Part shown: one piece after another, positions 1 through 64,000 of the stretch
Layout of the letters: each line of letters begins with the position of its first letter
How positions within the stretch are numbered: the first letter of the stretch is position 1
NCBI GenBank assembly: GCA_021803205.1
Contig: JAJZMB010000114.1
Coordinates: 6,877-70,876 of the forward strand
Source of the DNA: Bacillota bacterium
GTDB lineage: Bacteria; Bacillota; Sulfobacillia; RBS10-35; JAJYVN01
Direction: 5' to 3'
DNA length: 64,000 nucleotides
Position numbers and translations under genes: made by a program
The notes under the pieces: generated by a model
Told to the model about the DNA's origin: nothing
What the model saw: only the letters and a program-made list of their open reading frames with translations
Database searches by the model: none

Positions 1-21
1 ATTCAGCCAGCTCCGCGATAC

Positions 22-71
22 CCCTTGTCCCCCAGGGCTCCACGGTTCGCAACCGGTGCGGGAACCCACTC
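22..71. repeat. Dispersed 50-bp structured repeat, copy 1 (copy 2 at 17584-17633)
   Basis: 43/50 identity to 17584-17633, with an exact 17-bp core AGGGCTCCACGGTTCGC; two small hairpins. Confidence 0.8.
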
Positions 72-273
72 CTGCCACGCTCTTGCAGCGTAATTTCTAC
101 ACGTTGCCCCCCGCTGGCGTTTTCCTGGCAGGCCCGGTCGATCACCGCCAGCGGACCGGGCTCAACGACAGCCGCCAGCTATGGCACTCATCACTGCAGC
201 GGCCACGGGGCCGCCGCCGGTGCCGACTTGCCGAGACCGGCGCGACCTGAGGCGGAGGAACGGCATGCCCCTC

Positions 274-2073
274 TCACACCCCTGCCTCCACGTGTCGCCG
301 CAACTGCCCGCAGGCCGCGTCGATCGATGCCCCCAGTTGGCGCCGGATGGTGCAGGGGATGCCCGCCCCCCGCAACAGGCCGCGGAAACGCGCCTGCGCC
401 TCCGGCGGGCTGGAGTGCAGTTGCCGCTCGGCCACGGGATTCATCGGAATCAGATTGACCTGGCAGGTCAGGCCGCGCAGTAATCTCCCGAGTTCCCGGG
501 CATGCTCCGGCAGATCGTTGACGCCGTCAATCAGGACGTACTCAAAGGTGAGACGCCGGCCGGTGTGTTCCAGATAGCGCCGGCAGGCGGGGAGGAGTTC
601 GCCGAGAGGATATCGGCGGTTCACCGGCACGAGCCGGTTACGGAGTTCATCATTTGGGGCGTGCAGCGATACGGCCAGGGTGATGGGCAATCCCACCAAT
701 GCCATCCGGTCCATGGCAGCAACCAATCCCGAGGTGGACACGGTCATGTGCCTCCAACCGATGCCGGCGCCGGAGGGTTCGTGCACCACGCGCAGGAAAC
801 GGATCACGGCATCCAGGTTCTCCATGGGCTCGCCTATACCCATCACGACCACACGGGAGACCCGGTCGAAACGTGCGCGCCGCCCCTGCGCCTCCGGCTC
901 CCCCTCGTCCGTCGCCTCTCCGGCGTCGCCGCCGGGCACCGGAAACCAGGCAGTGTCCCCAGCATGAGTCGGATCGGACAAGTCGCGGTTCAGGTAGGCG
1001 ATCTGCGCCGCCATCTCTCCTGCCAGCAGGTTCCGGGTGAGGCCTCCGATCGTCGAGGCGCAGAACCGGCAACCCTGGCGGCAGCCCACCTGGCTGCTGA
1101 CGCAGGCCGTGTACCCGAAGCGGTACCGCATGAGGACGGTCTCCACGGTCTCGCCGTCCCCGAGGCGAAAGAGGTACTTGACCGTCCCGTCCAGTGGATC
1201 GACCCGGCGCGCCACCAGGGCCGGGGCCGGAGGCGCGGCCTCGGCCGCGAGGCGAGCGCGCACTCCCTCCGGCAGGACGGTGATCGCGACGTAGTCGGTG
1301 GCGCCGTGGGCGTGCAACGCCGAGAATAACTGCCGGCCGCGGTAGGGCGGCTCCCCCCCGGCCACAAACAGGTCGGCAAGCTCCCCGGGCAGCATTCCCA
1401 TCGCGTCGAGGAGGACTCGCCCGTCCGCGCCAGGCGGACCCGCCCACACCGGAGGCGGCGGCAGAGACGGCAGCGCGCGCTGCGACGCAACCGGGGCCCC
1501 CGCTCCCTGCGGCTCGGGGACGCCCGCACGGACCCTGGGCACCGCGCGCACACCAGGAGTGGTCCGCACTTGCGCCGCTCCTGGTGCGCGCGGCCCGCCG
1601 CGCATGGCTGCGTGCGGGGGCCCGTCCCGCCCCTGCCGCACCGGGCCCGTCCCTGCCACCCGTTCCGGGCGGCGACCATCCTCTGGGCGCGCATCCGCAA
1701 ACGGCGTCCCACCACTCCGGCGTGACCTGCTCCAGCCCCCCGGCGGCCCGGAGCCGCCGGAACGAAAGATCCCCCGCTGGCGCGGACCACCATTCTTGCG
1801 GTCCACGCCAGGCTCCACCACCGGACCACGGCCTCCCCGCGGACCCATCCCACCCGCGCGCCCCGCGCCGGCACCCCCGGGCCCGCCACCCGCGCCCAGG
1901 CCCGCCGGCCGCTCGCCGCCCACCGGACGCCCCCGCCCCGCCGCCGGACCACGGCCTCCCCGCGGACCCATCCCACCCGCGCGCCCCGCGCCGCCACCCC
2001 CGGGCCCGCCACCCGCGCGGCGTTCGGAACGGCCCGGCGCGCCGCCGAACCGCCCCCGTCCCTGCCCTGCCAA
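274..2073 (-). CDS. rlmN: Dual-specificity 23S rRNA m2A2503/tRNA methyltransferase RlmN (radical SAM) with long Gly/Arg-rich N-terminal extension
   Basis: Motifs SSQVGCRQGCRFC, MGIGEP, SLHAPND, DAACGQL; follows rsmB. TTG start at 2073 has GGGAGGT 7 nt upstream; start is inferred. Confidence 0.9.
   Translation of the reverse strand: MAGQGRGRFGGAPGRSERRAGGGPGGGGAGRAGGMGPRGGRGPAAGRGRPVGGERPAGLGAGGGPGGAGAGRAGGMGPRGGRGPVVEPGVDRKNGGPRQRGIFRSGGSGPPGGWSRSRRSGGTPFADARPEDGRRPERVAGTGPVRQGRDGPPHAAMRGGPRAPGAAQVRTTPGVRAVPRVRAGVPEPQGAGAPVASQRALPSLPPPPVWAGPPGADGRVLLDAMGMLPGELADLFVAGGEPPYRGRQLFSALHAHGATDYVAITVLPEGVRARLAAEAAPPAPALVARRVDPLDGTVKYLFRLGDGETVETVLMRYRFGYTACVSSQVGCRQGCRFCASTIGGLTRNLLAGEMAAQIAYLNRDLSDPTHAGDTAWFPVPGGDAGEATDEGEPEAQGRRARFDRVSRVVVMGIGEPMENLDAVIRFLRVVHEPSGAGIGWRHMTVSTSGLVAAMDRMALVGLPITLAVSLHAPNDELRNRLVPVNRRYPLGELLPACRRYLEHTGRRLTFEYVLIDGVNDLPEHARELGRLLRGLTCQVNLIPMNPVAERQLHSSPPEAQARFRGLLRGAGIPCTIRRQLGASIDAACGQLRRHVEAGV
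1821..2018. repeat. ~75-bp direct repeat (1821-1895 / 1944-2018), offset 123 nt (in frame)
   Basis: Near-identical copies, each encoding GGGPGG[GA]GAGRAGGMGPRGGRGP in the rlmN frame. Confidence 0.9.
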
Positions 2074-2127
2074 ATATGAGACCTCCCGTTCAGATGGGCA
2101 CGCCACACAACGGGCTTCCAGCGAAAA

Positions 2128-3471
2128 TCATGCCCGCGCACGGCGCATGACTGCGATGAAGAAGCCCTCCGTCTTGTGCAGATGCGGCCACAGGCGAACC
2201 ATGCCCCGGATGGCGTCGGGCGCCCCGGCCAGCGCCGTCGGCAGGCGATCCCGTACATCCTCAAGCCCGAACTCCGGCTGCGCGGCGAGAAACCCCGCCA
2301 CGATCGCCTCGTTCTCCTCCGGCTCCGTGGTGCACGTACTGTACACCAATCGACCGCCGGGTTTCACGCACCGCCCGGCGGCGGAGAGGAGTTCCGCCTG
2401 CAGCGCCGCCAGAGAGGCGATATCCGCCTCGTGCTTCTGCCAGCGCAGGTCCGCGCGCCCCGCCAGGGCGCCAAGCCCACTGCAGGGGAGGTCGGCCAAC
2501 ACCACGTCGCAGCGGCCGCCGAAGTCCTGCGGGAGATCGCGGCAGTCCGCGACGTGGGTGCGCAGACAGTGCAGACCGAGGCGCGCCGCTGCCTCGCGGC
2601 AGCGGTCCACCCGCGCCGAGGAGATGTCGTTGGCCACGACCGTACCCGCATCGCCCATGCGCTCACCCAGATGCGTCGCCTTGCCTCCCGGGGCGGCGGC
2701 CACATCCAGACAGAACGACCCGGGAGCCGGATCGGCCATGTGGCCGACCAGCATCGACGCCTCGCCCTGGACCGTGCAGCGCCCTTGCCCCAACGCCGGC
2801 AGGCTACCGGGAGCGGTGCCGTGTTCCAGCGTCACCGCCTCCGGTAGCAGACCGGGGCGGCAGACCACCCCCGCTTCCCGGAGTTCGTCCATGAGCGCGT
2901 CGCCGCTGCAGCGCAGGCGGTTGGCGCGGAGATGGACCAACGGCCGGTCGTTGTTGGCGGCCAGCAGGCGTCGGGTGTCCTCCGGTCCCAGCCGGGCGAA
3001 CCAGCGTCGGACCAGCCACTCCGGGTGGGAATAGGCCGCGGCAAGCGCGGCGGGATCCCTGTGCGCCGCCCCGCGGGGCACCCCATCAGCGGCCGCCCGC
3101 CGCAGTACGGCGTTGACCAGCCCGGCGGCCGCGGGCCGGGCGTGCCGGCGCGCAAGATCGACGGCGCCGGCGACGGCCGCATAGGCCGGAATCCGATCTG
3201 TGTGGCGGAGCTGGTAGAGACCGAGTCGGAGGGCGGCGCGGACGGGTGACTGCAGGGCAGGCAACGGCCGGCGGCACCGCGCGGCCAGTTCGCGATCCAG
3301 GGCCTGCCGCTGCCGCATCACCCCGTACGCCAACTCTGTGGTCAGGGCACGATCCCGCGCATCCGGCACCCCCGCCAGAGCCCGATCGAGCGCGCGGCCA
3401 GCCGCGACGCCGCGCTCCATCAGCAGCAGCGCCCGCAGCGCCGCCTCCCGGGCCGGATCCGGCCCGCTCAC
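2128..3471 (-). CDS. rsmB: 16S rRNA m5C967 methyltransferase RsmB/Sun
   Basis: NusB-like N-terminus (ELAYGVMR, LGLYQL), DVAAAPGGK, DLPCSGLG, YSTCT, EGFFIA; in fmt-rsmB-rlmN order. Confidence 0.95.
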   Translation of the reverse strand: MSGPDPAREAALRALLLMERGVAAGRALDRALAGVPDARDRALTTELAYGVMRQRQALDRELAARCRRPLPALQSPVRAALRLGLYQLRHTDRIPAYAAVAGAVDLARRHARPAAAGLVNAVLRRAAADGVPRGAAHRDPAALAAAYSHPEWLVRRWFARLGPEDTRRLLAANNDRPLVHLRANRLRCSGDALMDELREAGVVCRPGLLPEAVTLEHGTAPGSLPALGQGRCTVQGEASMLVGHMADPAPGSFCLDVAAAPGGKATHLGERMGDAGTVVANDISSARVDRCREAAARLGLHCLRTHVADCRDLPQDFGGRCDVVLADLPCSGLGALAGRADLRWQKHEADIASLAALQAELLSAAGRCVKPGGRLVYSTCTTEPEENEAIVAGFLAAQPEFGLEDVRDRLPTALAGAPDAIRGMVRLWPHLHKTEGFFIAVMRRARA

Positions 3472-4919
3472 AACAGCATGCCCCCCGGCTGCAGGCGGTG
3501 CCCGTTGGCGTACGCACCTGCCTCCATCGTCCGGCCACCCGGCGGTTGCACGCCGCGCAACACCAAGAGCCCGTCCCCCGTAGCGATCGCGATGCCCGCG
3601 GGCCGGATCCAGGCCACGGCACCCGGGGGAATGCCCTCCGCCGGTTCCGCCACCACGGTCGCCCGCAGGATCTTCAGGCCGCCCGGGGTGCGCAGGGCGG
3701 GCCGCGGCGCCAGGGCGCGCACCCGGGCAGCCAGTGCCGCGGCCGGGAGGGAGAAGTCGGCCACCTCCTCCTCCGCGGTGATCTTGGGGGCATACGTCGC
3801 CCGCGCGCCATCCTGCGGGTGCGGTTCGGCCCTGCCCGTCGCCAGGCTGCGCAGCACCGACAGCAGCAGCCGGCCGCCGATCTGCGCCAAACGCGCCGAG
3901 AGGGCGCCGCCGTCCTCGTCCGGGCCGATCTCCACCGCCTCCTGCGCTAGGATGTCCCCGGCGTCCACCTCCCGGCTCATGAACAGGATCGTCACCGCGG
4001 TCGTCCGGTCCCCGTTCCAGAGCGTCCGGCGGATCGGATCGGGACCACGATACAGGGGAAGGGCGGACGGGTGGACATTGACCGCCCCCAGCCTCGGCAG
4101 GGCGAGCATGCGCTCAGGAATGATCTGCCCGTACGCAGCGGTGACGATGACGTCCGGGGGCTCCGCCCGCAGGCGCTGATAGAGGGCAGAGTCGCGCGCC
4201 CGCAGGGGAGTGAGCACCGTACACCCCGCCTCCTCCGCGGCCAGACGCACCGGGCTCGGCCGCAGGCGGAGGCCGCGGTCCGCCGGACGGTCGGGCTGTG
4301 TCACCACCAGATCTGGTGTGACGTCCCCCGCGACACAGGCCCGCAGCACCTCGGCCCCGAACTCGGAAGTCCCCATGAACACCACGTCGAGTTTGGTCTC
4401 CGGTCCGGCGCGCACTACGCGCGTGGCGCGGTCGGTGAACAGCACCCCGTCCAGATGGTCGATCTCATGCTGCAGGACGCGGGCGAAGTAACCCTCGGCC
4501 TCGACCCAGACCTCCCGGCCGCCTCCGTCCAACCCCCGCACGCGGACGCGCTCGGCGCGCTCCACCTCGCCGGCCAGATCAGGGATGGACAGGCAGCCCT
4601 CCAGCGGCGTCGTCTGGCTCCCTGCGGCGGAGACGATCTCCGGGTTAACCAGGTCGCAGTGATGGTCTCCGGCATCCACCACTATGACGCGCAAACTCAC
4701 GCCGACCTGCGGCGCCGCAAGTCCCACCCCATTGTTGCCGTACATCGTCGCGCGCATGCGCGCGATCAGGTCGCGCACGCGGCGGTTGGCGTGGCGCACA
4801 GCCTTGGCCTTCTGCCGCAGCACCTCGTGCCCGGGATCATCCACCTTGACAACCGCAAGCGGCTCCGCACCCACCTCGCCGGCACGTCGTTTCCAGGCCG
4901 CCAGCCCGTCCTTGTTCAC
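3468..4919 (-). CDS. def-fmt: Fused peptide deformylase / methionyl-tRNA formyltransferase
   Basis: GVGLAAPQVG, EGCLS and QHEIDHLDG (Def), then in frame VFMGTSEF, VNVHPSALPLYRGPDP and VDAGDIL (Fmt); GTG start with GGGAGG RBS. Confidence 0.92.
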   Translation of the reverse strand: MNKDGLAAWKRRAGEVGAEPLAVVKVDDPGHEVLRQKAKAVRHANRRVRDLIARMRATMYGNNGVGLAAPQVGVSLRVIVVDAGDHHCDLVNPEIVSAAGSQTTPLEGCLSIPDLAGEVERAERVRVRGLDGGGREVWVEAEGYFARVLQHEIDHLDGVLFTDRATRVVRAGPETKLDVVFMGTSEFGAEVLRACVAGDVTPDLVVTQPDRPADRGLRLRPSPVRLAAEEAGCTVLTPLRARDSALYQRLRAEPPDVIVTAAYGQIIPERMLALPRLGAVNVHPSALPLYRGPDPIRRTLWNGDRTTAVTILFMSREVDAGDILAQEAVEIGPDEDGGALSARLAQIGGRLLLSVLRSLATGRAEPHPQDGARATYAPKITAEEEVADFSLPAAALAARVRALAPRPALRTPGGLKILRATVVAEPAEGIPPGAVAWIRPAGIAIATGDGLLVLRGVQPPGGRTMEAGAYANGHRLQPGGMLL

Positions 4920-5123
4920 GCGCTCGCCTCCCGTGGCGGCTGGCACCGGGCGGAAAGCCCGCGCGCAGGGAGCCGTTCTGCCGCCGCAACCCGCCACATT
5001 GTATCGTCGTCGCACTTTCACGCTCAATCGCGCCGTCGGCATGAGCGGACGAGGCCGGACATAGGGGATGTCCCGCCAGACCGGGACGGGCGGCGCCCCG
5101 GCGGGGCAGGGGGTGCCCTCTCC

Positions 5124-8100
5124 ATGCCGTACTCGGAACGACGCAAACGGCTCATCGGGCTGGCCTGCTCCCTCTGCCTCGCCGCCGCGGGCTGCGCCGA
5201 GAGCCGACCGGCCACCGCGGCTCCCCCCGTGACCGCCGTCCCCGCTGCTGCATCCGCACCGGGCCTGCCCGATGGCGCGGCCACCCCTTCCACCGCGGCC
5301 ACCCCGCCCGCTGCCGTATCCGCGTCCACACCGCAGGCTCCGGCCATCCGACCCGTTCCGAAGTTCACGGACCTCCCGGTCGGGTTCTGGGCGACCGGCG
5401 CCATCGATGCCATGGCGGCCGCCGGCGTGGTGCAGGGGATGGCTCCGGGCCGTTTCGATCCCGCCGCACCTGTCACCCGAGCCGAGTGGGCGGCTCTCCT
5501 ACTGCGCCTGGCGGGAGACCCGGGCAACCCGGTGGGGCCCGTCTTCCGCGATGTCACCCACGGCGATTGGTTCTATGAGGCGGTCGAGGCGGCCACCGGC
5601 CGCGGCTGGATGCAGGGGGTGGCAGCCGGCCGCTTCGCCCCGGACCGGGCGGTGACGCGCGCGCAAGCCGCCGTCGCCCTGGCGGCCTATCTGGGCCTCG
5701 GTCGCGTGGCTCAGGACGAGGCGACGCTCCCGTGCACCTTCAGCGACTGCAGCGCCATCCCCGCATGGGCCGTCGGGGCCGTCCATGTGGCAGCCGACCT
5801 CGGGCTCCTGCGCGGAACAATCGCACGGAGGCTGCGGCCGAACGCGCCGCTCGATCGGGCGCAGGCGGCAGCGCTGCTTGCCCGCCTGCAGGCCGTCCGG
5901 CCCGCCGCCGTGGCCAGGGAGGGCGAGCGCGTGGCCGCCTCGGCCTACATCGAAGCCGGGGCACCCGCGGTGGCGGTCGGCGGAACGCTCACCGTGCACG
6001 CTTACGCCCACGACCGTGCGGGGTACATTGTGCCGGCCGCGTTCACCTTCACGCTGTCCGGACCGGCCACGCTCACCGCCGGTGGCGGCAGCGCCGTCAC
6101 ACTGCGGGCCTCGGCTGCAGGGGTCATTCACGTCGAGGCCAGCACGGCGGGTGGGCGCGTGCGGACGTCGCTGGCGATCTCTGCCCTGCGCGCGGCATCC
6201 CTCTCTGCCGCAGGCCTGCCGCCAGAGGGTCTGGCCGGAGCCACCTTCCCCGTCATGTTGCGCATCCTTGACTCCGCCGATGGGATCGACACCGCCGCAG
6301 CGGGCATCGCCCGGGTGGCGGCGGCGCCCCGCCAGGGCGGCCGGGGCGACCCCGCCACGCAGGCCGCGATCACGGCGGGACAGGCACAGCTGACCCTGCC
6401 GGTCCTCCCCCCCGGGCTATACACCCTGACCTTCACGGCGCCCAGAGTCCCTGCACTGCACGTGCAGTACACCGTCGTTCGCCGACCGGTGGGGGCCATC
6501 CAGCCGCAGCGCGCCATCCCGGCTCTCGCCCACGGCGCCCAAGCCGCCCTGACGGTCGTCCTGCCCGGAGGGCCCTGGCCCCTCCGCGTCTCTGCCACAC
6601 AGCACCCCGCAGGGGCACCGCCCGCAACGGGGGCCGCGCCGGAGGCGGTGGCGTCCTGGTCGGCCGTGCCCGCATCACTGCAGAACACCGGCACCGCCGC
6701 GATACTGCGGGGATTGCAGCCCGGTACGGCGGCCATCACGGTCTCGGTTCCCGGCGGCGCCCTGCGCCCCGCGACGGTGCACCTCCGGGTACTGCCCGCA
6801 GGAAGTTTTCACGCCGCAACGGGGACCGAGTCCCAGGCAAGCGCGGGCGCGGCGATCACGCTGGCCGTCGGCTTGCACGGACCGGCCGCATCCGTGGCCG
6901 TGGAACCCGTCGACCCGGCCGGCCACCCCCTGCAGTCCCTTCCGGCCACCATCCGGGGCCCGGAAGCCGTCGCGCATTTCGTACCCCTTGGCGCGGGACG
7001 CTGGTCCTTCCTATGGACCGCGCCCGGATTCGCTCCCGCCATGGGTGCGCCCGTGCTTGTACGGCCCGGCCCTCCCGTACACCTGGTCGTGGACCCCACC
7101 CCGACATCGGTGCTGCTGCCGGGCCAGGCAGCGGAGTTGCGTGCCTGGCTGGCCGACGCCGCGGGCAATCCCGCGCCCGTCCCTTTCCGGATCACCGTAT
7201 CCGGAACGACCTGCGCGGCAGGGACGTTTCAGGGCGGCGACGCACTCGCCGGGCCTGCGGACTTCGGGTCCTTCCTCGCCCGAGACCCCGGCACGTGCAC
7301 CTTGACCTTCCGCAGCCCGGACCACCCGTCCGCGGGCACCGCCCGCGTGATCTTCCGCACCGTGGCCAACATCGGCGACATTGTCGCCGGCAAGGGGCTG
7401 TGGCTCACCTACCCGGACTGGAGAGGCAACTCGGACGCCCGCCTTCTGGCCACCGCCGCCGCCGACGGCGCGACCCACCTCTACCTGGAGGTGGCCACCA
7501 CCACCGACGGCTTCTACGGCGGTCCCGCCCTCGACGACCTGCTCCGCCAGGCTCACGCGGATGGTCTGGCGGTGATCGCCTGGGTTTACGCGGCGCTGGG
7601 CGATCCGGCCGCAGATGCCGCCAACGTCCGTCAGGTCGCCAACTACCTCACCCCGACCGGGGATCTGGCGGACGGCCTGGCCCTGGACATCGAGGACCAC
7701 CTGGCGGTGTCCGCCGTATCCTCCTTCGCGCGGCGCGCCGCGGCCGCGCTTGGACCGGGCGGTCTGGTGGTGGGTGTCACCTGGGCACCGCAGCAGAAAC
7801 CCTCGTATCCCTACCGCGCCCTGGCGCCCTACGTGAGTGCCTTCGCACCCATGGATTACTGGCATGTGCTTCCAGAAGTCTACACCTATGCACAAGTGTA
7901 CAACTGGGTGCTGCGGTCCGTCCGGATCCTGCGCCGGGATGCCGGGCGACCGACCGTCCCGGTGGACGTCATCACCGAGACCTTCGACTGGTTCGCCGGC
8001 GACTCCGGGCAGGGACTCTTCAGCCCGACGCCGCAGGAACTCTCCGCAGCAATGCGCGCCGCCTCGGATGCCGGAGCGACCGGCGTTTCGTTCTACCGGG

Positions 8101-8165
8101 CCACCACCGCCACTCCCGCCGAGCAGGCGGTGATCATGGACACCCCGTGGCCGCCGGCAGGGTGA
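5124..8165 (+). CDS. S-layer homology (SLH) domain surface protein with C-terminal glycoside-hydrolase-like TIM barrel
   Basis: Signal peptide with lipobox-like LAAAGC; three SLH repeats (FTDL..W, VTRAE; FRDV..WF, VTRAQ; FSD..WA, LDRAQ); C-terminal DGLALDIED and APMDYW. Confidence 0.75.
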   Translation: MPYSERRKRLIGLACSLCLAAAGCAESRPATAAPPVTAVPAAASAPGLPDGAATPSTAATPPAAVSASTPQAPAIRPVPKFTDLPVGFWATGAIDAMAAAGVVQGMAPGRFDPAAPVTRAEWAALLLRLAGDPGNPVGPVFRDVTHGDWFYEAVEAATGRGWMQGVAAGRFAPDRAVTRAQAAVALAAYLGLGRVAQDEATLPCTFSDCSAIPAWAVGAVHVAADLGLLRGTIARRLRPNAPLDRAQAAALLARLQAVRPAAVAREGERVAASAYIEAGAPAVAVGGTLTVHAYAHDRAGYIVPAAFTFTLSGPATLTAGGGSAVTLRASAAGVIHVEASTAGGRVRTSLAISALRAASLSAAGLPPEGLAGATFPVMLRILDSADGIDTAAAGIARVAAAPRQGGRGDPATQAAITAGQAQLTLPVLPPGLYTLTFTAPRVPALHVQYTVVRRPVGAIQPQRAIPALAHGAQAALTVVLPGGPWPLRVSATQHPAGAPPATGAAPEAVASWSAVPASLQNTGTAAILRGLQPGTAAITVSVPGGALRPATVHLRVLPAGSFHAATGTESQASAGAAITLAVGLHGPAASVAVEPVDPAGHPLQSLPATIRGPEAVAHFVPLGAGRWSFLWTAPGFAPAMGAPVLVRPGPPVHLVVDPTPTSVLLPGQAAELRAWLADAAGNPAPVPFRITVSGTTCAAGTFQGGDALAGPADFGSFLARDPGTCTLTFRSPDHPSAGTARVIFRTVANIGDIVAGKGLWLTYPDWRGNSDARLLATAAADGATHLYLEVATTTDGFYGGPALDDLLRQAHADGLAVIAWVYAALGDPAADAANVRQVANYLTPTGDLADGLALDIEDHLAVSAVSSFARRAAAALGPGGLVVGVTWAPQQKPSYPYRALAPYVSAFAPMDYWHVLPEVYTYAQVYNWVLRSVRILRRDAGRPTVPVDVITETFDWFAGDSGQGLFSPTPQELSAAMRAASDAGATGVSFYRATTATPAEQAVIMDTPWPPAG

Positions 8166-8193
8166 CCGGATACCGCCCCCGAAGGTGTGGGCC

Positions 8194-8697
8194 ATGACGG
8201 AACCGCCCGTTCCCGAAATCCGGCCAGCGTGCCGAACGGACATCCCGGGTCTCCTGCCGCTATTAATCGAGCTCTGCGCGGGGGACGCCGCAGCCGCGGC
8301 CGGGGCTCTGGAGGCCGCCATGGCCACAGGCCCTCCCGGGCATGAGGCGTGGGTGGCGGCCGAAAGCACCGGTGAACCGGTGGGTTTCCTCGCCCTGTCG
8401 CCGTCCGGCGCACCGCACTTCCGACTGGGATTCGTAGAGTGGGTCGCAGTCGCGCCCGGCGCACGGCGCCGAGGAATCGGACGCCGGTTGCTGGCGTGCG
8501 CCGAGCACCGCGCGGCCGCGCTCGGCTGGCGGCAACTCCATGCCTGCACCTTCCACACCAACCGGGCGTCCCTGCACATGTACATCGACTCCGGTTTCTA
8601 CCCCGCGGCCACGCTGCATGACTATGCGGGGCCGGGACTGCACTACGTGGAGATGGTGCGCCCCCTACCGCAGAGCGGCGGGGGTACCGCGCAATAA
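8194..8697 (+). CDS. GNAT family N-acetyltransferase
   Basis: Acetyl-CoA motif VAPGARRRGIGRRLL and N..S..MY...GF. Confidence 0.85.
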   Translation: MTEPPVPEIRPACRTDIPGLLPLLIELCAGDAAAAAGALEAAMATGPPGHEAWVAAESTGEPVGFLALSPSGAPHFRLGFVEWVAVAPGARRRGIGRRLLACAEHRAAALGWRQLHACTFHTNRASLHMYIDSGFYPAATLHDYAGPGLHYVEMVRPLPQSGGGTAQ

Positions 8698-8711
8698 GGG
8701 GGACATCGCCC

Positions 8712-9605
8712 GTGCCGACGCCCACGCAGGAAGGCGACGCCGCCGCATTCACCGCTCTGCCGCGCCAGGGTCGCTCCGCGCGCCGCACCGGGGCCGAGTT
8801 CGTCGCCGAGGTGTCCGGGTTCGTGCCGCCGCCTGGAATGCTGGCGGTGTGGTACCTGGGGCAGGAGTCTGTCATCTGGAAATCCGGCCGGAGCGTGGTG
8901 TGGATCGACCCGTTCCTCAGCCCCAACGCCGCGCGCCGTTATCCCCCCCTGTGCACACCCACCGAGGCTGCGGCAACGACGGACGTGGTGCTGATCTCGC
9001 ACGAGCACTCCGACCATCTGAACCCCTTCACCTGCCGCGGCATCGCCCTGGCCGCGCCGAGTGCGGTGTTCGTCGCCCCGCCGGTATGTGCACCCATGCT
9101 GCAGCGCGCCGGCGTCGCCGCGGATCGCATCCGCGCGCCGCACACCGGTGAACATGTCGTGATAGGGGATTGGCGCTTCACTTCGTTGCCGGGAGCCCAC
9201 GAGGAGATCGACTTCACCCCGGAACGCGGGCACCGCTTCACCGGTTACGTGGCCGAAGTCGGCGGGGGCCTCTACTACCACGCCGGCGACACCGTCGCCT
9301 GCGCTGAATTGCTGGCGGCACTCCTGCCATACGCGGGACGGCTCGACCTGGCGATGCTGCCGATCAATGGCCGAGACTACTTTCGTCGGGCCGCGAACAT
9401 CGTCGGCAACTTCACCTTCCGCGAGGCGGCGGAACTGGCACTGCGCCTGGACCCCGGCCTGACGGTCCCCATGCACTACGACCTCTTCCACCAGGTCAAC
9501 GACGAGCGGCCGTCCCACTTCGTGGACTATGTCTACGACAAGGCGCCGTATCTGCCGATCGCCGTCATGGCGCCAGGTCAGCGCATCCTGGTGTCCCGGC
9601 GATAG
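8712..9605 (+). CDS. MBL-fold metallo-hydrolase (UlaG-like)
   Basis: WYLGQ, IDPFLS, SHEHSDH, YHAGDT, LPING, VPMHYD. Confidence 0.85.
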   Translation: MPTPTQEGDAAAFTALPRQGRSARRTGAEFVAEVSGFVPPPGMLAVWYLGQESVIWKSGRSVVWIDPFLSPNAARRYPPLCTPTEAAATTDVVLISHEHSDHLNPFTCRGIALAAPSAVFVAPPVCAPMLQRAGVAADRIRAPHTGEHVVIGDWRFTSLPGAHEEIDFTPERGHRFTGYVAEVGGGLYYHAGDTVACAELLAALLPYAGRLDLAMLPINGRDYFRRAANIVGNFTFREAAELALRLDPGLTVPMHYDLFHQVNDERPSHFVDYVYDKAPYLPIAVMAPGQRILVSRR

Positions 9606-9653
9606 GGGGTGCGGGGGCAACACCCTCCCGCATGCCCGGCCGTACGGCCGGGC

Positions 9654-10589
9654 ATGCTCCAGCCCATGACAGCCGACTCCCCGGACCGCCTGCGCCTCGG
9701 CCTGGCACACCGGGGCTGGCTGGGAGACTACCTGCTCATGACCGCGGGAGCGGCGGCCATGGCCTTTGGCGTCTCCTCGCTCCTGTTGCCGGCCCACCTG
9801 GCGGACGGCGGCCTGACCGGTGTGGCGATCATCCTTCACTACCTTACCGGGTTCGGAGTCGGCTCCCTCTATGCGGGCCTCAACGTCCCGCTCCTGACCT
9901 GGGCATGGTTCACCCAGGGACCGCGCTTCCTCTGGCGGACCGTGGTCGGAGTCGCCCTCGTCTCCGCCTGGATGGCCGTCTTCGCCCCAGTGCACCTGCA
10001 ACTCGGCGACAGGCTTCTGGCGGCGCTTTACGGCGGACTGCTGGTCGGAAGCGGCATCGGCGTCATCCTCCGCGTCGGCGGCAGCACAGGCGGCACCGAC
10101 ATCCTGGCGCGCTACCTCCATGGCCGTGCCGGGTGGAGCTACAGTCGGACATTCCTGCTCACGGACGTCGCCGTCCTCGCAGGCGTGGCCGTCTGGGTCG
10201 GTCTGCCCGCGGCGATGTACGCGTGGATCGCGACCAATGTCGCCGGCCGCGTGGTCGCTTTTGTGGTAGAGGGTCCGCGCAGGGGGCGCCTGGCGTTGGT
10301 CGTCACCGGCAGGCCGGAGCACGTATTGCACCGCGTGGTCGAGGAGTTGGGCCGCGGGGGCACGCGTCTCTGGGCCTCGGGAGCGTACACCGGCCGCCCG
10401 CGCCCCCTGCTGCTGGTGGCCGTGTCTCAACAGGAGGTGGCGCGCCTGCGCGGGATCATCCACGCGGAGGATCCGCGCGCCTTTCTGGTCGTGTTGCCCG
10501 CAACCGAGGTGCTCGGCGAGGGCTTCGGTCTGCTCGCCTCCGGAGGACACCCGGACAGCGATGGCCCCCCCCGCAACAGCCCCTGGTGA
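9654..10589 (+). CDS. YitT family membrane protein
   Basis: DGGLTGVA, LNVPL, GGSTGGTDILA, and C-terminal DUF2179-like GAYTG...DPRAF...EVLGEGF; start uncertain. Confidence 0.85.
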   Translation: MLQPMTADSPDRLRLGLAHRGWLGDYLLMTAGAAAMAFGVSSLLLPAHLADGGLTGVAIILHYLTGFGVGSLYAGLNVPLLTWAWFTQGPRFLWRTVVGVALVSAWMAVFAPVHLQLGDRLLAALYGGLLVGSGIGVILRVGGSTGGTDILARYLHGRAGWSYSRTFLLTDVAVLAGVAVWVGLPAAMYAWIATNVAGRVVAFVVEGPRRGRLALVVTGRPEHVLHRVVEELGRGGTRLWASGAYTGRPRPLLLVAVSQQEVARLRGIIHAEDPRAFLVVLPATEVLGEGFGLLASGGHPDSDGPPRNSPW

Positions 10590-10875
10590 GCAGCCACCGG
10601 ACCGCGCAACCCCGGTCGCCAGCGGCGCAGCCGGCGCCATCCTCCGCGCAGGCCGCACGGAGAGGGAGCGTCGCCTGAGGGTGCCCGCACCGACTGGCGT
10701 GGGCCGCTCGTTCCCGGCTGCCGCGCGGACCGGGCAAGCGGGCGTCGCCGCGATCGGTCGGTCCTGCCCGCTGGCGACACCGCCCCCAGAGTCCGCCGTA
10801 CGGTGGGGGACCCCGGCTGCAGGCAGCGCTGCGCTGCCTGCAGCCCCGTTCCGCCCGTCGGTGCCGGACGAGCCC

Positions 10876-12642
10876 TCAGCGGGCCCCGCCCACGCCCCAG
10901 AGAACCCGGGTGGGGGGGCCCACCCGCTGCAGCCGGCCGCCCTCCAGGACAACGACCATGTCCGCGCGTGCGGCCAAATCCCACTGGTGCGTGACAAAGA
11001 CCACCGTCCGACGACCGGCGGCTGCGAAGAGGTCCTCCAGCACCGCCCGTTGCAACTGCGGATCGAGGGCCGAAGTCGCCTCGTCGAGGACCAGCACGAC
11101 CGGGTCCTGGAGATAGGCGCGGGCCAGGGCCAGGCGCTGCCTCTGACCGCCGGAGAGGTTGCCGCCCCCCTCGCGGAGGGTTCGGCCCTCGGGGTGCGTC
11201 GCATCGCAGAGTTCGTCAGCATGCGCGCGGTGCAGGGCCGCACGGACGTCGTCGGCGGGTGCATCCGGCCGCCCGACCCACACGTTGGCGAAGACGCTCT
11301 CCCGGAAGAACACGGGATCTTGCGGGACAAGGGCCACCGCCGCCCGCAGCGCCGCCAGGTCATACTCCCGCACGTCGTGGCCGTCGAGCAGCACGCTGCC
11401 CTCGCTGGGATCGAGGTGCCGCGGGATCAGCGCGGCAAGGGTACTCTTGCCCGCACCGCTGCCGCCCAGGATCGCACAACGCACCCCCGCCGGGATCGAA
11501 ACCGAGACATCCCCCAGGATCCTCTGCCCGTCGTCGCCGATCACGCTGGCGCCGCGGAACTCGATCGCGCCACGCAACGGCGCGGGCCGCCCGTGCCGGG
11601 GTGCGACGACGTCCGGGGGTGCGTCCAAGAGCACGAAGACTCGTTCGGCGACCACCGCGACCCGCTGCGCGCCGATGGGCAGTTGCATGAGCCGGCGGAC
11701 CGGACCTTCCACGCCCCGCACATACTCCAAAAAGGCAAGCAGGCCGCCGACGGTCATCTCCCCTCGCAAGACGGCCGCTCCGCCGAGGCCCAGCAGCAGA
11801 ACGGTGAGTCCCTGATGCGCCACTACATCCAGGAGTGCACCGGCGCGATCCACCAAGAAGACGCGGATCCGCAGCCGCACGCGCCGCCAGAGCAGGACGC
11901 GTAGCGACCCCACATCCCTGCGCGCGTCCGTCCGATGCAGCAGGCCGCGCAGGCCGTACACCCGATCGTTGACGACGCCCTGAGCCTGGACGTCAAACAG
12001 GGAGAGCGAGGTCAGCGCGCGCCGCAGCGGACGTGCAGTGAGTAGCGGGTACAGCGGGTACAGGGCGAGGACCGGAAGCATGACACGCGAAAGTGGTCCG
12101 CTGAGGTGCGCCATCAGTGCCAAGCTCGCCGGCAGGCGATACAGGCTGGCCAGGAGGGACTGAAACAGCGAGAGGAAGCCCTCGCCGACATCGGGCCCGA
12201 ACTGCTGGAGCGCCGCCGTGGCCTCCCCAGTGCTGAGCCGCCGCAGGGCCCGCAGGGACAGGCCCCGCAGGTTGGCGTACGCCGCGACACGCAACCGCAC
12301 GGAGAACCGTTCCGCGGCCTGTAGGAAGGCATAGTTGACCAGGTTGCCGGCGAGCCAATGTGCAGTTGCGGCCGCCGCGTAAAAAGTGAGAATCTCTGGC
12401 AGGAGATGCGTCTGACGGCCGAGCAGGACGCGGTTCACGAAAACTTGGTGCAGCCATGGCTCCAGCAGTTCCGCGGAGATGCCGGCGACAGTGGCCAATA
12501 TCAAGAACAGGAGCCAGGGCCACAGAGGCAGGAAGAGGAGACCCACCCGCAGCAGCGCCCGTAGAACACGGGCGTAGCGGCCCAAGCCACCGCGGGCGGG
12601 GGCGCGCGGAATTCCGGGACGGGGCATCCGATGCCCTTGCAC
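10876..12642 (-). CDS. ABC exporter, fused permease/ATPase half-transporter
   Basis: N-terminal TM region; Walker A GGSGAGKST, signature LSGGQRQRL, Walker B LVLDEATS. Confidence 0.88.
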   Translation of the reverse strand: MQGHRMPRPGIPRAPARGGLGRYARVLRALLRVGLLFLPLWPWLLFLILATVAGISAELLEPWLHQVFVNRVLLGRQTHLLPEILTFYAAAATAHWLAGNLVNYAFLQAAERFSVRLRVAAYANLRGLSLRALRRLSTGEATAALQQFGPDVGEGFLSLFQSLLASLYRLPASLALMAHLSGPLSRVMLPVLALYPLYPLLTARPLRRALTSLSLFDVQAQGVVNDRVYGLRGLLHRTDARRDVGSLRVLLWRRVRLRIRVFLVDRAGALLDVVAHQGLTVLLLGLGGAAVLRGEMTVGGLLAFLEYVRGVEGPVRRLMQLPIGAQRVAVVAERVFVLLDAPPDVVAPRHGRPAPLRGAIEFRGASVIGDDGQRILGDVSVSIPAGVRCAILGGSGAGKSTLAALIPRHLDPSEGSVLLDGHDVREYDLAALRAAVALVPQDPVFFRESVFANVWVGRPDAPADDVRAALHRAHADELCDATHPEGRTLREGGGNLSGGQRQRLALARAYLQDPVVLVLDEATSALDPQLQRAVLEDLFAAAGRRTVVFVTHQWDLAARADMVVVLEGGRLQRVGPPTRVLWGVGGAR

Positions 12643-12879
12643 GGCTGACGCGGGGACTCCCCCCGTTCGGCCGCCCGGGCAGACGCTGCCAAAGCCCTGG
12701 CGGGCGACGTGGCGTCGCTTCCGGGAAGGCCTGCACAGCGCACTGCTGTGGCGGTCACCGACCCCTATGCGCCGGCAGGGCGGAGCATGGCTAGGTGTGC
12801 AGCGCCCCTCCCGGATGGCGGGGATCGGCGCGGGGTGGCGCCGCCCTCGGCGAGCACAACTCCCCGACGGCCGGGAAGC

Positions 12880-13497
12880 TCACGGGTCGATCCGGCCCGA
12901 ACCGTGCCCGGGCGCCCCATCGCCGACCGTTTCCTCCAGGGCCTGCCGCACCGCCTGCCGGATCGTGTTCCGCGGCACTCGGCCCAGCGTGGTCAGCGTG
13001 ACCTCCCTGACCACCTCGGCCCAACTCGCCGGCCCGACGGGCCACCCCGCCGCCCGCCGCGTAGCGATGGCTTCGCGAATCGCCCCGGCAAGATCCGGCG
13101 TCATCGCCGCTTGCGGCGCCGCCGCCCATCGCCGGCCGGCATCCGGAGCCAGTGTGAAGCGGAAGGGCGGGACGCCCGCAGCGCAAGGATCGGAGCATTG
13201 CCGCCCCAGGGTATCCGCCGCCGCACGCGCATGTGCCACCACGTCGGCGACCCGCAGACCGAGGTGGTCGGGCGCATAGGGCTCCAGGTAGCGGACGGCG
13301 GCGACGAAGTGCCTGCGGGCACCGGTGGGATTGCCCCGCTCCAGTTTGACGAACGCCGCGGCGAACAGGATCAGTCCGTGCAGGAAGGGATCGGACTGCC
13401 GTTCCCACCACAGCGGTTCGAGCGCCTCATGGGCCTCGAAGAACCGGCCAGCGGCAAACTCCCGCAGGTAGGCCGCAAACGGGGCCGGAAGTCCCAC
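12880..13497 (-). CDS. DUF309 domain-containing protein
   Basis: FFEAHEALEPLW...GLILFAAA...GNPTGA; GTG start inferred. Confidence 0.75.
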   Translation of the reverse strand: MGLPAPFAAYLREFAAGRFFEAHEALEPLWWERQSDPFLHGLILFAAAFVKLERGNPTGARRHFVAAVRYLEPYAPDHLGLRVADVVAHARAAADTLGRQCSDPCAAGVPPFRFTLAPDAGRRWAAAPQAAMTPDLAGAIREAIATRRAAGWPVGPASWAEVVREVTLTTLGRVPRNTIRQAVRQALEETVGDGAPGHGSGRIDP

Positions 13498-14039
13498 TGG
13501 CCATTCCCCCGTGCCGATGGCGACGGCGCGCCCGACCCTGGCGGTCCCGGCGGCCCGGCGCCCAGCTTCGCCGTCCCGGCGGCGAAAGGATACCGTATAG
13601 GTGCGACATCGGTGGGCGGGCGACGCGGTGGGAGCAGTGCCTCTTGTCGCCGCGGCACTGCTCCCACCGGTCGTCGGCACAGCCCACGCCCTGGCGCTGA
13701 GGCTGGGCTGCGGTGGCAGGAGGATGGCGACACAGATCGGCGCCGCCAGACCCCAGGGCCGGCGTGAGCTGCGGCGCGCCTCACCGGCTTTCACCGCAGG
13801 ATCGGCGCGCCGCAGCAAGAACATCTCGTCGGCGCCGGCGGCGGAACCCCTGCCCTCCAAGGGGTGTGCGGCAGCATCTCAGACCCCGGTCCCGGCGCCC
13901 CCGCCGGTGGGCGCGGCGGAGTCCCGCACTCCCTGCCGCACCGACACGCAGGCAGGCCGGAACCTCTGCCTGACGCCATCACTGCATCCTGCGGCCGGCC
14001 GCCGCCGTACAGGACGTCGACCGGCCGAAGCCGGGCAGC

Positions 14040-14495
14040 TTGGGTCACAGCGGGGACGGTGGAGCGGTGTCGGGCGCGCTCGTCGCGGATGTCGTCGGTT
14101 CCGCCGTAGGCTTGTGGACGTTCATGCTCAGCCTGTGGCTGCGCACCCATCCCGAGCGTGTGCACGCGCTGGCCAACCGCGCGGGGATCCATCCGGCCTA
14201 TGGCCAGCACGCGTGGTGGCTGCTCCTGGGGACGGCTGCCGTCCTGTTGCTGGCGATCGTCCATGCGGCGGCGTCCTTCGCCGATCCCCCGCACCTGTGG
14301 GCCTGGATGGAACAGACTATCTTATCCGCTTTTTTCTGGCTCTCTAGCGCGCGGGTATGGCGTTCCTATCGCCGCCGCGACGCGTGGTGGCGCGCGCGCC
14401 CCGCCCGCGTACGCTGGCCCAACCTGTTGTTTTCCGCGCTGGCCTCCCTTGAGGTGTGCTGGGCATGGCTGCGCCTGCTGGGACTTCCCCGCTAG
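14040..14495 (+). CDS. Hypothetical membrane protein (about 4 TM, Trp-rich)
   Basis: Several hydrophobic helices; no family recognised; start uncertain. Confidence 0.6.
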   Translation: MGHSGDGGAVSGALVADVVGSAVGLWTFMLSLWLRTHPERVHALANRAGIHPAYGQHAWWLLLGTAAVLLLAIVHAAASFADPPHLWAWMEQTILSAFFWLSSARVWRSYRRRDAWWRARPARVRWPNLLFSALASLEVCWAWLRLLGLPR

Positions 14496-14679
14496 TGGTG
14501 CGCCCATCAGTCTTGCCTCGCTGCGTCGAGCGGCAGCGACAGCATGCCGCTTAAGTCCTGGCGCCAATGGCGGATGCGACGCCCGCCACCTGGGCCGTGA
14601 CGGCCGCGCCCGATGACCACTACCCCGAAACGATGCCCCCTGTCCCTTGGCGACGGTCAGGACTTGATGGACTCCCCCG

Positions 14680-14845
14680 CTGGCGGCAGTTTCCCACTTA
14701 TCGGGACCCACTCAGTGAAGCCATTGGCCGCCAAGGGTTTGCGCTGCGAGAGGCTGGCCGGTCGGACAACGGGCCGCCCTGGCAAGAGCCAACGGGCTAA
14801 ACGCCGCGGAAGACTGGGTGCGGATAACCCGGAAACTGCCGCCAG
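14680..14845. repeat. 166-bp element bounded by 33-bp imperfect inverted repeats (MITE-like or long hairpin)
   Basis: CTGGCGGCAGTTTCC (14680-14694) is the exact reverse complement of GGAAACTGCCGCCAG (14831-14845); the match extends to 27/33. Confidence 0.75.
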
Positions 14846-14919
14846 GCGGCCGAGAGATCACGGTCGCCGATAGAGCCGGACGCACGCGCGGGGACGGTGT
14901 AGGATCGCCTGCGTCCCTC

Positions 14920-16443
14920 TCAGGCTGGGGGCGCTGTCGGCCGCCCCGTCGTTGGCGCCGGAGGGTGCAAGCGCCCCGGGACCGGATGCGCCGAGCCTCG
15001 ACGGACCTCCCCGCTCCAGGACGCCGCCCCCGCCGTCCCCGCCGACTCCGAAAGGGCGGGTTTGAGCGTCCACGCTTGCAGCCGTGCCTGCAGCCACAAC
15101 TCCATGGGTGCGAATCCTTCCGCAAAGACCGGCCAGTCCCAGTGCAGACGCGCCGGCGGCTTGACGCAGACTTCGGCGGCGACCGCCCGCGGCGCGATGA
15201 CGACGGAGGTCTGCTCAGGATCGCGCAGGACGCGCGCGGCCGCGCTCAGGAAATCCGCCGGGGCCGCCACGGAACGACCGATCGGTATCGCGGACGGCAC
15301 CTGGCCGCGTTGGTCGATAAACCGGTCGCACCAACGGGCGGCCTCCACCAAGGCGCTTTGGGTCAGCGGGCCGGCGACGGAATCCGCTGGCGGCGGAGCT
15401 GACGGCCCGTCGCAGGCCCGCACGGCGATGGCGGCCGCATCGGGGACGCAGAGGGCCCTGCAGACCACACCCAGCGCCTCCGCCGCCGAAAGGGCAAGGC
15501 TGCCGCAAACCGCCCAACTCGCGTGTTCCAGGACGCAGGCGGCCATCGGCCGGATCTGCGCACCGGTCAAGCACGCATTCCGCGCGCGATCCGGGAAGCG
15601 GGCGGCCAGATCACGCGCCGTGATGAACTCCAGGCCCATCCCTCGCAATTCGGCCACAAACCGGCCCAAGGCCTCGGCCGCCGCCCCGACATCGGTCGCG
15701 GCTCGCAAAGGCGCCGGCCGCCAATCCCCCTCCTGCGGCATGCGCCCACGCCCAAAGTTCACCACATCCCAGAAGGCACTGGTGCACAGCTCCGTCGGAT
15801 GGGCCACGACACACAGCGGCGGACCGTCCGCAGGCAAGCGCCCCAGTGCGGAGTCCACCAGGGCCAGCGCTTCGTCCAGGCATCCGGGGAGTGCCGACAG
15901 GAACGGCTTGGGCGCGCAGACCGGCGGTGACCAGTGCAACAGCCCGAGGTAGTGGCAGGGGCGGCCGGAGAAGTCCAGATACGAGTTCCACGCCTCGCTG
16001 AACTCCATGGGAATCCGCCAAGTGCGCACCACCGCAAGCGCTGCGGCCGTCCAGTTGCCGCCAGGCTGCGTCCAACAGGCCAGGGGACCGAACGCCCCCT
16101 CCACCTCCGCGAACCCCGCGGCCTCCCGTGCGGCGAAGGCGGCCTGCGCCGCCGGCCAGCCCAGAGGAGCCAGTTCCTCGGCGATGGTGGGGTGCACGCT
16201 GTGGGTGTTCGAGTGATAGCCTACGGCGTGGCGCGCCAACCGCCCGATCAGCTGCCGGTGCCCCAGCTTGTCCCAGGAGCGCAGCTTTTCGGCCACCAAC
16301 GGAAAGGTGGCGGTGGCATCATGGCGCTCCAAAGCGTCCAACACCATCTCAAGGGCCGCGTCGCTTTCCGGGGTAAGGAAATCCTCCGTATCCATCCGGA
16401 TGGCCATCTCTGTGCCCGTTACCACCGCCGCCCTCCTGCGCAC
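14920..16443 (-). CDS. Polysaccharide deacetylase-like (CE4/NodB-fold) protein with C-terminal extension
   Basis: MDTED, ATFPLVAE, VGYHSNTHSVHP (HxxxH), HPTE; starts 10 nt after the glycosyltransferase stop. Confidence 0.65.
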   Translation of the reverse strand: MRRRAAVVTGTEMAIRMDTEDFLTPESDAALEMVLDALERHDATATFPLVAEKLRSWDKLGHRQLIGRLARHAVGYHSNTHSVHPTIAEELAPLGWPAAQAAFAAREAAGFAEVEGAFGPLACWTQPGGNWTAAALAVVRTWRIPMEFSEAWNSYLDFSGRPCHYLGLLHWSPPVCAPKPFLSALPGCLDEALALVDSALGRLPADGPPLCVVAHPTELCTSAFWDVVNFGRGRMPQEGDWRPAPLRAATDVGAAAEALGRFVAELRGMGLEFITARDLAARFPDRARNACLTGAQIRPMAACVLEHASWAVCGSLALSAAEALGVVCRALCVPDAAAIAVRACDGPSAPPPADSVAGPLTQSALVEAARWCDRFIDQRGQVPSAIPIGRSVAAPADFLSAAARVLRDPEQTSVVIAPRAVAAEVCVKPPARLHWDWPVFAEGFAPMELWLQARLQAWTLKPALSESAGTAGAASWSGEVRRGSAHPVPGRLHPPAPTTGRPTAPPA

Positions 16444-16452
16444 CTGCTGCCC

Positions 16453-17517
16453 CTAACCGTCCCCCCGACCGCTCGGGACCGGCCTGCATACCTCAGCATA
16501 CAGCCGGATGTGAGCCGCAGCCTCCGCCTGAGGCGAGAAGCGCTCCTGCACCGACGCCCGCGCCGCCGCGCCGAGTCGTGCCCGCAGGTCCGGTGCCCGT
16601 GCCAGGTGAACCGCCGCGTCCGGCAGGTTGCCGGGCATCGCCAGCCAGCCGTCCACACCGTGGCGGATCGCCGCCCGGTTTCCCGGAATGTCCGTCGCCA
16701 GAACGGCCCGCCCGGCCGCCATCCCTTCCAGCACGGCGTTGGAGAGGCCCTCCAGCCGGGATGTGTTCAGCACCACGTCGGCACGGCCATACCAGCCCTG
16801 AAGCTCCTGGCGCGGCACTTCTCCCAAGTAGTGAACGAACGGGATGCCGGCCAGGCGCCCCAGGAACGCCTGGTGGAAGGCGGGGTCGCGGGAGGGGCCG
16901 GCGATGTACAGGTGGACATCGCCTCCGGCCTCCCGGACGGCCGCCGCAGCGGACACGGCGAGGTCCGGATCCTTGATTGCGCGGATGCCCGCCGGCAGCA
17001 GGAACAGCAATCCCCGACCGGGCACGGCCGGTGCCGGCGGCCGTGCCCGGTCTATGGCGACCCCCGGCGGGATGACCCTCACCCGCTGCGCGGTCCCGGG
17101 CAACTCCCGCCGCACCTGGTGCGCGGCCCGCTCGTGGAAGGTGATCAGCGCGCGCACTGAGCGCGTGGCGGCGCGCAGCACAGCCAATTCACCCGGCTCC
17201 AGGTCCGTGCCGGTAAACGTCCAGATGACCGGAGAATGCGGTGCCCATTGCAACGCCGGCACCCCGGCCCACCGCGCGTGCAGGGCGTGGACGACCTCGT
17301 CCGGTCCGGGCGGGAGCTCTGCCGGCAGCGCATCCGCAGAAAGGATCCGGCTCTCGACGCCTTCCGCAGCTAGACCCGCAGCCAGCCGCCGGGCGGTGAC
17401 CAGGTTGCCCGCACTCGCCGGCAGGCCGGCGCGGACGATCAGATGGACCCGGCGGCACGCGCCGGGTGATGCTGGCGCAACTCCTCAACGGACGGGGCTG
17501 CACTTGGGCTCGGACAT
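16453..17517 (-). CDS. GT4 glycosyltransferase, SenB (selenosugar synthase)/GLT1D1-like; probable selenoprotein (UGA at codon 11, 17485-17487)
   Basis: Frame is open from ATG 17517 (RBS GGAGGA) except for one TGA. Motifs GNLVTARR, ALHA, TGTD, IRAIKD, EGLSNAVLE. No in-frame ATG/GTG/TTG lies between the TGA and the conserved N-terminal motifs. Confidence 0.75.
17447..17467 (-). promoter_or_regulatory. Candidate SECIS hairpin of the glycosyltransferase
   Basis: ACCCGGCG-cgtgc-CGCCGGGT, a perfect 8-bp stem starting 17 nt after the UGA, with GU in the loop. Confidence 0.55.
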
Positions 17518-17583
17518 CCGGACGCATTCCTCCCCAGCTGACCACTGCATAAGTCCGCTTTGCCGCGGCCACGGCTTCGAAGT

Positions 17584-17633
17584 CCCTTGGCCCCGAGGGC
17601 TCCACGGTTCGCGGCTGGTGTGGGAACCGACTC
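17584..17633. repeat. Dispersed 50-bp structured repeat, copy 2
   Basis: 43/50 identity to 22-71. Confidence 0.8.
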
Positions 17634-18124
17634 TTCCGCCGACGTCCCGGGTCGAAACGGCGGTGTCGACGGCGACCGCCTGCCCCCAGTGTATCAGGAT
17701 CGCGCCCCGCCGATGGTCAGCTCCCTGACGCTGCATCGGTCGTCCATGCCGGACCACGGCCGGGACCCAGGGCGCGCCCCCGCCCGCCGGGGGGGGCCCC
17801 GGTGCAGGTGCGCGCGTAGGCAGGGACGCCACCGTGCCCGGCGGATTCGGCTCCCCCGGCGGCGCGCGGTATCGGCCTGCTGCGCATGGGCCATCGCCCA
17901 TCGAATGGCGCCAGTGAACGGGCACGGCGCGGCCGCGGCGGGTGCCCGTCCATGCCCGCAGGTGCCCATCCCGGACAACGCCCGCCCGTCGCTGTTCACC
18001 GGCACCCCACACCCCCGCCGCGCCGGCATGCGTCTTTTGCATGCACTATATGCGTCGAGGATGCCGGTTTGGTAGGGTGGGCTTCAGTTGGGCGCCCAAG
18101 GAGCAAGGAGAGGATGCTCCCGCT

Positions 18125-19198
18125 ATGAATATGTCTGTTTCTGCGCAGCAGCGGCCGCGGCCGGGGGCCGCGATCGGGGTCGGCGTGTTTATCCTGCTCG
18201 CCTTGGCCGGTTTGTTCTACGTGAAGTGGGATCCCTATTTCCACAAGGCGTTCGTGGCTGCCGCGCACCACAGCATTGGCGCCTCGATCCTCAGCGGCCC
18301 AGCCGCCGGTGCGCCAGCGGCTGGCTGGAAGGCGGCCTGGGACTTCACGATCGCCTACGGCAAGGATATCTGGGAAGCCCTGATCGTGGGGCTGGTCCTC
18401 GGAGCCGGCGTCCAGGCCCTGCTGCCACGGTTGTGGCTGTTGCGTCTCCTGGGCGGGACGCGCTACCAGGGGACGGCTGTGGGAGGCCTCGCCGCCGTTC
18501 CGTCAATGATGTGAACGTGCTGCTCCGCCCCACTGGCGGTGGGGCTCACCCGTAGCGGGGCTTCCGTCGGATCCGTGCTCGCGTACTGGATCGGGAATCC
18601 CATCCTGAATCCGGCCACCATGGTCTTTATGGGCTTCGTGCTCGGTTGGCGTTGGGTGGCACTGCGGATTGTCGTCGGCGTGGTCCTGGTCTTCGGCGTG
18701 GCCTACGCGGCGCAACACCTGGTGCGGCCCGGCGACCTCCCGGAGGCGGCAGTCCAGGCACACGCCGCGGCGTTCGCCTCCGGCGACGACGGGTCGCTGT
18801 TCGGCCGCTGGATCACGGCCCTGTGGCGCCTGGCGATCGGCCTGGTGCCGGAGTATCTGGTCGTCGTGGTCGTCCTGGGCGCGGTCCGCGCATGGTTGTT
18901 CCCGGCGATGAGCCCGGCGGTCGGTCACAGCCTCTGGCTTGTTCTGGCGCTGGCCCTGACGGGCACCCTGTTTGTCGTTCCGACGGCGGGCGAGATACCC
19001 ATCGTCCAGACCCTGATGCATTTCGGTCTGGGTTCGGCGGGGGCGGGGGTGCTGCTGACGACGTTGCCGCCGGTGAGCCTGCCGTCACTGGTGATGGTGG
19101 GCCGCGCGCTGCCGGCCCGCGTGCTGTTTTTTGTCTCCGGCAGCGTTGTGGTCCTCGGGCTGCTGAGCGGGTTGGCGGCGGCAGCCCTGCACCTGTGA
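18125..19198 (+). CDS. YraQ-like DUF318/ArsP_1 family permease, selenoprotein (UGA 18512-18514)
   Basis: Two in-frame ORFs joined by one TGA in PSMM-U-TCCSAP, where E. coli YraQ has MMCTCCAAP (recalled). Also GLFYVKW, GNPILNPATMVFMGFVLGW, PTAGEIPI. Confidence 0.88.
18527..18545 (+). promoter_or_regulatory. Candidate SECIS hairpin of the permease
   Basis: GCCCCAC-tggcg-GTGGGGC; stem starts after a 12-nt spacer from the UGA, the same as in selD. Confidence 0.7.
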
Positions 19199-19318
19199 AG
19201 GGTTGCGCGGGCGTCTCCTCCGTTTTCCGTTCGGAAGCCAGCTGCGGTCCGCATCGGTCGCAAGAGATATCGGGTCTTGCCGATGGCACATGCGATGACC
19301 CGGAAGGGGGTGGCGCCC

Positions 19319-20374
19319 GTGGCTGTCCGTGACTTCACCCGCCTCACCAGCCTCGCTGCCTGCGCCGGGTGAGCGGCCAAGAAGGCGCCAGGGGACCTGG
19401 CGCACATGCTCCGCGGTTTCAGTGCGCTCTTTCCGGCCGAACTGACGCGCGAGCTGATCGTCGGGCTGGATGCGCCGGACGACGCCGCCGTGTATCGTTT
19501 GGACGAGCACCGCGCCCTGATCTTTACGGCCGACTACTTCCCCCCGGTCGTCGACGATCCGCGCGCGTACGGCGGCATCGCCGCTGCCAACGCGCTCAAC
19601 GACGTCTTCGCCATGGGCGGCAAGCCCGCCTTGGCGCTCAACCTGGCCTGCTTTCCTGACGACATGCCGTTCGAGGTGGCGAGGGAAATCCTTTGGGGCG
19701 GAGCCGAAAAGGCGCGGGAAGCCGGGGCGGTGGTGGCCGGGGGGCACACCACGCGCGGGGAGGAGCCTACTTACGGTCTGGCCGTGATCGGCTTCGTCGA
19801 CCCGGCGAAGCTGACGCGCAAGGGCGGGGCGATGCCCGGAGACCGCCTGCTGTTGAGCAAGCCCATCGGCAGCGGCGTTGTGACCACCGCCGGCAAGGGC
19901 GGTGCGGCCTCCCCGGCGGTGATCCGGGCAGCGGTCGCTTCGATGTCCCAGCTCAACGCGGCGGCGGCGGACGCAGCGGCAGTCACCGCCGCGCACACGG
20001 GCACGGATGTGACGGGCTTCGGCCTTGTGGGGCACGCCTTGGAGATGGCGGCACCCGCCGGCGTGGCCTTCCGCATCTTCCCCGCGCGCGTCCCGCTCTT
20101 GCCGGGGGCGGCGGACTGCGGGCGTGCGGAGTGGTTTCCGGGGGGCACGGCCAGGAACGAGGCGCACTTCGGCGGCCGTGTCCGGGCGGCGACCGATTTG
20201 GATCCGCTCCTGCGGCGCCTGATGTTCTCTCCGGAGACGGCGGGCGGCCTGCTGGTCGCCGTGCCCGCGGAACGCGTGCCGGATTTCGTCGCTGCGGCCC
20301 GCGCCGGTGGGCAGTCCGTATGGGAGATCGGCGAGGTCGTGGAGGGCACGGGGGTCGAACTGGCCTCCGTTTGA
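19319..20374 (+). CDS. selD: Selenide, water dikinase SelD, selenocysteine-containing (UGA 19370-19372)
   Basis: RLTSLAACAG-U-AAK active-site motif, DDAAVY, TADYFPPVVDDP, NALNDVFAMGG, GGHT, TDVTGFGL, PETAGGLL; GTG start with AAGGGGGTG RBS. Confidence 0.95.
19385..19403 (+). promoter_or_regulatory. SECIS hairpin of selD
   Basis: GCGCCAGG-gga-CCTGGCGC after a 12-nt spacer from the UGA. Confidence 0.75.
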
Positions 20375-20454
20375 GCAGGGCGCCGGCTTTCGGTCACGCG
20401 CCCTGCGCCGTATGACGAGGGAACGGCCGCTTTGCCGGGGCTGCCGTTCCCCCG

Positions 20455-22545
20455 TCACGCCAACCGCCGCACATCGCCCTCACGCCGGGTGACGTGGATC
20501 CCGTCCAGGTACTCTGCCAGGGGCACCGCAAACTTGCGCGTCACACCGAGCAGGTCGCGCAGTTCCGCCACCGTCAGCGTGCCGTGCTCCCGGAGGTACG
20601 TCCGTACCTGCGCCACCGCCGCCGCGAGCGACCGGGCGCCAAAGCACAGGCCCGCGTCCACCCGCGCCAGCCGACCCGTCTCCACCAGGTGGGCGAGCAG
20701 TTCGCCGCGCTCGGCATCGTCGCCGGAAAACCCCGAGGCCGCCAGCGCCTCCACCACTGGCGGGGGTTGCAGCCCAGCGGCCTCCAACGCCGTCACCAAC
20801 CGGTCCGCCACCGCGGCGAGGTCCGTCGGCAGGGCCGGCGTGTGCTCCGGCAGCGCCACCCGCTCCCCCTCGGATCGCACGCGGCCCTCCTCGGCCAGCC
20901 GCGCGACGATCGCGGCGGCCCCCCGGGCGTCGATCCCGGCCAGCGCCGCGCGGCGCAACTCCTCGCGGGGCATTCCCGGCCGCAGGGGATGACGCGCGTG
21001 GTAGTCCGCCAGCGCTTGCGCGACGGACGCACGGAGATCGTTCCAGCCATGGGCCGCGATGTATATCGCGGCCTCACCCGCACCCCCGAGGGCGATCAAC
21101 TCGGTGCCATCCACCAGCGCCTGCGCGCGCGGCTGCGCCTCCGCCACCGGCAGTCCCGCACGCTGTGCCGCGTTCGCCAGCGATCGCGGAGTGCTCCCAC
21201 TGAAAGCCGCCAGCAGCAGTTCGCGCGGGTCGCCCTTCTCCGCCAGCACCAACGCCTGCAGATCCGCAGTGCGGTATCGGCGGAAGCGATGGCCGACCTC
21301 GAGCACCGTGCCGCCGCCGACGGTGGCCACCGGGCTGTACGAACGCACGATGAAGCGGTCGCCGCGGCCGGCCGCGACCGGACGCTCAAGGCGGAGCATG
21401 GTGAAGGCGGAGGCCCCCGGTTCCAGGGTGTCGCCCTCCAGCAGGGTGGCGCGGCACAGTACCTCCGCGGTGCCCAGATGTAGGTGCAAACGCTGACCGT
21501 TCTTCAGGGGAGTGGCGTTGGCGGGCAGCGCCAGCAGCCGGACGGCCAGCAGGTCCGCGGCCCCGAGGCTACCGGGGGTCGCCAACACCTCGCCGCGGCG
21601 CACATCCGCGCGTCCGACGCCACCGAGGTTGACCGCGACACGCTGACCGGCGCGCACCCGTTCCACGGACCGGCCGTGCACCTGCAGGGCGCGCACCCGG
21701 ACGGACAGGCCCGCCGGCAGCAGTTCCAGGCGGTCGTCGACGGACACGGCGCCGGAGGTCAGCGTCCCGGTGACCACTGTGCCGAAACCGGCCACAGAGA
21801 AGACTCGGTCGACGGGCAGCCGGACAAAGCCGCGGTCCTGGTGCCCCTCCGCGCCGGCCAAGGTCGCGTCGAGGGCGCTGCGCAATTCGGGCAGCCCCTG
21901 CCCACCGAGGGCCGAAACCGACAGCAGTGGAACGCCGGCAAGGGGGGTGCCCCGCAGGTGGGCGCGGACGTCCTCGGTTACCAGCGCCAACCATTCCGCG
22001 TCCACCAGGTCGACCTTGGTCAAGGCGACGACCCCTGCCGTCACGCCGAGCAGCAGGGCGATGTCCAGGTGCTCACGCGTCTGCGGCATCACACCTTCGT
22101 TACCGGCGACGACCAGTAGCGCCAAGTCGATCCCGGTCGCGCCTGCGACCATGTTGCGGATGAAACGCTCATGTCCGGGGACATCGACGATTGCCGCGTG
22201 GCGCCCCGAGGGCAGGGCGAGGTCGGCAAAGCCCAGATCGATACTGATGCCCCGCCGCTTCTCCTCCGGCAGGCGGTCGGTGTCCACGCCGGTCAGCGCG
22301 CGCACCAGCGTGGTCTTGCCATGGTCGACATGGCCCACGGTGCCGATGACACCAGGCGGGACCGGCGCCGCGGCGGTTCCGCCCGATGTCGCGATCGGCG
22401 CGGGCGACGGCCTGCGCGACTCCTTGGGCAGAGTGATGACCCCCTTTCCGGCGTAGCAAGCCCTGTTGGCATGTGTCTGGATGCGCGGTACACGCCCCTT
22501 CGGCCGCGGCGGAGCCGTCGCCATCCCCGGTAGCAGCGGCTGCAC
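20455..22545 (-). CDS. selB: Selenocysteine-specific elongation factor SelB
   Basis: [34 protein letters not shown]; C-terminal winged helix [19 protein letters not shown]. Confidence 0.95.
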
Positions 22546-22557
22546 GGCGGCTCCCCC

Positions 22558-24006
22558 CTACCGGGTGCGCTCCAAAGCCGCAGCCACCAATTCCGGCAGG
22601 GCCTGCTCATCCTCCGGAAACAGAGTCCGCGGATCCAGCAGCACCGCATCCATCCGGATGCGGGCGACCACCGGGGGGTCGCCTCGCCGGAGCGCAGCGG
22701 CCAGAGCCTGCGCGCCGCACACCGCCGGGCGAAGCGCCACAACCGAAGTCGGCAGCGGGCAATCCGGCAGGGCGCCGGCACCCACGGCCGACTCTCCCGC
22801 TTCGATGCCGGCCTTGCAGGCCGTGCCCAACCGGTCTGAGAGGGAGTGCGCCATCCGCTGCGCCGCGGCCAACAGGTCCGGCGGCAACCGCGCCAACATG
22901 GCCAGCGCGGGCACGGCCTCTGCCGCCCGCCCGGCCCGGTACAGGTTCAGGGTGGCCTCCAGTGCCGCCAGCGTCATCTTGTCCACGCGCACGGCGCGGT
23001 GCAGCGGGTGGCGGGCACAGGCGCGCACGTGGTCGGCACTTCCGCAGATCAAGCCGGCCTGAGGACCGCCGAGCAGTTTGTCCCCACTGAAGGTGACCAC
23101 GTCCAGCCCGGTGGCCAGGGCGCTCCGCACGTCGATCTGTTCTGGGCTGCCGACCCCGGGAAGGTCCGGCGCCAGTGCCCCCGATCCCATGTCGTAGGCA
23201 ACGGGGACGTTATGCCGGCGCCCCACTTCCACAAGCTCCCTCAGGCTCGGCGCCGTGGCGAAGCCCACAATGCGAAAGTTGCTCTGATGCACCTTGAGCA
23301 GCAGCGCCGTGTCCGCCCCTACGGCGGCCGCGTAATCCCCGGCGTAGGTGCGGTTGGTGGTGCCGACCTCCCGCAGATGCGCCCCACTTTGGGTCAGCAC
23401 CTCCGGAACGCGAAAGCTGCCCCCGATCTCAACCAGTTCGCCACGCGAGACCACGACCTGCCTGCCAGCGGCCAGGGCGGACAGCAGCAGCAGCACCGCG
23501 GCGGCGTTGTTATTGACCACCAGTGCCGCCTCGGCACCCGTGATGGCCCGCAGATGTTCGGCGACCAGTGAGGAGCGATCGCCACGCTCCCCGGTATCCA
23601 GATCGAATTCCAGATTGCTGTAGCGCGTCGCGGTGGCGCGCACGGCTTCGGCCGCCGCCGGCGCCAGCGGCGCCCGCCCCAGACCTGTGTGCAGGACGAC
23701 GCCGGTGGCATTGATGACGCGATGCAGTCGGGGCCGACACTCCACAGTGAGGTGCGCGATCACGGACGCCGGCACATCCACGCCGTCAGGGAGCAGTCCC
23801 GCGCTGGGAGATTCCGCGCGGATCTCGTCCAGCACCGTTGCGCACGTGTTCCGCACCCGGGCACGGCCCACGCGCTCCACCCAGGGCAACAGGCGCGGAT
23901 CCGCCAGCAGTGCGTGCATCGCGGGGAGGCGTCCCGGACGGACGCCTGCCGTCGGGCGCGGGCACCTCCCGCCTGCGCCGCCCACCCCGCCAGGTATCGA
24001 TCCCAC
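22558..24006 (-). CDS. selA: L-seryl-tRNA(Sec) selenium transferase SelA
   Basis: VINATGVVLHTGLGRAPL, VNNNAAA, SRGELVEIGGSFR, EVGTTNRT, FSGDKLLGGPQAG; start inferred. Confidence 0.95.
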   Translation of the reverse strand: MGSIPGGVGGAGGRCPRPTAGVRPGRLPAMHALLADPRLLPWVERVGRARVRNTCATVLDEIRAESPSAGLLPDGVDVPASVIAHLTVECRPRLHRVINATGVVLHTGLGRAPLAPAAAEAVRATATRYSNLEFDLDTGERGDRSSLVAEHLRAITGAEAALVVNNNAAAVLLLLSALAAGRQVVVSRGELVEIGGSFRVPEVLTQSGAHLREVGTTNRTYAGDYAAAVGADTALLLKVHQSNFRIVGFATAPSLRELVEVGRRHNVPVAYDMGSGALAPDLPGVGSPEQIDVRSALATGLDVVTFSGDKLLGGPQAGLICGSADHVRACARHPLHRAVRVDKMTLAALEATLNLYRAGRAAEAVPALAMLARLPPDLLAAAQRMAHSLSDRLGTACKAGIEAGESAVGAGALPDCPLPTSVVALRPAVCGAQALAAALRRGDPPVVARIRMDAVLLDPRTLFPEDEQALPELVAAALERTR

Positions 24007-24605
24007 GTCCCTCTCCCTCTTCGTCGCGGCATCCGGAACCGGCCCAAGATCCGGCACCCAGCCTGCCTCCCCGTACTCAGCCACCGCGCCAGCGTCGACA
24101 TCTGCTTCAGTGCGAGCGTAGCGGGTTCCCGGCGTCCGCGTCCAGTCGGCGGCGGCAGCGCGCCAGCCGGACGCGAACCCGGTGCGCCGTACCGGTCCGC
24201 ACGGACGGCGCGCTGCCGGGCCCACGCTGGCCGCGGGACCAGTCCCCCTCTGCAGGCCCGTTGCGCCGATGCCCCACGTCCCCCATGGCCTCACCGTTCG
24301 CTTCCCCCGCTAAGCCCGATTTTGGCAGAGCCATTGCGGGCGTACGCGCGGCCGGGCGTCGGGCGTCACCACGCCCGGATACCGTGCTCCCGGAGCGGTC
24401 GTGGGGCTCCGGGAGTGCGGGGTGGGCTTTTGCCGCGAACTGGAGAGCAATCCTGACCCGGCACGCAGTTCCCGCGAGGTGTTTGGTGCGCCGTGCCGTA
24501 ATCTGCATCACTGTCCGGTGTGGGGTCTTCCGGCCATCCTGGCCGTGGCAGCCCTATCCCGGGTGCGGCGTGGGTGGGCTTTCCGCCGCGGCGGGTGGCA
24601 CATTT

Positions 24606-24700
24606 GGGAGTAGCAGGATGACTGGTGTCGCCCCCGGTCTTCAAAACCGGTGAGCCGGCTTCGGCCGGCTGGTGGGTTCGATTCCCACATGCTCCCGCCA
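24606..24700 (+). tRNA. selC: tRNA-Sec (anticodon UCA)
   Basis: CCGGT-CTTCAAA-ACCGG anticodon arm, long variable arm, GTGGG-TTCGATT-CCCAC T arm, encoded GCCA end; divergent from selA. Confidence 0.95.
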
Positions 24701-24880
24701 AGCGTTGAGCTGCAAGCTGCACAGGCAAGAGCCCCCAGAGATCCCTCCGGAGGCTCTTGCCGTTTCCAGACCGGTTCCGGTCACGATCTGGTCACGCGCT
24801 GCCGATGACGGTCAGCTACCAACGGCGACGGGTCTTCCCGCCGAGCGGCGGCGAGACCGGAAGGGCGGGCGGATCGAACC

Positions 24881-26083
24881 TTGCAGGCAGCAGGCGCCAC
24901 GGTCTCCCTGGGCACGCACCGCCCGGCGGCAGGCGCGGCACCATTTCCCGGGGATGCCCGGGGAAGGGGGGTGTCCTTCGCCGCCCTGATCTGGATGCAC
25001 TTCGTCAACGACGGCCTGTCCGCATACCTGCCCGGGGTGCTGCCGTACCTGGTGGTGGCCCGGCACATCTCCCTGCCCTGGGCCGGAGCCCTCATGAGCA
25101 TCCTCCTGGTGGGACAGGCCCTGCAACCCCTGGCGGGCATCTGGGCCGACCGGATCGGCGGGCGGCGCCTGATGGTCCTGGGACCCGTGCTCGGCGCCCT
25201 GGGCACGCTGGGACTGGCCTTCGCCTCGGACTATGCGGCGTTCGCCGTCGCCCTGTTCCTCATCGGCGCCGGCAGCACGATCTACCACCCGCAGGCGCTC
25301 AGCGCGGCCCGCAGCCTTGCGGCGCGCCGCGAGGGGACCAGCATGTCCGCCTTTCTTGTGGGCGGGGAACTCGGGCGGGCCATCGCTCCGCTGGCGGCAG
25401 GCGCGATCGCCGTGGGGTTCGGACTGACGCGGCTGTGGTGGCTCGCGCTCCCGGTGGCCCTGACCTGGCCCTGGATCTGGCGGGTCCTGCCCCAACTGCC
25501 GGCACGGCCGGCCGGCACGGTGCGCGTGGCCTGGGGCCGGCACCGCGGGCCCATGCTTGCGCTGGTCGCCTTCGGCGCACTGCGAGCGGCCACAATGTAC
25601 GGCATCAGCACCTTCGCCCCGCTGCTCTGGCAGCAGCGGGGCGGCTCGCTGGTCGCCGGGGCCGGATTGGTCACCACGCTGGTCGGCGTCGGTATCGCCG
25701 GCAATCTGACCGGCGGCCTGGTCGCCGACCGCTGGGGCCGGCGACCCGTCCTGGCCGGGTCCGCGCTCCTTGGCGCCGCGATGCTCGCCCTGTTCCTGGT
25801 CGTGCACGGACCCTGGCTGTGGCCCGCGCTCGGCGCCGCCGGCATCGCCCTGTTCTCAACGCTGCCGGTGACCACGCTGGTGGGACAGGACATCTTCGCG
25901 GAGAACCCGGCGCTCGGCTCCGGCGTCGCCATCGGCTTCGGGAACGGACTGGGCGCCCTGCTCCTGCCCCCACTGGCCCTGGCCGCCGCCCGCTGGGGCA
26001 CGGCTGCGCCCCTCTGGATCATCTCCGGGCTGATGCTCTGCTGCCTACCGACCGTCGGGGTGCTGGCGCCGCGCCGCCGGTGA
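24881..26083 (+). CDS. MFS transporter (Fsr-like)
   Basis: HFVND, QPLAGIWADRIGGR, GSTIYHPQA, GGLVADRWGRR; about 12 TM; start uncertain. Confidence 0.85.
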   Translation: MQAAGATVSLGTHRPAAGAAPFPGDARGRGVSFAALIWMHFVNDGLSAYLPGVLPYLVVARHISLPWAGALMSILLVGQALQPLAGIWADRIGGRRLMVLGPVLGALGTLGLAFASDYAAFAVALFLIGAGSTIYHPQALSAARSLAARREGTSMSAFLVGGELGRAIAPLAAGAIAVGFGLTRLWWLALPVALTWPWIWRVLPQLPARPAGTVRVAWGRHRGPMLALVAFGALRAATMYGISTFAPLLWQQRGGSLVAGAGLVTTLVGVGIAGNLTGGLVADRWGRRPVLAGSALLGAAMLALFLVVHGPWLWPALGAAGIALFSTLPVTTLVGQDIFAENPALGSGVAIGFGNGLGALLLPPLALAAARWGTAAPLWIISGLMLCCLPTVGVLAPRRR

Positions 26084-26115
26084 GGGTGCCGCGCAGAATT
26101 CCAGGCACGTCACCC

Positions 26116-26793
26116 TCATCCCAGTTCCGCCAGGGCCTCCTCCACCGCCTCCACCCTCCGCCCGACGATGAACGGCGTCTCCGATTTCGTCCAGCGGCGG
26201 GCCTCGGCCTCCCGCAGACGCCGAATCAGGGCGGCGAAGCGCTCCGGCCGATCGCACTCGAAGGCCAGCAGCCACTCCCAATCGCCGAGACCGAAGGCCT
26301 GCACGTTGTTGGTCTGGATCTCGGGGAACTCCCGCCCCATCAGGCCGTGCTCACGCAGGATCCGCCCCCGCTCCGCATGCGGCAGCAAGTACCACTCCGG
26401 GGTGCGCACGAACGGGTAGAGGCAGAGGTAGCGCAGCGGCGGCTTGCCCAGTTGGAAACTGGCGTAGTGGTCCCCAACGTATTCCGGCTTGTGGGCTACG
26501 CCAAGAAAGGCGTGTGACAGATCACAGCAGCGGCCGAACAGCGTCCGCCGCAGCTCCGCCGCCACCGCCTGGATGGCCGCGACGTCTTCGGCCAGCAACC
26601 AGAAGGCCAGATCGGCGTCCGGCCGCAGGCCCGCCGTGCTGTAGACCCCACGGACGGTGACCTCGGGGTGGGCGCACAGCGCGTCGCGGACCTCCCTGGC
26701 GGCATCCCCGCGCGGGGCGCTCAGCCAGCGCCAGGTGCGCCGATAGACCAGAGTATGGGTGAACTGCGTCTCCGGAACCTGCAGCGTGCTCAC
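26116..26793 (-). CDS. hemQ: Coproheme decarboxylase / chlorite dismutase family (HemQ/ChdC)
   Basis: GVYSTAGLRPDADL, YPFVRTPEWYLL, EHG, AFGLGDWEWLLAFE. Confidence 0.8.
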   Translation of the reverse strand: MSTLQVPETQFTHTLVYRRTWRWLSAPRGDAAREVRDALCAHPEVTVRGVYSTAGLRPDADLAFWLLAEDVAAIQAVAAELRRTLFGRCCDLSHAFLGVAHKPEYVGDHYASFQLGKPPLRYLCLYPFVRTPEWYLLPHAERGRILREHGLMGREFPEIQTNNVQAFGLGDWEWLLAFECDRPERFAALIRRLREAEARRWTKSETPFIVGRRVEAVEEALAELG

Positions 26794-26895
26794 AGCGACC
26801 ACTCCCCGCAGAAGGCGGCCGGGTCTGGGGATCGGAGCCGCGACGCCGGCGCGGCCCATCCCGCCCACGCCGGCCTGCCTGAAAACTGGACCGCC

Positions 26896-28794
26896 TCAGC
26901 CCAAAAGGGTCTCCAACTCCTCGACCAGCCGTCCGAAGACCGCCATCGCGGCGTCTACCGGCCCGGGCGAGGCCATGTCCACCCCCGCCTCCCGCAGCAG
27001 GTCCACCGGATACTTGGACGCGCCGGCGCGCAGGAACCCCAGGTACCGTTGCCGCGCCGCCGCGCCGTCGCGGCAGATCGCCTCCGCCAGCGCCTGGGCA
27101 GCCGAGAAGCCGGTCGCATACTTGTACACGTAGAAGGCGTTATAGAAGTGGGGGATGCGCGCCCACTCCAGATCGATCTGCGGGTCGACCTCCACCTCCG
27201 GACCGTAGTAGGCCAGGTTGAGTTCGCGATAGGCCGCCGAGAGGGAGTCGGCCGTGAGCGCCTCCCCCGCCTCAGCCCTCTCGTGAATGACCTTTTCGAA
27301 CTCTGCGAACATGACCTGGCGGAAAACGGTCGTGCGGAACTCCTCCAGGTAGTGGTTCACCAGGTAGGCCCGCTGCCGCCGCTCCGTCGCCTGTTCCAGG
27401 AGGTGGCGCATCAGCAGGGACTCGTTCGCCGTGCTCGCCACCTCCGCCACAAAGATGGAGTGGCCGGCGTAGGGGTAGGGCTGCGTCTCCTGCGCCAGGT
27501 GGCTGTGCAATGCGTGCCCAAATTCATGGGCGATGGTGAACACATGGTCGATGCTGCCCTGGTAGTTGAGCAGCACAAAGGGGTGCACGCCGTAGACTCC
27601 CCAGGAGTAGGCTCCGCCGGTCTTGCCCTGGTTCTCGAAGACGTCGACCCAGCCCGAGGCCACGCCCTCGCAGTAACGGCGCACGTAGTCCTCCCCGAGG
27701 GGCGCAAGGCCCCGCTGCACCGTGCGCAGGGCCTCCGCGTAAGGGATGTGCGCCTCCGGCTCCTCCACCAGGGGCACGTGGAGGTCATACATGTGCAGGC
27801 GCTCCAGGCCGAGCGCGCGACGGCGCAAGCGCAAGTAGCGATGCAGCGCCGGGAGACTCCCACGCACTGCGGCGATCAGGTTCTCGTACACCGCGAGCGG
27901 GACGTTGTCGGCGTCCAGCGCCATCTGCAGGGAACTGGCGTAGCGGCGTGACTGGGCGTAGAACCAGTCGCGCTTGACCGACGCCGAGAGCAGGGCGCCC
28001 AGAGTGTTGCGCTGTTTGGCGTACGTGGCATATAGAGTCTCGAAGGACTCGCGGCGCACCGCGCGGTTTCCGCTCTCCATGAAGCGGATGAAGCGTCCCT
28101 TGGTGAGTTCCACAAGACGGCCCTGGTCGTCGTGCACGTTCGGAAAGGTCAGGTCGGCGTCGTTGAGCATGCCGAAGACGGTGTCCGGGGCACGCGCGAT
28201 CTCCCCGGCGCGGGCGAGCAGTTCCTCCTCGGGTGCGGAAAGCACGTGCGGCTTCTGGCGCAGGAGGTTGTCCAGCTTGTGCCGGTAAATCGCCAGGCCC
28301 GCCGCCTCCGGCGGGGGCGCCGCGCACCAGCGGCGGAGCCGCGCCTCGGGCAGGGAGAGGAGTTCGGGCTCGAAGTACGCCCAGGCACCCTCGATCTGCG
28401 TGGCCAGCATCGCCACGCGGCCCATCATCGCCTGGTAGGTGCTGACGCGGGTGTCCTCGTCGCTCCTCATGTGGGCGTAGGCGAAAAGCTTCTCAAGCTC
28501 CCGGCCTGTCTCGTCCTGGGTCGAGAGGGCCTGCAGCAGCACGCGCGGGCCCTCCCCCAAGCGCCCGCGGAAGCCTGCCGCCAGGGCGATCCGGCCCTGC
28601 AGCGCGGCCAAGGCGTCCTCCCATGCGGCGTCGTCCGAAAAGATGTCCTGCAGGTGCCAGCGGTGCTCGGGCGGGATGTCCGCCCGGGCCCGGAGGACAT
28701 CGGGACCGGGGGCGCCCGGTCCGCGCAGGCCCTCCGGCGCCCGGAGGGGAAGGATGGCCCGAGGATCGCCCGGGACGCGTCGCGAGCGCGGCAC
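26896..28794 (-). CDS. pepF: Oligoendopeptidase F (M3B)
   Basis: W.LQDIF, GKTGGAYS, AHEFGHALH, FVAEVAST, WARIPHFY, YVYKYATG; GTG start with AAGGAGG. Confidence 0.93.
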   Translation of the reverse strand: MPRSRRVPGDPRAILPLRAPEGLRGPGAPGPDVLRARADIPPEHRWHLQDIFSDDAAWEDALAALQGRIALAAGFRGRLGEGPRVLLQALSTQDETGRELEKLFAYAHMRSDEDTRVSTYQAMMGRVAMLATQIEGAWAYFEPELLSLPEARLRRWCAAPPPEAAGLAIYRHKLDNLLRQKPHVLSAPEEELLARAGEIARAPDTVFGMLNDADLTFPNVHDDQGRLVELTKGRFIRFMESGNRAVRRESFETLYATYAKQRNTLGALLSASVKRDWFYAQSRRYASSLQMALDADNVPLAVYENLIAAVRGSLPALHRYLRLRRRALGLERLHMYDLHVPLVEEPEAHIPYAEALRTVQRGLAPLGEDYVRRYCEGVASGWVDVFENQGKTGGAYSWGVYGVHPFVLLNYQGSIDHVFTIAHEFGHALHSHLAQETQPYPYAGHSIFVAEVASTANESLLMRHLLEQATERRQRAYLVNHYLEEFRTTVFRQVMFAEFEKVIHERAEAGEALTADSLSAAYRELNLAYYGPEVEVDPQIDLEWARIPHFYNAFYVYKYATGFSAAQALAEAICRDGAAARQRYLGFLRAGASKYPVDLLREAGVDMASPGPVDAAMAVFGRLVEELETLLG

Positions 28795-29224
28795 GGATCC
28801 ATGCCTCCTTTGGCGGAGCAACGGGTGGGGAACCATGCTGCGGGGCCCGTGGGTACCGGGGCCCGGGTTCTCGGCGGGACACGGGCCGACACAACCCGGA
28901 CGGCGGGCCGGAATCGGGAACCGGCGGCGCCACCCGGATGACGGGACGGGGAAACGGGACCCCGCCGAACCGGCGGTACGGAGTGGGCAACGGCACGGGA
29001 ATCCATGTGCGGCAAGCGCTGGCGGCACCCGCCTCAGGCACCGCAACCGGCGATGGCGATCGACGACGCGGTGAGTCTATCAGATGCCGCGCGCCAGTGC
29101 AGGCAGGACCGGGAAGGAGGCGGAGTATGCGGGCGGATCCGCCTCCGCGCCGGAGCAGAGAGACCTTGCAGCAAAGGGGTTAACAAGACAGTGGCTCCGG
29201 GAGAGCGGACTCTCACGGCGCCAT

Positions 29225-30049
29225 CTACCCCTGGTCCCCCCGCAGCCAGTGCCGCACCGTCTCCAGGTGGCGCGCCAGAACGGCCTCGGGCTCCGCGATG
29301 TCGCGCTCCCAGTACTTCTCCCACTCCAGGGTGAGCCATCCACTGTAGCCCTTTTCCCTCAACACGCCCAGACACTCACGCAGGGGCACCTCCCCCAGGC
29401 CGATCGGCGCGGCGCGCCAGCGGCCCGTCTCGTCCCGCCGGCCGTCCTTGAAGTGGACATGCCGCACGCGCGGACCGATGTCGGCCCAGACCTGCCACGG
29501 CGTCTCGCCCATGCGGGTGGGATGCAGGACGTCCCAGAGGGCCTGCACGTGCGGGGTGTCCAGGCGGCGCAGCACCTCGGCCGCGACGCGTGCCGAGGAG
29601 AGGCCGTCGTGCGTCTCAAGGACGATGGCGACGCCCAGTTCCTCGGCGCGCGGCACAACGCGCCAGAGCGCGGCCGCGACGTAGTCGCAGACGGCGTCTG
29701 CAGCAAGATCCTGGGGGAAAGCCCCGCCATAGGCGCGCACCATGGGCGCACCCACTTCGTGCGCCAGTTCCAGCATCCCGCGCAGGTCATCCTCCTGCGC
29801 CGCGCGGGCGGCGGGATCGGGAGAGGAGAAGGCGGAGCTCGCGCCAACCGCCACGATCGGAAGCCCCGCTTCCGCCGCAAGCCGCCGCATCCGCTGCCTG
29901 TCCGCAGCCGGCAGACGCGGATCGATCGGGCCGCCGCGGAGGCAGCGGAACTCGACCCCCTCGTACCCTGCCCGCGCACACTCCGTGAATACCCTGTCGA
30001 TGGCCCAGTCAGGCGAGCCGAGCGTGGTCCAGGCCAGACGCACCGCCAT
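29225..30049 (-). CDS. Sugar phosphate isomerase/epimerase (xylose isomerase-like TIM barrel)
   Basis: GYEGVE, LETHD, WDVLH, HVHFKD, GWLTLEWE. Confidence 0.85.
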   Translation of the reverse strand: MAVRLAWTTLGSPDWAIDRVFTECARAGYEGVEFRCLRGGPIDPRLPAADRQRMRRLAAEAGLPIVAVGASSAFSSPDPAARAAQEDDLRGMLELAHEVGAPMVRAYGGAFPQDLAADAVCDYVAAALWRVVPRAEELGVAIVLETHDGLSSARVAAEVLRRLDTPHVQALWDVLHPTRMGETPWQVWADIGPRVRHVHFKDGRRDETGRWRAAPIGLGEVPLRECLGVLREKGYSGWLTLEWEKYWERDIAEPEAVLARHLETVRHWLRGDQG

Positions 30050-30149
30050 CCCCCCGTCTCATGGGGCGGCGTGCCGGGCCCGCCCCTGCCGGTCGTTTCG
30101 CCACGCGCGCGCGCCTCCCTGTGGGGCCCGAACGGGCGTGGGCGGGCGG

Positions 30150-31475
30150 TCACGCAGTGCCCGCCGCCGCGGGGTGGGCAGCCGGCAGGACAAGGGTGAA
30201 GCGACTCCCCTTGCCGGGCTCGCTCTCTACCTCCACGTGCCCGCCATGGTTTTCGGCCGTATGTTTGACAATGGCCAAGCCGAGACCGGTGCCGCCGGTC
30301 TCGCGGCTACGCCCCCGGTCCACCCGGTAGAAGCGCTCGAAGATCCGCGGTAGAGCCTCCGGCGGGATGCCGACCCCGGTGTCCTCCACCGCGACCGTGG
30401 CCTGGTCGCCCCGGCGCTGCACCCGGATGACCACGCGGCCACCGGCGGCCGTGTAAGCCAACGCGTTGCGCACCAAGTTGTCCACTGCGCGGCGGAGTTC
30501 ATCGGCCCGGCCTGAGACCACCGCAACGCCGCCCTCCACCGATAGGGCCACGCTCCGCTCGGCCGCGAAGGGGGACAGCGATGCCGCCACCTCCCGCGCG
30601 ATGCGCTCCAGGTGGACGGGCTCGGTCGCCGCCCAGCGGGGCGACTCCAATTGCGCCAGCGCCAACAGGTCGCGCACCAGCGCCGCCATCCGGTCCGCCT
30701 CCTGCAGGATGCGCCCGGTGAAGCACCGACGCTCATCCGGGGACAGGCCGCTCTCCCGCAGTGTCTCCGCGTACCCGCGCACGGAGGTGAGCGGGGTCTG
30801 CAGTTCGTGCGAGACGTTGGCCACGAAGTCGCGGCGGACCTGTTCGACCCCGTGGTGCTCGGTGACGTCCTGGACCACGATCAGGGCCCCTGTCGCCTCT
30901 CCCGCCGGGGCGGCCTTGGACTCTGCCCGTCCCGCCCCGCCCACGGGGAGGACGCGGACCCGGAAGAAGCGCCGTGGCGGACCGGGCCGGTCGATGTCCA
31001 CCTGGCGCGCCTCTGCCCGCCAAAGCGCCTCGGACAGGGCTGCGTCCAGGGTCGGATCACCAAAAAGTTCAAGTTGCATCGGCCCTCGCACCAGGGGGCG
31101 GAGACGCGGCCAGAGCGCGGCCGCCACGTCGTTGGAGAGCAGTACGCGGGCATAACGGTCCACCAGCAGGATGCCTTCGGTCAGCCCGGAAAGGACCGCC
31201 GACAACCGGCGGCGCTCCTCCTCAGAACGCCGCCATTCCTCATCCCACCAGAAGCGCAGACGTTCCACGTCCAGGGCGGCGTCCTCCGGGCGCATGGCCC
31301 CCGCACGCGGGGCAGACGTGGAAAAACCCACCTCCGTCGCCTGGCGGATCAGCTTTTCCGCCGCTTCGCGCAGGGTGCCGGGAACCCGCAACCCGCGCCG
31401 CAACCCAACGGCGTCACCCGCCACAAATGCGCCGAGGGACACCGCGGCGAGGCCCACCCCCCACCACCCGTTCAC
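30150..31475 (-). CDS. phoR: Phosphate regulon sensor histidine kinase PhoR
   Basis: PAS region, DFVANVSHELQTPLTS, NLVRNA, DTGVGI, FERFYRVD, GTGLGLAI; within the pst/pho operon. Confidence 0.9.
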   Translation of the reverse strand: MNGWWGVGLAAVSLGAFVAGDAVGLRRGLRVPGTLREAAEKLIRQATEVGFSTSAPRAGAMRPEDAALDVERLRFWWDEEWRRSEEERRRLSAVLSGLTEGILLVDRYARVLLSNDVAAALWPRLRPLVRGPMQLELFGDPTLDAALSEALWRAEARQVDIDRPGPPRRFFRVRVLPVGGAGRAESKAAPAGEATGALIVVQDVTEHHGVEQVRRDFVANVSHELQTPLTSVRGYAETLRESGLSPDERRCFTGRILQEADRMAALVRDLLALAQLESPRWAATEPVHLERIAREVAASLSPFAAERSVALSVEGGVAVVSGRADELRRAVDNLVRNALAYTAAGGRVVIRVQRRGDQATVAVEDTGVGIPPEALPRIFERFYRVDRGRSRETGGTGLGLAIVKHTAENHGGHVEVESEPGKGSRFTLVLPAAHPAAAGTA

Positions 31476-32170
31476 GGGGAGTTCCTCCCAGCCCGCAGAC
31501 GGTAGCCGAAACCGCGGACCGTCTCCAGCAATTCGGAAGCACCGACGGCCTCCAATTTCTCGCGGATGTGCCGGATGTGCACGTCCACGGTACGTCGATC
31601 CCCGAAGAAATCCTCTCCCCAGACGGTGTCCAGGAGGCGGTCCCGGCTGCAGACCTCCCCGCCCGCCTCGGCGAGGGTGACCAGGATCCTGAACTCCGTC
31701 GCGGTGAGCGGCAGCGAGTGCCCGCCGACAGTGGCCTGGACGCGCGGGCGGTCGATCAAAAGGTCCCCCATCTGCAGCGTTTCCGTCTCGGGCTGGCGTG
31801 GTGGCACACTGCGGCGGAGCACCGCCCGGACGCGCGCCACCAGTTCCCGGGGGGAGAAGGGCTTGGTCACGTAGTCGTCGGCGCCGAGTTCCAATCCGGT
31901 GATACGGTCGGCTTCATCGTCGAGCGCCGTGAGCATGATCACGGCCGGACCGCCGCCGCCGGCCCGAAGCTCGCGACAGAGGTCCCAGCCGCTGGCATCC
32001 GGCAGCATCAGGTCCAGGACGACCACGTCTGGCCGGCGCCGAGACCATTCGACCCGAGCCGCGGACGCGGTCGGCACCAGCACAACCCCCAGCCCGGCCC
32101 GGGCGAGATGGAAACCGATCAGTTCACGGATGGACTCGTCGTCTTCGACCACCAGCGCCAGTGCGGGCAT
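31472..32170 (-). CDS. phoP: OmpR-family response regulator PhoP/PhoB
   Basis: VEDD, LDLMLP, GADDYVTKPFSP, RTVDVHIRHIR, TVRGFGY. Confidence 0.9.
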   Translation of the reverse strand: MPALALVVEDDESIRELIGFHLARAGLGVVLVPTASAARVEWSRRRPDVVVLDLMLPDASGWDLCRELRAGGGGPAVIMLTALDDEADRITGLELGADDYVTKPFSPRELVARVRAVLRRSVPPRQPETETLQMGDLLIDRPRVQATVGGHSLPLTATEFRILVTLAEAGGEVCSRDRLLDTVWGEDFFGDRRTVDVHIRHIREKLEAVGASELLETVRGFGYRLRAGRNSP

Positions 32171-32835
32171 CAGTCGTTCAACTCCGGACGTTGGCCGGTG
32201 ACGGCATAGATCACGGCCTCCGCCAGATTGGTCGCGTGGTCGGCGATGCGTTCCAGATGCGAAGCGACGAAGAGCAGGTGTGTCCCCTGCCGTACCGCGT
32301 CAGGCCGGCGGCCCATCAGGGACACCAGATCGCGGAAGACCTGGGAGAATAGATGATCCACCTCATCGTCGACCTCAACGAGGGCCCAGGCGGCCGTGGC
32401 ATCCCGGCGCACGTAGGCGTCGACGGCACGCGCCAGCATGTCCTGGGCCAGTTCCGCCATGCGCGGTATGTCGACCAGCGGCTCCAGCAACGCCTCGCCC
32501 TCCAGGCGGACCGCCGTGCGGGCGATGTCGGAGGCATGGTCGGCGATGCGTTCGAGATCGATCAGGATGCGTAGCGCGGCACCGATGGTCCGCAGGTCGC
32601 CGGCGACCGGCTGCTGCAGAGCGATGAGCCGCAGGCACTGCCGTTCCAACTGTGCCTCCAGGTCGTCGATGACGCGGTCGCCGGCCACGATCTCCCGGCC
32701 CGCGGCGGCGTCCATCCCCGCCAACGCCGCAACGGCACGCGCGATGACGCCCTTGACCCTGACCGCCAGACCGACGATGCCCTGCTCCAGGCCGTCCAGT
32801 TGGGTCTGAAACGCCTCCCGCGTCGGCACGGGCAC
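32170..32835 (-). CDS. phoU: Phosphate signalling protein PhoU
   Basis: QQPVAGDLR, two LERIADHA repeats, DDEVD. Confidence 0.93.
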   Translation of the reverse strand: MPVPTREAFQTQLDGLEQGIVGLAVRVKGVIARAVAALAGMDAAAGREIVAGDRVIDDLEAQLERQCLRLIALQQPVAGDLRTIGAALRILIDLERIADHASDIARTAVRLEGEALLEPLVDIPRMAELAQDMLARAVDAYVRRDATAAWALVEVDDEVDHLFSQVFRDLVSLMGRRPDAVRQGTHLLFVASHLERIADHATNLAEAVIYAVTGQRPELND

Positions 32836-32911
32836 CCCTCCCCCACAACTGTCACCGGCCGGTGCGGCCGCCCTGCCGCGAGCAGCCCGGGCAGCCCGCC
32901 CGCACTCCCCG

Positions 32912-33844
32912 TCATCCGAAACGTCCGGTCAGGTACTGCTCCGTGCGGGTATCCCGCGGTTGGCTGAAGACCTCCTCGGTCGCGCCCGCCTCCACGACCT
33001 CCCCGCCGAGGAAGAACACCGTGTGCTGGGAGATGCGCGCCGCCTGGCCGAGGTTGTGCGTCACGATCACGATGCTGAAGCGACCCGCGAGGCGCAGCAG
33101 GGTATCCTCAATCCGGCCCGTGGCCACCGGGTCGACGGCCGAGGTCGGCTCATCGAGCAGAATGACCTCGGGGTCCACGGCGAGTGCCCGGGCGATGGCC
33201 AGCCGTTGCTGCTGCCCCCCGCTCAAGGCGGACGCGGGTCGCCGCAGCCGATCCTTCACCTCGTCCCACAACCCGGCGTCCCGCAGGCACCGCTCCACGC
33301 GCACCCACATCCCGGCTGAGGTCCGCTCCAACCGGTGGATGCGGGGGGCATAGGCGACGTTGTCGAAGATGCTCATGGGGAAAACCACCGGGCGCTGGAA
33401 GACCATGCCAATCCGCCGCCGCAGCGCCACGGGGTCCACCTGCGGTGCAAAGATGTCCGTACCTCGGAAGAGGATCCGCCCCTGGGTGACGATGCCCGGA
33501 ATCCGATCGTTCATGCGGTTCAGGCTGCGCAGAAAGGTTGATTTTCCGCAGCCGCTTGGTCCGATGATCGCCGTGATGCGCGACGGCGGCAGATCCAAGG
33601 TGATGCCCCGCAGGGCGTGGAGCCCCGGATACCAGAGATGGAAGTCCACCGCGGACAGAACCGCGCCGCCCCCGTCGGCAATGGTGGCGGCTTCCGCCGC
33701 CATTGCCGACCGCGCGCCCGTTGCACGCGCATCCGCGGTAAGCGCCGCCCGCGGCATGGATTCGGGCGCGCCGTCCAACCCGGTCGCTCCACCCGCCGCG
33801 AGGGGCCTCCCACGCCAGCCGTCCGCAACCTCGGACACCGCCAT
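32912..33844 (-). CDS. pstB: Phosphate ABC transporter ATPase PstB
   Basis: GPSGCGKSTFLRSLNRMND, LSGGQQQRL, DEPTS, YLTGRFG. Confidence 0.95.
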   Translation of the reverse strand: MAVSEVADGWRGRPLAAGGATGLDGAPESMPRAALTADARATGARSAMAAEAATIADGGGAVLSAVDFHLWYPGLHALRGITLDLPPSRITAIIGPSGCGKSTFLRSLNRMNDRIPGIVTQGRILFRGTDIFAPQVDPVALRRRIGMVFQRPVVFPMSIFDNVAYAPRIHRLERTSAGMWVRVERCLRDAGLWDEVKDRLRRPASALSGGQQQRLAIARALAVDPEVILLDEPTSAVDPVATGRIEDTLLRLAGRFSIVIVTHNLGQAARISQHTVFFLGGEVVEAGATEEVFSQPRDTRTEQYLTGRFG

Positions 33845-33860
33845 CGCCTCTCCCCCGCCC

Positions 33861-34694
33861 CTACGATCTCTGGCCCAGGGCCCATCGCGCCGCCACGTTG
33901 AGCATCAAGACGGCCACCATGAGCAGGAAGGCCGCAGCGTAGGCCAGGGCGTGCGCTGCGGCGAAGGGCTGGTTGATGTAGGTCCAGACCACGTACGTCA
34001 GGTAGCCGACCGGCGAATGCGTCAGGCGGCCCGTGGGCATGAAGCTCGACCAACTGGCCGTGTACAGCAGCGGGGCCGTTTCCCCTACGGCGACGCCGAC
34101 GCCGAGCATCACGCCGGTCACGATGCCGGGGAGCGCGGCCCGCAGGACGATACGGCGCACGGTGGTCGTCGGATCAACGCCCAAGGCCAGGGACGCGTCC
34201 CGCAGGTCGTCGGAGACCGCCGCGACGGCATAGTCCGTCGTCCGGACCACGTAGGGCAGCATCAGCAGGGCGAGCGCCAACGCCCCGGCGAGGGCCGAGA
34301 ACCCCCAGCCCAGCGCCTGCACAAGGGCGATGTAGCCGAAGTAGCCGACCGCGATGGAAGGTAGACCAGCCAGCACGTCCGCAGCCATGCGCACAGTCCG
34401 TACAAAGGCCCCACTTCGCTGCTCGGCGACGAAGGTCCCCCCGAGGACGCCGACGGGAATGGCGATGACGGCGGCAAAGACCACCAGCAGGGCGGAACCG
34501 GCGATGGCGTTGGCCAGCCCGCCGGCGATCCCGCTGGTGACCGTCGTCAGCACCTTAAAGCGCAGAGCCGGAAGGGCGTGCCGCGCCACCAGCACCGCCA
34601 TGTCCAAAAGCGGGAAGAGGGCGGCGCACACAGCCACCCAGGCGAGCGTCACCGCCAGGGCATTGCGCACGCGGCGCGCCGGGGGCGTCCTCAT
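33861..34694 (-). CDS. pstA: Phosphate ABC transporter permease PstA
   Basis: GLPSIAVGYFG, ASLALG, GETAPLLYT; ATGA overlap with the pstC stop. Confidence 0.9.
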   Translation of the reverse strand: MRTPPARRVRNALAVTLAWVAVCAALFPLLDMAVLVARHALPALRFKVLTTVTSGIAGGLANAIAGSALLVVFAAVIAIPVGVLGGTFVAEQRSGAFVRTVRMAADVLAGLPSIAVGYFGYIALVQALGWGFSALAGALALALLMLPYVVRTTDYAVAAVSDDLRDASLALGVDPTTTVRRIVLRAALPGIVTGVMLGVGVAVGETAPLLYTASWSSFMPTGRLTHSPVGYLTYVVWTYINQPFAAAHALAYAAAFLLMVAVLMLNVAARWALGQRS

Positions 34695-36958
34695 CCGGCA
34701 TCCCGCCCGGCGCTCATCATCGCCGCGACGCGGGACACACCCTGCCCCACGAAGGGAGCCGCCAGGTTGACCATCACGCTGATGAGCATGAGCACGACCG
34801 CGAGTTCGGCCAGGGCGTGGACAGCCATGCCCGTGGAGTCCGTGAAGGCGCTGTCCAGATCGACGACGATCGCCGAGGCCATCGTTGTGGTCGGGCTGTA
34901 CAGGGCATGGGGAATGGCATTGCCGCTGCCGCTGACCATGAGCACCGCCATCGTCTCCCCCAGCGCCCGCCCCAGCGCCAGGACAACGCCCCCGATCAGC
35001 CCGGGACCAGCGAGCGGGAGCACAAGGCCGCGCAGCGTCTCCCAGTCGGTCAGTCCCAAGGCCCGGCCCTGGTCCCGCACCTCGCGAGGTACGCGCAGCA
35101 GGGCATCGCGCCCCACCGCCGCCACCAGGGGCAGGACCATCGCCGCCAGCACCACGGATGCCGCAAGCAGTCCCTGGCCGGAGAGCACGGGGCCGCGAAA
35201 GAAGGGAATGAACCCGAGGACCCGCGCGATGGCCGGCCCGGCGTGGCGGCCGATCCAGGGCACCAGCACAATGAAGCCCCAGAGCCCGAAGACGACGCTC
35301 GGTACGCCAGCGATGAGTTCGATGAAGAAGCCCAGTGCGCGCCCAGACCACCCACGCGCGTGCTCGGCCAACGAGACCGCGACCCCGACGCCTACGGGTA
35401 CGGCCAGCGCCAGCGCGCCGAGCGATGTCAACACCGTGCCGACGATGTAGGGCAGGGCGCCGTACACAGCGCCCTCCGGTGCCCTGAAGCCGTGTCGGAC
35501 GACCGCAGTGCCGCCGTAAAGGTTGCCAAGGCTCCAGACGCTCTTGGTGATGAAGGCGAAACCGTTCCAGACCACGGCCGGCCAAGCCGAGACGAATAGG
35601 ACACCCAGCGTGACCAGCAGTAGGAGCGGGATGAGGGCAGCGCCGACCGCGGCGGCGACGCTCCAGAGGCTCAGACGCCTGTGTCGCGGCACGTGTCCGA
35701 TCCCTCCCGAGGGCCGGCGGCCCCCCGTCGACCCCATCCCAGCCCGCCACGCGCGCAACCCGCCCCCGGAGGGACGGGCGGCTGCGACACGGCGGCGGGG
35801 GCGGCGGGCGGACTCGTCCGGTCCCGCCCCCCCGACCCGGCTTCCCGAACTTTCCGCGATCTGCGCCTGGCTCAGCTTGACCACGGAGGACGGCAATTGG
35901 ATGAAGTGGACCTGCCGCAGATAACTGGACGCGTTGCCGCCGTTACTGTCCAGAGCCCACGTCAGGAACTTCTTCAGTGCGGCCGCCATGGCCGCGTTGG
36001 GCTGCGTCTTGCTCACCATGGCGTATTCGAAGTTGATGATCGGGTATGAGGTGGCCCCGGGGGCGTCGATCAGGGAGATCCGCTCGTTGGCGGGCGTATT
36101 GGCCACCATCGCCTTGACGGCCGCCGTGATCGTGGCATCTCCCGGCAGGACGAACTTGCCGTCCTTGTTCTCCAGCGCCGCGTAGCCGAGGCCGTCCTTG
36201 TTGGCCTGGTTGAGCCACGAGATGCCGACGTAGCCGATGGCGCCGGGGGCCTGCTTGATGGCGGCCTCGACGCCCTGGTTGCCATTGCCCGCCACCTCAG
36301 TGCCGAGAGTCGGCCAGGTGACCGAGGTGCCGTAACCGACGCTCTTCCAGGCGGCCCCTGCGGTATCGGTCAGGTACTGCGTGAACAGGAACGTGTCACC
36401 GCTGCCGTCCGACCGGCGCACGGGCACGATCGCCCGGTGGGGCAGTTTGACGCCGGGGTTGAGCGCCGCGATCTTCGGGTCGTCCCAGTACCGGATGGCC
36501 CCGGTGTAGATGGCGGCGAGCACCGGGCCGTTGAGACGCAGGTGGGTGCTGTTCATGCCGGGCAGGTTGTAGTTGATCTGCTGCGCCGAGATCACCAGCG
36601 GGATGTTGAGGATGTTGGGGGCCTGCTGTACTTCCGACGGCGACATATACGCATCGGAAGCACCGATCTGCACAAGCCCGGCGATCGCCTGACTGATGCC
36701 CGTGCCGCTCCCGGTGGAGGCCGTCGAGATCTGGACGCCCGGATTCGCCTTCTGATAGTCGGGCTGCCAGATATTGAACAGCGGATAGAGGAGCGAGGAT
36801 CCAGTCTCCGCGATGTGGACGGTCGGGCTTGCCGGGGCCGTGCTGGAACCGGCGGAGCCGGTCGAGGCGCCGGAGCTCGGCGCGCCGCAGGCGGCCAGCG
36901 CAGGCAGGACAAACACCCCTAGGGCAACCGCTGCAATCCATTGCCGACAAGAAACCAT
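34691..36958 (-). CDS. pstS-pstC: Single ORF containing PstS (lipoprotein) in frame with PstC; internal RBS and GTG for PstC at 35692
   Basis: LAACG lipobox, ETGSSLLYP, TGSGTG, RSDGSGDT (PstS); no stop before GVPSVVFGLWG and LGRALGETMA (PstC). Confidence 0.85.
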   Translation of the reverse strand: MVSCRQWIAAVALGVFVLPALAACGAPSSGASTGSAGSSTAPASPTVHIAETGSSLLYPLFNIWQPDYQKANPGVQISTASTGSGTGISQAIAGLVQIGASDAYMSPSEVQQAPNILNIPLVISAQQINYNLPGMNSTHLRLNGPVLAAIYTGAIRYWDDPKIAALNPGVKLPHRAIVPVRRSDGSGDTFLFTQYLTDTAGAAWKSVGYGTSVTWPTLGTEVAGNGNQGVEAAIKQAPGAIGYVGISWLNQANKDGLGYAALENKDGKFVLPGDATITAAVKAMVANTPANERISLIDAPGATSYPIINFEYAMVSKTQPNAAMAAALKKFLTWALDSNGGNASSYLRQVHFIQLPSSVVKLSQAQIAESSGSRVGGAGPDESARRPRRRVAAARPSGGGLRAWRAGMGSTGGRRPSGGIGHVPRHRRLSLWSVAAAVGAALIPLLLLVTLGVLFVSAWPAVVWNGFAFITKSVWSLGNLYGGTAVVRHGFRAPEGAVYGALPYIVGTVLTSLGALALAVPVGVGVAVSLAEHARGWSGRALGFFIELIAGVPSVVFGLWGFIVLVPWIGRHAGPAIARVLGFIPFFRGPVLSGQGLLAASVVLAAMVLPLVAAVGRDALLRVPREVRDQGRALGLTDWETLRGLVLPLAGPGLIGGVVLALGRALGETMAVLMVSGSGNAIPHALYSPTTTMASAIVVDLDSAFTDSTGMAVHALAELAVVLMLISVMVNLAAPFVGQGVSRVAAMMSAGRDAG

Positions 36959-37040
36959 ATCTTTAGACCAACCCCCTGGAGGTTATCGCTTCCGAGGCCA
37001 CCTCCGCAGTTTAGGTGTCCCCGCCGGGGGCGGCGGCGAC

Positions 37041-37073
37041 GCGATATGAAGGTCACGTTAACGTCCGGTTAAG
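37041..37073 (-). promoter_or_regulatory. Putative Pho box
   Basis: Three 11-bp-period repeats on the minus strand upstream of pstS: CTTAACCGGAC GTTAACGTGAC CTTCATATCGC. Confidence 0.65.
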
Positions 37074-37359
37074 CACGCGGGCCGCAGGCCACCCGCCCGG
37101 CCCGCAGGACGGCGGACGCCGGCAGGCCATTCGCGCCATCTGCACACAACCGCAATCGAAGCCAACAGCAGCGGCCCCGACTAAATCGTGGGCTGGGCCC
37201 GGTGGATCACACCGGGGCCGATATCGCCGTGGTGCGCGACCTCGGGGCGGCCGTGCCCTGCCTGCCCCGTGCAGCGCGCCCACCGGCGCTGGTCGCCAGC
37301 AGAGGCGTGGGCGGCGGGCCTCCTGCGGCAAAACTCTGGCGCACCGTTCCGAAAACACC

Positions 37360-37600
37360 CACCACCGATCGAACGGGTCGCGGTGGTGGTCTGGGAGTGT
37401 GCGCACGGCGAGACCGTGGCCGATGTATATGCCGAGCGGCACAAAGGCGCTGCGCCGCATCTCCTCGGCAAAGAAACCCGCAAGATCGGCGGGAGCGCGG
37501 AGCCGGTCCAACGCCACCTGGATCGCGATCTCCCGTGCACTCGCCGCGCTGACATAGACCTCGCTGTCGGACCCGGCCGCGCGCTCAACCGCCGGTTCCT
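37360..37600 (-). pseudogene. Degenerate VapC/PIN toxin fragment
   Basis: EVYVSAASAREIAI...LPDHHRDPFDR core present; N-terminal acidic motif absent; the RRLSAR segment is in another frame; no antitoxin. Confidence 0.65.
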
Positions 37601-37775
37601 CGCCGCCGAACAGACCTCCTCCCGCTGCCTGCAAGACATCGACTGCCTCGACCGCGTGCTGACACCCACCGTTGTCGATGACCAGCGCGCACCTGTCCTG
37701 CGCTTCGGCGACCTTCGCGCTGGAGGCGGCCCTCTGTCGCAGTTGGGACCTTCCTCCCCAGCCATCCATCCCCCC

Positions 37776-38532
37776 TCACCCCCGCCCGGCCCCGAATAGC
37801 CCCGGTATCTCCGCCGCCCGTGCAATCCGCGCGTCCGGCCCCCGCCCCGGCACCGTCCAGGCGCCGGCCTCCCCCACGAACACGCCGCCGAGACCCGCGT
37901 CCATCGCCCCGACCACATCCGCCTCTGGATCGTCGCCGATCATAGCCACCGCCTCAGGGGGCAGGCCGAGGGAGTGGGCGCCCTGCAGGAAGAACTCTGC
38001 CGCCGGCTTGCCGATAACCAAGGCCCGCACGCCAGCTGCGTACTCCAGCGCCGCGACGGCCGCCCCCACGTCCACGGCCGGCCCTGTGGACGTCGCGAAC
38101 CACCGATTCTTGGCCATGGCAACCAGATCCGCGCCCGCGCGCAGGGCGCGGAACGCCTGATCGAGCGCCTCCCGGCCGAAGATCTCCGGCGTGTCCCCGA
38201 TCACCACATGCGCGGGGCGCCCCGCGTCCTCCGGAATGCCGGCCAGATCCTGCCGCACCTCCGGACGCACGAAGAACAGGCAACTGCCCCCGACCCGGCG
38301 CAGGTACCTGGCGGTGACCACCGTCGCCGTAAGCAGATCCCCCTGAACGACCGGGAGTCCGGCCTCGGCCAGACGGGACGCCAGAGCCCGTCGGCTCCGA
38401 CTGCTGGTGTTGGTCAGGAGCCGGAAAGGGACCGCCAGGCGGCGCAGCCCGGCAAGTGCCTCGCCCGCTCCCGGCAGCGCGGCGTCACCAACCCGCAGGA
38501 CCCCGCCGACATCGATCAGGCAACCGCGGCAT
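37776..38532 (-). pseudogene. HAD-IIA hydrolase (LHPP/NagD-like), start codon out of frame by one base
   Basis: LIDVGGVL, LTNTS, IGKP, MIGDD..ADV.GA. The ATG in TAATG (38532) is followed by one extra C relative to the domain frame. Confidence 0.7.
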
Positions 38533-39650
38533 TACGGCGCGTACGGGTGGACGTGGTGGGGATGCAGGATCGACGCCACGTCCTGCAGGTCCCAGGCCAT
38601 GTACTGGGATACGTCGCTGTCGGCGCGCCCGGACAGGCCCCACACGGCCCTGTCCTTCACCGCCGCCACGCCTTGGAGGGCCGGGTCGGCCAGCATCTGC
38701 TGCACCGCGGGGCCCCGCACAATATCCCCGCTGCCCGCATCATCCGTCAGGATGATGTCAGGATTGAGGTGCACGATCTCCTCGGGGCCGACCTGCTGCC
38801 AGTTCTTGATGCCGGCCGCGGCCGCCGCGTTGATGCCGCCGGCGTCGCGGATGAGCTGATCCATGGTCGTCCCGCTGCCATAGATATAGCCGGCGGAGTA
38901 GAAGACGACACGTGGTTTGGTCAGACCGGCCACCGCCAGCTTGACCGCCGCAGCCTCATGCTGCATCGCGGCGACCAGGACCTGGCCGCGCGCCTCGTCG
39001 TCGGTGATGGCGGCGATCGTGGTGACATGGCCCTCGATGTCCGCCAGGGAGGAGAAGGTGTTGAACTCGACCACGGGGATCCCGGCGTGCGTGAGTTGCA
39101 AAATGACGCCCGGCTGTGTGTAACTCGCGGCGAAGACCACGTCGGGCTTCAGCGCGACGGCCTGCGCGGCGTTGGCCACCTGGAAGGCCGAGATGCCGCC
39201 GACCTCTCCGGTCACGAAAGACATGCTCGGTTTGGAGGCGTAGGCGGTCACGCCGACAAGACGCGGCTTGGACACCAGCGCCGGGAGAATCTCGTCAGTA
39301 CCGAGGGTGAGGGAGATGATGCGCCGGGGCTTGGACGGGATGGTGACTCGGCGGCCGGCATCGTCGATGATGGTGAGCGGGTAGACCGTGGTGCCGCCAG
39401 CCGGACCAGCGGCCGCCCGGGGCGGGGCGACCAGGGCCGAGGCGCTGGAGGGGGATGTCGCACCAGGCGTGGCAGCCGGGCCACCGACGCCGCATCCGCC
39501 CACAAGCAGCGCGGCGGAGCCGAGGATGGCGGCAAGGATTCGTCTGTCGCGGGAGGGCCGAATACCGGTGGGCGCCCAAAACCGTGCGGCGGTGCCCGTT
39601 CGGCCCGCGACGCACGTGGACATCCCATGACCTGTGGTCATGGCCGTCAT
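38532..39650 (-). CDS. Cobalamin/Fe-siderophore ABC substrate-binding lipoprotein (BtuF-like)
   Basis: LVGGC lipobox, YPLTIIDDAGR, PRRIISL, LKPDVV, AVKDRAV; downstream of a B12 riboswitch. Confidence 0.85.
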   Translation of the reverse strand: MTAMTTGHGMSTCVAGRTGTAARFWAPTGIRPSRDRRILAAILGSAALLVGGCGVGGPAATPGATSPSSASALVAPPRAAAGPAGGTTVYPLTIIDDAGRRVTIPSKPRRIISLTLGTDEILPALVSKPRLVGVTAYASKPSMSFVTGEVGGISAFQVANAAQAVALKPDVVFAASYTQPGVILQLTHAGIPVVEFNTFSSLADIEGHVTTIAAITDDEARGQVLVAAMQHEAAAVKLAVAGLTKPRVVFYSAGYIYGSGTTMDQLIRDAGGINAAAAAGIKNWQQVGPEEIVHLNPDIILTDDAGSGDIVRGPAVQQMLADPALQGVAAVKDRAVWGLSGRADSDVSQYMAWDLQDVASILHPHHVHPYAP

Positions 39651-39696
39651 GTGCGGGTAGCCCCCTTTTCTCCGAAGGGAGTGGCTGCCTCTCGTC

Positions 39697-39930
39697 CGCA
39701 GGCAGGTCTCCTGGCTCTCCCCGCATCGACGCCGCGCCCTCTTCCCACCCCCAGCACAGAGGCAGTGAGTTGCTTGCCGCGTCAGGCGACGTCTTGGGGA
39801 GCACAGTGGCGGGACCGCGCCGGCTCGGCCGTGCACCACCCAAACCCATACCTGGGAGGCGCTGCGGCACCCCGGACTTCCCTATTCTCCCTGGCGGTCG
39901 ACCCTCCGGGCCGACCCCAGGACACCTGCG
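39697..39930 (-). ncRNA. Cobalamin (AdoCbl) riboswitch
   Basis: AGGTG...AATAGGGAA...CCGGCGCGGTCCCGCCACTGT...CACTG...GGGAAG...AGCCAGGAGACCTGCC (B12 box). Confidence 0.92.
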
Positions 39931-40233
39931 GACCATCTGCAGTTGTGGCAAAATGGTAGCATGAGGCTGTGACGCGGACAAGGGGCCTGGCGGCCTCGGA
40001 CGCGGCGCCGCCGCCCACCGTCGCAGCGCCACAAACCGCACCTCCGAGGGATCGCCGTCCGCCCTCGGGCTTGTTCCCACTCCTTCCGATCGGACACATC
40101 CCAGACGGAGCGGCATCGGGCAGGCGGCAGATGGCCGGGGGGGAATACCTCACCCGGGGCGTCGCGACCCTCCACCCCCCGGATCCCGCCTCCCCACCCA
40201 GAGGCGACGCCCGAAGGGATGGTCCGAAGGCGC

Positions 40234-41274
40234 ATGAGCGAAGCACATCCCATCGGCATCGGCATCATCGGGCTTGGCCGCAGCGGTTGGAACCTCCACG
40301 CGGCGACGGTCGGCACGCATCCGGCATACCGCATCTGCGCCGTCGCCGATCCCCTGGCAGAACGGCGCGAGGAGGCCCGGCAGCGTTTCGGCTGCCAGAC
40401 ATACGCAACTCCGGAGGAACTCATCGCCGACCCCAGCTGCGAAGTCGTCACTGTCGCCACCCCCTCCCACACCCACGCGCCCCTGGCCGTGACGGCCTTA
40501 GGGGCGGGCCGCCACGTCGTGGTCGAGAAGCCGGTGGCCCAGAGCCTGGAGGAGATCGACGCCATGATCGCGGCGGCTGGGCGGGCCGGACGCGTCCTGG
40601 CCGGCTTCCAGCCGTTGCGCTTCGCGCCGGACTTCGTGACCGTGCGGGACGTGATCGCCTCTGGGCGCCTCGGCCGCGTGATCCTGATCCGCCGCCGCTC
40701 GGGTGCCTTCAGCCGCCGCGCCGACTGGCAGATGTTCCGCCGCTTTGGCGGCGGAGAACTCGCCAACAACGGGCCGCACCTCCTCGACCAGGTGCTGGCG
40801 CTGATCGGGGAGGGTCCGGTGGAGGTTTTTGCCGATCTCCAGCACACCGTGGGCGCAGGGGATGCCGAGGACCACGTCAAGCTCTGCCTGCGCGGCGCCA
40901 GCGGCATTACGGCGGACATCGAGGTCACCCGCTGCGACGCCTTCCCGCCGCCGGAATGGTCGGTGCTCGGCACCGCCGGCGGCGTGTCCGGGTCGACGCG
41001 AGAACTGCATCTGCGGTGGTTTGATCCCGCCGAACTGCCCGCGCTGCGGGCTGATCCTGGGGCCGCCGCTGGCCGGCGCTACGGTACGGGCGAGACCATC
41101 CCCTGGCATGAGGAGATCATCCGCCCCCGCGCGGAGCGCACCCCGTACGCGCTGTTCTACGACGGCCTAGCGGACACACTGCAGCGGGGGACGCCGCTTG
41201 CCGTCCCGCCAGGGGATCTGCGGCGGCAGATCGAGGTCATCACGCGGGCGCGGGCCGCGGCCCGGATCGGCTGA
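40234..41274 (+). CDS. Gfo/Idh/MocA family oxidoreductase
   Basis: GIIGLGRSG, ATPSHTH, HVVVEKP, GGGELANNGPHLLD. Confidence 0.9.
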   Translation: MSEAHPIGIGIIGLGRSGWNLHAATVGTHPAYRICAVADPLAERREEARQRFGCQTYATPEELIADPSCEVVTVATPSHTHAPLAVTALGAGRHVVVEKPVAQSLEEIDAMIAAAGRAGRVLAGFQPLRFAPDFVTVRDVIASGRLGRVILIRRRSGAFSRRADWQMFRRFGGGELANNGPHLLDQVLALIGEGPVEVFADLQHTVGAGDAEDHVKLCLRGASGITADIEVTRCDAFPPPEWSVLGTAGGVSGSTRELHLRWFDPAELPALRADPGAAAGRRYGTGETIPWHEEIIRPRAERTPYALFYDGLADTLQRGTPLAVPPGDLRRQIEVITRARAAARIG

Positions 41275-41769
41275 GGCACCGCCGGAGCGGGAATCGGGGG
41301 GAAGGCCGCACCGCCGGCACGAGGCGGCAGAGGCGGGCGGACCAAGTGGGGCCGCCACCTCAGCGGCGGCCTGCCCCTGTATTCCTCGCCCTGCTGTTCT
41401 CCAGGCATGCAGCAAGCGGCTCCGAAGCAAGCACCACGCGGAACACCGCCCCATCCCCTGCGGGCGTCGTTTCCACCCCTGAGGCCGTGAGGCACCAAGC
41501 AACCGGAACCCCGCGGCGGACGGAGAATCCTGCTAGGCAGCCGCACTTCCCGCGTCTCCGGAAGGGATCCGTCCACGGGGAACGGGCATCCCGGGGCAAT
41601 GCCACCGCCAACCGCGGGCTCCGGTCGTAATCCGGCCCGCCACAGGTGTCCGGGCTGCATTAGAATCACGGGTCGGGACGCGCCGCAGCAGGGGCACCGC
41701 CGTCCGCAGGACCAGGTCCACGTCACCCACCAATGACAGAGCCGCGCCGCAGGGGAGGGAGGCCGAACC

Positions 41770-42957
41770 GTGGATTGTACGCTGCCGCCGGATGTCCGGA
41801 AATGGAAGGAAAGCATGCGGCGGTTCGTAGAGCGGGAACTGGTACCGCGCGAGCACACCCTGCCCCCCTTTGCCAACACGCTCCCGGAGGAGGTCACGGC
41901 AGGCATCGTCGCTCAGCTCAAGTCCGAAGGCCTCTGGGGCTTGGCTGTGCCGCGGGAATACGGCGGGGCCGGCCTCGGCCTGGTGGCACTGTGCGCACTC
42001 CGTGAGGCCCTCGGCCACACCACCCTCTGGAGCCTGGCCCGCCTCCTCGGCACCGAGCCACCGATCCTCCTCTACGACTGCAACGAGGACCAGAAGCGAC
42101 GCTTCCTGCTGCCCACCCTGCAGGGGAAGCGATACGGCTGCTTCGCCCTCACCGAGCCGAACGCAGGCTCGGACGCGGCGGCCCTGAAGATGCGCGCCGA
42201 GCCCGACGGCAAAGATCACTTCCTGCTCAGTGGCCGCAAAATCTTCACCTCGCACGCCGACGAAGCGGACTACGCCCTGGTGTTCGCCCTGACTCCCCCG
42301 GCCGGGGGAGCGGCACGGGAGGGCATCACCCTCTTCCTTGTGGAGACGGATACGCCCGGACTGCGCATCCTGCGGCAGCTCGACACCATGGGCGGGGACC
42401 GGCCCTCCGAACTCCTCTTCGAGGATTGCCGGGTCCCCGCGGCCAATATCGTGGGGGTACCGGGCGACGCCTTCGGGCTGGCCCAGAAGTGGTTCGCTTG
42501 CGACCGCATCGCCTTGCAACCGCCGATCGCGATCGGCGCGGCGGCGCGTTGCCTGGCGATGGCACGCGCGGCCAACGCGGCCCCGGACGCGCAGATCGGG
42601 CAACTGGCCCTGCGGGTGTATGTAGCGCGCGAAATGCTCTACCACGCCGCCTGGAAGGCCGACCAGGGTCTGGACGTCCGCCACGAGGCATCCATGGTCA
42701 AAGCGACCGCGACAACGACCGGTCTGGAAGTCGTCGACCAAGTCCTCCAGTGGTTCGGCCCGGCGGGCTACGGTCGGGACCTGCCCTTTGAGCGATACTA
42801 CCGGGACCTGCGGCGCTTCACCATCGCCGCCGGGACCTACGAGATCCAGCAATTCATAGTGGCGCGGGCGCTGCTGCGCGGCTTTTCACCCCTGAACTGC
42901 TTCGCCGGGGCCGAGGCGGCCGCCGGCGGACGGCAACCCGGACCCGCACACACTTGA
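41770..42957 (+). CDS. Acyl-CoA dehydrogenase family protein
   Basis: PREYGGAG, FALTEPNAGSD, LSGRKIFTS, GYGRDLPFERYYRD. Confidence 0.9.
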   Translation: MDCTLPPDVRKWKESMRRFVERELVPREHTLPPFANTLPEEVTAGIVAQLKSEGLWGLAVPREYGGAGLGLVALCALREALGHTTLWSLARLLGTEPPILLYDCNEDQKRRFLLPTLQGKRYGCFALTEPNAGSDAAALKMRAEPDGKDHFLLSGRKIFTSHADEADYALVFALTPPAGGAAREGITLFLVETDTPGLRILRQLDTMGGDRPSELLFEDCRVPAANIVGVPGDAFGLAQKWFACDRIALQPPIAIGAAARCLAMARAANAAPDAQIGQLALRVYVAREMLYHAAWKADQGLDVRHEASMVKATATTTGLEVVDQVLQWFGPAGYGRDLPFERYYRDLRRFTIAAGTYEIQQFIVARALLRGFSPLNCFAGAEAAAGGRQPGPAHT

Positions 42958-42974
42958 CGCTGGGGGGTCGGACT

Positions 42975-44114
42975 GTGGATTTCACGCTGCCCGCGTCGGC
43001 CGAGCAGCTGCGGCAGGCCGCCGACAGGTTTGTGCAAGAGGCGCTCCTGCCGCACGAAGGCCTCCTGCCCCCGGCGGAGGGGACGCTGCCGGAGGATGTC
43101 CGGCACCGGGTGACCGAGCGGCGCCGCGCCCTGGGGCTCTGGGGCCTCGGGGTGCCGCCGGCCGCAGGAGGCATGGGCCTCGGCTGGATGGAGCGCGCGC
43201 TGGTACAGGAGCGCGTGCAGCGCAGCCTGTTGGGGTTGTGGCCGCAGGGGCTGCTTGCGGCGGGAGACCCGCCCGCGGCCCTGCACGCCATGCGGGGCGC
43301 CCAGCGGGAGGAGTACCTGCAGCCCTGTCTGGACGGGCGGCGCATCGCCCACCAGATCCTGCTCCCGGGCGGGGCACGAGCGGGCGGGGCGCCCGGGCTC
43401 CGGGCGATGCCAACACCCGAGGGAGCCGTGCTGAGCGGCACGTGGACGGCCGTGCCGGCCCTGTGCACAGAGGATGTGCTGCTCGTCGTAGCCGAGATGC
43501 AGGGTCGCCTGCAGGGCTTCCTCTGCGACCGCGGCCTACCCGGCTACCGGGTTTGCCGGAGACGCCCGGGCATGGGCTCAGTGGAACTGGCCGACCTCGC
43601 CTGGGAGGATTGCCGCCTCGAAACCGCGCGGATCCTGCCGGACGCCGGACCGGCCGCGCTCCTCTGGCGCGCCGCGCAGCGGGTGACGGTGTTCGGCGCC
43701 GGCGCCCTCGGGGCGGCGGAACGCTGCCTGGAGATCGGCTTGGACCACATCCGGCGGCGTCAGACCTTCGGGCGGCCCCTAGCCGACCGGCAAGCCATCC
43801 AGTGGATGGTGGCGGACTCGGCGCGCGAGTTGCACGGTGCCCGCCTGCTGCTCTACCGCGCCGCGTCCCTGGCCGATCGCGGGGACAGAGACAGCGCGCA
43901 GGACCTCGCGGGACCGGCCATGGCTTACGCGGCCGAGGCCGCCTGCCGCACCGTCGACCGCGTCCTGCAGATGCATGGCGGGTACGGCTATACGCGCGAG
44001 CTGCCCATCGAGCGATTCTGGCGCGACCTGCGCTTCTACCGAGTCGCCGACGGATCCAACGACACGCTGGTGGCCGACGCCGCCGGGATGCTGGTAGCAG
44101 ACCTCAGCGCATGA
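42975..44114 (+). CDS. Acyl-CoA dehydrogenase family protein (divergent partner subunit)
   Basis: RQTFGRPLADRQAIQW and QMHGGYGY..ELPIERFWRD; lacks the TEP.AGSD motif. Confidence 0.8.
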   Translation: MDFTLPASAEQLRQAADRFVQEALLPHEGLLPPAEGTLPEDVRHRVTERRRALGLWGLGVPPAAGGMGLGWMERALVQERVQRSLLGLWPQGLLAAGDPPAALHAMRGAQREEYLQPCLDGRRIAHQILLPGGARAGGAPGLRAMPTPEGAVLSGTWTAVPALCTEDVLLVVAEMQGRLQGFLCDRGLPGYRVCRRRPGMGSVELADLAWEDCRLETARILPDAGPAALLWRAAQRVTVFGAGALGAAERCLEIGLDHIRRRQTFGRPLADRQAIQWMVADSARELHGARLLLYRAASLADRGDRDSAQDLAGPAMAYAAEAACRTVDRVLQMHGGYGYTRELPIERFWRDLRFYRVADGSNDTLVADAAGMLVADLSA

Positions 44115-46213
44115 CCGGGCGCGGCGCGTCCCGGCCTGCGGCCCTGGACGGGCGCGAAGCGGAATCGGGCGGGACCGGCGGCCCGGGTCCGACGGACCCG
44201 CGCGACCCCACGGCCGGCGAGCCGGCAGGAAGGCGGCTGCACATGGATGAGGGCTCGCTTCCGGCACCGGCGGACGAATTCGTGACCCCCGACCAGTTGC
44301 TGGCCTTCCTGCGCCCGCGAGGCATCGCCGTCGTGGGCGCGTCTGCGGAGGCCGGGAAGTTCTCGACCCGGCTGATCCCCTCCCTGATCGCCTGCGGATA
44401 CGCCGGCGGCATCTACCCGGTGAACCCCCGCTACGCGGAGGTGGCCGGTCTACCCTGCTATCCCTCGGTGGCCGCGCTGCCCGCCCCCTGCGACCTGATC
44501 ATCGTAGCCGTTCCAGCACGCCACGTACCCGGAGTCGTCGGCGAAGCCGCCGGGCACGGAGTCCGCGGCGCCATCATCCTCTCCGGCGGCTTCGCCGAGA
44601 TCGGCGGGGCGGGCGCGGCACGGCAGCGGGACTTGCGGGCGCTGGCCGGCCCCCTCCGCCTTTACGGACCCAACTGCCCCGGCCTCTGGCAGATCCGTGA
44701 CGGGCTGGTGTACACGTTCTCCGCGCAGTTCGATCCGACCGGGCTGGTGGCGGGTCCCATCGGCCTGGTCACCCAGGGCGGCGCCCTGGGGCGGACGGTC
44801 CTGGACGCGATGCAGACAGGCCTCGGCTTCAGCTATTGGTTCTCAACCGGCAATGAGGCGGACCTCGATGCCGCCGACTTCGTCTCGTTTTTGGCGGACG
44901 ATCCCGGCACTGCAGCCGTCGCCCTGATCGTCGAAGGCTGGCGGGACGGCCGACGCTTCCTACGTGCGGTCGCGCGCTGCCGAGCGGCCGCCAAGCCTGT
45001 GCTCCTGCTGAAGATCGGCCGCACCGTCCCGGGCGCGGCGGCGGCGCGCGCGCACACAGCGGCCACCAACGGGTCCCAAAGCGTCGCGGACGCGGCGCTG
45101 CGCCGGGCGGGCTGCATCCGCGTCGACGATGTGGACGAGCTGACTGCCGTGGCCCGCCTGCTGGCCCGCCATCCCCGCCCGGGTCCCGGGGGCCTCGGCA
45201 TCTGCTCCTTCTCGGGCGGTGCGGGCAGCCTCCTCGCAGACCTCGCCCACACCTATGCCGTCCCCTTGCCGGACCTCTGGCCCGGGACGCGCTCCACCCT
45301 GCGCGACTTGGTGCCGGAGATCGCGACGGTCGGCAACCCCACCGACCTGACAACGGCTGCGCTCGAAGATCCCGGCCTCGCCCGCCGGGCCGTGGAGATC
45401 ATGGTCGCCGATCCGGGCCTGGCCGCCGTGCTCTTCCCCCTGCCCCACCGCCTGGACGCCTTCGACGAGCGGATGGCACAGCACCTGGTCGAAGTCGCCG
45501 CTGCCTCGGACAAGCCGGTGGCGGTTCTCGCCGCCTCCCCCGTCTTCCAGGAAGAGGCTGCGGCTCGGATCCTCCGCGACGGGCGTGTGCCCGTCTTCTG
45601 CTCCGCACACCTGGCCGTGCGGGCCGTGGCGGGCTGGCTGCGCGCGCGCGATGCGGCCGCCGTGCCGCCGTACGCTCCCGGCGGCCGCATCACGCCGAAT
45701 ACCGCCGCCGTGGATGTATCGCCGGTGTCGTTGGAGGCCGTGCTCGACGCATGCGGCATCCCCCATGGAGAACCGGGCCGCAACGGCCAAGAGAAGGCAG
45801 GGGACGCGTGGCTGTCCCTCCCCCGAGGCTTCGACCTGCGCTGCACCGTGGAGTGGGACGCCGCATTCGGCCCGGCCGTCACCTGCGGCGCGGGCGGTGT
45901 CTGGGGCCTGGCCCGCCCCGAGGACCGGGCCGCCCGCCTGGCCCCGTTCGACATGGCAGAGGCCCAAGCGATGCTGGGCGAGTTGCGCTGCTTGGTGGTC
46001 CTGCACGCCGGCGCCGCGGGCGGCGACCCCTACGACCTGGAGGCGGCAGCGCAGGTGTTGGTGCGGCTCGGGACGTGGGCGGCCGCCGCGCCCGGCCCAT
46101 TCCATCCGATCGAGATCGACCCGCTGCGGATCCTGCCTGCGGGGAACGGCGTGACTGCCATACCGCACGGTGCCCCCCGGCACGGACCGCACGGCGATGG
46201 TCGGTCCGCGTGA
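44111..46213 (+). CDS. Acetate--CoA ligase (ADP-forming) family / CoA-binding protein
   Basis: IAVVGAS, YPVNP, GGFAE, GPNCPG, TQGG, STGNEAD, AHT, NPTDL; shortened C-terminal ATP-grasp-like part; start is 44111 or 44243. Confidence 0.8.
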   Translation: MTGRGASRPAALDGREAESGGTGGPGPTDPRDPTAGEPAGRRLHMDEGSLPAPADEFVTPDQLLAFLRPRGIAVVGASAEAGKFSTRLIPSLIACGYAGGIYPVNPRYAEVAGLPCYPSVAALPAPCDLIIVAVPARHVPGVVGEAAGHGVRGAIILSGGFAEIGGAGAARQRDLRALAGPLRLYGPNCPGLWQIRDGLVYTFSAQFDPTGLVAGPIGLVTQGGALGRTVLDAMQTGLGFSYWFSTGNEADLDAADFVSFLADDPGTAAVALIVEGWRDGRRFLRAVARCRAAAKPVLLLKIGRTVPGAAAARAHTAATNGSQSVADAALRRAGCIRVDDVDELTAVARLLARHPRPGPGGLGICSFSGGAGSLLADLAHTYAVPLPDLWPGTRSTLRDLVPEIATVGNPTDLTTAALEDPGLARRAVEIMVADPGLAAVLFPLPHRLDAFDERMAQHLVEVAAASDKPVAVLAASPVFQEEAAARILRDGRVPVFCSAHLAVRAVAGWLRARDAAAVPPYAPGGRITPNTAAVDVSPVSLEAVLDACGIPHGEPGRNGQEKAGDAWLSLPRGFDLRCTVEWDAAFGPAVTCGAGGVWGLARPEDRAARLAPFDMAEAQAMLGELRCLVVLHAGAAGGDPYDLEAAAQVLVRLGTWAAAAPGPFHPIEIDPLRILPAGNGVTAIPHGAPRHGPHGDGRSA

Positions 46214-46548
46214 GAACCCGCGACGGAAAAACCCGCCCGGACCCCAGCGCCCGCGGCGAGCGGCGTGGCTCGGACGACGGAGGACGCTGTGCGGGCTGCC
46301 GCTCCGACGCCGAGGCATTCCTCGAACAGGCTCACGCGTCGCGGCTGAACCGGAGAACCGGCGCTGCCCCCTCCGGCGCGGCGCGATCATTCGTCTACGG
46401 GGCAGCCTCGGAGACACGAGCGCGACGGACCTCGCGCAGCGGCAGGCGCGGCAGGGGACCCGTGTGCGCTGGGCCGACGGGATCCAGGACAGACGGCCGA
46501 ACGCGGGGGGCCCCGGCGTACCGCCGCGCACACCGGGGCCCTCCCCCG

Positions 46549-48453
46549 CTACTCTACCGTGACGCTCTTAGCCAAGTTGCGGGGCTTGTCGACGTCGGTG
46601 CCGAGGGCGACCGCCGTGTGGTAGGCCAGCAGTTGCAGCGGGATGGCGGCCACCACCGGGGCGAGCGGGGCCGGAACATCGGGCAGCACCAGCAGGTCCT
46701 GGCAGACCGGGTCGGCCGTCTCCCGCAGTGCGTGCGTGCAGACGCCCACTACGCGCCCCCCGCGCGCCCGCACCTCGGCCACGTTGGAGGCCGTCTTCTC
46801 CGCGAGCGCCGCCTGCGTGAACAGCGCGATCACCGGCGTACCCTCCGTCACCAGAGCGAGGGGCCCGTGCTTGAGCTCTCCCGCCGCATAGGCTTCGGCG
46901 TGCAGGTAGGTGATCTCCTTGAGCTTGAGCTGCCCCTCCATGGCGGAAGCCCAGTCGAGGCCGCGGCCGATGAAGAAGCAGTGCTGCTGCGCCGCCAGCC
47001 ACGCGGCCAAGGCACGTACCTCCGGTTCCAAGGCGAGGGCCTCCCTGGCCAGCCCCGGCAGCCGGGCGATCTCAGCAGCCCAGCGCGCGATCTCCGCAGC
47101 CGGCATGGTGCAGCGCACTGCGGCCGCCTGTAGCGCGAGTACGGAGAGAACCTCGATCTGTGTGGTGTAGGCCTTCGTCGAGCACACGGAGATCTCCGGC
47201 CCCGCCATCGTGTAGAGCGCCACGTCCGCTTGGCGCGCGATGGTGCTGCCGACCGCATTGGCGACGGCCAAGCCGATCGCGCCGCGCCGCATGGCCTCCC
47301 TCAGGGCCGCCAGCGTGTCGGCCGTCTCGCCGGATTGGCTGACGGCCACGACGAGATCACCCGGTGTGATCAGTGGATCTCGGTACCGGAACTCCGAACC
47401 CAGATCGGCCTCCGCGGGCAGGTGTGCCCACGCCTCCAGGAGCGCCCGCCCGATGACTGCCGCGTGATGGGCGGTGCCGCAGGCGACCAGGACCGCGCGC
47501 CGTGCTTCCGCCAGCGCGGCGGCGGCGGATCCGGTCGCCAGTTCGGCCAGAACTGGCCCGTCCGGCCCCAGCCGCCCGCGCAGCGTCTGCGCCAGGGCCT
47601 CTGGCTGCTCGTGGATCTCCTTCAACATGAAATGGGCGAAACCGCCGCGCTCGGCCGCCGCCGCATCCCAGGAAACATGCCGCGGCGGCCGATCCGGCAG
47701 GAGCGCGCCGTCGAAGGTGAACAGGCATTGCGAATCCGGCCGCACCTCGGCCATCTCGCCGTCCCGCAGGACGATCACGTCGCGGGTGAAGGGCAGCAGC
47801 GCCGAGATGTCACTGGCGAGGAAACGCTCGCCACCAGACGCCCCGATGACCAGGGGCGTCTGGTAGCGCACCCCGATCAGCAGTTCCGGCGCCGCATCCC
47901 ACATGATAACGAGCGCGAACGAGCCGTGCAGTCGCGGCAGGACCGCCTGCACCGCTCGTGACAGGCGTCGGCCGGTGTGGAGGGTCATGTCCTCCGCCAC
48001 CGCGGCGCCTACGGCAGGGACTTCCGGCCCCAGCCCCTCTTCGATCAGGTGCGCCACCACCTCGGAATCGGTCTGGGAAGCGAAGGTGTGACCGCGGCGG
48101 ATCAATTCCGCCCGCAGTCTCCCGTGGTTTTCGATGATTCCGTTGTGCACGACCGCGATACGGCACGCCTCGTCGGCGTGTGGATGCGCATTGACGTCAC
48201 TCGGACACCCGTGCGTCGCCCAACGGGTGTGGCCGATGCCGATACGCGCCCCGGACAGGCGGCCGCTCTGCAATTGCACCGCCTGCTCCAGAACACGCAC
48301 GCGGCCAGCGCGCTTCTCGACGACGACCGTCCCGTTCTCGGCGCGGACGGCGACGCCCGCCGAGTCGTAGCCGCGGTACTCCAGGCGCTTCAGCCCCTCC
48401 AGCAGCACGGGCAAAGCCCGACGCTGTCCCACATAGCCCACGATACCGCACAT
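46549..48453 (-). CDS. glmS: Glutamine--fructose-6-phosphate transaminase GlmS
   Basis: MCGIVG, LEYRGYDSAG, GHTRWATHG, SQSGETADT, PRNLAKSVTVE. Confidence 0.98.
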   Translation of the reverse strand: MCGIVGYVGQRRALPVLLEGLKRLEYRGYDSAGVAVRAENGTVVVEKRAGRVRVLEQAVQLQSGRLSGARIGIGHTRWATHGCPSDVNAHPHADEACRIAVVHNGIIENHGRLRAELIRRGHTFASQTDSEVVAHLIEEGLGPEVPAVGAAVAEDMTLHTGRRLSRAVQAVLPRLHGSFALVIMWDAAPELLIGVRYQTPLVIGASGGERFLASDISALLPFTRDVIVLRDGEMAEVRPDSQCLFTFDGALLPDRPPRHVSWDAAAAERGGFAHFMLKEIHEQPEALAQTLRGRLGPDGPVLAELATGSAAAALAEARRAVLVACGTAHHAAVIGRALLEAWAHLPAEADLGSEFRYRDPLITPGDLVVAVSQSGETADTLAALREAMRRGAIGLAVANAVGSTIARQADVALYTMAGPEISVCSTKAYTTQIEVLSVLALQAAAVRCTMPAAEIARWAAEIARLPGLAREALALEPEVRALAAWLAAQQHCFFIGRGLDWASAMEGQLKLKEITYLHAEAYAAGELKHGPLALVTEGTPVIALFTQAALAEKTASNVAEVRARGGRVVGVCTHALRETADPVCQDLLVLPDVPAPLAPVVAAIPLQLLAYHTAVALGTDVDKPRNLAKSVTVE

Positions 48454-48659
48454 GCGCGCCCACTCCCTTCAACGTGAAAAGACAGGGCCATCCCGACCAC
48501 CGATCGACCGGCTGCGACGCTGCCAAGACGCAGCGCGCCATCGGCTGGCCGGCTGGTATGCCCAACCCCGCGGGTCCGTTCCGTTGAAAATCGGGGGAGC
48601 GCGCACGTGCGGCAAGACTGTGCGCAGGCACACCAACGCCTACGCCTCCACCGCCATCC

Positions 48660-48826
48660 CCTTGTCCCCGCGGTCACCCGCGGGATTTGCAGGACGGCTT
48701 CGGCCGTGGACGGCCGGAGGGTGTCCGCCGAATCCTTCGATAGCCCCTCTCCTCGTCGACTCACCGGCGAAGGTCGAGCCCCTACTACGGTGCAAACCCT
48801 TCGTGCGCAGCGAGTCCAGGCGCTGT
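48660..48826 (-). ncRNA. glmS ribozyme-riboswitch
   Basis: A^GCGCCTGGACT...AGTCGACGAGG...ATCGAA...TTCGGCGGA core in the glmS 5' UTR. Confidence 0.9.
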
Positions 48827-48894
48827 GTTCTGAGGTGCCGCCCGCCCCCGGTCCGCCCCACCTCCTGCAGCAGCCGGCATCCGACCCGCTCAGC

Positions 48895-50244
48895 CTACAC
48901 CACGCCGATCTCGGCCGCCACCACCTCGGTAATGGAAGAAGCCGCCGCACGCACGACGGCCTCGTCCTCGCCCTCCACCATCACGCGCACCAGCGGCTCT
49001 GTCCCCGAGGCGCGCACCAGCACGCGGCCGCGCTCGCCCAAAGCTTCCCTGGCCGCCGCAACGGCGGCCGAAATCCTGGCGTTTCCTTCCCACGCGTCAA
49101 GTTGTCGCACCCTCACGTTGTGCAGCACCTGCGGGAACCTCCGCATGATGCTCGCCAGTTCGGACATGGGGCGACCGCTGCGACACAGCAGCGTGGCCAG
49201 CAGCGCGGCGGTGAGCAACCCGTCTCCCGTGGTGTGATGGCGCAGAAAGATGATGTGCCCGGACTGTTCTCCGCCCAGCGCGAAACCGCCCTCGCGCATG
49301 CGCTCCAACACGTAGCGGTCGCCGACCCTGGTGCGCAGCAGGCTGCCCCCGCGTGCCCGCAAACAGAGTTCGAGACCGAGGTTGCTCATCACGGTGCCAA
49401 CGACCGCACCGCCAGGGAGATCTCCACGGGACAGGAGGTCGGCCCCGAGCATCGCCATGACCTGGTCGCCGTCGACCACGCACCCGGCCTCGTCCACCGC
49501 GATCAGGCGGTCGGCGTCGCCATCGAAGGCGAAACCGGCGTGGGCGTGCGTGTCACGGACGGTCCGGGCGAGCCGCTCGGGATGCAGAGACCCGCACCCG
49601 TCGTTGATATTGAGGCCGTCCGGAGCAGACGCGATGGCCTCGACGGAGGCCCCTGCCTGACGGAGGACACGCGGCGCCAACTCGTGCGCGGCCCCGTTGG
49701 CGCAGTCGCAGACGACGCGCAGGCCGGAGAGATCGCCGGCGAGGTGCGCGATGAAATCCACATAGCGCACCAACTCATGCGAGCGGTCCTCCGCATGGCC
49801 GAGGTCCGCTCCGATCGGACAGCGGGCCGCGGTCGGATCTGCGGCGGCCACCAGGGCCTCAATCTCCTCCTCGGCCGCGTCGGGGAGCTTGTAGCCGTCG
49901 TGGCTGAAGAACTTGATCCCGTTGTAAGCCGCGGGATTATGCGAAGCGGAGATGACGGCCCCAGCATCGACGTCCAGGACGCGCACAAGGTAGGCAACGG
50001 CAGGGGTGGTGGCGACGCCCAGACGCAACACGTCGGCGCCCACGGACATGGCGCCAGCGCCCAGCGCCGCCTCAAGCAGATCCCCCGAACGGCGCGTATC
50101 ACGCCCGACCAGCATGCGCGGCCGGCGCCCGGTCGCCTTGGCGAGCACGGTCGCCCCCGCCCGCCCGAGCGCGACGGCCAGTTCCACGGTCAGGTCTGCG
50201 TTTGCGATCCCGCGCACCCCGTCAGTTCCGAACAATCTACTCAT
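48895..50244 (-). CDS. glmM: Phosphoglucosamine mutase GlmM
   Basis: LFGTDGVRG, ISASHNP, FDGDADR, GGEQSGH, RASGTEP. Confidence 0.97.
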   Translation of the reverse strand: MSRLFGTDGVRGIANADLTVELAVALGRAGATVLAKATGRRPRMLVGRDTRRSGDLLEAALGAGAMSVGADVLRLGVATTPAVAYLVRVLDVDAGAVISASHNPAAYNGIKFFSHDGYKLPDAAEEEIEALVAAADPTAARCPIGADLGHAEDRSHELVRYVDFIAHLAGDLSGLRVVCDCANGAAHELAPRVLRQAGASVEAIASAPDGLNINDGCGSLHPERLARTVRDTHAHAGFAFDGDADRLIAVDEAGCVVDGDQVMAMLGADLLSRGDLPGGAVVGTVMSNLGLELCLRARGGSLLRTRVGDRYVLERMREGGFALGGEQSGHIIFLRHHTTGDGLLTAALLATLLCRSGRPMSELASIMRRFPQVLHNVRVRQLDAWEGNARISAAVAAAREALGERGRVLVRASGTEPLVRVMVEGEDEAVVRAAASSITEVVAAEIGVV

Positions 50245-50307
50245 CCGAACCTCCCATCGAGCGCCGCGCTCCCGGGTGTGGCACCACCGGATCCACATTA
50301 CGCGCCG

Positions 50308-51243
50308 TCACCCCGAGCGCGCGATGGTCGCCGTGACCTGCACCGAAGACGGAGTGCTGCCTGTAGCACCCTTGGGCACCACGACAGGTTCGTCAGCGTG
50401 GACCGTCGCCGTTGCGCCGGCGACCGACAGGGGCCTGGTGGGGACGCTCAGGATGCCGAGCGGCACGTTTCCCGGTCCGAGGATGGTGACGGCGGACGGG
50501 GAGGCGGTGACTCCGGTCACACTGTACCCGTTCGCCGGGGTCCCGGAGATCTTCGGCGCCACGGCCGCCTGCGGCTGCGCAGGCACTGGGGCGACCGGAA
50601 CGGTGATCCTGACCTCGCTGGGAGCCACCTGGATGCCAGAGACCGGTTGGCCGTTTTTGTCCAGCGGCACGGGGGGTACCTGGTCGGTCACGTCGGCCCG
50701 CGCGCTCTGTACGCTGACCGAGGCGACCGTCCGCACAACCTGGGCAATGGCGCTCTCCGGTCCGATGAGCACGACGATCTTGCTGGGCTGGACCTGCGGC
50801 GTCCCGACGACAAAACCGGAGGCCGCGACGCCATGGACATCCACCTGCACGGAGGTGTTGAACGTCTCCAGCGGTTCCACCACTACGGTCGCGTCCTGGG
50901 GTGTGGTCTTGACGATCTGGACGCCCGAGGGCAGGTTGTTGACGCTGATGTAATATTGTCCGGTGCCCGTCTTGGCATTGGCCAAGCTGACCGTGCCGAG
51001 CAGACTGCTCGGGGCCAGGGCGTTGATCGAGGGCCGCGAGCCGCTCACGGTCACCTGCACTTGCCGCGGCGTGATCTGGAAGACGCTCAGTCCCTGCGGC
51101 ACGCCGACCACCTCGACAGGGACGCCGCCCACGGTGCGCTGTACCGCGCCGCCATTCTGCCCCGCAACCTGTACATACACCAGAATGGCGAGGGCCAGGG
51201 CGAGCAACCGGGTGAAGAGGTCGTTCTGCAGCAGCTTATCCAC
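50308..51243 (-). CDS. cdaR: CdaR/YbbR-like regulator of diadenylate cyclase
   Basis: N-terminal TM followed by repeated beta-rich YbbR-like domains; lies between cdaA and glmM. Confidence 0.85.
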   Translation of the reverse strand: MDKLLQNDLFTRLLALALAILVYVQVAGQNGGAVQRTVGGVPVEVVGVPQGLSVFQITPRQVQVTVSGSRPSINALAPSSLLGTVSLANAKTGTGQYYISVNNLPSGVQIVKTTPQDATVVVEPLETFNTSVQVDVHGVAASGFVVGTPQVQPSKIVVLIGPESAIAQVVRTVASVSVQSARADVTDQVPPVPLDKNGQPVSGIQVAPSEVRITVPVAPVPAQPQAAVAPKISGTPANGYSVTGVTASPSAVTILGPGNVPLGILSVPTRPLSVAGATATVHADEPVVVPKGATGSTPSSVQVTATIARSG

Positions 51244-52078
51244 GGGCACGCCCCTTCCCCGCCGCCGCGGCGCGGGATGCCCGCGGTTGTGGCTGCGGCT
51301 GCAGGAGGTTCTCGAGCATCTCCACCAGGGTGTCCATGTCGATACCCCGGCTGAGTTTGCCGGCGTTGGCCAACGACACGGTCCCCGTTTCCTCGGAGAC
51401 AACCAGGGCCAGAGCGTCACAGTGCTCCGTGATACCGATGGCCGCGCGGTGCCGCCCGCCGACGTCGGGCGCCAGAGGCTGCGCCTCCGCCAGCGGTAGG
51501 AAACACGCTGCGGCGAGCACGCGGTTGCCGCGCACAATCACCGCGCCGTCATGCAGGGGGGTCTTGTCGATAAAGATGTTGATCAGCAACTCTGAAGATA
51601 GCAACCCGTCGATCTGGATGCCGGTCTCGGCGATGTCGTTGAGCCCGGTCTCGCGCTCCAGAACGATCAGGGCGCCGATGCGGTTGCGCGAGAGCACCAC
51701 GGCCGCCTTGCGGAGTTCAGCGACGACCGCGGAGACGCCCTCCGGACCGGAATCGGGCAGGGCACGCACAAAGAACCCCCCGCGACCCACCTGTTCCAGG
51801 GCCCGCCGCAACTCGGGCTGGAAGACGATGGGCAACGCCACCAACAGGGCGACCTCGGCCCGCTGCAGCAGCCAGGACGTCGCACTCAGGTGCAGCCGCG
51901 TGGCGGCGAACGCGGCCGCGAAAAGCAGCACGAGACCGTTCAGCAGCGCCACGGCGCGCGTGCCGCGGATGAAGGTCAGGATGCGGTAAATCACATAGGC
52001 TACGATCAGGATATCGAGCCCGACGGTCCCGACCCGGAGCAGGTCGCCGGGCGAGAGGAACGAGAGGAGATACCGCAC
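51236..52078 (-). CDS. cdaA: Diadenylate cyclase CdaA/DacA
   Basis: Three TM, IVFQPELRRALE, TPLHDGA, GGRHRAA, VVSEETG. Confidence 0.95.
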   Translation of the reverse strand: MRYLLSFLSPGDLLRVGTVGLDILIVAYVIYRILTFIRGTRAVALLNGLVLLFAAAFAATRLHLSATSWLLQRAEVALLVALPIVFQPELRRALEQVGRGGFFVRALPDSGPEGVSAVVAELRKAAVVLSRNRIGALIVLERETGLNDIAETGIQIDGLLSSELLINIFIDKTPLHDGAVIVRGNRVLAAACFLPLAEAQPLAPDVGGRHRAAIGITEHCDALALVVSEETGTVSLANAGKLSRGIDMDTLVEMLENLLQPQPQPRASRAAAAGKGRARG

Positions 52079-52651
52079 CACGACTCCTCCGTGTTGCCTT
52101 CCCGGGGACGTCCGGACCTCCGCGCGACCCCGGCCGGCCTCGTTCGGCACCACGGAGGGCACGCCGACCGGGCACCAAGCCGCCACTGTGCGGGAAGGGA
52201 ACATTGCGCCGGAGACTTTCGCCTCGCTTAGCCGGGAGGCCGCTGCCACAGGTCCGCGCCGGATCTGTCGGACCCCGTGTACCCGGGTGACGGCGGCAAG
52301 AGTTCTCTCGTGCGATGCCGCGGCTTCCATGCCCCTTGGGTATTCAGGCCCTTCGGCCCGGGTCCGGAGAAGACCGAAGTTTGCACGCCCGTCTCAAAGT
52401 CTTCGATCCGTGACGGATGGTCCCTGGCGAGTCCGGACCGGCGTTTTTTCCGGGGCCCCGGGTAGTCCGGCCAGACCCTTCCCGCTGCCCGGCCGCTGCC
52501 GCGCACGGACCGTGGCACAACCGGAGCGCCGGCGGCCCGCAGGGCGACGCCGCAATACCCGCTTCCGGCGCTGCCCCCATCACCGGAGGCGCGGAAGGAC
52601 AAGCAGCCGGAGCCTGGGGGAACTGCGCCGGCGCAGCACCGCAGCCCCCTC

Positions 52652-53287
52652 CTAAGGACCGGGGGTGACAGGAATCTCTGCTCGCACGTAATAGGCCATC
52701 GCCTCAAGTTCCATGGCCAAGTCCACGTTGTGCAGCCGCACTCGCTCCGGCACGGTCAGGCGGACGGGGGCAAAATTCAGGACCACATCGCAGCCCGCCG
52801 CTGCCAGTTGATCGACCACTGATTGGGCCGCAACCACCGGTACGGTGATGATCGCCATGCGCACCCCCAGCGCGGCGATCACCGTCGGCAGTTCGTCCAT
52901 CGTGTGCACCACTGCCCCGCCTACGCGCTGGCCCACCTTCGACGGATCGACGTCGAAGGCGACCACGATCCGAGGCTGCTGGTGCCGACTCTGATTGTAC
53001 CGCGCCAGGGCCGTTCCCAGGTGCCCCGCGCCGACCAGGGCCACGGGGATCTGCTGGTCGAGACCGAGCACGGCGCGGATGGATGCGGCCAGGGTGTCCA
53101 AACGATAGCCGACGCCGCGCGTGCCGAAGCCTCCGAGCATAGCCAGGTCCTTGCGGATCTGCTCCGAGGTGAGGCCGGTGTGCAACGCGAGTTCGGCCGA
53201 GGAGACGATTTCCTGCCCGGATGCCTGCATCTCGCCGAGGGCGCGCAAATACACCGGCAGGCGCTTGACCGCTACATCCGGCAGCAA
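52652..53287 (-). CDS. rex: Redox-sensing transcriptional repressor Rex
   Basis: KRLPVY, SSAELA, QIRKDL, FGTRGVGY, VGAGHLG, LNFAP; TTG start inferred. Confidence 0.93.
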   Translation of the reverse strand: MLPDVAVKRLPVYLRALGEMQASGQEIVSSAELALHTGLTSEQIRKDLAMLGGFGTRGVGYRLDTLAASIRAVLGLDQQIPVALVGAGHLGTALARYNQSRHQQPRIVVAFDVDPSKVGQRVGGAVVHTMDELPTVIAALGVRMAIITVPVVAAQSVVDQLAAAGCDVVLNFAPVRLTVPERVRLHNVDLAMELEAMAYYVRAEIPVTPGP

Positions 53288-53771
53288 CCGCGTGGTATTC
53301 CCTCCCCGCCTGTGGCTCAGTCGGCGCACCCGTCCCGGCACAGACGTCGTCCCTCTCTTGCCGTTGGCCACCGCAAACGTCCACCTTTGCACGGCCACGG
53401 CTTTTGGGTGGCCCTCCAGATCCAGGATTGTCGGACCCGCTCGACACGGGAACCGGCCGTTGCGAAAGTCCGCTTTCACCGGGCCATTGTCTCCATGCCC
53501 TTTCGGTCCCACGGCCTCCGGGCTACTGTCCGGCGCGGCAATCGCCCTTCGGGGCGCTGTTCCGGTCTCCGGCACTCCTTCAGGCCCCCACAAGAGCCGT
53601 CATCCGGTTGGTCCGGTGCAGCGAAACAGCGGCTTAAACTCCAACCCGCCTCTGCGCGGCCCGTGTGATGGGCGCCAAGGACCCGGAGCGACCTCGGCAC
53701 CAGACTCCTTGCATCGGACCAAACACCGCGGCTTGTGGGGTGCGGCGAAAGTCTTCCGTCGTCGCACCCTC

Positions 53772-54773
53772 CTACGACACCCGATGCGTCAGTTCGTCCG
53801 CCAATCCGAACAGCGCCTGACGCTGCGGGGAATCCGGCAGGACGCGGAGCGCCCCCTGCGCGCGCCGCGCCATGGAAACCGCGTGCGCCGCCGCTTCTTC
53901 CAGCGCGCCGCTGTCGCGCAGCAACCCAACGACCGCCGCCACGGCGGCGTCGCTGAGCGGCCGGCCGGACAGGATCCGGCGGATCTCCGACCCGTGTGCG
54001 CCGCTCATGGCGCGCAGGACGGGAAGAGTGAAGACTCCCGCGCGGAGATCCGATCCGGTGGGTTTGCCGAGCACCATCTCACTCGCCGTAAGGTCGAGCA
54101 GATCATCCACAACCTGGAAACAATCCCCCACCTCTCGGCCATAGGTGGCCAGTGCCTCCTCCGCCTCCGGCGCCGCGCGGGCGATGACCGCACCCATGCG
54201 ACAGCACTCCGCGATGAAAAAGCCCGTCTTAGCGTGCACCCGGCGGAAATAGGCTTCCGCGCTGGCATCCAGATCCCATTGCGCCTGGATTTCCTCTATC
54301 TCGCCGGCGCAGGTGCGCGAAACCACCTCGGACATGAGCCGGACGATCGTCGGGTCGCCAAAGGCCGCCAGGGTGGAAAACCCCTTGGCGAACAGATGGT
54401 CCCCGATCAGCACGGACATGGGCACGCCCCACTTGACGTGAACGGTGGGCAGACCCCGGCGCCGGTCGGATTCGTCGATGAGGTCGTCGTGCACCAGGGT
54501 GGCCATGTGGATGATCTCACAGGCAGCCGCCACCGGTACCAGCCGCTCCGCCTCCGCCCCCGCCACCATGCCAGACAGAAGAACCAGCGCGGGACGCAGC
54601 CGCTTGCCACCGCCAAGCAAATGGGTCCCGAGCTCTCCTACCAGCGTGCTCTCATGCCCGAGTTGCCGCGCGATCCACTCGTCCACTGCGCCCAGAGCCG
54701 AGCGCACCGAGCCGAACATGTCCGATACCTGCCGGCCGGCGGAAACCGCGGCGGTCGCCACTCTACTTGGCAA
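53772..54773 (-). CDS. Polyprenyl diphosphate synthase (HepT/IspB-like)
   Basis: GGKRLRP, LVHDDLID...RRG, FQVVDDLLD, GKP.GSDL; start uncertain. Confidence 0.9.
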   Translation of the reverse strand: MPSRVATAAVSAGRQVSDMFGSVRSALGAVDEWIARQLGHESTLVGELGTHLLGGGKRLRPALVLLSGMVAGAEAERLVPVAAACEIIHMATLVHDDLIDESDRRRGLPTVHVKWGVPMSVLIGDHLFAKGFSTLAAFGDPTIVRLMSEVVSRTCAGEIEEIQAQWDLDASAEAYFRRVHAKTGFFIAECCRMGAVIARAAPEAEEALATYGREVGDCFQVVDDLLDLTASEMVLGKPTGSDLRAGVFTLPVLRAMSGAHGSEIRRILSGRPLSDAAVAAVVGLLRDSGALEEAAAHAVSMARRAQGALRVLPDSPQRQALFGLADELTHRVS

Positions 54774-54981
54774 CGGCTCGCCTTCCTTTCGGTTGGCCGA
54801 GTGGGCAGGCTGCACCCGTAGGACAAGCCCTTCCGGATACTCGGCCGCCCGACCCGGGACACTCGGCCCTTCATGGCACCCGGCCCGGGTCGATGCCCAA
54901 GGGGCATCGCGAGACCGGCATCTTGCCCAGTCTCTCTCAGCGCGCGGAACAATGCAACGAGAGCGGGCACACTGCAGCGCC

Positions 54982-55965
54982 CTATTGGCCTTCCCCGGCC
55001 CGAGGTCCTGTGTCACCGGCGGCCTGCTCCACCAAGCGCGCCAGCGCCCGCAACCGATGCTGCACACAGGATTTCCCGAGCGGTGGGTGGAGGAGTTGGC
55101 CGAGCTCGCGCAGGCTGACCTCCGGATGGTGCAGCCTGGCCAAAGCGACGGTCCGCAGGTTCTCCGGGAGCGCGGCCAGGCGCCCCGACGCCTGCAGTAC
55201 CGCGATGGCCCGCGCCTGCTCCGCGCCGGCAGCAGCACTCTTGCCGAGGTTGGCGGTCTCGGCGTTGACCAGCCGGTTGACGTCGCTGCGCACCTGGCGC
55301 CGGATGCGCTGCTCTTCATAGGCCATGAGCGCCGAACCGGCGCCAAGCACTGCGATCAAGGCGGCGATGGCACCGCCGTCCTTGAGGTAGACGACGATCC
55401 GTCCCCGCCGCGGGGCGGAGCGCCCGCGGACACCGCAGACCGAGAGCGCCGCCAGGAGCCCCTCGGCCACAAGCGGGGCATCCCCGTCCACCTCCAATTC
55501 CAGGTGGTGGTCGCGCGCCGGATCGTCCACTGACCCCGATCCTAGAAAAAAGCCCCGCACAAGCGCGGGGGCGAGCCGCGCCGCGCGGATGGCGGCTGGG
55601 ATGCGCGGGCGCGGCCGACCGAAGGTGTCGATCAATCCCACCGTGGTCAGGACGCCGCGAGCATCGCCCGCCCGGCAGATGAACCTGCCGTTCGCAGCCC
55701 CGACGCTCCGCCGGACCAACAGGAGCGGCCGAACCCCGACCACGTCGCGGAACAAACGGTAGGCGCGGCGGGCGACCACGGCCCGCGAACAGCGCACTTC
55801 GACCGCCCACACCCCACGCCCGCCGCCGGGCCTCAGCAGCAGCGAGCCGGCTGCTCGGATCAGGCCGTGCAGTTCGGCCCGCGCCGCCGCTCCGGAGATC
55901 GGGAGCGCGCAGAGTTCGTCCTTGACCGCGAGCGCAAAGGTCGACGCCGGCAACCGGGCGCGCAT
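54982..55965 (-). CDS. whiA: DNA-binding protein WhiA
   Basis: FA..VKDEL, RGFFLGSGSV.DP, VYLK, VNRLVNAETANL, SLRELG. Confidence 0.93.
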   Translation of the reverse strand: MRARLPASTFALAVKDELCALPISGAAARAELHGLIRAAGSLLLRPGGGRGVWAVEVRCSRAVVARRAYRLFRDVVGVRPLLLVRRSVGAANGRFICRAGDARGVLTTVGLIDTFGRPRPRIPAAIRAARLAPALVRGFFLGSGSVDDPARDHHLELEVDGDAPLVAEGLLAALSVCGVRGRSAPRRGRIVVYLKDGGAIAALIAVLGAGSALMAYEEQRIRRQVRSDVNRLVNAETANLGKSAAAGAEQARAIAVLQASGRLAALPENLRTVALARLHHPEVSLRELGQLLHPPLGKSCVQHRLRALARLVEQAAGDTGPRAGEGQ

Positions 55966-56093
55966 GGGTCCGCCCTTCTCCCTCCACACGCGTTTCGCTG
56001 TAGTCACACCACGCCACCGGCAGGGGCCGCCTGCATCGGGGCTGCGCACACGCCGCGCGGGCGCATGGGCTCCGCCCACCTGCAGAACCTTCT

Positions 56094-57449
56094 CTACAGC
56101 CGCGAGCGCCGCCCCTGCCGCAGTCGCTCCTGCAGGTAGTAATAGTCCACCAGATAGCGCGCACCGGGCCGGCCCAGACGTTCCAGCGTCTCCTCCAGGA
56201 TCACGGCTGCCAGCCGGTCCGGGTCGTGCCGCACCAAGCCTTCTGGGCTCGCGACGTCCCTGGCGACGACATGCACCCCCAAGCCCACGCAGCGCTCCAC
56301 GTCGGCCGGAACCGGCTGCGCTCCCTGTTCGCGATAGGGCGCCAGACGCTCCTCTGGTAGACGGCCGTTATGAACCAGGACGATATCCACGCCGGGCCGT
56401 CCGACATGGGCCTGAAGCGCGGCCAAATGATCGGAGGCGGCATAGCCGTCGGTCTCACCGGGCTGGGTCATGACGTTGACCACGAAGACGCGCAGCGCGC
56501 GGCTGCAGCTCAGCGCAGCCCCGATCTCTGGCAGCAGCAGGTTGGGCAGGATACTGGTGTAGAGGCTCCCCGGCCCGATCACGATGACGTCGGCCTCGGC
56601 GATGGCCTCCACGGCGCTGGCCAGGGCGCCCGGCGCCGGCGGATCGAGGCGCAGCCGGCGGATCTTGCGCCCCGCGGCCGCGATCGCCGTCTCGCCGCGC
56701 ACAACGCCGCCGTCCTCCATTTCCGCGACAAGCGTGACCTCCTCTACCGTCGAGGGCAGCACGCGCCCGCGCACGGCCAGCACGCGACTGATGGCCTCGA
56801 TCGCCCGCACGAAGTCCCCGGTGACCTCGGAGAGACCCCCAAGAATGACGTTGCCCACAGTGTGACCCGCAAGGCTGCCGCGCCGGAAGCGGTGGGCGAA
56901 GACCTCCTCCATCAGCGGCTCGGTGTCGGCGAGAGCCAGGATACAGTTGCGAATGTCACCGGGGGGTAGGATACCGAGTTCGCCACGGAGGCGACCGGAA
57001 CTGCCGCCATCGTCGCCGACCGTGACGATGGCGGTGATGTTGCCGGTATAGGCTTTCAGGCCGCGCAGCAGCACCGGCAAGCCCGTCCCGCCGCCGATGG
57101 CCACCAGGCGCGGCCCCCGGCTGCTCTGGCGCCGCCAGAAGAGCGCCTCGCCCAACCCCTCGGCCGCCGACGGAGCCAGCACCTCCACCACCGAAAGGAC
57201 AGCACCGCGCAGGGAGACGGCGCCAAAGACGCACCCGAGCGTGATGAACCCGGCCGCCAGCACCCAGCGGGGCAGGTCGGCGCCGCTCTTGGCGCGGAGG
57301 GCGTGCGTAATCGCCGCGGCGATGGCCGGGGCCGTTCCCGGCGTGAAGCTGAAGGCCACGCCAAAAGCCAGAAAGGCCGTGGCCAGGGCGAACAGAACCA
57401 GCCAGCGCTTGATGCGAAGGCCGGGGTACAGCCAGCGGAGAAGACGCAA
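56094..57449 (-). CDS. yvcK: YvcK/GlmR (CofD-like) protein with N-terminal TM extension
   Basis: WLYPG.RIKRW, IGGGTGL, DDGGSSGRLR, PPGDIRNC, GPGSLYTS, RHDP. Confidence 0.92.
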   Translation of the reverse strand: MRLLRWLYPGLRIKRWLVLFALATAFLAFGVAFSFTPGTAPAIAAAITHALRAKSGADLPRWVLAAGFITLGCVFGAVSLRGAVLSVVEVLAPSAAEGLGEALFWRRQSSRGPRLVAIGGGTGLPVLLRGLKAYTGNITAIVTVGDDGGSSGRLRGELGILPPGDIRNCILALADTEPLMEEVFAHRFRRGSLAGHTVGNVILGGLSEVTGDFVRAIEAISRVLAVRGRVLPSTVEEVTLVAEMEDGGVVRGETAIAAAGRKIRRLRLDPPAPGALASAVEAIAEADVIVIGPGSLYTSILPNLLLPEIGAALSCSRALRVFVVNVMTQPGETDGYAASDHLAALQAHVGRPGVDIVLVHNGRLPEERLAPYREQGAQPVPADVERCVGLGVHVVARDVASPEGLVRHDPDRLAAVILEETLERLGRPGARYLVDYYYLQERLRQGRRSRL

Positions 57450-57628
57450 TGGAGGGGGATCACCTCTCGATAGGGTCGGCTCGGCCACCAAGGGACACCG
57501 GGATCCTGCCCCCGCGCAACGCGGTGTGCCGGTCCCAAGGGCCCGGCGCGGAGGTTGCCGGTGCGAAGCCGGAACGGCGGATCGGGACGGCGGGGAGACT
57601 TCAGCCGAGCGGGTGCGGAACGTTGGAG

Positions 57629-58618
57629 TCAACCGGGCGCGCGGGGCAGTTCAGGGGCCAGACCAGGGTCCGGGCCGTGCACCCCGGGGACACCGCGGGT
57701 CTCCGGCGATCCGTGCGGCTCCGCTGGGACCGGCCGGTCGGGTTCGGGATCTCCCGAACCGTCCTGGTCGCAGTCGCGGTGCACAAGAGCCACCCGGCGG
57801 CCCGGACCACGCAGGTGTTCTGCCAGGGCGCGGGCGACGACCACGGAACGGTGCCGGCCGCCGGTGCAACCGATGGCCAGGACCACTTCAGCGCGGCCCT
57901 CCGTCTGGTAGTTGGGGATGAGGAAGTCGAGCAACGCGCCAGCGAGATCGAGAAAGCGTCGCGTGGCCGGCCAGCGCAGCACGTACTTTGCCACGTCCGG
58001 CTCCCGTCCGCTCTTGGCGCGCAATTCGGGCACGTAGTACGGATTGGGCAGGAAGCGCACATCGAGCACCAGGTCCGCGTCCGCCGGCAGGCCGTACTTG
58101 AAGCCGAACGATACCACGGAGATGCGCAGGCGCGCCTGCGCGCCCTCGGCGTACAGACCGCGCAGGCGCGCGCGCAGGTCCGCGCGGGGCAGCCCACCGG
58201 TGTCGATGATCCGGTGGGCCCGGCCACGCAGGGGGCCGAGGCGGAGGCGTTCCTCAGCGATGCCGTCCGCCACGCGACCGTCGGGGGCCATGGGATGGCT
58301 GCGCCGAGACTCCTTGTACCGCCCGATGAGCGTATCGTCGTCCGCCTCCAGGAACAGGATTTCGAACGGGACGCCCTGTGCCTCGATCTCCGCGAGCGCG
58401 GCGGCCGCATCGGCAAAGAACTCTCGCCCCCGGATGTCCACGACCAACGCCGCCCGATCTATGCCGGCGCTCTTGCGGCAGAGTTCGGCAAACGTGGGGA
58501 TGAGAGACGGCGGCAGGTTGTCCACCACGTAGTAGCCGGCATCCTCCAGGACCCGGCTGGCCTCCGTTTTTCCGGCGCCCGAGAGGCCGGTGATGATCAC
58601 AAGCCTCAGGTCGGACAC
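57629..58618 (-). CDS. rapZ: RNase adapter RapZ / YvcJ P-loop protein
   Basis: ITGLSGAGKT, VDNLP, SFGFKYG, DVRFLPNP, GCTGGRHRSV. Confidence 0.95.
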   Translation of the reverse strand: MSDLRLVIITGLSGAGKTEASRVLEDAGYYVVDNLPPSLIPTFAELCRKSAGIDRAALVVDIRGREFFADAAAALAEIEAQGVPFEILFLEADDDTLIGRYKESRRSHPMAPDGRVADGIAEERLRLGPLRGRAHRIIDTGGLPRADLRARLRGLYAEGAQARLRISVVSFGFKYGLPADADLVLDVRFLPNPYYVPELRAKSGREPDVAKYVLRWPATRRFLDLAGALLDFLIPNYQTEGRAEVVLAIGCTGGRHRSVVVARALAEHLRGPGRRVALVHRDCDQDGSGDPEPDRPVPAEPHGSPETRGVPGVHGPDPGLAPELPRAPG

Positions 58619-58907
58619 GGGGGACGCCTCCCTTCCGGGAAACGGCGGTGGAATCGTCCGGCGGAACATAGGATTCTCGCAGCGCCGCCGGAGGCCTGCG
58701 CCCCGCGGGCGGCGGGAGCAGGACGGGCGCGATGCCCCAAGGCCCGAGGCGGGACGATAGGCGCGAGCGCCGGCAGGGACAGCGGCAACTACCACCCGCG
58801 GCAGGCGCGCGCGGCGGGGAGGGGGTGCCGGTGCGGGGCGTTCGAGCCCTTGCTCCCAGGCAACCGGTGGCCGATGATGAGCCCGACGGAGGCGCGCCCC
58901 GCCAGGG

Positions 58908-59984
58908 ATGCCGCAGATCGAGAACGCACCACGCCTGCGCATGGAGGTGGAGCGGCTGGCGATCGCCGTGTCTCCAGGTATGCGCAGCCCCACCGCCCTT
59001 GTCGCGTTGCCGGTTTCCGTGCGCGCACGGCTCCTGCGCCTGGTGGAGAAACACGGCCCGGGCGGAACTCCGTCCCGACGCGCGCTGGCGATCATCCTGG
59101 GGGGATGCAGTCCACGCGTACGCCGTCAGGCCATGTCCTGGCTTCTGCAGGGCCACGTCGCATTCCCGGTGCCCCTTGATCTGCGGCTGCAGGGCGGGCG
59201 CCCGGGACGAACGCCGGGATGGATTCCCCTCCGGTCCGAGCCTGAAAGTCCATGGTTCATCGATTACCTGCTGCCGGAACAGATCGACCGCCTCTGTTCG
59301 GGCCGCCACTGCCGGCGCCTGCCCGACGGCAGCGTGGTCCTCTCGGGAGCCCGCGGTTGGCGATTGAATCGTACCGACCTCCGCCGGTACCTCCTGATGC
59401 GGGACGGCAGCACCTGTGCATTGTGCGGGCGCGTCATCTGCCGCCAGCCCACCGTGGAACACTTGATCCCGCGCGCGCTCGCGCCCCTGTGGTCGGAGCG
59501 CGACCCGCTGCCTGCCGCGCATCGCCTGTGGGCGATGGCCCCCGCCCACAGGCGATGCAACGAGGCACGGGGGTGCGCCCCGCACTTGCCCGAATGCTCG
59601 GCCAATCCCCAGGTACGGCTCAGTCGCTGGGCCCTCTCTCGCCTCTTGCCGGGAAGCGTCTCCTCAGTACAGGAGGTGTCCGGCTTCGTCCAACTGGCGC
59701 ACCTGCTCACCCCGGATCAACGCAGACCGGCCTGGCGCTATCTCCGTCGCCTCTGGGTCGAGCGGCCGGCGGCCCTGGCCCACATTTACCGCAATCGCAT
59801 CCTTGCATATCGAGGCGGGCGCGTGCTCGCGCTTCCCGCCGCCCTCGGCACGCCCGAGGCGGTCGCCTGGCTGCGCGCGCAGTTGCGCGCGGGCCGCGCG
59901 CCCGTCCCGCAGAGCGTTGTGGCGCTGGGACGGTGGCCCGCGCAGCACTGGCGCCTGGCCTGCACCCGGCTGCACTTCCTATAG
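58908..59984 (+). CDS. HNH-endonuclease-domain protein with uncharacterised N- and C-terminal regions
   Basis: RRYLLMRDGSTCALCG...TVEHLIPR...AHRRCNEARG. Confidence 0.7.
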   Translation: MPQIENAPRLRMEVERLAIAVSPGMRSPTALVALPVSVRARLLRLVEKHGPGGTPSRRALAIILGGCSPRVRRQAMSWLLQGHVAFPVPLDLRLQGGRPGRTPGWIPLRSEPESPWFIDYLLPEQIDRLCSGRHCRRLPDGSVVLSGARGWRLNRTDLRRYLLMRDGSTCALCGRVICRQPTVEHLIPRALAPLWSERDPLPAAHRLWAMAPAHRRCNEARGCAPHLPECSANPQVRLSRWALSRLLPGSVSSVQEVSGFVQLAHLLTPDQRRPAWRYLRRLWVERPAALAHIYRNRILAYRGGRVLALPAALGTPEAVAWLRAQLRAGRAPVPQSVVALGRWPAQHWRLACTRLHFL

Positions 59985-60088
59985 ACGACGCGCCGGCACC
60001 GCCAACGGAAGCCGGAGGGCGCTGCCTCCAGCCGGGGCGGCTTGCCGCCGGCCGCCCGCATCGCTACGCTACGGCAGGGGTGTGAGCC

Positions 60089-60535
60089 GTGGCCGACCCG
60101 CGCGTGGGACTCGGCGGTATCTCAGCCGGGATCGGGTTCCTGGTCGCCCTCTTCCTCGGCATGATCGGCGGCCACTGGTGGGTACTGCCCCTGCCCATGG
60201 CCGCGGTCTCGCTGATGCTCGTGTTCAACCTGCGCGGTGGTCCACTGCGCCAACCCTTGATGATCGTTCAGGCGGTCTTCCTGGGGCTCGTCTCGCTCCC
60301 GCTGATGCTCAACGGCTCCGGCGTGGTCACGCTCATCGGCTGCCTGGCGGCCGTCGCGGCAATCTTCTACAAAGAGCCGACTCCAGACGCGCCCATGCCC
60401 GCCTGGCTGGAGACCAGGCGCGTGCGACGGCGGCGGATGCGCCGCGTGCGACCCCGGACCTCGGCGTCCGCCGCCGCACCGGGACCCGAGCCGGCAAGCG
60501 GAGCGGCGGTGGATGGGACGGAGGTCCGGGAGTGA
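60089..60535 (+). CDS. Hypothetical 4-TM membrane protein
   Basis: Four hydrophobic segments and a basic tail; GTG start. Confidence 0.65.
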   Translation: MADPRVGLGGISAGIGFLVALFLGMIGGHWWVLPLPMAAVSLMLVFNLRGGPLRQPLMIVQAVFLGLVSLPLMLNGSGVVTLIGCLAAVAAIFYKEPTPDAPMPAWLETRRVRRRRMRRVRPRTSASAAAPGPEPASGAAVDGTEVRE

Positions 60536-60631
60536 AGCCGGGCAGCGCAAACGCCCCACAAGGCCGACAGGGAGAGGGCCGCGGCGGGGATCAGCGGTCC
60601 GGCGCGCGGCAGACCGCGGGTGGCGCCACCC

Positions 60632-61309
60632 TCAGAGGACGAGCCAGCGCAATTGGTCGCGATGCTCGCGGGGAACCCATCCGGTACGCAGCAGTTGGCG
60701 GTCGTCGTCCCATTCCGCGATCGACTCGTGCAGCTCTGGATCGAATCGGCCGCCGCTCATCGCACGCAACTCCGCATCGAAATCGCGGCAGAGCCGTGCG
60801 ACCTCCTCCTGCTCCCGCCTGAGGCGCTCGATCTCCTGGAGATGCCGCCCATGCACCTCAGCGACGACCCGCGGCTCGGAAGACCGGATCACATATGCAA
60901 GCGGGGTCAGGCGCAGGCAGCGGCCCTCGCTCCACAGCGCCATCTCTTCAGGTGGCGCGAGCCGCACGTCCCCGACGAAAAGCAGGATCCGCTCGGATTT
61001 CGGGAGGAAGCGAAAGGTCACATGCCCGGAGAGCACGGAATCCGCGGTCGGGACCTGGGGCAGGAAGGGTATTTCCTCCATGTCGACCTGCGGCGGTCGC
61101 TGCGCTCCGTGATGGACCCGCCACACCGCGATGCCTTCCAGAACCGCGATCTCCAAGAGGTTGAGCTGATACTCAGCCCGTGCACGTTCCAGCGCGCTCC
61201 CGCACAACATGCCCCGCTCCTCCGCCTCCCGGGCGCGTCCGGCCAGGCCATCAGCGTCCACGTAGACGCGGGGTACTGGCGACACGAGTCGCTTGATGCG
61301 GATTAGCAT
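60632..61309 (-). CDS. Hypothetical protein
   Basis: AGGAGG RBS, protein-like composition, C-terminal coiled-coil-like stretch; no family recognised. Confidence 0.65.
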   Translation of the reverse strand: MLIRIKRLVSPVPRVYVDADGLAGRAREAEERGMLCGSALERARAEYQLNLLEIAVLEGIAVWRVHHGAQRPPQVDMEEIPFLPQVPTADSVLSGHVTFRFLPKSERILLFVGDVRLAPPEEMALWSEGRCLRLTPLAYVIRSSEPRVVAEVHGRHLQEIERLRREQEEVARLCRDFDAELRAMSGGRFDPELHESIAEWDDDRQLLRTGWVPREHRDQLRWLVL

Positions 61310-61907
61310 CCTGCGTGCCTCCTGCACGTGGGCCTGAAACGGTCACCGCTTCTTGGCGCGATATCGCCAAACTCCTTCAAGTGCGGAACTTCGGCTAACA
61401 GTCTACACGCCCTGGCGCCCGAGTGCTTGGCGCCGGAAAAGGCAGCGACGCCACGTTACCGCGTCCTCCGCGCTGGCGCCGCAGCGTCCCCGCGGGCCGG
61501 GCCGGGAGCACAAGACGACGCCCAACACCTCCCGACACGATCTCCCCCCGAGTGCTCACCCCAAGGGGTGGCAACAATTCGTGGTACTCGACAGGCCGCC
61601 GGGGTCGGACTCCGCCCATGGGCTCTGAGCAGCAGACGTTCAACGACCTCAGCTTCACCGGCCGCCAGTACCCGCCCCCGTTCACCACCCCACCAGCTTT
61701 TCATGCCTCGTGGCGCAGGCCACGCCGGCATGGAGGACTCCCCCGTATTCGCCGCCGGCGTCGTCTGGGCGCATGCCTGCGGTACCGGTACGCCGCCAAG
61801 GTGCAGGCGGTACACAGGCGCCGTGGCCGGGAGGCGACCAGCCCAGCTGGCTGTCGGGCCAGGAGAGAGCCACGCCACAACATGGCTCCCTCCCGGCCCG
61901 CCGCGCA

Positions 61908-61936
61908 TTGACACCCCCTGCCCCCCGTGCTAGCTT
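61908..61936 (+). promoter_or_regulatory. Sigma-A type promoter
   Basis: TTGACA-17 bp-TAGCTT with extended TG, directly before the T-box leader. Confidence 0.75.
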
Positions 61937-61939
61937 TGC

Positions 61940-62340
61940 GCTGTGCCAAGGAGCGGACCGGCGCCGCCTGCGCGGGCGGCAGCGAGCCGGGGCCTGACGG
62001 GGTGAAACCCCGGCAGGGGTGGAAGCCCGGCGTCTGTGGTGTGCGCCATCCAACCGTCGAGGCATCCCCCGCAGTGCGGGGGCGGGTGCCACCCGTTAGC
62101 GTGGTTCGGTGGGGCAGACGGGCGAATGCATGCTGGGGCGCAGGTGTGAAGGCGTGCCCGCGTGCCGTCCGGTCGGCCGGTGAGTGCCGGACGGCCGTGT
62201 GCTGCTCTGCCGCCTGAGGTCGGTGCCGCGCCTGCGGCCGCCGACAACGATACGGGGTGGCACCGCGAGGGGATTCCGGAGCTCCTCGCCCCTGGTCCGG
62301 ACACGCATGGGCGTCCGGCGGGGCGGGGGCTTTTGTATTT
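61940..62340 (+). ncRNA. T-box riboswitch (probably Ser, UCC specifier) with terminator
   Basis: AGCGAG...GGTGGAAGCCCGG stem I, CCGTTA, GGGTGGCACCGCG (62255-62267), GC hairpin plus TTTTGTATTT; TCC at 62049-62051. Confidence 0.88.
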
Positions 62341-62385
62341 GTGGCGCTGCGTTGAGCTCCAACCGCGTCCCACCGGAGGCGATGG

Positions 62386-63576
62386 GTGAAGATGGCCGAA
62401 CCACAACCGCTCCCGCAGGTCACCGATCCCGATATCCCCGAGCAACTGCTGATGGTCCCCGGTCCCACGCCCGTGCCGCCCGAGGTCCGCGCCTACGGCG
62501 CCGCCCCCCTGATCAACCACCGCAGCCAGCCCTTCCGCGACCTCTATCATCGTGTACACGACCAGCTACGCCAGGTCTTCCAGACCAAGCACGATGTTTT
62601 CGTCTGGCCGGCATCCGGCACCGGGGCCTTGGAGTGCGCCCTCGTCAACTGCTTCAGCCCCGGCGACCGCATCCTCTCTCTGCCGATGGGCGCTTTCGGC
62701 GAGCGCTTTGCAGAGATCGCGGAGGCCTTCGGCCTGGATGTGGTACGTCGCCCGGTCGACTACGGCCGGAGCGTCGATCCGGCGGCGCTGGCCGCGTACT
62801 TGAAGGGCGACTGTGACTTCCGCGGGGTGCTCGTCACCTTCAACGAGACATCCACGGGGGTGCTGGTCGATCTGGCCGCGGTGGCGCGCGTGGTGCGCGA
62901 GTGTGCCTCCGGCGCGCTGCTGCTGGTCGATGCGGTGAGTGGCCTCGGCGGCGCAGACCTGCGCACGGACCAGTGGGGATGCGACGTGGTCATCACCGGC
63001 TCACAAAAGGCGCTGATGACCCCGCCCGGCCTCGGCGCCCTGGCCGTGGGCCCGCGGGCCATGGCGGCCGCGGAGAAGGCACGGCTCCCCCGCTCCTATT
63101 GGGACTGGCGGCCTTATAAGGAAATGGCACACCACGGCGAGACCCCGTACACGCCGGCCGTATCTCTGTGGTACGAGCTCGACGCGGCGTTGCGCCGCAT
63201 ACTCGCCGAGGGCCTGCCCGCGGTGCTGAAGCGGCATCTGGCGATGCGGGCGGTGGCGCGGGCTGCGTTCCCGGCGGCTGGCTTCCCGCTGCTCACCTCG
63301 GCTGCCGACGGGTCCCCCACGGTCACCGCGGCGCGACTACCGGAGGGCGTGGCCTTCGCGGCCCTGTCCGAGGCGCTCGACCGGCGCGGGGTGACCATCG
63401 CGGGCGGCATGGGCCCGCTGCGGGGCAAGATGCTGCGCATCGGTCACATGACGGGTCACACGACCGCCGACCTGCTACGCTTCTTCCGGGTGTTCGACGA
63501 GGTCTTGGGTGAATTGGGCACGCCGGGCGCGGGCAAGGCGGGTCCGGCGGCTGCCGCCGCCGCGGCCACCCGGTGA
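62386..63576 (+). CDS. Class V aminotransferase (serine-pyruvate/alanine-glyoxylate type, probable phosphoserine transaminase)
   Basis: MVPGPTPV, SGTGALE, NETSTG, VDAVS, TGSQKAL, TPYTP, RIGHM; upstream of serA. Confidence 0.9.
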   Translation: MKMAEPQPLPQVTDPDIPEQLLMVPGPTPVPPEVRAYGAAPLINHRSQPFRDLYHRVHDQLRQVFQTKHDVFVWPASGTGALECALVNCFSPGDRILSLPMGAFGERFAEIAEAFGLDVVRRPVDYGRSVDPAALAAYLKGDCDFRGVLVTFNETSTGVLVDLAAVARVVRECASGALLLVDAVSGLGGADLRTDQWGCDVVITGSQKALMTPPGLGALAVGPRAMAAAEKARLPRSYWDWRPYKEMAHHGETPYTPAVSLWYELDAALRRILAEGLPAVLKRHLAMRAVARAAFPAAGFPLLTSAADGSPTVTAARLPEGVAFAALSEALDRRGVTIAGGMGPLRGKMLRIGHMTGHTTADLLRFFRVFDEVLGELGTPGAGKAGPAAAAAAATR

Positions 63577-63806
63577 AGCTCCGCGCGTGAGACGGTCTGC
63601 GCACCGCACGCGCAACTGCCGCTTCCCGGTCCCTCAGGGTCCCGGCGAGGCCCGGCCGCCCGTCGGTGCGTCGGCGCCCTGGAACGGTGCCACGAGTGCC
63701 TTTGCCGAGTCCCGGCCGGGTCCCTGCGGCCACCGTGCCCCCCCGTTCCCTGTGTCGCGTTGCCGCGTGCCGCACGTTGCTTGGTGCCCGTGCATGGAGG
63801 GTGGCT

Positions 63807-64000
63807 ATGTTGGCGAGGGTGTTGGTCACCGAACCGATCGACGAGGCGGGCCTGGAGGTCCTGGCGGCCGAGCACGAGGTGGTCCGCCGGCCGGACTGCT
63901 CCCCCGAAGAACTGCTGCGCCTGATCCCCGACTTCGAGGCCCTGGTGGTGCGCAGCGCAACCTCGGTCACGGCTGCGGTTCTGGCGGCGGGCCGGCGGCT
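63807..64000 (+). CDS. serA: D-3-phosphoglycerate dehydrogenase (5' part, runs off the window)
   Basis: GGAGG RBS; MLARVLVTEPIDEAG...EALVVRSATSVT. Confidence 0.85.
   Translation, partial: MLARVLVTEPIDEAGLEVLAAEHEVVRRPDCSPEELLRLIPDFEALVVRSATSVTAAVLAAGRR

Follow-up and report, generated by a model that had tools for sequence, protein, structure and literature searches.

A GT4 glycosyltransferase and a putative NodB-type deacetylase beside a selenocysteine-decoding island in a Sulfobacillia bacterium

Introduction

Does a SenB-like glycosyltransferase that lies near selD make a selenium compound? Only two selenium-specific small-molecule pathways, leading to selenoneine and ovoselenol, are known in bacteria according to PMC11030361 and PMC13188914, and SenB acts first in both. 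The question arises at a locus in a 64,000-nucleotide stretch of DNA from a member of the Sulfobacillia (contig JAJZMB010000114.1, positions 6,877 to 70,876), here called the window. A preliminary description of this locus proposed that a glycosyltransferase (GT), a deacetylase and a selenocysteine (Sec)-containing permease, clustered with selD, selB, selA and the tRNA-Sec gene, form a new system that makes, deacetylates and transports a selenosugar.

The selenocysteine island

The genes of the preliminary description, i.e., those for a deacetylase-like protein, a SenB-like GT4, the permease, selD, selB, selA, tRNA-Sec and an MFS transporter, were all located:

14920..16407, minus strand: X495, a putative de-N-acetylase of NodB fold (CE4-like), cytoplasmic and with an additional domain at its C-terminus (495 aa; stop codon TGA at 14920-14922)
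16453..17448, minus strand: small GT4 glycosyltransferase with resemblance to the NF038229 ("GPMC system") family (331 aa; Pfam GT4 domains)
18125..19198, plus strand: ArsP_1/DUF318-family permease selenoprotein (PF03773, 69.3 bits; TGA at 18512-18514)
19283..20374, plus strand: selD, selenide, water dikinase (TIGR00476, 335.5 bits; TGA at 19370-19372)
20455..22545, minus strand: selB, open frame (TIGR00475, 365.4 bits; SelB winged-helix domains)
22558..24294, minus strand: selA, open frame (TIGR00474, 530.9 bits)
24606..24700, plus strand: tRNA-Sec, anticodon TCA (ARAGORN; Rfam RF01852, 73.3 bits)
24881..26083, plus strand: MFS transporter (PF07690, 102.5 bits)

In profile and Rfam searches of the window, SelD, SelA, SelB and tRNA-Sec all scored above the curated cut-offs (125, 268 and 242 bits for TIGR00476, TIGR00474 and TIGR00475, and a gathering score of 47 for RF01852). 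In the translation of selD, Sec occupies the active-site position (...ACAG-U-AAKK). The TIGR00475 match begins at residue 66 of the selB frame, and the true selB start is probably downstream of the open-frame start; the TIGR00474 match begins at residue 122 of the selA frame. The genes for SelD, itself a selenoprotein, SelB, SelA and tRNA-Sec make up an ordinary Sec-decoding island of the organism, with the permease gene alongside. No homologue of the MFS gene was found at E 1e-8 in 52 related loci.

The observation behind the proposal was confirmed only in part, since a third UGA-containing gene had been reported and just two in-frame UGAs were found, in the permease gene and selD. Two other TGAs were considered as Sec codons and rejected. 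The one at 17485-17487 precedes the GT start, and the one at 14920-14922 is the stop codon of X495; alignments with relatives extend no further than about residue 450-485. The hairpins that were said to follow the UGAs are present 3' of both real ones, but show no folding excess over shuffled sequence (z of -0.54 and -0.26). The G+C content of this DNA is 72%, and folding downstream of the two non-Sec TGAs was similar to that at the real UGAs.

Relationships of the glycosyltransferase

The GT had been called SenB-like, and the SenB model TIGR04348 had been named as a check. The GT scored 93.1 bits against this model, missing the cut-off of 300. The best-scoring family was NF038229 (248.2 bits, below the cut-off of 400), and the BshA model TIGR03999 gave 38.1 bits (cut-off 273.7). 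Pfam gathering scores were exceeded for PF00534 (80.2 bits), PF13692 (62.3 bits) and PF13439 (31.9 bits). At a threshold of E 1e-40, NF038229 was matched by all 137 of the nearest cluster representatives and the SenB model by 0/137. Membership of the SenB family was rejected on these grounds. The resemblance to SenB was upheld: when the GT family profile was compared with the PDB, SenB was the top solved relative at 135 bits, by a slight margin over BshA (125 and 116 bits), followed by MshA (102 bits). SenB (TIGR04348; PDB 8jjn, 8jjq, 8fbx and 8k5u; sen and ovs clusters) is likewise small (about 330 aa), is a GT4 of the GT-B type and aligns with the window GT over its full length, and it was the sole solved relative to align over the whole acceptor domain; BshA aligned only from profile position 44-45 and MshA from 96, leaving the start of this domain uncovered. 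SenB's nearest relatives form a large uncharacterised GT4 family, for which searches gave 98 cluster representatives at a threshold of E 1e-30 and 3481 when it was relaxed to 1e-10. Its members are habitually paired with a deacetylase and sometimes, though not always, lie beside selD and a selenium-associated regulator.

In NCBIfam the "GPMC system" consists of the GT4 of NF038229, an MBL hydrolase (NF038231), a sigma-54 regulator (NF038230) and a TIGR04442 protein. None of the partner genes was found in the window or in the loci fetched from its class, and all four genes occurred together only in the metagenome loci L107, L110, L119 and L155. A literature search found no published function for the GPMC system.

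BshA and MshA are UDP-GlcNAc enzymes with small acceptors, and the same is true of SenB (SenB papers). The selenophosphate-pocket and catalytic residues of SenB include N20, H58, R61, T83, T85, R155 and K158 (PMC10891094). The window GT keeps N20, T23, H58, T83, T85, D86, R155, K158 and E231 of SenB. Of the eight residues assigned in SenB to the selenophosphate pocket or to catalysis, seven are retained, R61 being replaced by W, and the EGGAHV motif of SenB reads EGLSNA. The equivalent of V157, which touches the acetyl group in SenB (SenB paper), is V or I in 48/48 GTs. The selenophosphate-pocket residues were conserved in the same 48/48 GTs, including those from genomes without selD, and therefore do not discriminate for selenium. 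The warning is that SenB-like pocket residues alone do not predict selenium chemistry.

X495 and its pairing with the GT

X495 itself gave no Pfam match at E 0.01 and no NCBIfam match. Some of its 131 homologues carry PF01522, the family profile matched CE4 weakly (E 0.03), and the Atlas model of the homologue P0065 resembles polysaccharide deacetylases (TM 0.78-0.89). Residues D6, E8, D9, H65, H69 and H203 do not vary among the 38 sequences compared. On our own reading of the alignment, D6, D9, H65, H69 and H203 would supply the Asp-His-His metal triad and the catalytic Asp and His of the NodB motifs (D/D, H/H, H). Because the catalytic motif begins at residue 6, X495 lacks a signal peptide.

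The GT gene is no more than 4 kb away from X495 in 47/52 related loci, and directly upstream of it in 46, which supports the view that the two are a conserved functional pair. All X495-paired GTs fall in one clade (support 98). In other families of the phylum, 11/19 loci have a PIG-L deacetylase directly upstream of a GT of the same family; this deacetylase is BshB1-like (121 bits against a cut-off of 182.5) and unrelated to X495. That deacetylases of two unrelated folds accompany the same GT family points to an N-acetylated product, and transfer of an N-acetylhexosamine followed by deacetylation, as the preliminary description had it, is a fair reading.

The surroundings of the pair vary. Families f4 and f181 have the order HD-phosphohydrolase, GT, X495, Zn-dehydrogenase, with no selenium genes. 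Genes for a serine acetyltransferase, SOD, Nramp and a quinone-oxidoreductase were also seen near the pair in f4, and rapZ-yvcK-whiA lies downstream of it in genome G496. Tandem GT4-GT4 fusions occur among the relatives of the GT.

The link to selenium

The neighbourhood comparison thus bore out the GT-deacetylase half of the proposed association, but not the half that involves selD and the permease. Either of the latter was inside the fetched stretch in only 4/52 related loci, and neither was near the GT in any of the 19 loci from other families. In two genomes of genus g344 (G525 and G526; 96-97% complete), none of selD, selA, selB and tRNA-Sec was found above cut-offs, and the GT and X495 are intact, with dN/dS values of 0.13 and 0.12, i.e., under purifying selection. 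Selenium is therefore unnecessary for the GT-X495 module, which, unlike SenB, persists without selenium genes. These results argue against dedication of the pair to selenium.

A link to selenium nevertheless recurs in parts of the GT family. In the window and in genomes G496, G495, G494 and G473 the same four genes (selD, permease, GT and X495) are found in three different orders. Besides a selA-selD pair at another site, G473 carries an additional selD within the cluster, much as sen clusters carry SenC. In soil metagenomes, selD was upstream on the same strand in 27/80 GT loci, and in 14/32 of those with at least 4 kb upstream. These loci also have a LysR regulator annotated as "selenium metabolism-associated", and in the sister clade the GT is followed by such a regulator in 5 loci. 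Within the class, selD was present in 48/51 carriers of the GT or X495 versus 90/158 non-carriers, and in a sample of the phylum in 29/29 carriers versus 279/401 genomes overall, ratios that overstate the link because related genomes are not independent.

As the preliminary description stated, the window has no senA or egtB. The search of the genome (88% complete) for senA was also negative: the sole FGE-sulfatase gene scored 111 bits for SenA (cut-off 420), and no SenA-, EgtB-, OvoA- or OvsA-type gene was found. Away from this locus the genome has a true BshA (contig C43, 460.9 bits) and BshC, and bacillithiol synthesis was rejected as the role of GT-X495 for this reason.

Interpretation of the locus

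The reading we favour, and think probable, is that the locus is a Sec-decoding island beside a separate GT4/NodB-deacetylase module that follows BshA/BshB-like logic and does not need selenophosphate. The divergent GT-X495 module would be older and more widespread than its adjacency to sel genes. The cytoplasmic GT4 is predicted to attach an N-acetylhexosamine, with UDP-GlcNAc as the probable donor, to an acceptor that is small and anionic, and X495, as a NodB-fold metallo-deacetylase, would then strip the acetyl group to leave a glucosaminyl conjugate. The analysis shows the genes with their families, the coupling of GT to X495 and the survival of the module in the absence of selenium genes. 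The donor, acceptor and product, which we infer, would repeat the logic of BshA/BshB (bacillithiol) and MshA/MshB (mycothiol), where a GT4 and a de-N-acetylase carry out the first two steps, with another deacetylase fold. X495 is predicted to be NodB-fold and not PIG-L. The deacetylase that accompanies the related GTs in other families is of the BshB1-like PIG-L kind. Unlike the bacillithiol and mycothiol pathways, the window pair has no adjacent Cys ligase.

Spelled out, the model of the preliminary description has the GT, as a second kind of Se-glycosyltransferase, use selenophosphate from the adjacent SelD and UDP-GlcNAc to make 1-seleno-GlcNAc, which X495 would convert to 1-seleno-glucosamine, with the permease and MFS protein moving selenium or the product. 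This interpretation is partly supported. The GT lies near selD, as in SenB clusters, and SenB's place as the top solved relative and the only one to align over the whole acceptor domain, the seven of eight named residues that are retained, the reordered four-gene sets of G494 and G473 with the dedicated second selD of the latter, the selD and LysR links in the soil clades and the selD counts among carriers all speak for it. Against it are the low SenB-model score, the 137 nearest representatives, the scarcity of selD or permease near the pair, and the g344 genomes, where the same pocket residues and both genes are kept under selection with no sel genes found. The X495-paired GTs form a single clade, for which one shared function is simpler. 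Unlike SenB clusters, the window has no SenA/OvsA partner, the genome yielded no such consumer, and the deacetylase is missing from sen clusters. Two outcomes that the preliminary description had named as refuting it, grouping of the GT with GT4 clades outside selenium metabolism and an association that is not conserved, are largely what was found. A link to selD does recur in some parts of the GT family, which leaves the idea alive, though in our view unlikely. The question is narrowed to whether any family member accepts selenophosphate. In a wider form of the proposal, the NF038229-type GT4s, as SenB's nearest family, include Se-glycosyltransferases; in the window's lineage SelD (in G473 the dedicated second copy), GT and NodB deacetylase make permease-fed 1-seleno-glucosamine with no SenA-type partner, and g344 uses an alternative acceptor. 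This form, which if true would add a third route to selenometabolites in bacteria, strikes us as comparably unlikely.

The recurrent yet non-obligatory adjacency to selD, the LysR gene and the permease gene could also mean that the chemistry is selenium-free and the physiology is tied to selenium. A glucosamine-based molecule, e.g., a thiol-type carrier or ligand, would reduce, carry or buffer selenium or soft metal(loid)s, and because its product handles these, the module could drift next to such genes without depending on them. The kinship of the GT to BshA and MshA and the f4 neighbours fit this account. It is wholly inferential, no third-step ligase is conserved beside the pair, and BshA and BshC are already encoded in the genome; we hold it to be quite doubtful. 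Finally, the pair might act on a cell-envelope glycan or glycolipid by GlcNAc transfer and partial deacetylation, the sel adjacency being meaningless inherited synteny. CE4 enzymes are mostly polysaccharide-active, homologues are annotated at source as "glycosyltransferase involved in cell wall biosynthesis", and the GT4-GT4 fusions and the rapZ-yvcK-whiA genes of G496 point the same way. On inspection, however, neither GT nor X495 has a signal peptide or membrane segment, the conserved neighbours include no flippase, polymerase or other envelope gene, and the closest solved relatives are small-molecule enzymes. We consider an envelope role improbable.

The permease as a selenium lead

The pairing of the permease with selD is a better selenium lead than the GT-X495 module. 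The permease gene adjoins selD in at least 16/60 carrier genomes, in both gene orders and in several families, and the permease would be a recurrent SelD partner in this bacterial class, marked by PSMM-[Sec/Cys]-TCC. The permease meets the PF03773 cut-off (69.3 versus 32.3 bits) and falls below those of the SO_0444 model NF033936 (44 bits; cut-off 300) and the SaoE model NF040736 (48.3 bits; cut-off 325). With the SO_0444-family Cu/Zn efflux transporter selenoprotein (NF033936, UxC), SaoE and the ArsP organoarsenical permeases it shares the PF03773 fold and Sec in U-x-C; unlike the SO_0444 and SaoE families, its clade is a recurrent selD neighbour. The review PMC13188914 counts the SO_0444 family among the selenoproteins, and according to it prokaryotes have no known transporter specific for selenium. 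Literature searches (co-mention of selD and COG0701, and broader) found no report of a permease-selD pairing. The protein most likely transports selenium or a soft metal(loid), and with its [Sec/Cys]-TCC motif and its adjacency to selD in at least 16 genomes it is a concrete candidate selenium transporter. In the window sequence and 12 relatives, the column of the in-frame TGA holds TGA in 6/13 and Cys in 7/13, within the membrane motif PSMM[U/C]TCCSAP.

Gene content of the locus

The window corresponds to contig C179 of a 3.74-Mb metagenome-assembled genome (MAG) with a completeness of 88% and a G+C content of about 72%, and the nearest public relatives of its genes are in Bacillota MAGs. Genes were called with translation table 11 and with TGA read as U, and were then scored against NCBIfam and Pfam. 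The locus contains:

14920-16407, minus strand: X495, a putative deacetylase
16453-17448, minus strand: GT, a GT4 glycosyltransferase by NCBIfam/Pfam
18125-19198, plus strand: ArsP_1 permease, with an in-frame TGA at 18512-18514
19283-20374, plus strand: selD (335.5 bits), with an in-frame TGA at 19370-19372
20455-22545, minus strand: selB (365.4 bits)
22558-24294, minus strand: selA (530.9 bits)
24606-24700, plus strand: tRNA-Sec
24881-26083, plus strand: MFS transporter
26116-26868, minus strand: HemQ-like gene of the chlorite dismutase family (212.8 bits, just below the NCBIfam cut-off of 235)

The preliminary description listed the genes from X495 to the MFS transporter correctly and proposed that they encode a selenosugar pathway. 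Its observations largely hold. The selenium pathway, though appealing, is mostly unsupported: the GT-X495 module is real and SenB-related but not selenium-dependent as a whole. The reading we consider probable is a BshA/BshB-like GlcN-conjugate module lying beside an ordinary sel island.

Selenocysteine codons

Three genes had been credited with an in-frame UGA followed by a hairpin. For the permease and selD this was borne out, hairpins included, but the third UGA was not. A Sec codon within GT was ruled out because the TGA at 17485-17487 sits before the start codon. The terminal TGA of X495 is its stop codon; read-through was ruled out, the 41 extra residues being unmatched in relatives. Hairpins do exist 3' of both real Sec codons, but as evidence for Sec they were discarded, since their folding energy is no better than that of shuffled, G+C-rich DNA and non-Sec TGAs fold alike. 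On sequence grounds, comparative alignment is the stronger evidence. Among 13 aligned permeases, the TGA falls at the motif PSMM[U/C]TCCSAP in six (the window and five fetched Sec-permease relatives), and the other seven have Cys there.

A permease associated with selD

In at least 16 of the 60 genomes of the class that carry it, spread over several families, an ArsP-family permease adjoins selD, with both gene orders represented (e.g., window 18125-20374 and fetched loci L202-L207); this is a lower bound because selD positions were taken from the 150 matches listed out of 751. The Sec form occurs in seven genomes, with one in-frame TGA each. Among curated families, the SO_0444 Cu/Zn efflux transporter and SaoE come nearest, and the window permease scores far below both cut-offs. 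A 2026 review (PMC13188914) lists the SO_0444 family as a selenoprotein with a UxC motif and says that prokaryotes have no known specific selenium transporter. A literature search found no paper linking DUF318/COG0701 to selD. The permease with the PSMM[U/C]TCCSAP motif is a candidate selenium (or soft metal) transporter. Genome G498 has its Sec permease 4.3 kb away from selA, on a contig with no selD.

Family and pocket residues of GT

The expectation that GT would be recognized by the SenB model failed: it scores 93 bits against TIGR04348 (cut-off 300). At 248 bits, below the cut-off of 400, NF038229 ("GPMC system family 4 glycosyltransferase") is the best NCBIfam family. Searching 1.84 billion cluster representatives gave 98 relatives at an E-value threshold of 1e-30; at 1e-10 there were 3481. 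An aligned set was made of the window GT and those 136 of the best 150 relatives that have 290-420 aa; every one of these 137 reaches E 1e-40 or better with NF038229, and none does so with SenB. Against solved structures, a single-sequence search with the window GT puts SenB first (E about 1e-8, full length), and the family profile scores 135 bits with SenB, 125 and 116 with BshA, and 102 with MshA.

SenB residues listed in PMC10891094 were mapped by HMMER alignment. The window GT keeps N20, T23, H58, T83, T85, D86, R155, K158 and E231, and has W for R61 and I for V157. Among 48 GTs of the class (the sequence sets comprised GT copies longer than 250 aa and X495 copies longer than 380 aa), T85, D86, R155, K158 and E231 are invariant, position 83 is T or S, and N20 is present in 47, the remaining one having a gap there.

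The full GPMC gene set was seen in four metagenome loci (L107, L110, L119 and L155) and nowhere else, with a sigma-54 regulator (NF038230, 1567.7 bits), a TIGR04442 protein (962.5), an MBL hydrolase (NF038231, 389.2) and GT4 (404.5); one protein per type was scored and the others were assigned by clustering. Our literature search found neither the meaning of "GPMC" nor a paper on the system. Fusions among the GT relatives were judged uninformative: one 641-aa cluster representative (P0330) is joined to a PrmA/MTS-type methyltransferase domain, and four others are tandem GT4-GT4 proteins.

The putative deacetylase and the conservation of the module

X495 itself has no match in Pfam or NCBIfam, and PF01522 is present in some of its 131 homologues. 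D6, E8, D9, H65, H69 and H203 are invariant across 38 X495 sequences. The Atlas model of one homologue, P0065, resembles polysaccharide deacetylase models over the whole protein (TM 0.89) and a 244-aa NodB protein at TM 0.78; the family profile gives weak CE4 matches in the PDB (E 0.03). Because the catalytic motif begins at residue 6, X495 is predicted to be cytoplasmic.

Among 209 genomes of the class, X495 is found in 51, selD over the cut-off in 138, and the permease in 60. Stretches around 52 X495 matches were fetched, and tblastn matches under 100 aa were ignored in neighbor counts. The proposed association of GT, deacetylase, permease and selD was upheld for the GT-X495 pair, 47 of the 52 loci having GT no more than 4 kb from X495 and 46 having it directly upstream, but not for selD or the permease, either of which appears within the fetched stretch in only four. 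In two of these (G496 and G495) the permease is present at a contig edge; in G494 the order is GT, flavin reductase, selD and X495, then the permease divergent; in G473, X495, GT and selD share one strand and are followed by the divergent permease. Families f4 and f181 show the order HD-phosphohydrolase, GT, X495, Zn-dehydrogenase, with Nramp, M20 peptidase, serine acetyltransferase, two-component system and SOD genes nearby. A flavin-reductase-like gene (PF01613; L046 5385-6230, L048 8160-9263, L050, L052, L051 6575-7825) is directly downstream of X495 in the three genomes of family f6. In G494 it separates selD from GT, and in G473 it is close by. In those lineages the gene may be a third module member.

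In a sample of 401 genomes of the phylum, the GT family was found in 29, strongly in 23. Nineteen loci fetched from other families (L181-L199) had no selD, selA, selB, permease or X495 near GT. In 11 of them a PIG-L deacetylase (BshB1-like, 121 bits vs 182.5) is directly upstream of GT, and in five an MBL-fold hydrolase is downstream; in some, an HlyD/ABC exporter set is divergent from GT. That two unrelated deacetylase folds accompany a single GT family is good evidence for an N-acetylated GT product that is then deacetylated. Bacillithiol synthesis was rejected as the module's role, as true BshA and BshC are encoded elsewhere in the genome.

Relation of the module to selenium

A true selenosugar route, which we consider unlikely, draws its support from the recurrence of the GT family near selD and the NF040786 LysR in metagenome loci. 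Of 80 loci with GT relatives, 27 have a same-strand selD upstream of GT; among the 32 loci that extend at least 4 kb upstream, 14 do. A soil-type clade (L105-L175, e.g., L143 5729-11029) has the conserved order LysR, selD, sometimes a transglutaminase-like gene, GT and MoxR/DUF58/vWA, the LysR being NF040786, "selenium metabolism-associated" (314.7 bits), and the GT NF038229 (358 bits); thioredoxin-like or DsbD-like genes sometimes lie between selD and GT. No deacetylase was found beside GT in this clade, and across the 80 loci there were no PIG-L partners and four MBL ones. On the GT tree, which omits two of the 80 metagenome GTs (matches of 250 residues or less), all 26 selD-linked rows fall in one clade of 49 (support 99), and in its sister clade GT is followed by an NF040786-family LysR (299.9 bits) in five loci, two of them identical. 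The selD-linked genomes of the class require at least three changes on that tree. Also in favor, G473 has selA-selD on one contig and keeps a second selD inside the GT cluster. Nearly all carriers also have selD: in the class, 48 of 51 X495 carriers do, vs 90 of 158 genomes that lack X495, and in the phylum sample all 29 GT carriers do, vs 279 of the 401 genomes as a whole. These ratios overstate the link because related genomes are not independent.

Against a selenosugar route stand the low counts of selD and permease near X495 (4/52) and near GT in other families (0/19), and the X495 carriers that lack selD: G530, G525 and G526. G530 was not counted as selenium-free: it has selA and selB, so its missing selD is probably an assembly gap. 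G525 and G526, two members of a single genus with completeness of 96% and 97%, have no selD, selA, selB or tRNA-Sec over cut-offs and no permease. Yet their GT and X495 are intact, GT keeps every pocket residue, and dN/dS between the two genomes is 0.13 for GT and 0.12 for X495. Because the module is intact there and the X495-paired GTs form one clade (support 98), a selenium-independent function is the simplest reading. Nor, it follows, can SenB-like residues in the pocket be taken as diagnostic for the use of selenophosphate. Indirect selenium physiology and envelope glycans share the probability left by the selenosugar route and by the GlcN-conjugate module that we favor.

Other features of the genome

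Genomes of the window's family commonly have more than one selD paralogue (three in G498; two each in G496, G495 and G473), all with an in-frame TGA. Outside the window, contig C132 of what is apparently the same genome carries, at 26169-29561 (locus L200), a Cys-type selD with the motif GSGCASK and no TGA, so that this genome has two selD paralogues. Beside it is a divergent LysR, 32% identical to a metagenome "selenium metabolism-associated" LysR, and after it comes a cysteine desulfurase of the IscS/NifS kind, which matches solved desulfurases at E 2e-98.

Within the window, ARAGORN calls a tRNA-Arg (CCG) at 1691-1787 on the minus strand; its anticodon is at position 37, and its length of 97 nt is unusual for tRNA-Arg, being too great. 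Rfam at the gathering score gives no tRNA there. Also on the minus strand are a cobalamin riboswitch at 39684-39944 (60.9 bits) and a glmS ribozyme at 48643-48835 (91.7 bits).

Follow-up and report, generated by a model that had tools for sequence, protein, structure and literature searches.

Does the glycosyltransferase gene on the reverse strand of this Bacillota contig require the decoding of an in-frame UGA codon, and if so, is that codon read as selenocysteine (Sec)? A preliminary description, made from the DNA letters of the 64,000-nucleotide stretch analyzed here (the window), had proposed that the full enzyme needs UGA read-through, most likely as Sec. Comparison with orthologous genes backs this core claim, and we consider the glycosyltransferase a probable new selenoprotein, with the candidate Sec residue in a disordered and poorly conserved N-terminal arm.

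A glycosyltransferase frame with an in-frame UGA

The whole reading frame of the GT4 glycosyltransferase spans positions 16453 to 17517 (reverse strand), terminates with a TAG at 16455-16453, and would encode 354 residues with Sec at residue 11. Its proposed start codon is an ATG at 17515-17517, found 10 nt downstream of a Shine-Dalgarno-like GGAGGA (17528-17533, reverse strand, by direct reading of the sequence), a rather long spacing at the long end of the usual range. The TGA at codon 11 (17485-17487, reverse strand), the proposed Sec codon, is in the same frame as this ATG and is followed by 343 codons that contain the sequence AGNLVTARR. The ribosome binding site, the ATG, the TGA and the open frame with its GN.VTARR motif had all been listed in the preliminary description, and all are present. 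Its further claim that no standard start codon precedes the conserved motif was also borne out, as the first in-frame ATG, GTG or TTG past the TGA is a GTG at codon 75 counted from there (17262). Within the 12 codons leading from the TGA to the first strand of the fold (RVHLIV), there was no canonical or one-off start in either the window genome (G000) or the orthologue from another genus (G004). There is no start codon past the UGA from which the complete enzyme could be obtained. In public records, the window gene is a 244-aa fragment and the G004 gene is a 339-aa form without the first strand.

The frame 5′ of the ATG is also open, back to 18042, with no family match in that region. This upstream open frame (17485-18042, 185 aa) was considered as a part of the gene and rejected, having no Pfam match and being broken in other strains by a deletion at 17683.

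Since the window derives from a metagenome-assembled genome, an error of sequencing or assembly could in principle have created the TGA. However, positions 17427 to 17602 were identical in Logan contigs from sequencing runs of four other studies, with the TGA unchanged, and over the wider interval 17200 to 17800 the only differences in Logan contigs were a G to A change at 17325 and the 1-nt deletion at 17683. No RNA data set was among the sequencing runs listed. The independent genome from another genus, G004, carries the same TGA as well. The TGA is therefore genuine, as these contigs concur, and the error reading, whose probability we put at next to nothing, is effectively refuted already.

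In the mechanism that we propose, translation would start at the ATG at 17517 and pass the UGA at codon 11 by insertion of Sec. A hairpin at 17-38 nt past the UGA would be the element bound by SelB (SECIS). This would yield an enzyme of 354 residues, in which a flexible arm carrying U11-x9-C21 precedes the first Rossmann-fold strand. We infer that the inserted residue is Sec rather than another amino acid.

Conservation of the UGA and the N-terminal arm

The G004 orthologue is 64% identical to the window gene and has the arrangement ATG-(10 or 16 codons)-TGA, with the TGA 13 codons before the VHL of the first strand as in G000, followed by the same hairpin. Among the orthologues from f1/f5 genomes, two of seven (G000 and G004, the only two UGA-bearing glycosyltransferase genes inspected as DNA) have the TGA, and the other five have ordinary starts. 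Identity between G000 and G004 by codon position was 76/75/47%, and the gene is therefore under purifying selection. The two UGA-bearing forms do not group as sisters in the tree, so the UGA has been kept across a deep split.

An ordinary start just 5′ of the V-H-L strand was found in 29 of 30 other genome loci. The same was true of all 17 assessable metagenome loci, none of which had a TGA instead; in that scan, run with alignment A1, the best of the 80 loci listed was only 47% identical, and the closer orthologues P0002 to P0007 were not among them. The close relatives among the matches of a genome-collection scan were G004 and G001 only.

The long-arm orthologues offer a comparison at the position of the UGA itself. 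In P0004 (68% identical), a Cys occupies the exact TGA column and a second Cys the column of Cys21, giving C-x9-C in place of U-x9-C (alignment A3, made from proteins only). The comparison of homologues thus yielded both an aligned TGA, in G004, and an aligned Cys, in P0004. The first Met of P0004 shares column 1 with the proposed ATG at 17517, as do those of P0003, P0002 and P0005; all four are called starts, that of P0004 being the choice of the gene caller. P0003 (70% identical) has a Cys one column off the TGA position, and two of the six long-arm orthologues (P0002 and P0005) have no Cys there. The partner residue Cys21 (codon TGC, 17455-17457, reverse strand) is more constant, its column holding Cys in five of the six. 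The preliminary description had noted Cys residues flanking the UGA, and the arm does have Cys at 6 and 21; Cys21 is conserved, but Cys6 is not and is replaced by His in G004.

Residues around the UGA vary, with VR-U-GV in G000 and AA-U-AD in G004, and arm residues 1 to 19 are predicted to be disordered (pLDDT < 50). Many other orthologues do not have the N-terminal arm at all. Because these orthologues are armless and P0002 and P0005 have no Cys at the site, residue 11 is dispensable for the fold and probably also for catalysis, and a dispensable residue at the proposed site is unusual for Sec.

The same region bears on a different reading of the locus, in which the ATG, 10 codons and TGA form a short leader that terminates, the enzyme is made by re-initiation or from a rare or weak start within the first strand, and the hairpin regulates initiation. 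At codon 16 past the TGA, G000 has ATC and G004 has GTG. Translation table 11 accepts either as a start, and gene callers picked the GTG for the G004 protein (P0011); ATC is, however, a very rare start codon. In a further orthologue, G003, a 14-nt deletion has removed the in-frame TGA; the gene begins with GTG and lacks the hairpin, but it retains an ATG-N27-TGA mini-frame although this is out of frame with the enzyme, and such a short leader could have a role of its own. Against these points, a start at codon 16 would remove the strand RVHLIV (model residues 23-28), whose V and L never vary among the 12 aligned orthologues. Codon 16 also has no Shine-Dalgarno-like sequence, the stable hairpin ends 7 nt upstream of it, and a leader explains neither the Cys that P0004 has at the TGA position nor the common Met column. 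We consider this reading quite unlikely and prefer decoding of the UGA as Sec.

The hairpin and the neighboring selenium genes

The candidate SECIS element is an 8-bp hairpin, ACCCGGCG-CGUGC-CGCCGGGU, at 17447-17467 (reverse strand), corresponding to nt 21-41 when the U of the UGA is taken as nt 1. Its stem is formed by nt 21-28 and 34-41, and the loop CGUGC (nt 29-33, positions 17459-17455) has GU at nt 30-31. The perfect 8-bp hairpin with GU in its loop that had been described 3′ of the UGA is thus present at 17467-17447. Such a structure is uncommon by chance: a perfect 8-bp hairpin in the same position followed only 487 of the 66,131 TGA triplets genome-wide (0.74%). The 60 nt that follow the glycosyltransferase TGA had a folding energy ordinary for G+C-rich DNA (z = -0.16), and across the three UGAs of the window and the G004 site none was better than shuffled sequences (z from -0.05 to -0.49), so folding energy alone provides no evidence. 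A search of 16400-19500 with Rfam in E-value mode gave no match.

The hairpin sits in a run of 26 nt identical between G000 and G004, the longest in the gene, where the next longest is 17 nt. Residues identical between the two proteins are encoded by an identical codon in only 48% of cases, and the codons across the hairpin (PGACRRVH) are identical in eight of eight. Its geometry is also within 1 nt of that of the hairpin following the UGA in a selD paralogue of G004, G005 and G002 (stem nt 22-29 and 35-42, loop GGUC). The hairpins of the neighboring selD and permease genes differ, with stems of nt 16-23 and 27-34 and a loop of GGA or GGC. We infer that the hairpin at 17447-17467 is a putative SECIS element.

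A stable hairpin downstream of the site could also be the stimulator of a programmed frameshift that brings ribosomes from another frame into that of the enzyme, and a second open frame, from GTG 17605 to 17189, does cross the site. However, no slippery heptamer common to G000 and G004 was found 5′ of the hairpin, and the ATG and TGA are already in the frame of the enzyme in both genomes. A frameshift is accordingly very improbable, and decoding of the UGA as Sec again remains our preferred reading.

The genes for such decoding lie close by. All four of selA, selB, selC and selD are encoded in the window, and the Sec tRNA, selA, selB, a Sec-containing SelD and a Sec-containing permease all lie within 7 kb. 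The permease is an ArsP-type protein encoded divergently at 18125-19198 (forward strand; PF03773, 69 bits), with an in-frame TGA at 18512-18514 (MM-U-TCC) that is conserved, together with a common hairpin, in G004, G003 and the metagenome locus L072. It is followed by selD (19283-20374, forward strand; TIGR00476, 335 bits), whose in-frame TGA at 19370-19372 (AG-U-AAKK) and hairpin are conserved in all five genomes of the family. Further along are selB (20455-22545, reverse strand; TIGR00475, 365 bits vs. a cut-off of 242), selA (22558-24294, reverse strand; TIGR00474, 531 bits vs. a cut-off of 268) and the Sec tRNA with anticodon TCA (24606-24700, forward strand; ARAGORN). As a SECIS control, Sec formate dehydrogenase (TIGR01591) was sought in the same genome, giving three weak matches with no internal stop. 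A genome-wide screen for UGA-interrupted genes by frame-specific G+C returned 16 candidates, mostly adjacent genes, and was set aside after it missed the positive controls selD and permease. G004 and G003 each have a LysR gene separating the permease from the glycosyltransferase; no remnant of it was found in the window, and a 63%-identical orthologue is located on contig C10.

This setting also bears on the possibility of ordinary low-level read-through, in which a near-cognate tRNA would supply Trp or Cys, or of termination for the most part, in a gene that is weakly expressed or being lost and contains no Sec. Such a view would fit a poorly conserved arm that relatives can do without, and a hairpin unlike the SECIS elements of the neighboring selD and permease. 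It is at odds, however, with a 343-codon frame kept intact in two genera under the codon-position pattern given above, with the retention of the UGA and the 26-nt identical hairpin run across a deep split, and with the complete Sec system that lies adjacent. We regard ordinary read-through as unlikely. Decoding of the UGA is supported because the TGA and hairpin recur in a second genus, the TGA column holds a Cys in an orthologue, no usable start lies downstream, the gene is under selection and the Sec machinery is adjacent.

Immediately downstream of the glycosyltransferase is a 507-aa partner gene (14920-16443, reverse strand), which starts 10 nt after the glycosyltransferase stop and adjoins the glycosyltransferase in 32 other loci. 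The preliminary description had called it a coupled deacetylase. The gene is indeed adjacent, but the deacetylase label draws on weak sequence and predicted-fold likeness: the Pfam match to PF01522 was only at E = 0.17, and its structural neighbors in the Atlas, clusters named polysaccharide deacetylase, are a lead only. We refer to it as possibly CE4/polysaccharide-deacetylase-like. The gene selD, 1.9 kb from the glycosyltransferase in the window, is adjacent or near in G101, G012 and the metagenome locus L072. Across the class, selD was found in 50 of 53 genomes with the glycosyltransferase vs. 90 of 156 without it, these genomes not being independent of one another; in the glycosyltransferase-positive G138, G139 and G143 there was no selD at E ≤ 1e-30. 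Co-occurrence with selD offers weak support.

Relationship to SenB and possible function

The enzyme had been described as SenB-like, a label that fits only in part. SenB (TIGR04348), the selenosugar synthase of selenoneine biosynthesis (PDB 8jjn, 8jjt, 8rz3, 8k5u, 8fbx), is the best PDB match to the glycosyltransferase both by sequence (E = 8e-9) and by fold, where it accounts for the top nine hits (TM 0.69-0.80), and the two have the GT-B/GT4 fold in common. Passages of PMC10891094 name N20, T23, H58, R61, T83, T85, R155, K158 and E231 as residues of the selenophosphate pocket or catalysis in SenB. By phmmer alignment with 8jjn/8jjq, eight of these nine are kept (N20, T23, H58, T83, T85, R155, K158 and E231) and R61 is replaced by Trp. 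However, identity to SenB is only 23-26%, the score against the SenB model is 93 bits vs. a cut-off of 300, and the SenB motif EGGAHV reads EGLSNA here, so that just Glu and the initial Gly are retained. The aligned SenB chains also have no N-terminal Sec/Cys arm, unlike the glycosyltransferase. The best NCBIfam match was to another GT4 family, NF038229 (‘GPMC system family 4 glycosyltransferase’), at 248 bits vs. a cut-off of 400. This match is full length (profile positions 1-337 vs. residues 23-344), and the profile begins at the first strand with no counterpart of the arm. A literature search on ‘GPMC system’ found no paper.

As to gene neighborhoods, selD is close to the glycosyltransferase here, much as senC is found nearby in sen clusters. 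The conserved partner is the 507-aa deacetylase-like protein, in which the locus differs from the SenB system. None of the neighboring ORFs submitted to the family search, which included no SenA model, matched an EgtB- or SenA-type family.

By analogy with SenB, we speculate that the glycosyltransferase might make a seleno-sugar from selenophosphate and, equally speculatively, that the Sec/Cys arm might bind or hand on a reactive selenium species. A broader and doubtful possibility, which we offer tentatively, is that the enzyme is a selenium-transferring selenoprotein in an undescribed selD-linked Bacillota pathway leading to a metabolite derived from a seleno-sugar. The members of such a pathway would be the Sec-permease, SelD, the SenB-like glycosyltransferase and the deacetylase-like partner. 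The U-x9-C arm might then be either a covalent selenium relay or an arm that protects the product, holding a reactive selenol as a selenenyl-selenide or selenenyl-sulfide, or else the UGA might tie synthesis of the enzyme to the supply of Sec-tRNA. The conserved set of Sec-permease, Sec-SelD, glycosyltransferase and deacetylase-like partner represents a possible selenium small-molecule pathway beyond the known sen and ovs clusters.

If the UGA encodes Sec, the gene would define a new selenoprotein family, and Sec would be located in an enzyme most closely related to one that forms carbon-selenium bonds; the truncated annotations, the 244-aa window fragment and the 339-aa G004 form, would be corrected. 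The term ‘glycosyltransferase’ is absent from the main text of a 2026 review of prokaryotic selenoproteins (PMC13188914) and from the text of a preprint (10.1101/2022.07.06.499078). Selenoprotein lists found only in supplements may bear on the novelty of the glycosyltransferase. A literature search at the level of titles and abstract openings found no bacterial Sec glycosyltransferase among the papers listed.

Two cases described in the same preprint resemble features of this locus. In HgcA, annotation was truncated and missed an N-terminal extension with a Sec codon beside a Cys (10.1101/2022.07.06.499078), and the glycosyltransferase is likewise truncated in annotation over an N-terminal extension with a candidate Sec codon. 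The HgcA motif is CU vs. U-x9-C here, the family and chemistry differ, and only two UGA cases are available for the glycosyltransferase. In Cu/Zn efflux transporters of the SO_0444 family, a USC motif is found, with Sec at the first Cys position of CxC (10.1101/2022.07.06.499078), a likeness to the U-T-C motif of the neighboring ArsP-type permease. However, the permease scored only 44 bits vs. the NF033936 cut-off of 300, and 48 bits for SaoE, and therefore represents a separate branch of PF03773.

An in-frame TGA in the glycosyltransferase gene

On the minus strand, a Shine-Dalgarno-like GGAGGA (17533-17528) is followed after a 10-nt spacer by an ATG (17517-17515), nine more sense codons (giving the leader MSEPKCSPVR) and an in-frame TGA at codon 11 (17487-17485), from which 343 codons run without interruption to the stop TAG of the glycosyltransferase (16455-16453). 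The GGAGGA, the ATG, the TGA, the open frame and the hairpin after the TGA were re-read and had been given accurately in the preliminary description. The absence of a standard start ahead of the conserved domain was likewise borne out: the first in-frame ATG, GTG or TTG past the TGA is codon 75, deep within the glycosyltransferase domain. Profile alignments of both NF038229 and SenB, the selenosugar synthase (TIGR04348), start at RVHLIV, a strand 12 codons past the TGA, and none of these 12 codons is a start codon, canonical or one-off. A complete enzyme requires the ribosome to pass the UGA, since the invariant first strand (model residues 23-28) comes after that codon and no start separates the two. 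A programmed frameshift is very unlikely, no slippery site being common to the window and the relative genome G004.

Contigs assembled from runs of four other studies showed zero differences across 17427-17602. Three of the four spanned 17200-17800 entirely, and the sole changes there were G>A at 17325, which turns Pro into Ser, and a 1-nt deletion at 17683. The probability that the TGA is a sequencing error, a doubt raised in the preliminary description, is therefore negligible, since the codon is unchanged in these contigs and is also carried by the relative genome G004. Upstream of ATG 17517 the frame also chances to stay open over a long stretch, which was rejected as part of the gene because the deletion at 17683 breaks it.

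The hairpin, ACCCGGCG-CGUGC-CGCCGGGU, has a stem of 8 bp (17467-17447, minus strand). Folding energy in this region is ordinary for such G+C-rich DNA (z = -0.16), and a perfect 8-bp hairpin occurs at that position after 487 of the 66,131 TGA triplets in the window's own genome (0.74%).

Conservation and loss of the UGA form among relatives

N-termini were inspected at 31 genome loci of the same class, including the window's own, and at 20 metagenome loci, of which 3 matched only partially. An ordinary start, typically within M-R-[IV]-x-L-[IV]-[IV], stands just before the first strand in 29 of the 30 other genome loci, and one precedes it in all 17 assessable metagenome loci. The single exception is G004, which belongs to another genus of the same family (protein 64% identical) and has ATG...TGA followed by ADGPPPPGACRRVHLVV, with a TGA-to-VHL distance exactly equal to that in the window. 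Codon-position identities between the two genes of 76%, 75% and 47% (342 aligned codons) indicate clear purifying selection. The same codon is used for just 48% of identical residues, and yet the eight hairpin-forming codons, PGACRRVH, are all identical and give rise to the gene's longest stretch of identity, 26 nt against 17 nt for the runner-up. Read-through by something other than Sec, or a decaying gene, would be hard to reconcile with this purifying selection and conserved hairpin, and is unlikely.

In G003, from a third genus, an ATG-N27-TGA segment aligns with both leaders, but owing to a 14-nt deletion past the TGA its frame is not that of the enzyme. The G003 enzyme uses a GTG start that has a good Shine-Dalgarno sequence, and no hairpin is present. 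UGA and hairpin thus co-occur in the window and G004 and are missing together from the G003 enzyme. The G003 mini-frame (locus L003, 1440-1480; 10 codons, MSEGRGAHVG) may be left over from the Sec form, or it may be a leader with an independent role.

A protein search recovered orthologues closer than any in the genome collections, which were aligned with both UGA forms. The U at column 11 and Cys at column 21 are spaced U-x9-C in the window and G004. P0004 (68% identical to the window's protein) has Cys at both columns (C-x9-C), and its initial Met shares the column of ATG 17517. P0003 (70%) has its first Cys one column earlier (C-x10-C) and Cys at column 21; P0002 (71%) has only the Cys at column 21; and P0005 (66%) has no Cys at column 11 and Arg at column 21. 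The arm is absent from P0006, P0008, P0009, P0014, P0021 and P0024, with shorter N-termini, and P0010, P0012 and P0020, whose N-termini are called truncated, may be further UGA forms. Judged from the alignment, Cys at the UGA column of a close orthologue whose start also aligns is the pattern classically taken to mark a Sec codon. The question of a conserved UGA or Cys in homologues was thereby answered in favor of the proposed Sec: TGA at the same spacing in G004, Cys in the same column in P0004. If the leader frame simply terminated and codon 16 (ATC/GTG) served as the start, the invariant strand would be deleted and the Cys column left unexplained; this reading is improbable.

A maximum-likelihood tree built from 24 of the 43 hits, the window's protein and that of G004 (26 rows) put both UGA forms into a single clade of 15 rows with strong support (100/99). 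They were not sisters, G004 joining P0006, G003 and P0009 (81/94), and the clade was otherwise mostly unresolved. This placement in one clade, yet apart, implies that the UGA-plus-hairpin state is old and was lost more than once. Repeated loss is common for Sec.

Selenium genes and candidate SECIS elements

Within 7 kb of the glycosyltransferase lie tRNA-Sec (24606-24700), selA, selB, and two plus-strand genes with an internal TGA. One is selD (19283-20374; TGA at 19370-19372, read as a selenoprotein, AG-U-AAKK), whose TGA is kept in 5 of 5 family genomes searched and whose hairpin, GCGCCAGG-GGA-CCUGGCGC, is nearly identical across 6 genomes of the family. The other is an ArsP-type permease (PF03773; 18125-19198), transcribed divergently from the glycosyltransferase, with TGA (18512-18514) in place of the first Cys of a CxC motif (MM-U-TCCSAPL). 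G004, G003 and metagenome locus L072 keep both this TGA and an 8-bp hairpin whose loop is GGC. The permease is distantly related (44 bits) to the SO_0444 family, described as including selenoproteins with a USC motif in portions of a preprint (10.1101/2022.07.06.499078).

The selD and permease hairpins served as internal SECIS controls, counting nucleotides from the U of UGA. Both have stems at nt 16-23 and 27-34 with a GGA or GGC loop, whereas the glycosyltransferase hairpin (stem nt 21-28 and 34-41, GU at nt 30-31) does not match them. It matches within one nucleotide the selD paralogue of G004, G005 and G002 (stem nt 22-29 and 35-42, loop GGUC); in G002 an alternative upstream hairpin of the paralogue is broken and the 22-29/35-42 hairpin kept. 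This geometry lends moderate support to a candidate SECIS. Relatives carry one or two extra selD paralogues with this other geometry, and the second selD of the window's genome (contig C132) is without an internal TGA.

SelB, encoded 3 kb away, would deliver Sec-tRNA at the UGA, aided by the conserved hairpin. The product would carry a predicted disordered arm (residues 1-19, pLDDT below 50) with U11 and C21. The first Cys is missing from some orthologues and the entire arm from others, which points to the arm as an accessory feature outside the catalytic core.

The gap of about 600 nt between the permease and glycosyltransferase genes (17518-18124), into which the 1-nt deletion of other strains falls, holds a LysR-type regulator on the glycosyltransferase strand in G004 and G003. 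The window's gap has none; its genome carries the orthologue (63% identical) on contig C10. Next to the second selD of the window's genome (C132, about 26211-28154) lies a second LysR-type gene in divergent orientation, which shares 35% identity with the G003 regulator.

A SenB-like enzyme and its gene module

Pfam matches (Glyco_trans_1_4, Glycos_transf_1, Glyco_transf_4) place the frame among GT4 glycosyltransferases. The top NCBIfam model was NF038229, 'GPMC system family 4 glycosyltransferase' (248 bits, cut-off 400), followed by SenB TIGR04348 (93 bits, cut-off 300). In the PDB, SenB chains ranked first in the sequence search (E 8e-9) and took the top nine places in the fold comparison with the AlphaFold model (mean pLDDT 87; TM 0.69-0.80, 23-26% identity). 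Of nine SenB residues named for sugar choice, the selenophosphate pocket and Se-P cleavage in the part of PMC10891094 consulted, eight are identical (N20, T23, H58, T83, T85, R155, K158, E231), whereas R61 aligns with Trp; the SenB motif EGGAHV is EGLSNA. The earlier label 'SenB-like' therefore stands for fold and most named residues, but the enzyme lies outside the curated SenB family.

The literature searched, partly by titles and abstract openings, yielded no Sec-containing glycosyltransferase, and the word 'glycosyltransferase' does not occur in the main texts, supplements aside, of PMC13188914 or 10.1101/2022.07.06.499078. The latter, in the portions covered, describes a previously missed Sec in an N-terminal extension of HgcA, a precedent in kind. 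The glycosyltransferase is thus a candidate new family of bacterial selenoproteins, and its setting is that of a SenB-like enzyme within a selD-linked gene set.

A 507-aa gene (14920-16443, minus strand) starts 10 nt downstream. The two genes are also neighbours at 32 further loci, from the class and from metagenomes, and form a conserved two-gene module (14920-17517, minus strand; loci L035-L056, L072). The resemblance of the 507-aa protein to polysaccharide deacetylase is faint by sequence (E 0.17), and its predicted-structure neighbours in clusters of that name provide a lead to a deacetylase-like function. selD adjoins or is near the pair in the window, G101, G012 and L072, and the permease also adjoins it in G101 and L072. 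Across the class, selD occurs in 50 of 53 glycosyltransferase-positive versus 90 of 156 negative genomes, a loose link, and the genomes are not independent. These associations hint at a selenium-linked small-molecule pathway without SenA. Speculatively, and by analogy with SenB, the enzyme could join selenium from selenophosphate to a UDP-sugar, with the Sec/Cys pair holding a reactive selenium species or handing it on; the UGA might instead merely tie enzyme synthesis to Sec supply. Downstream of the module lies a 326-aa ORF with a DUF309 domain (12880-13860, minus strand).
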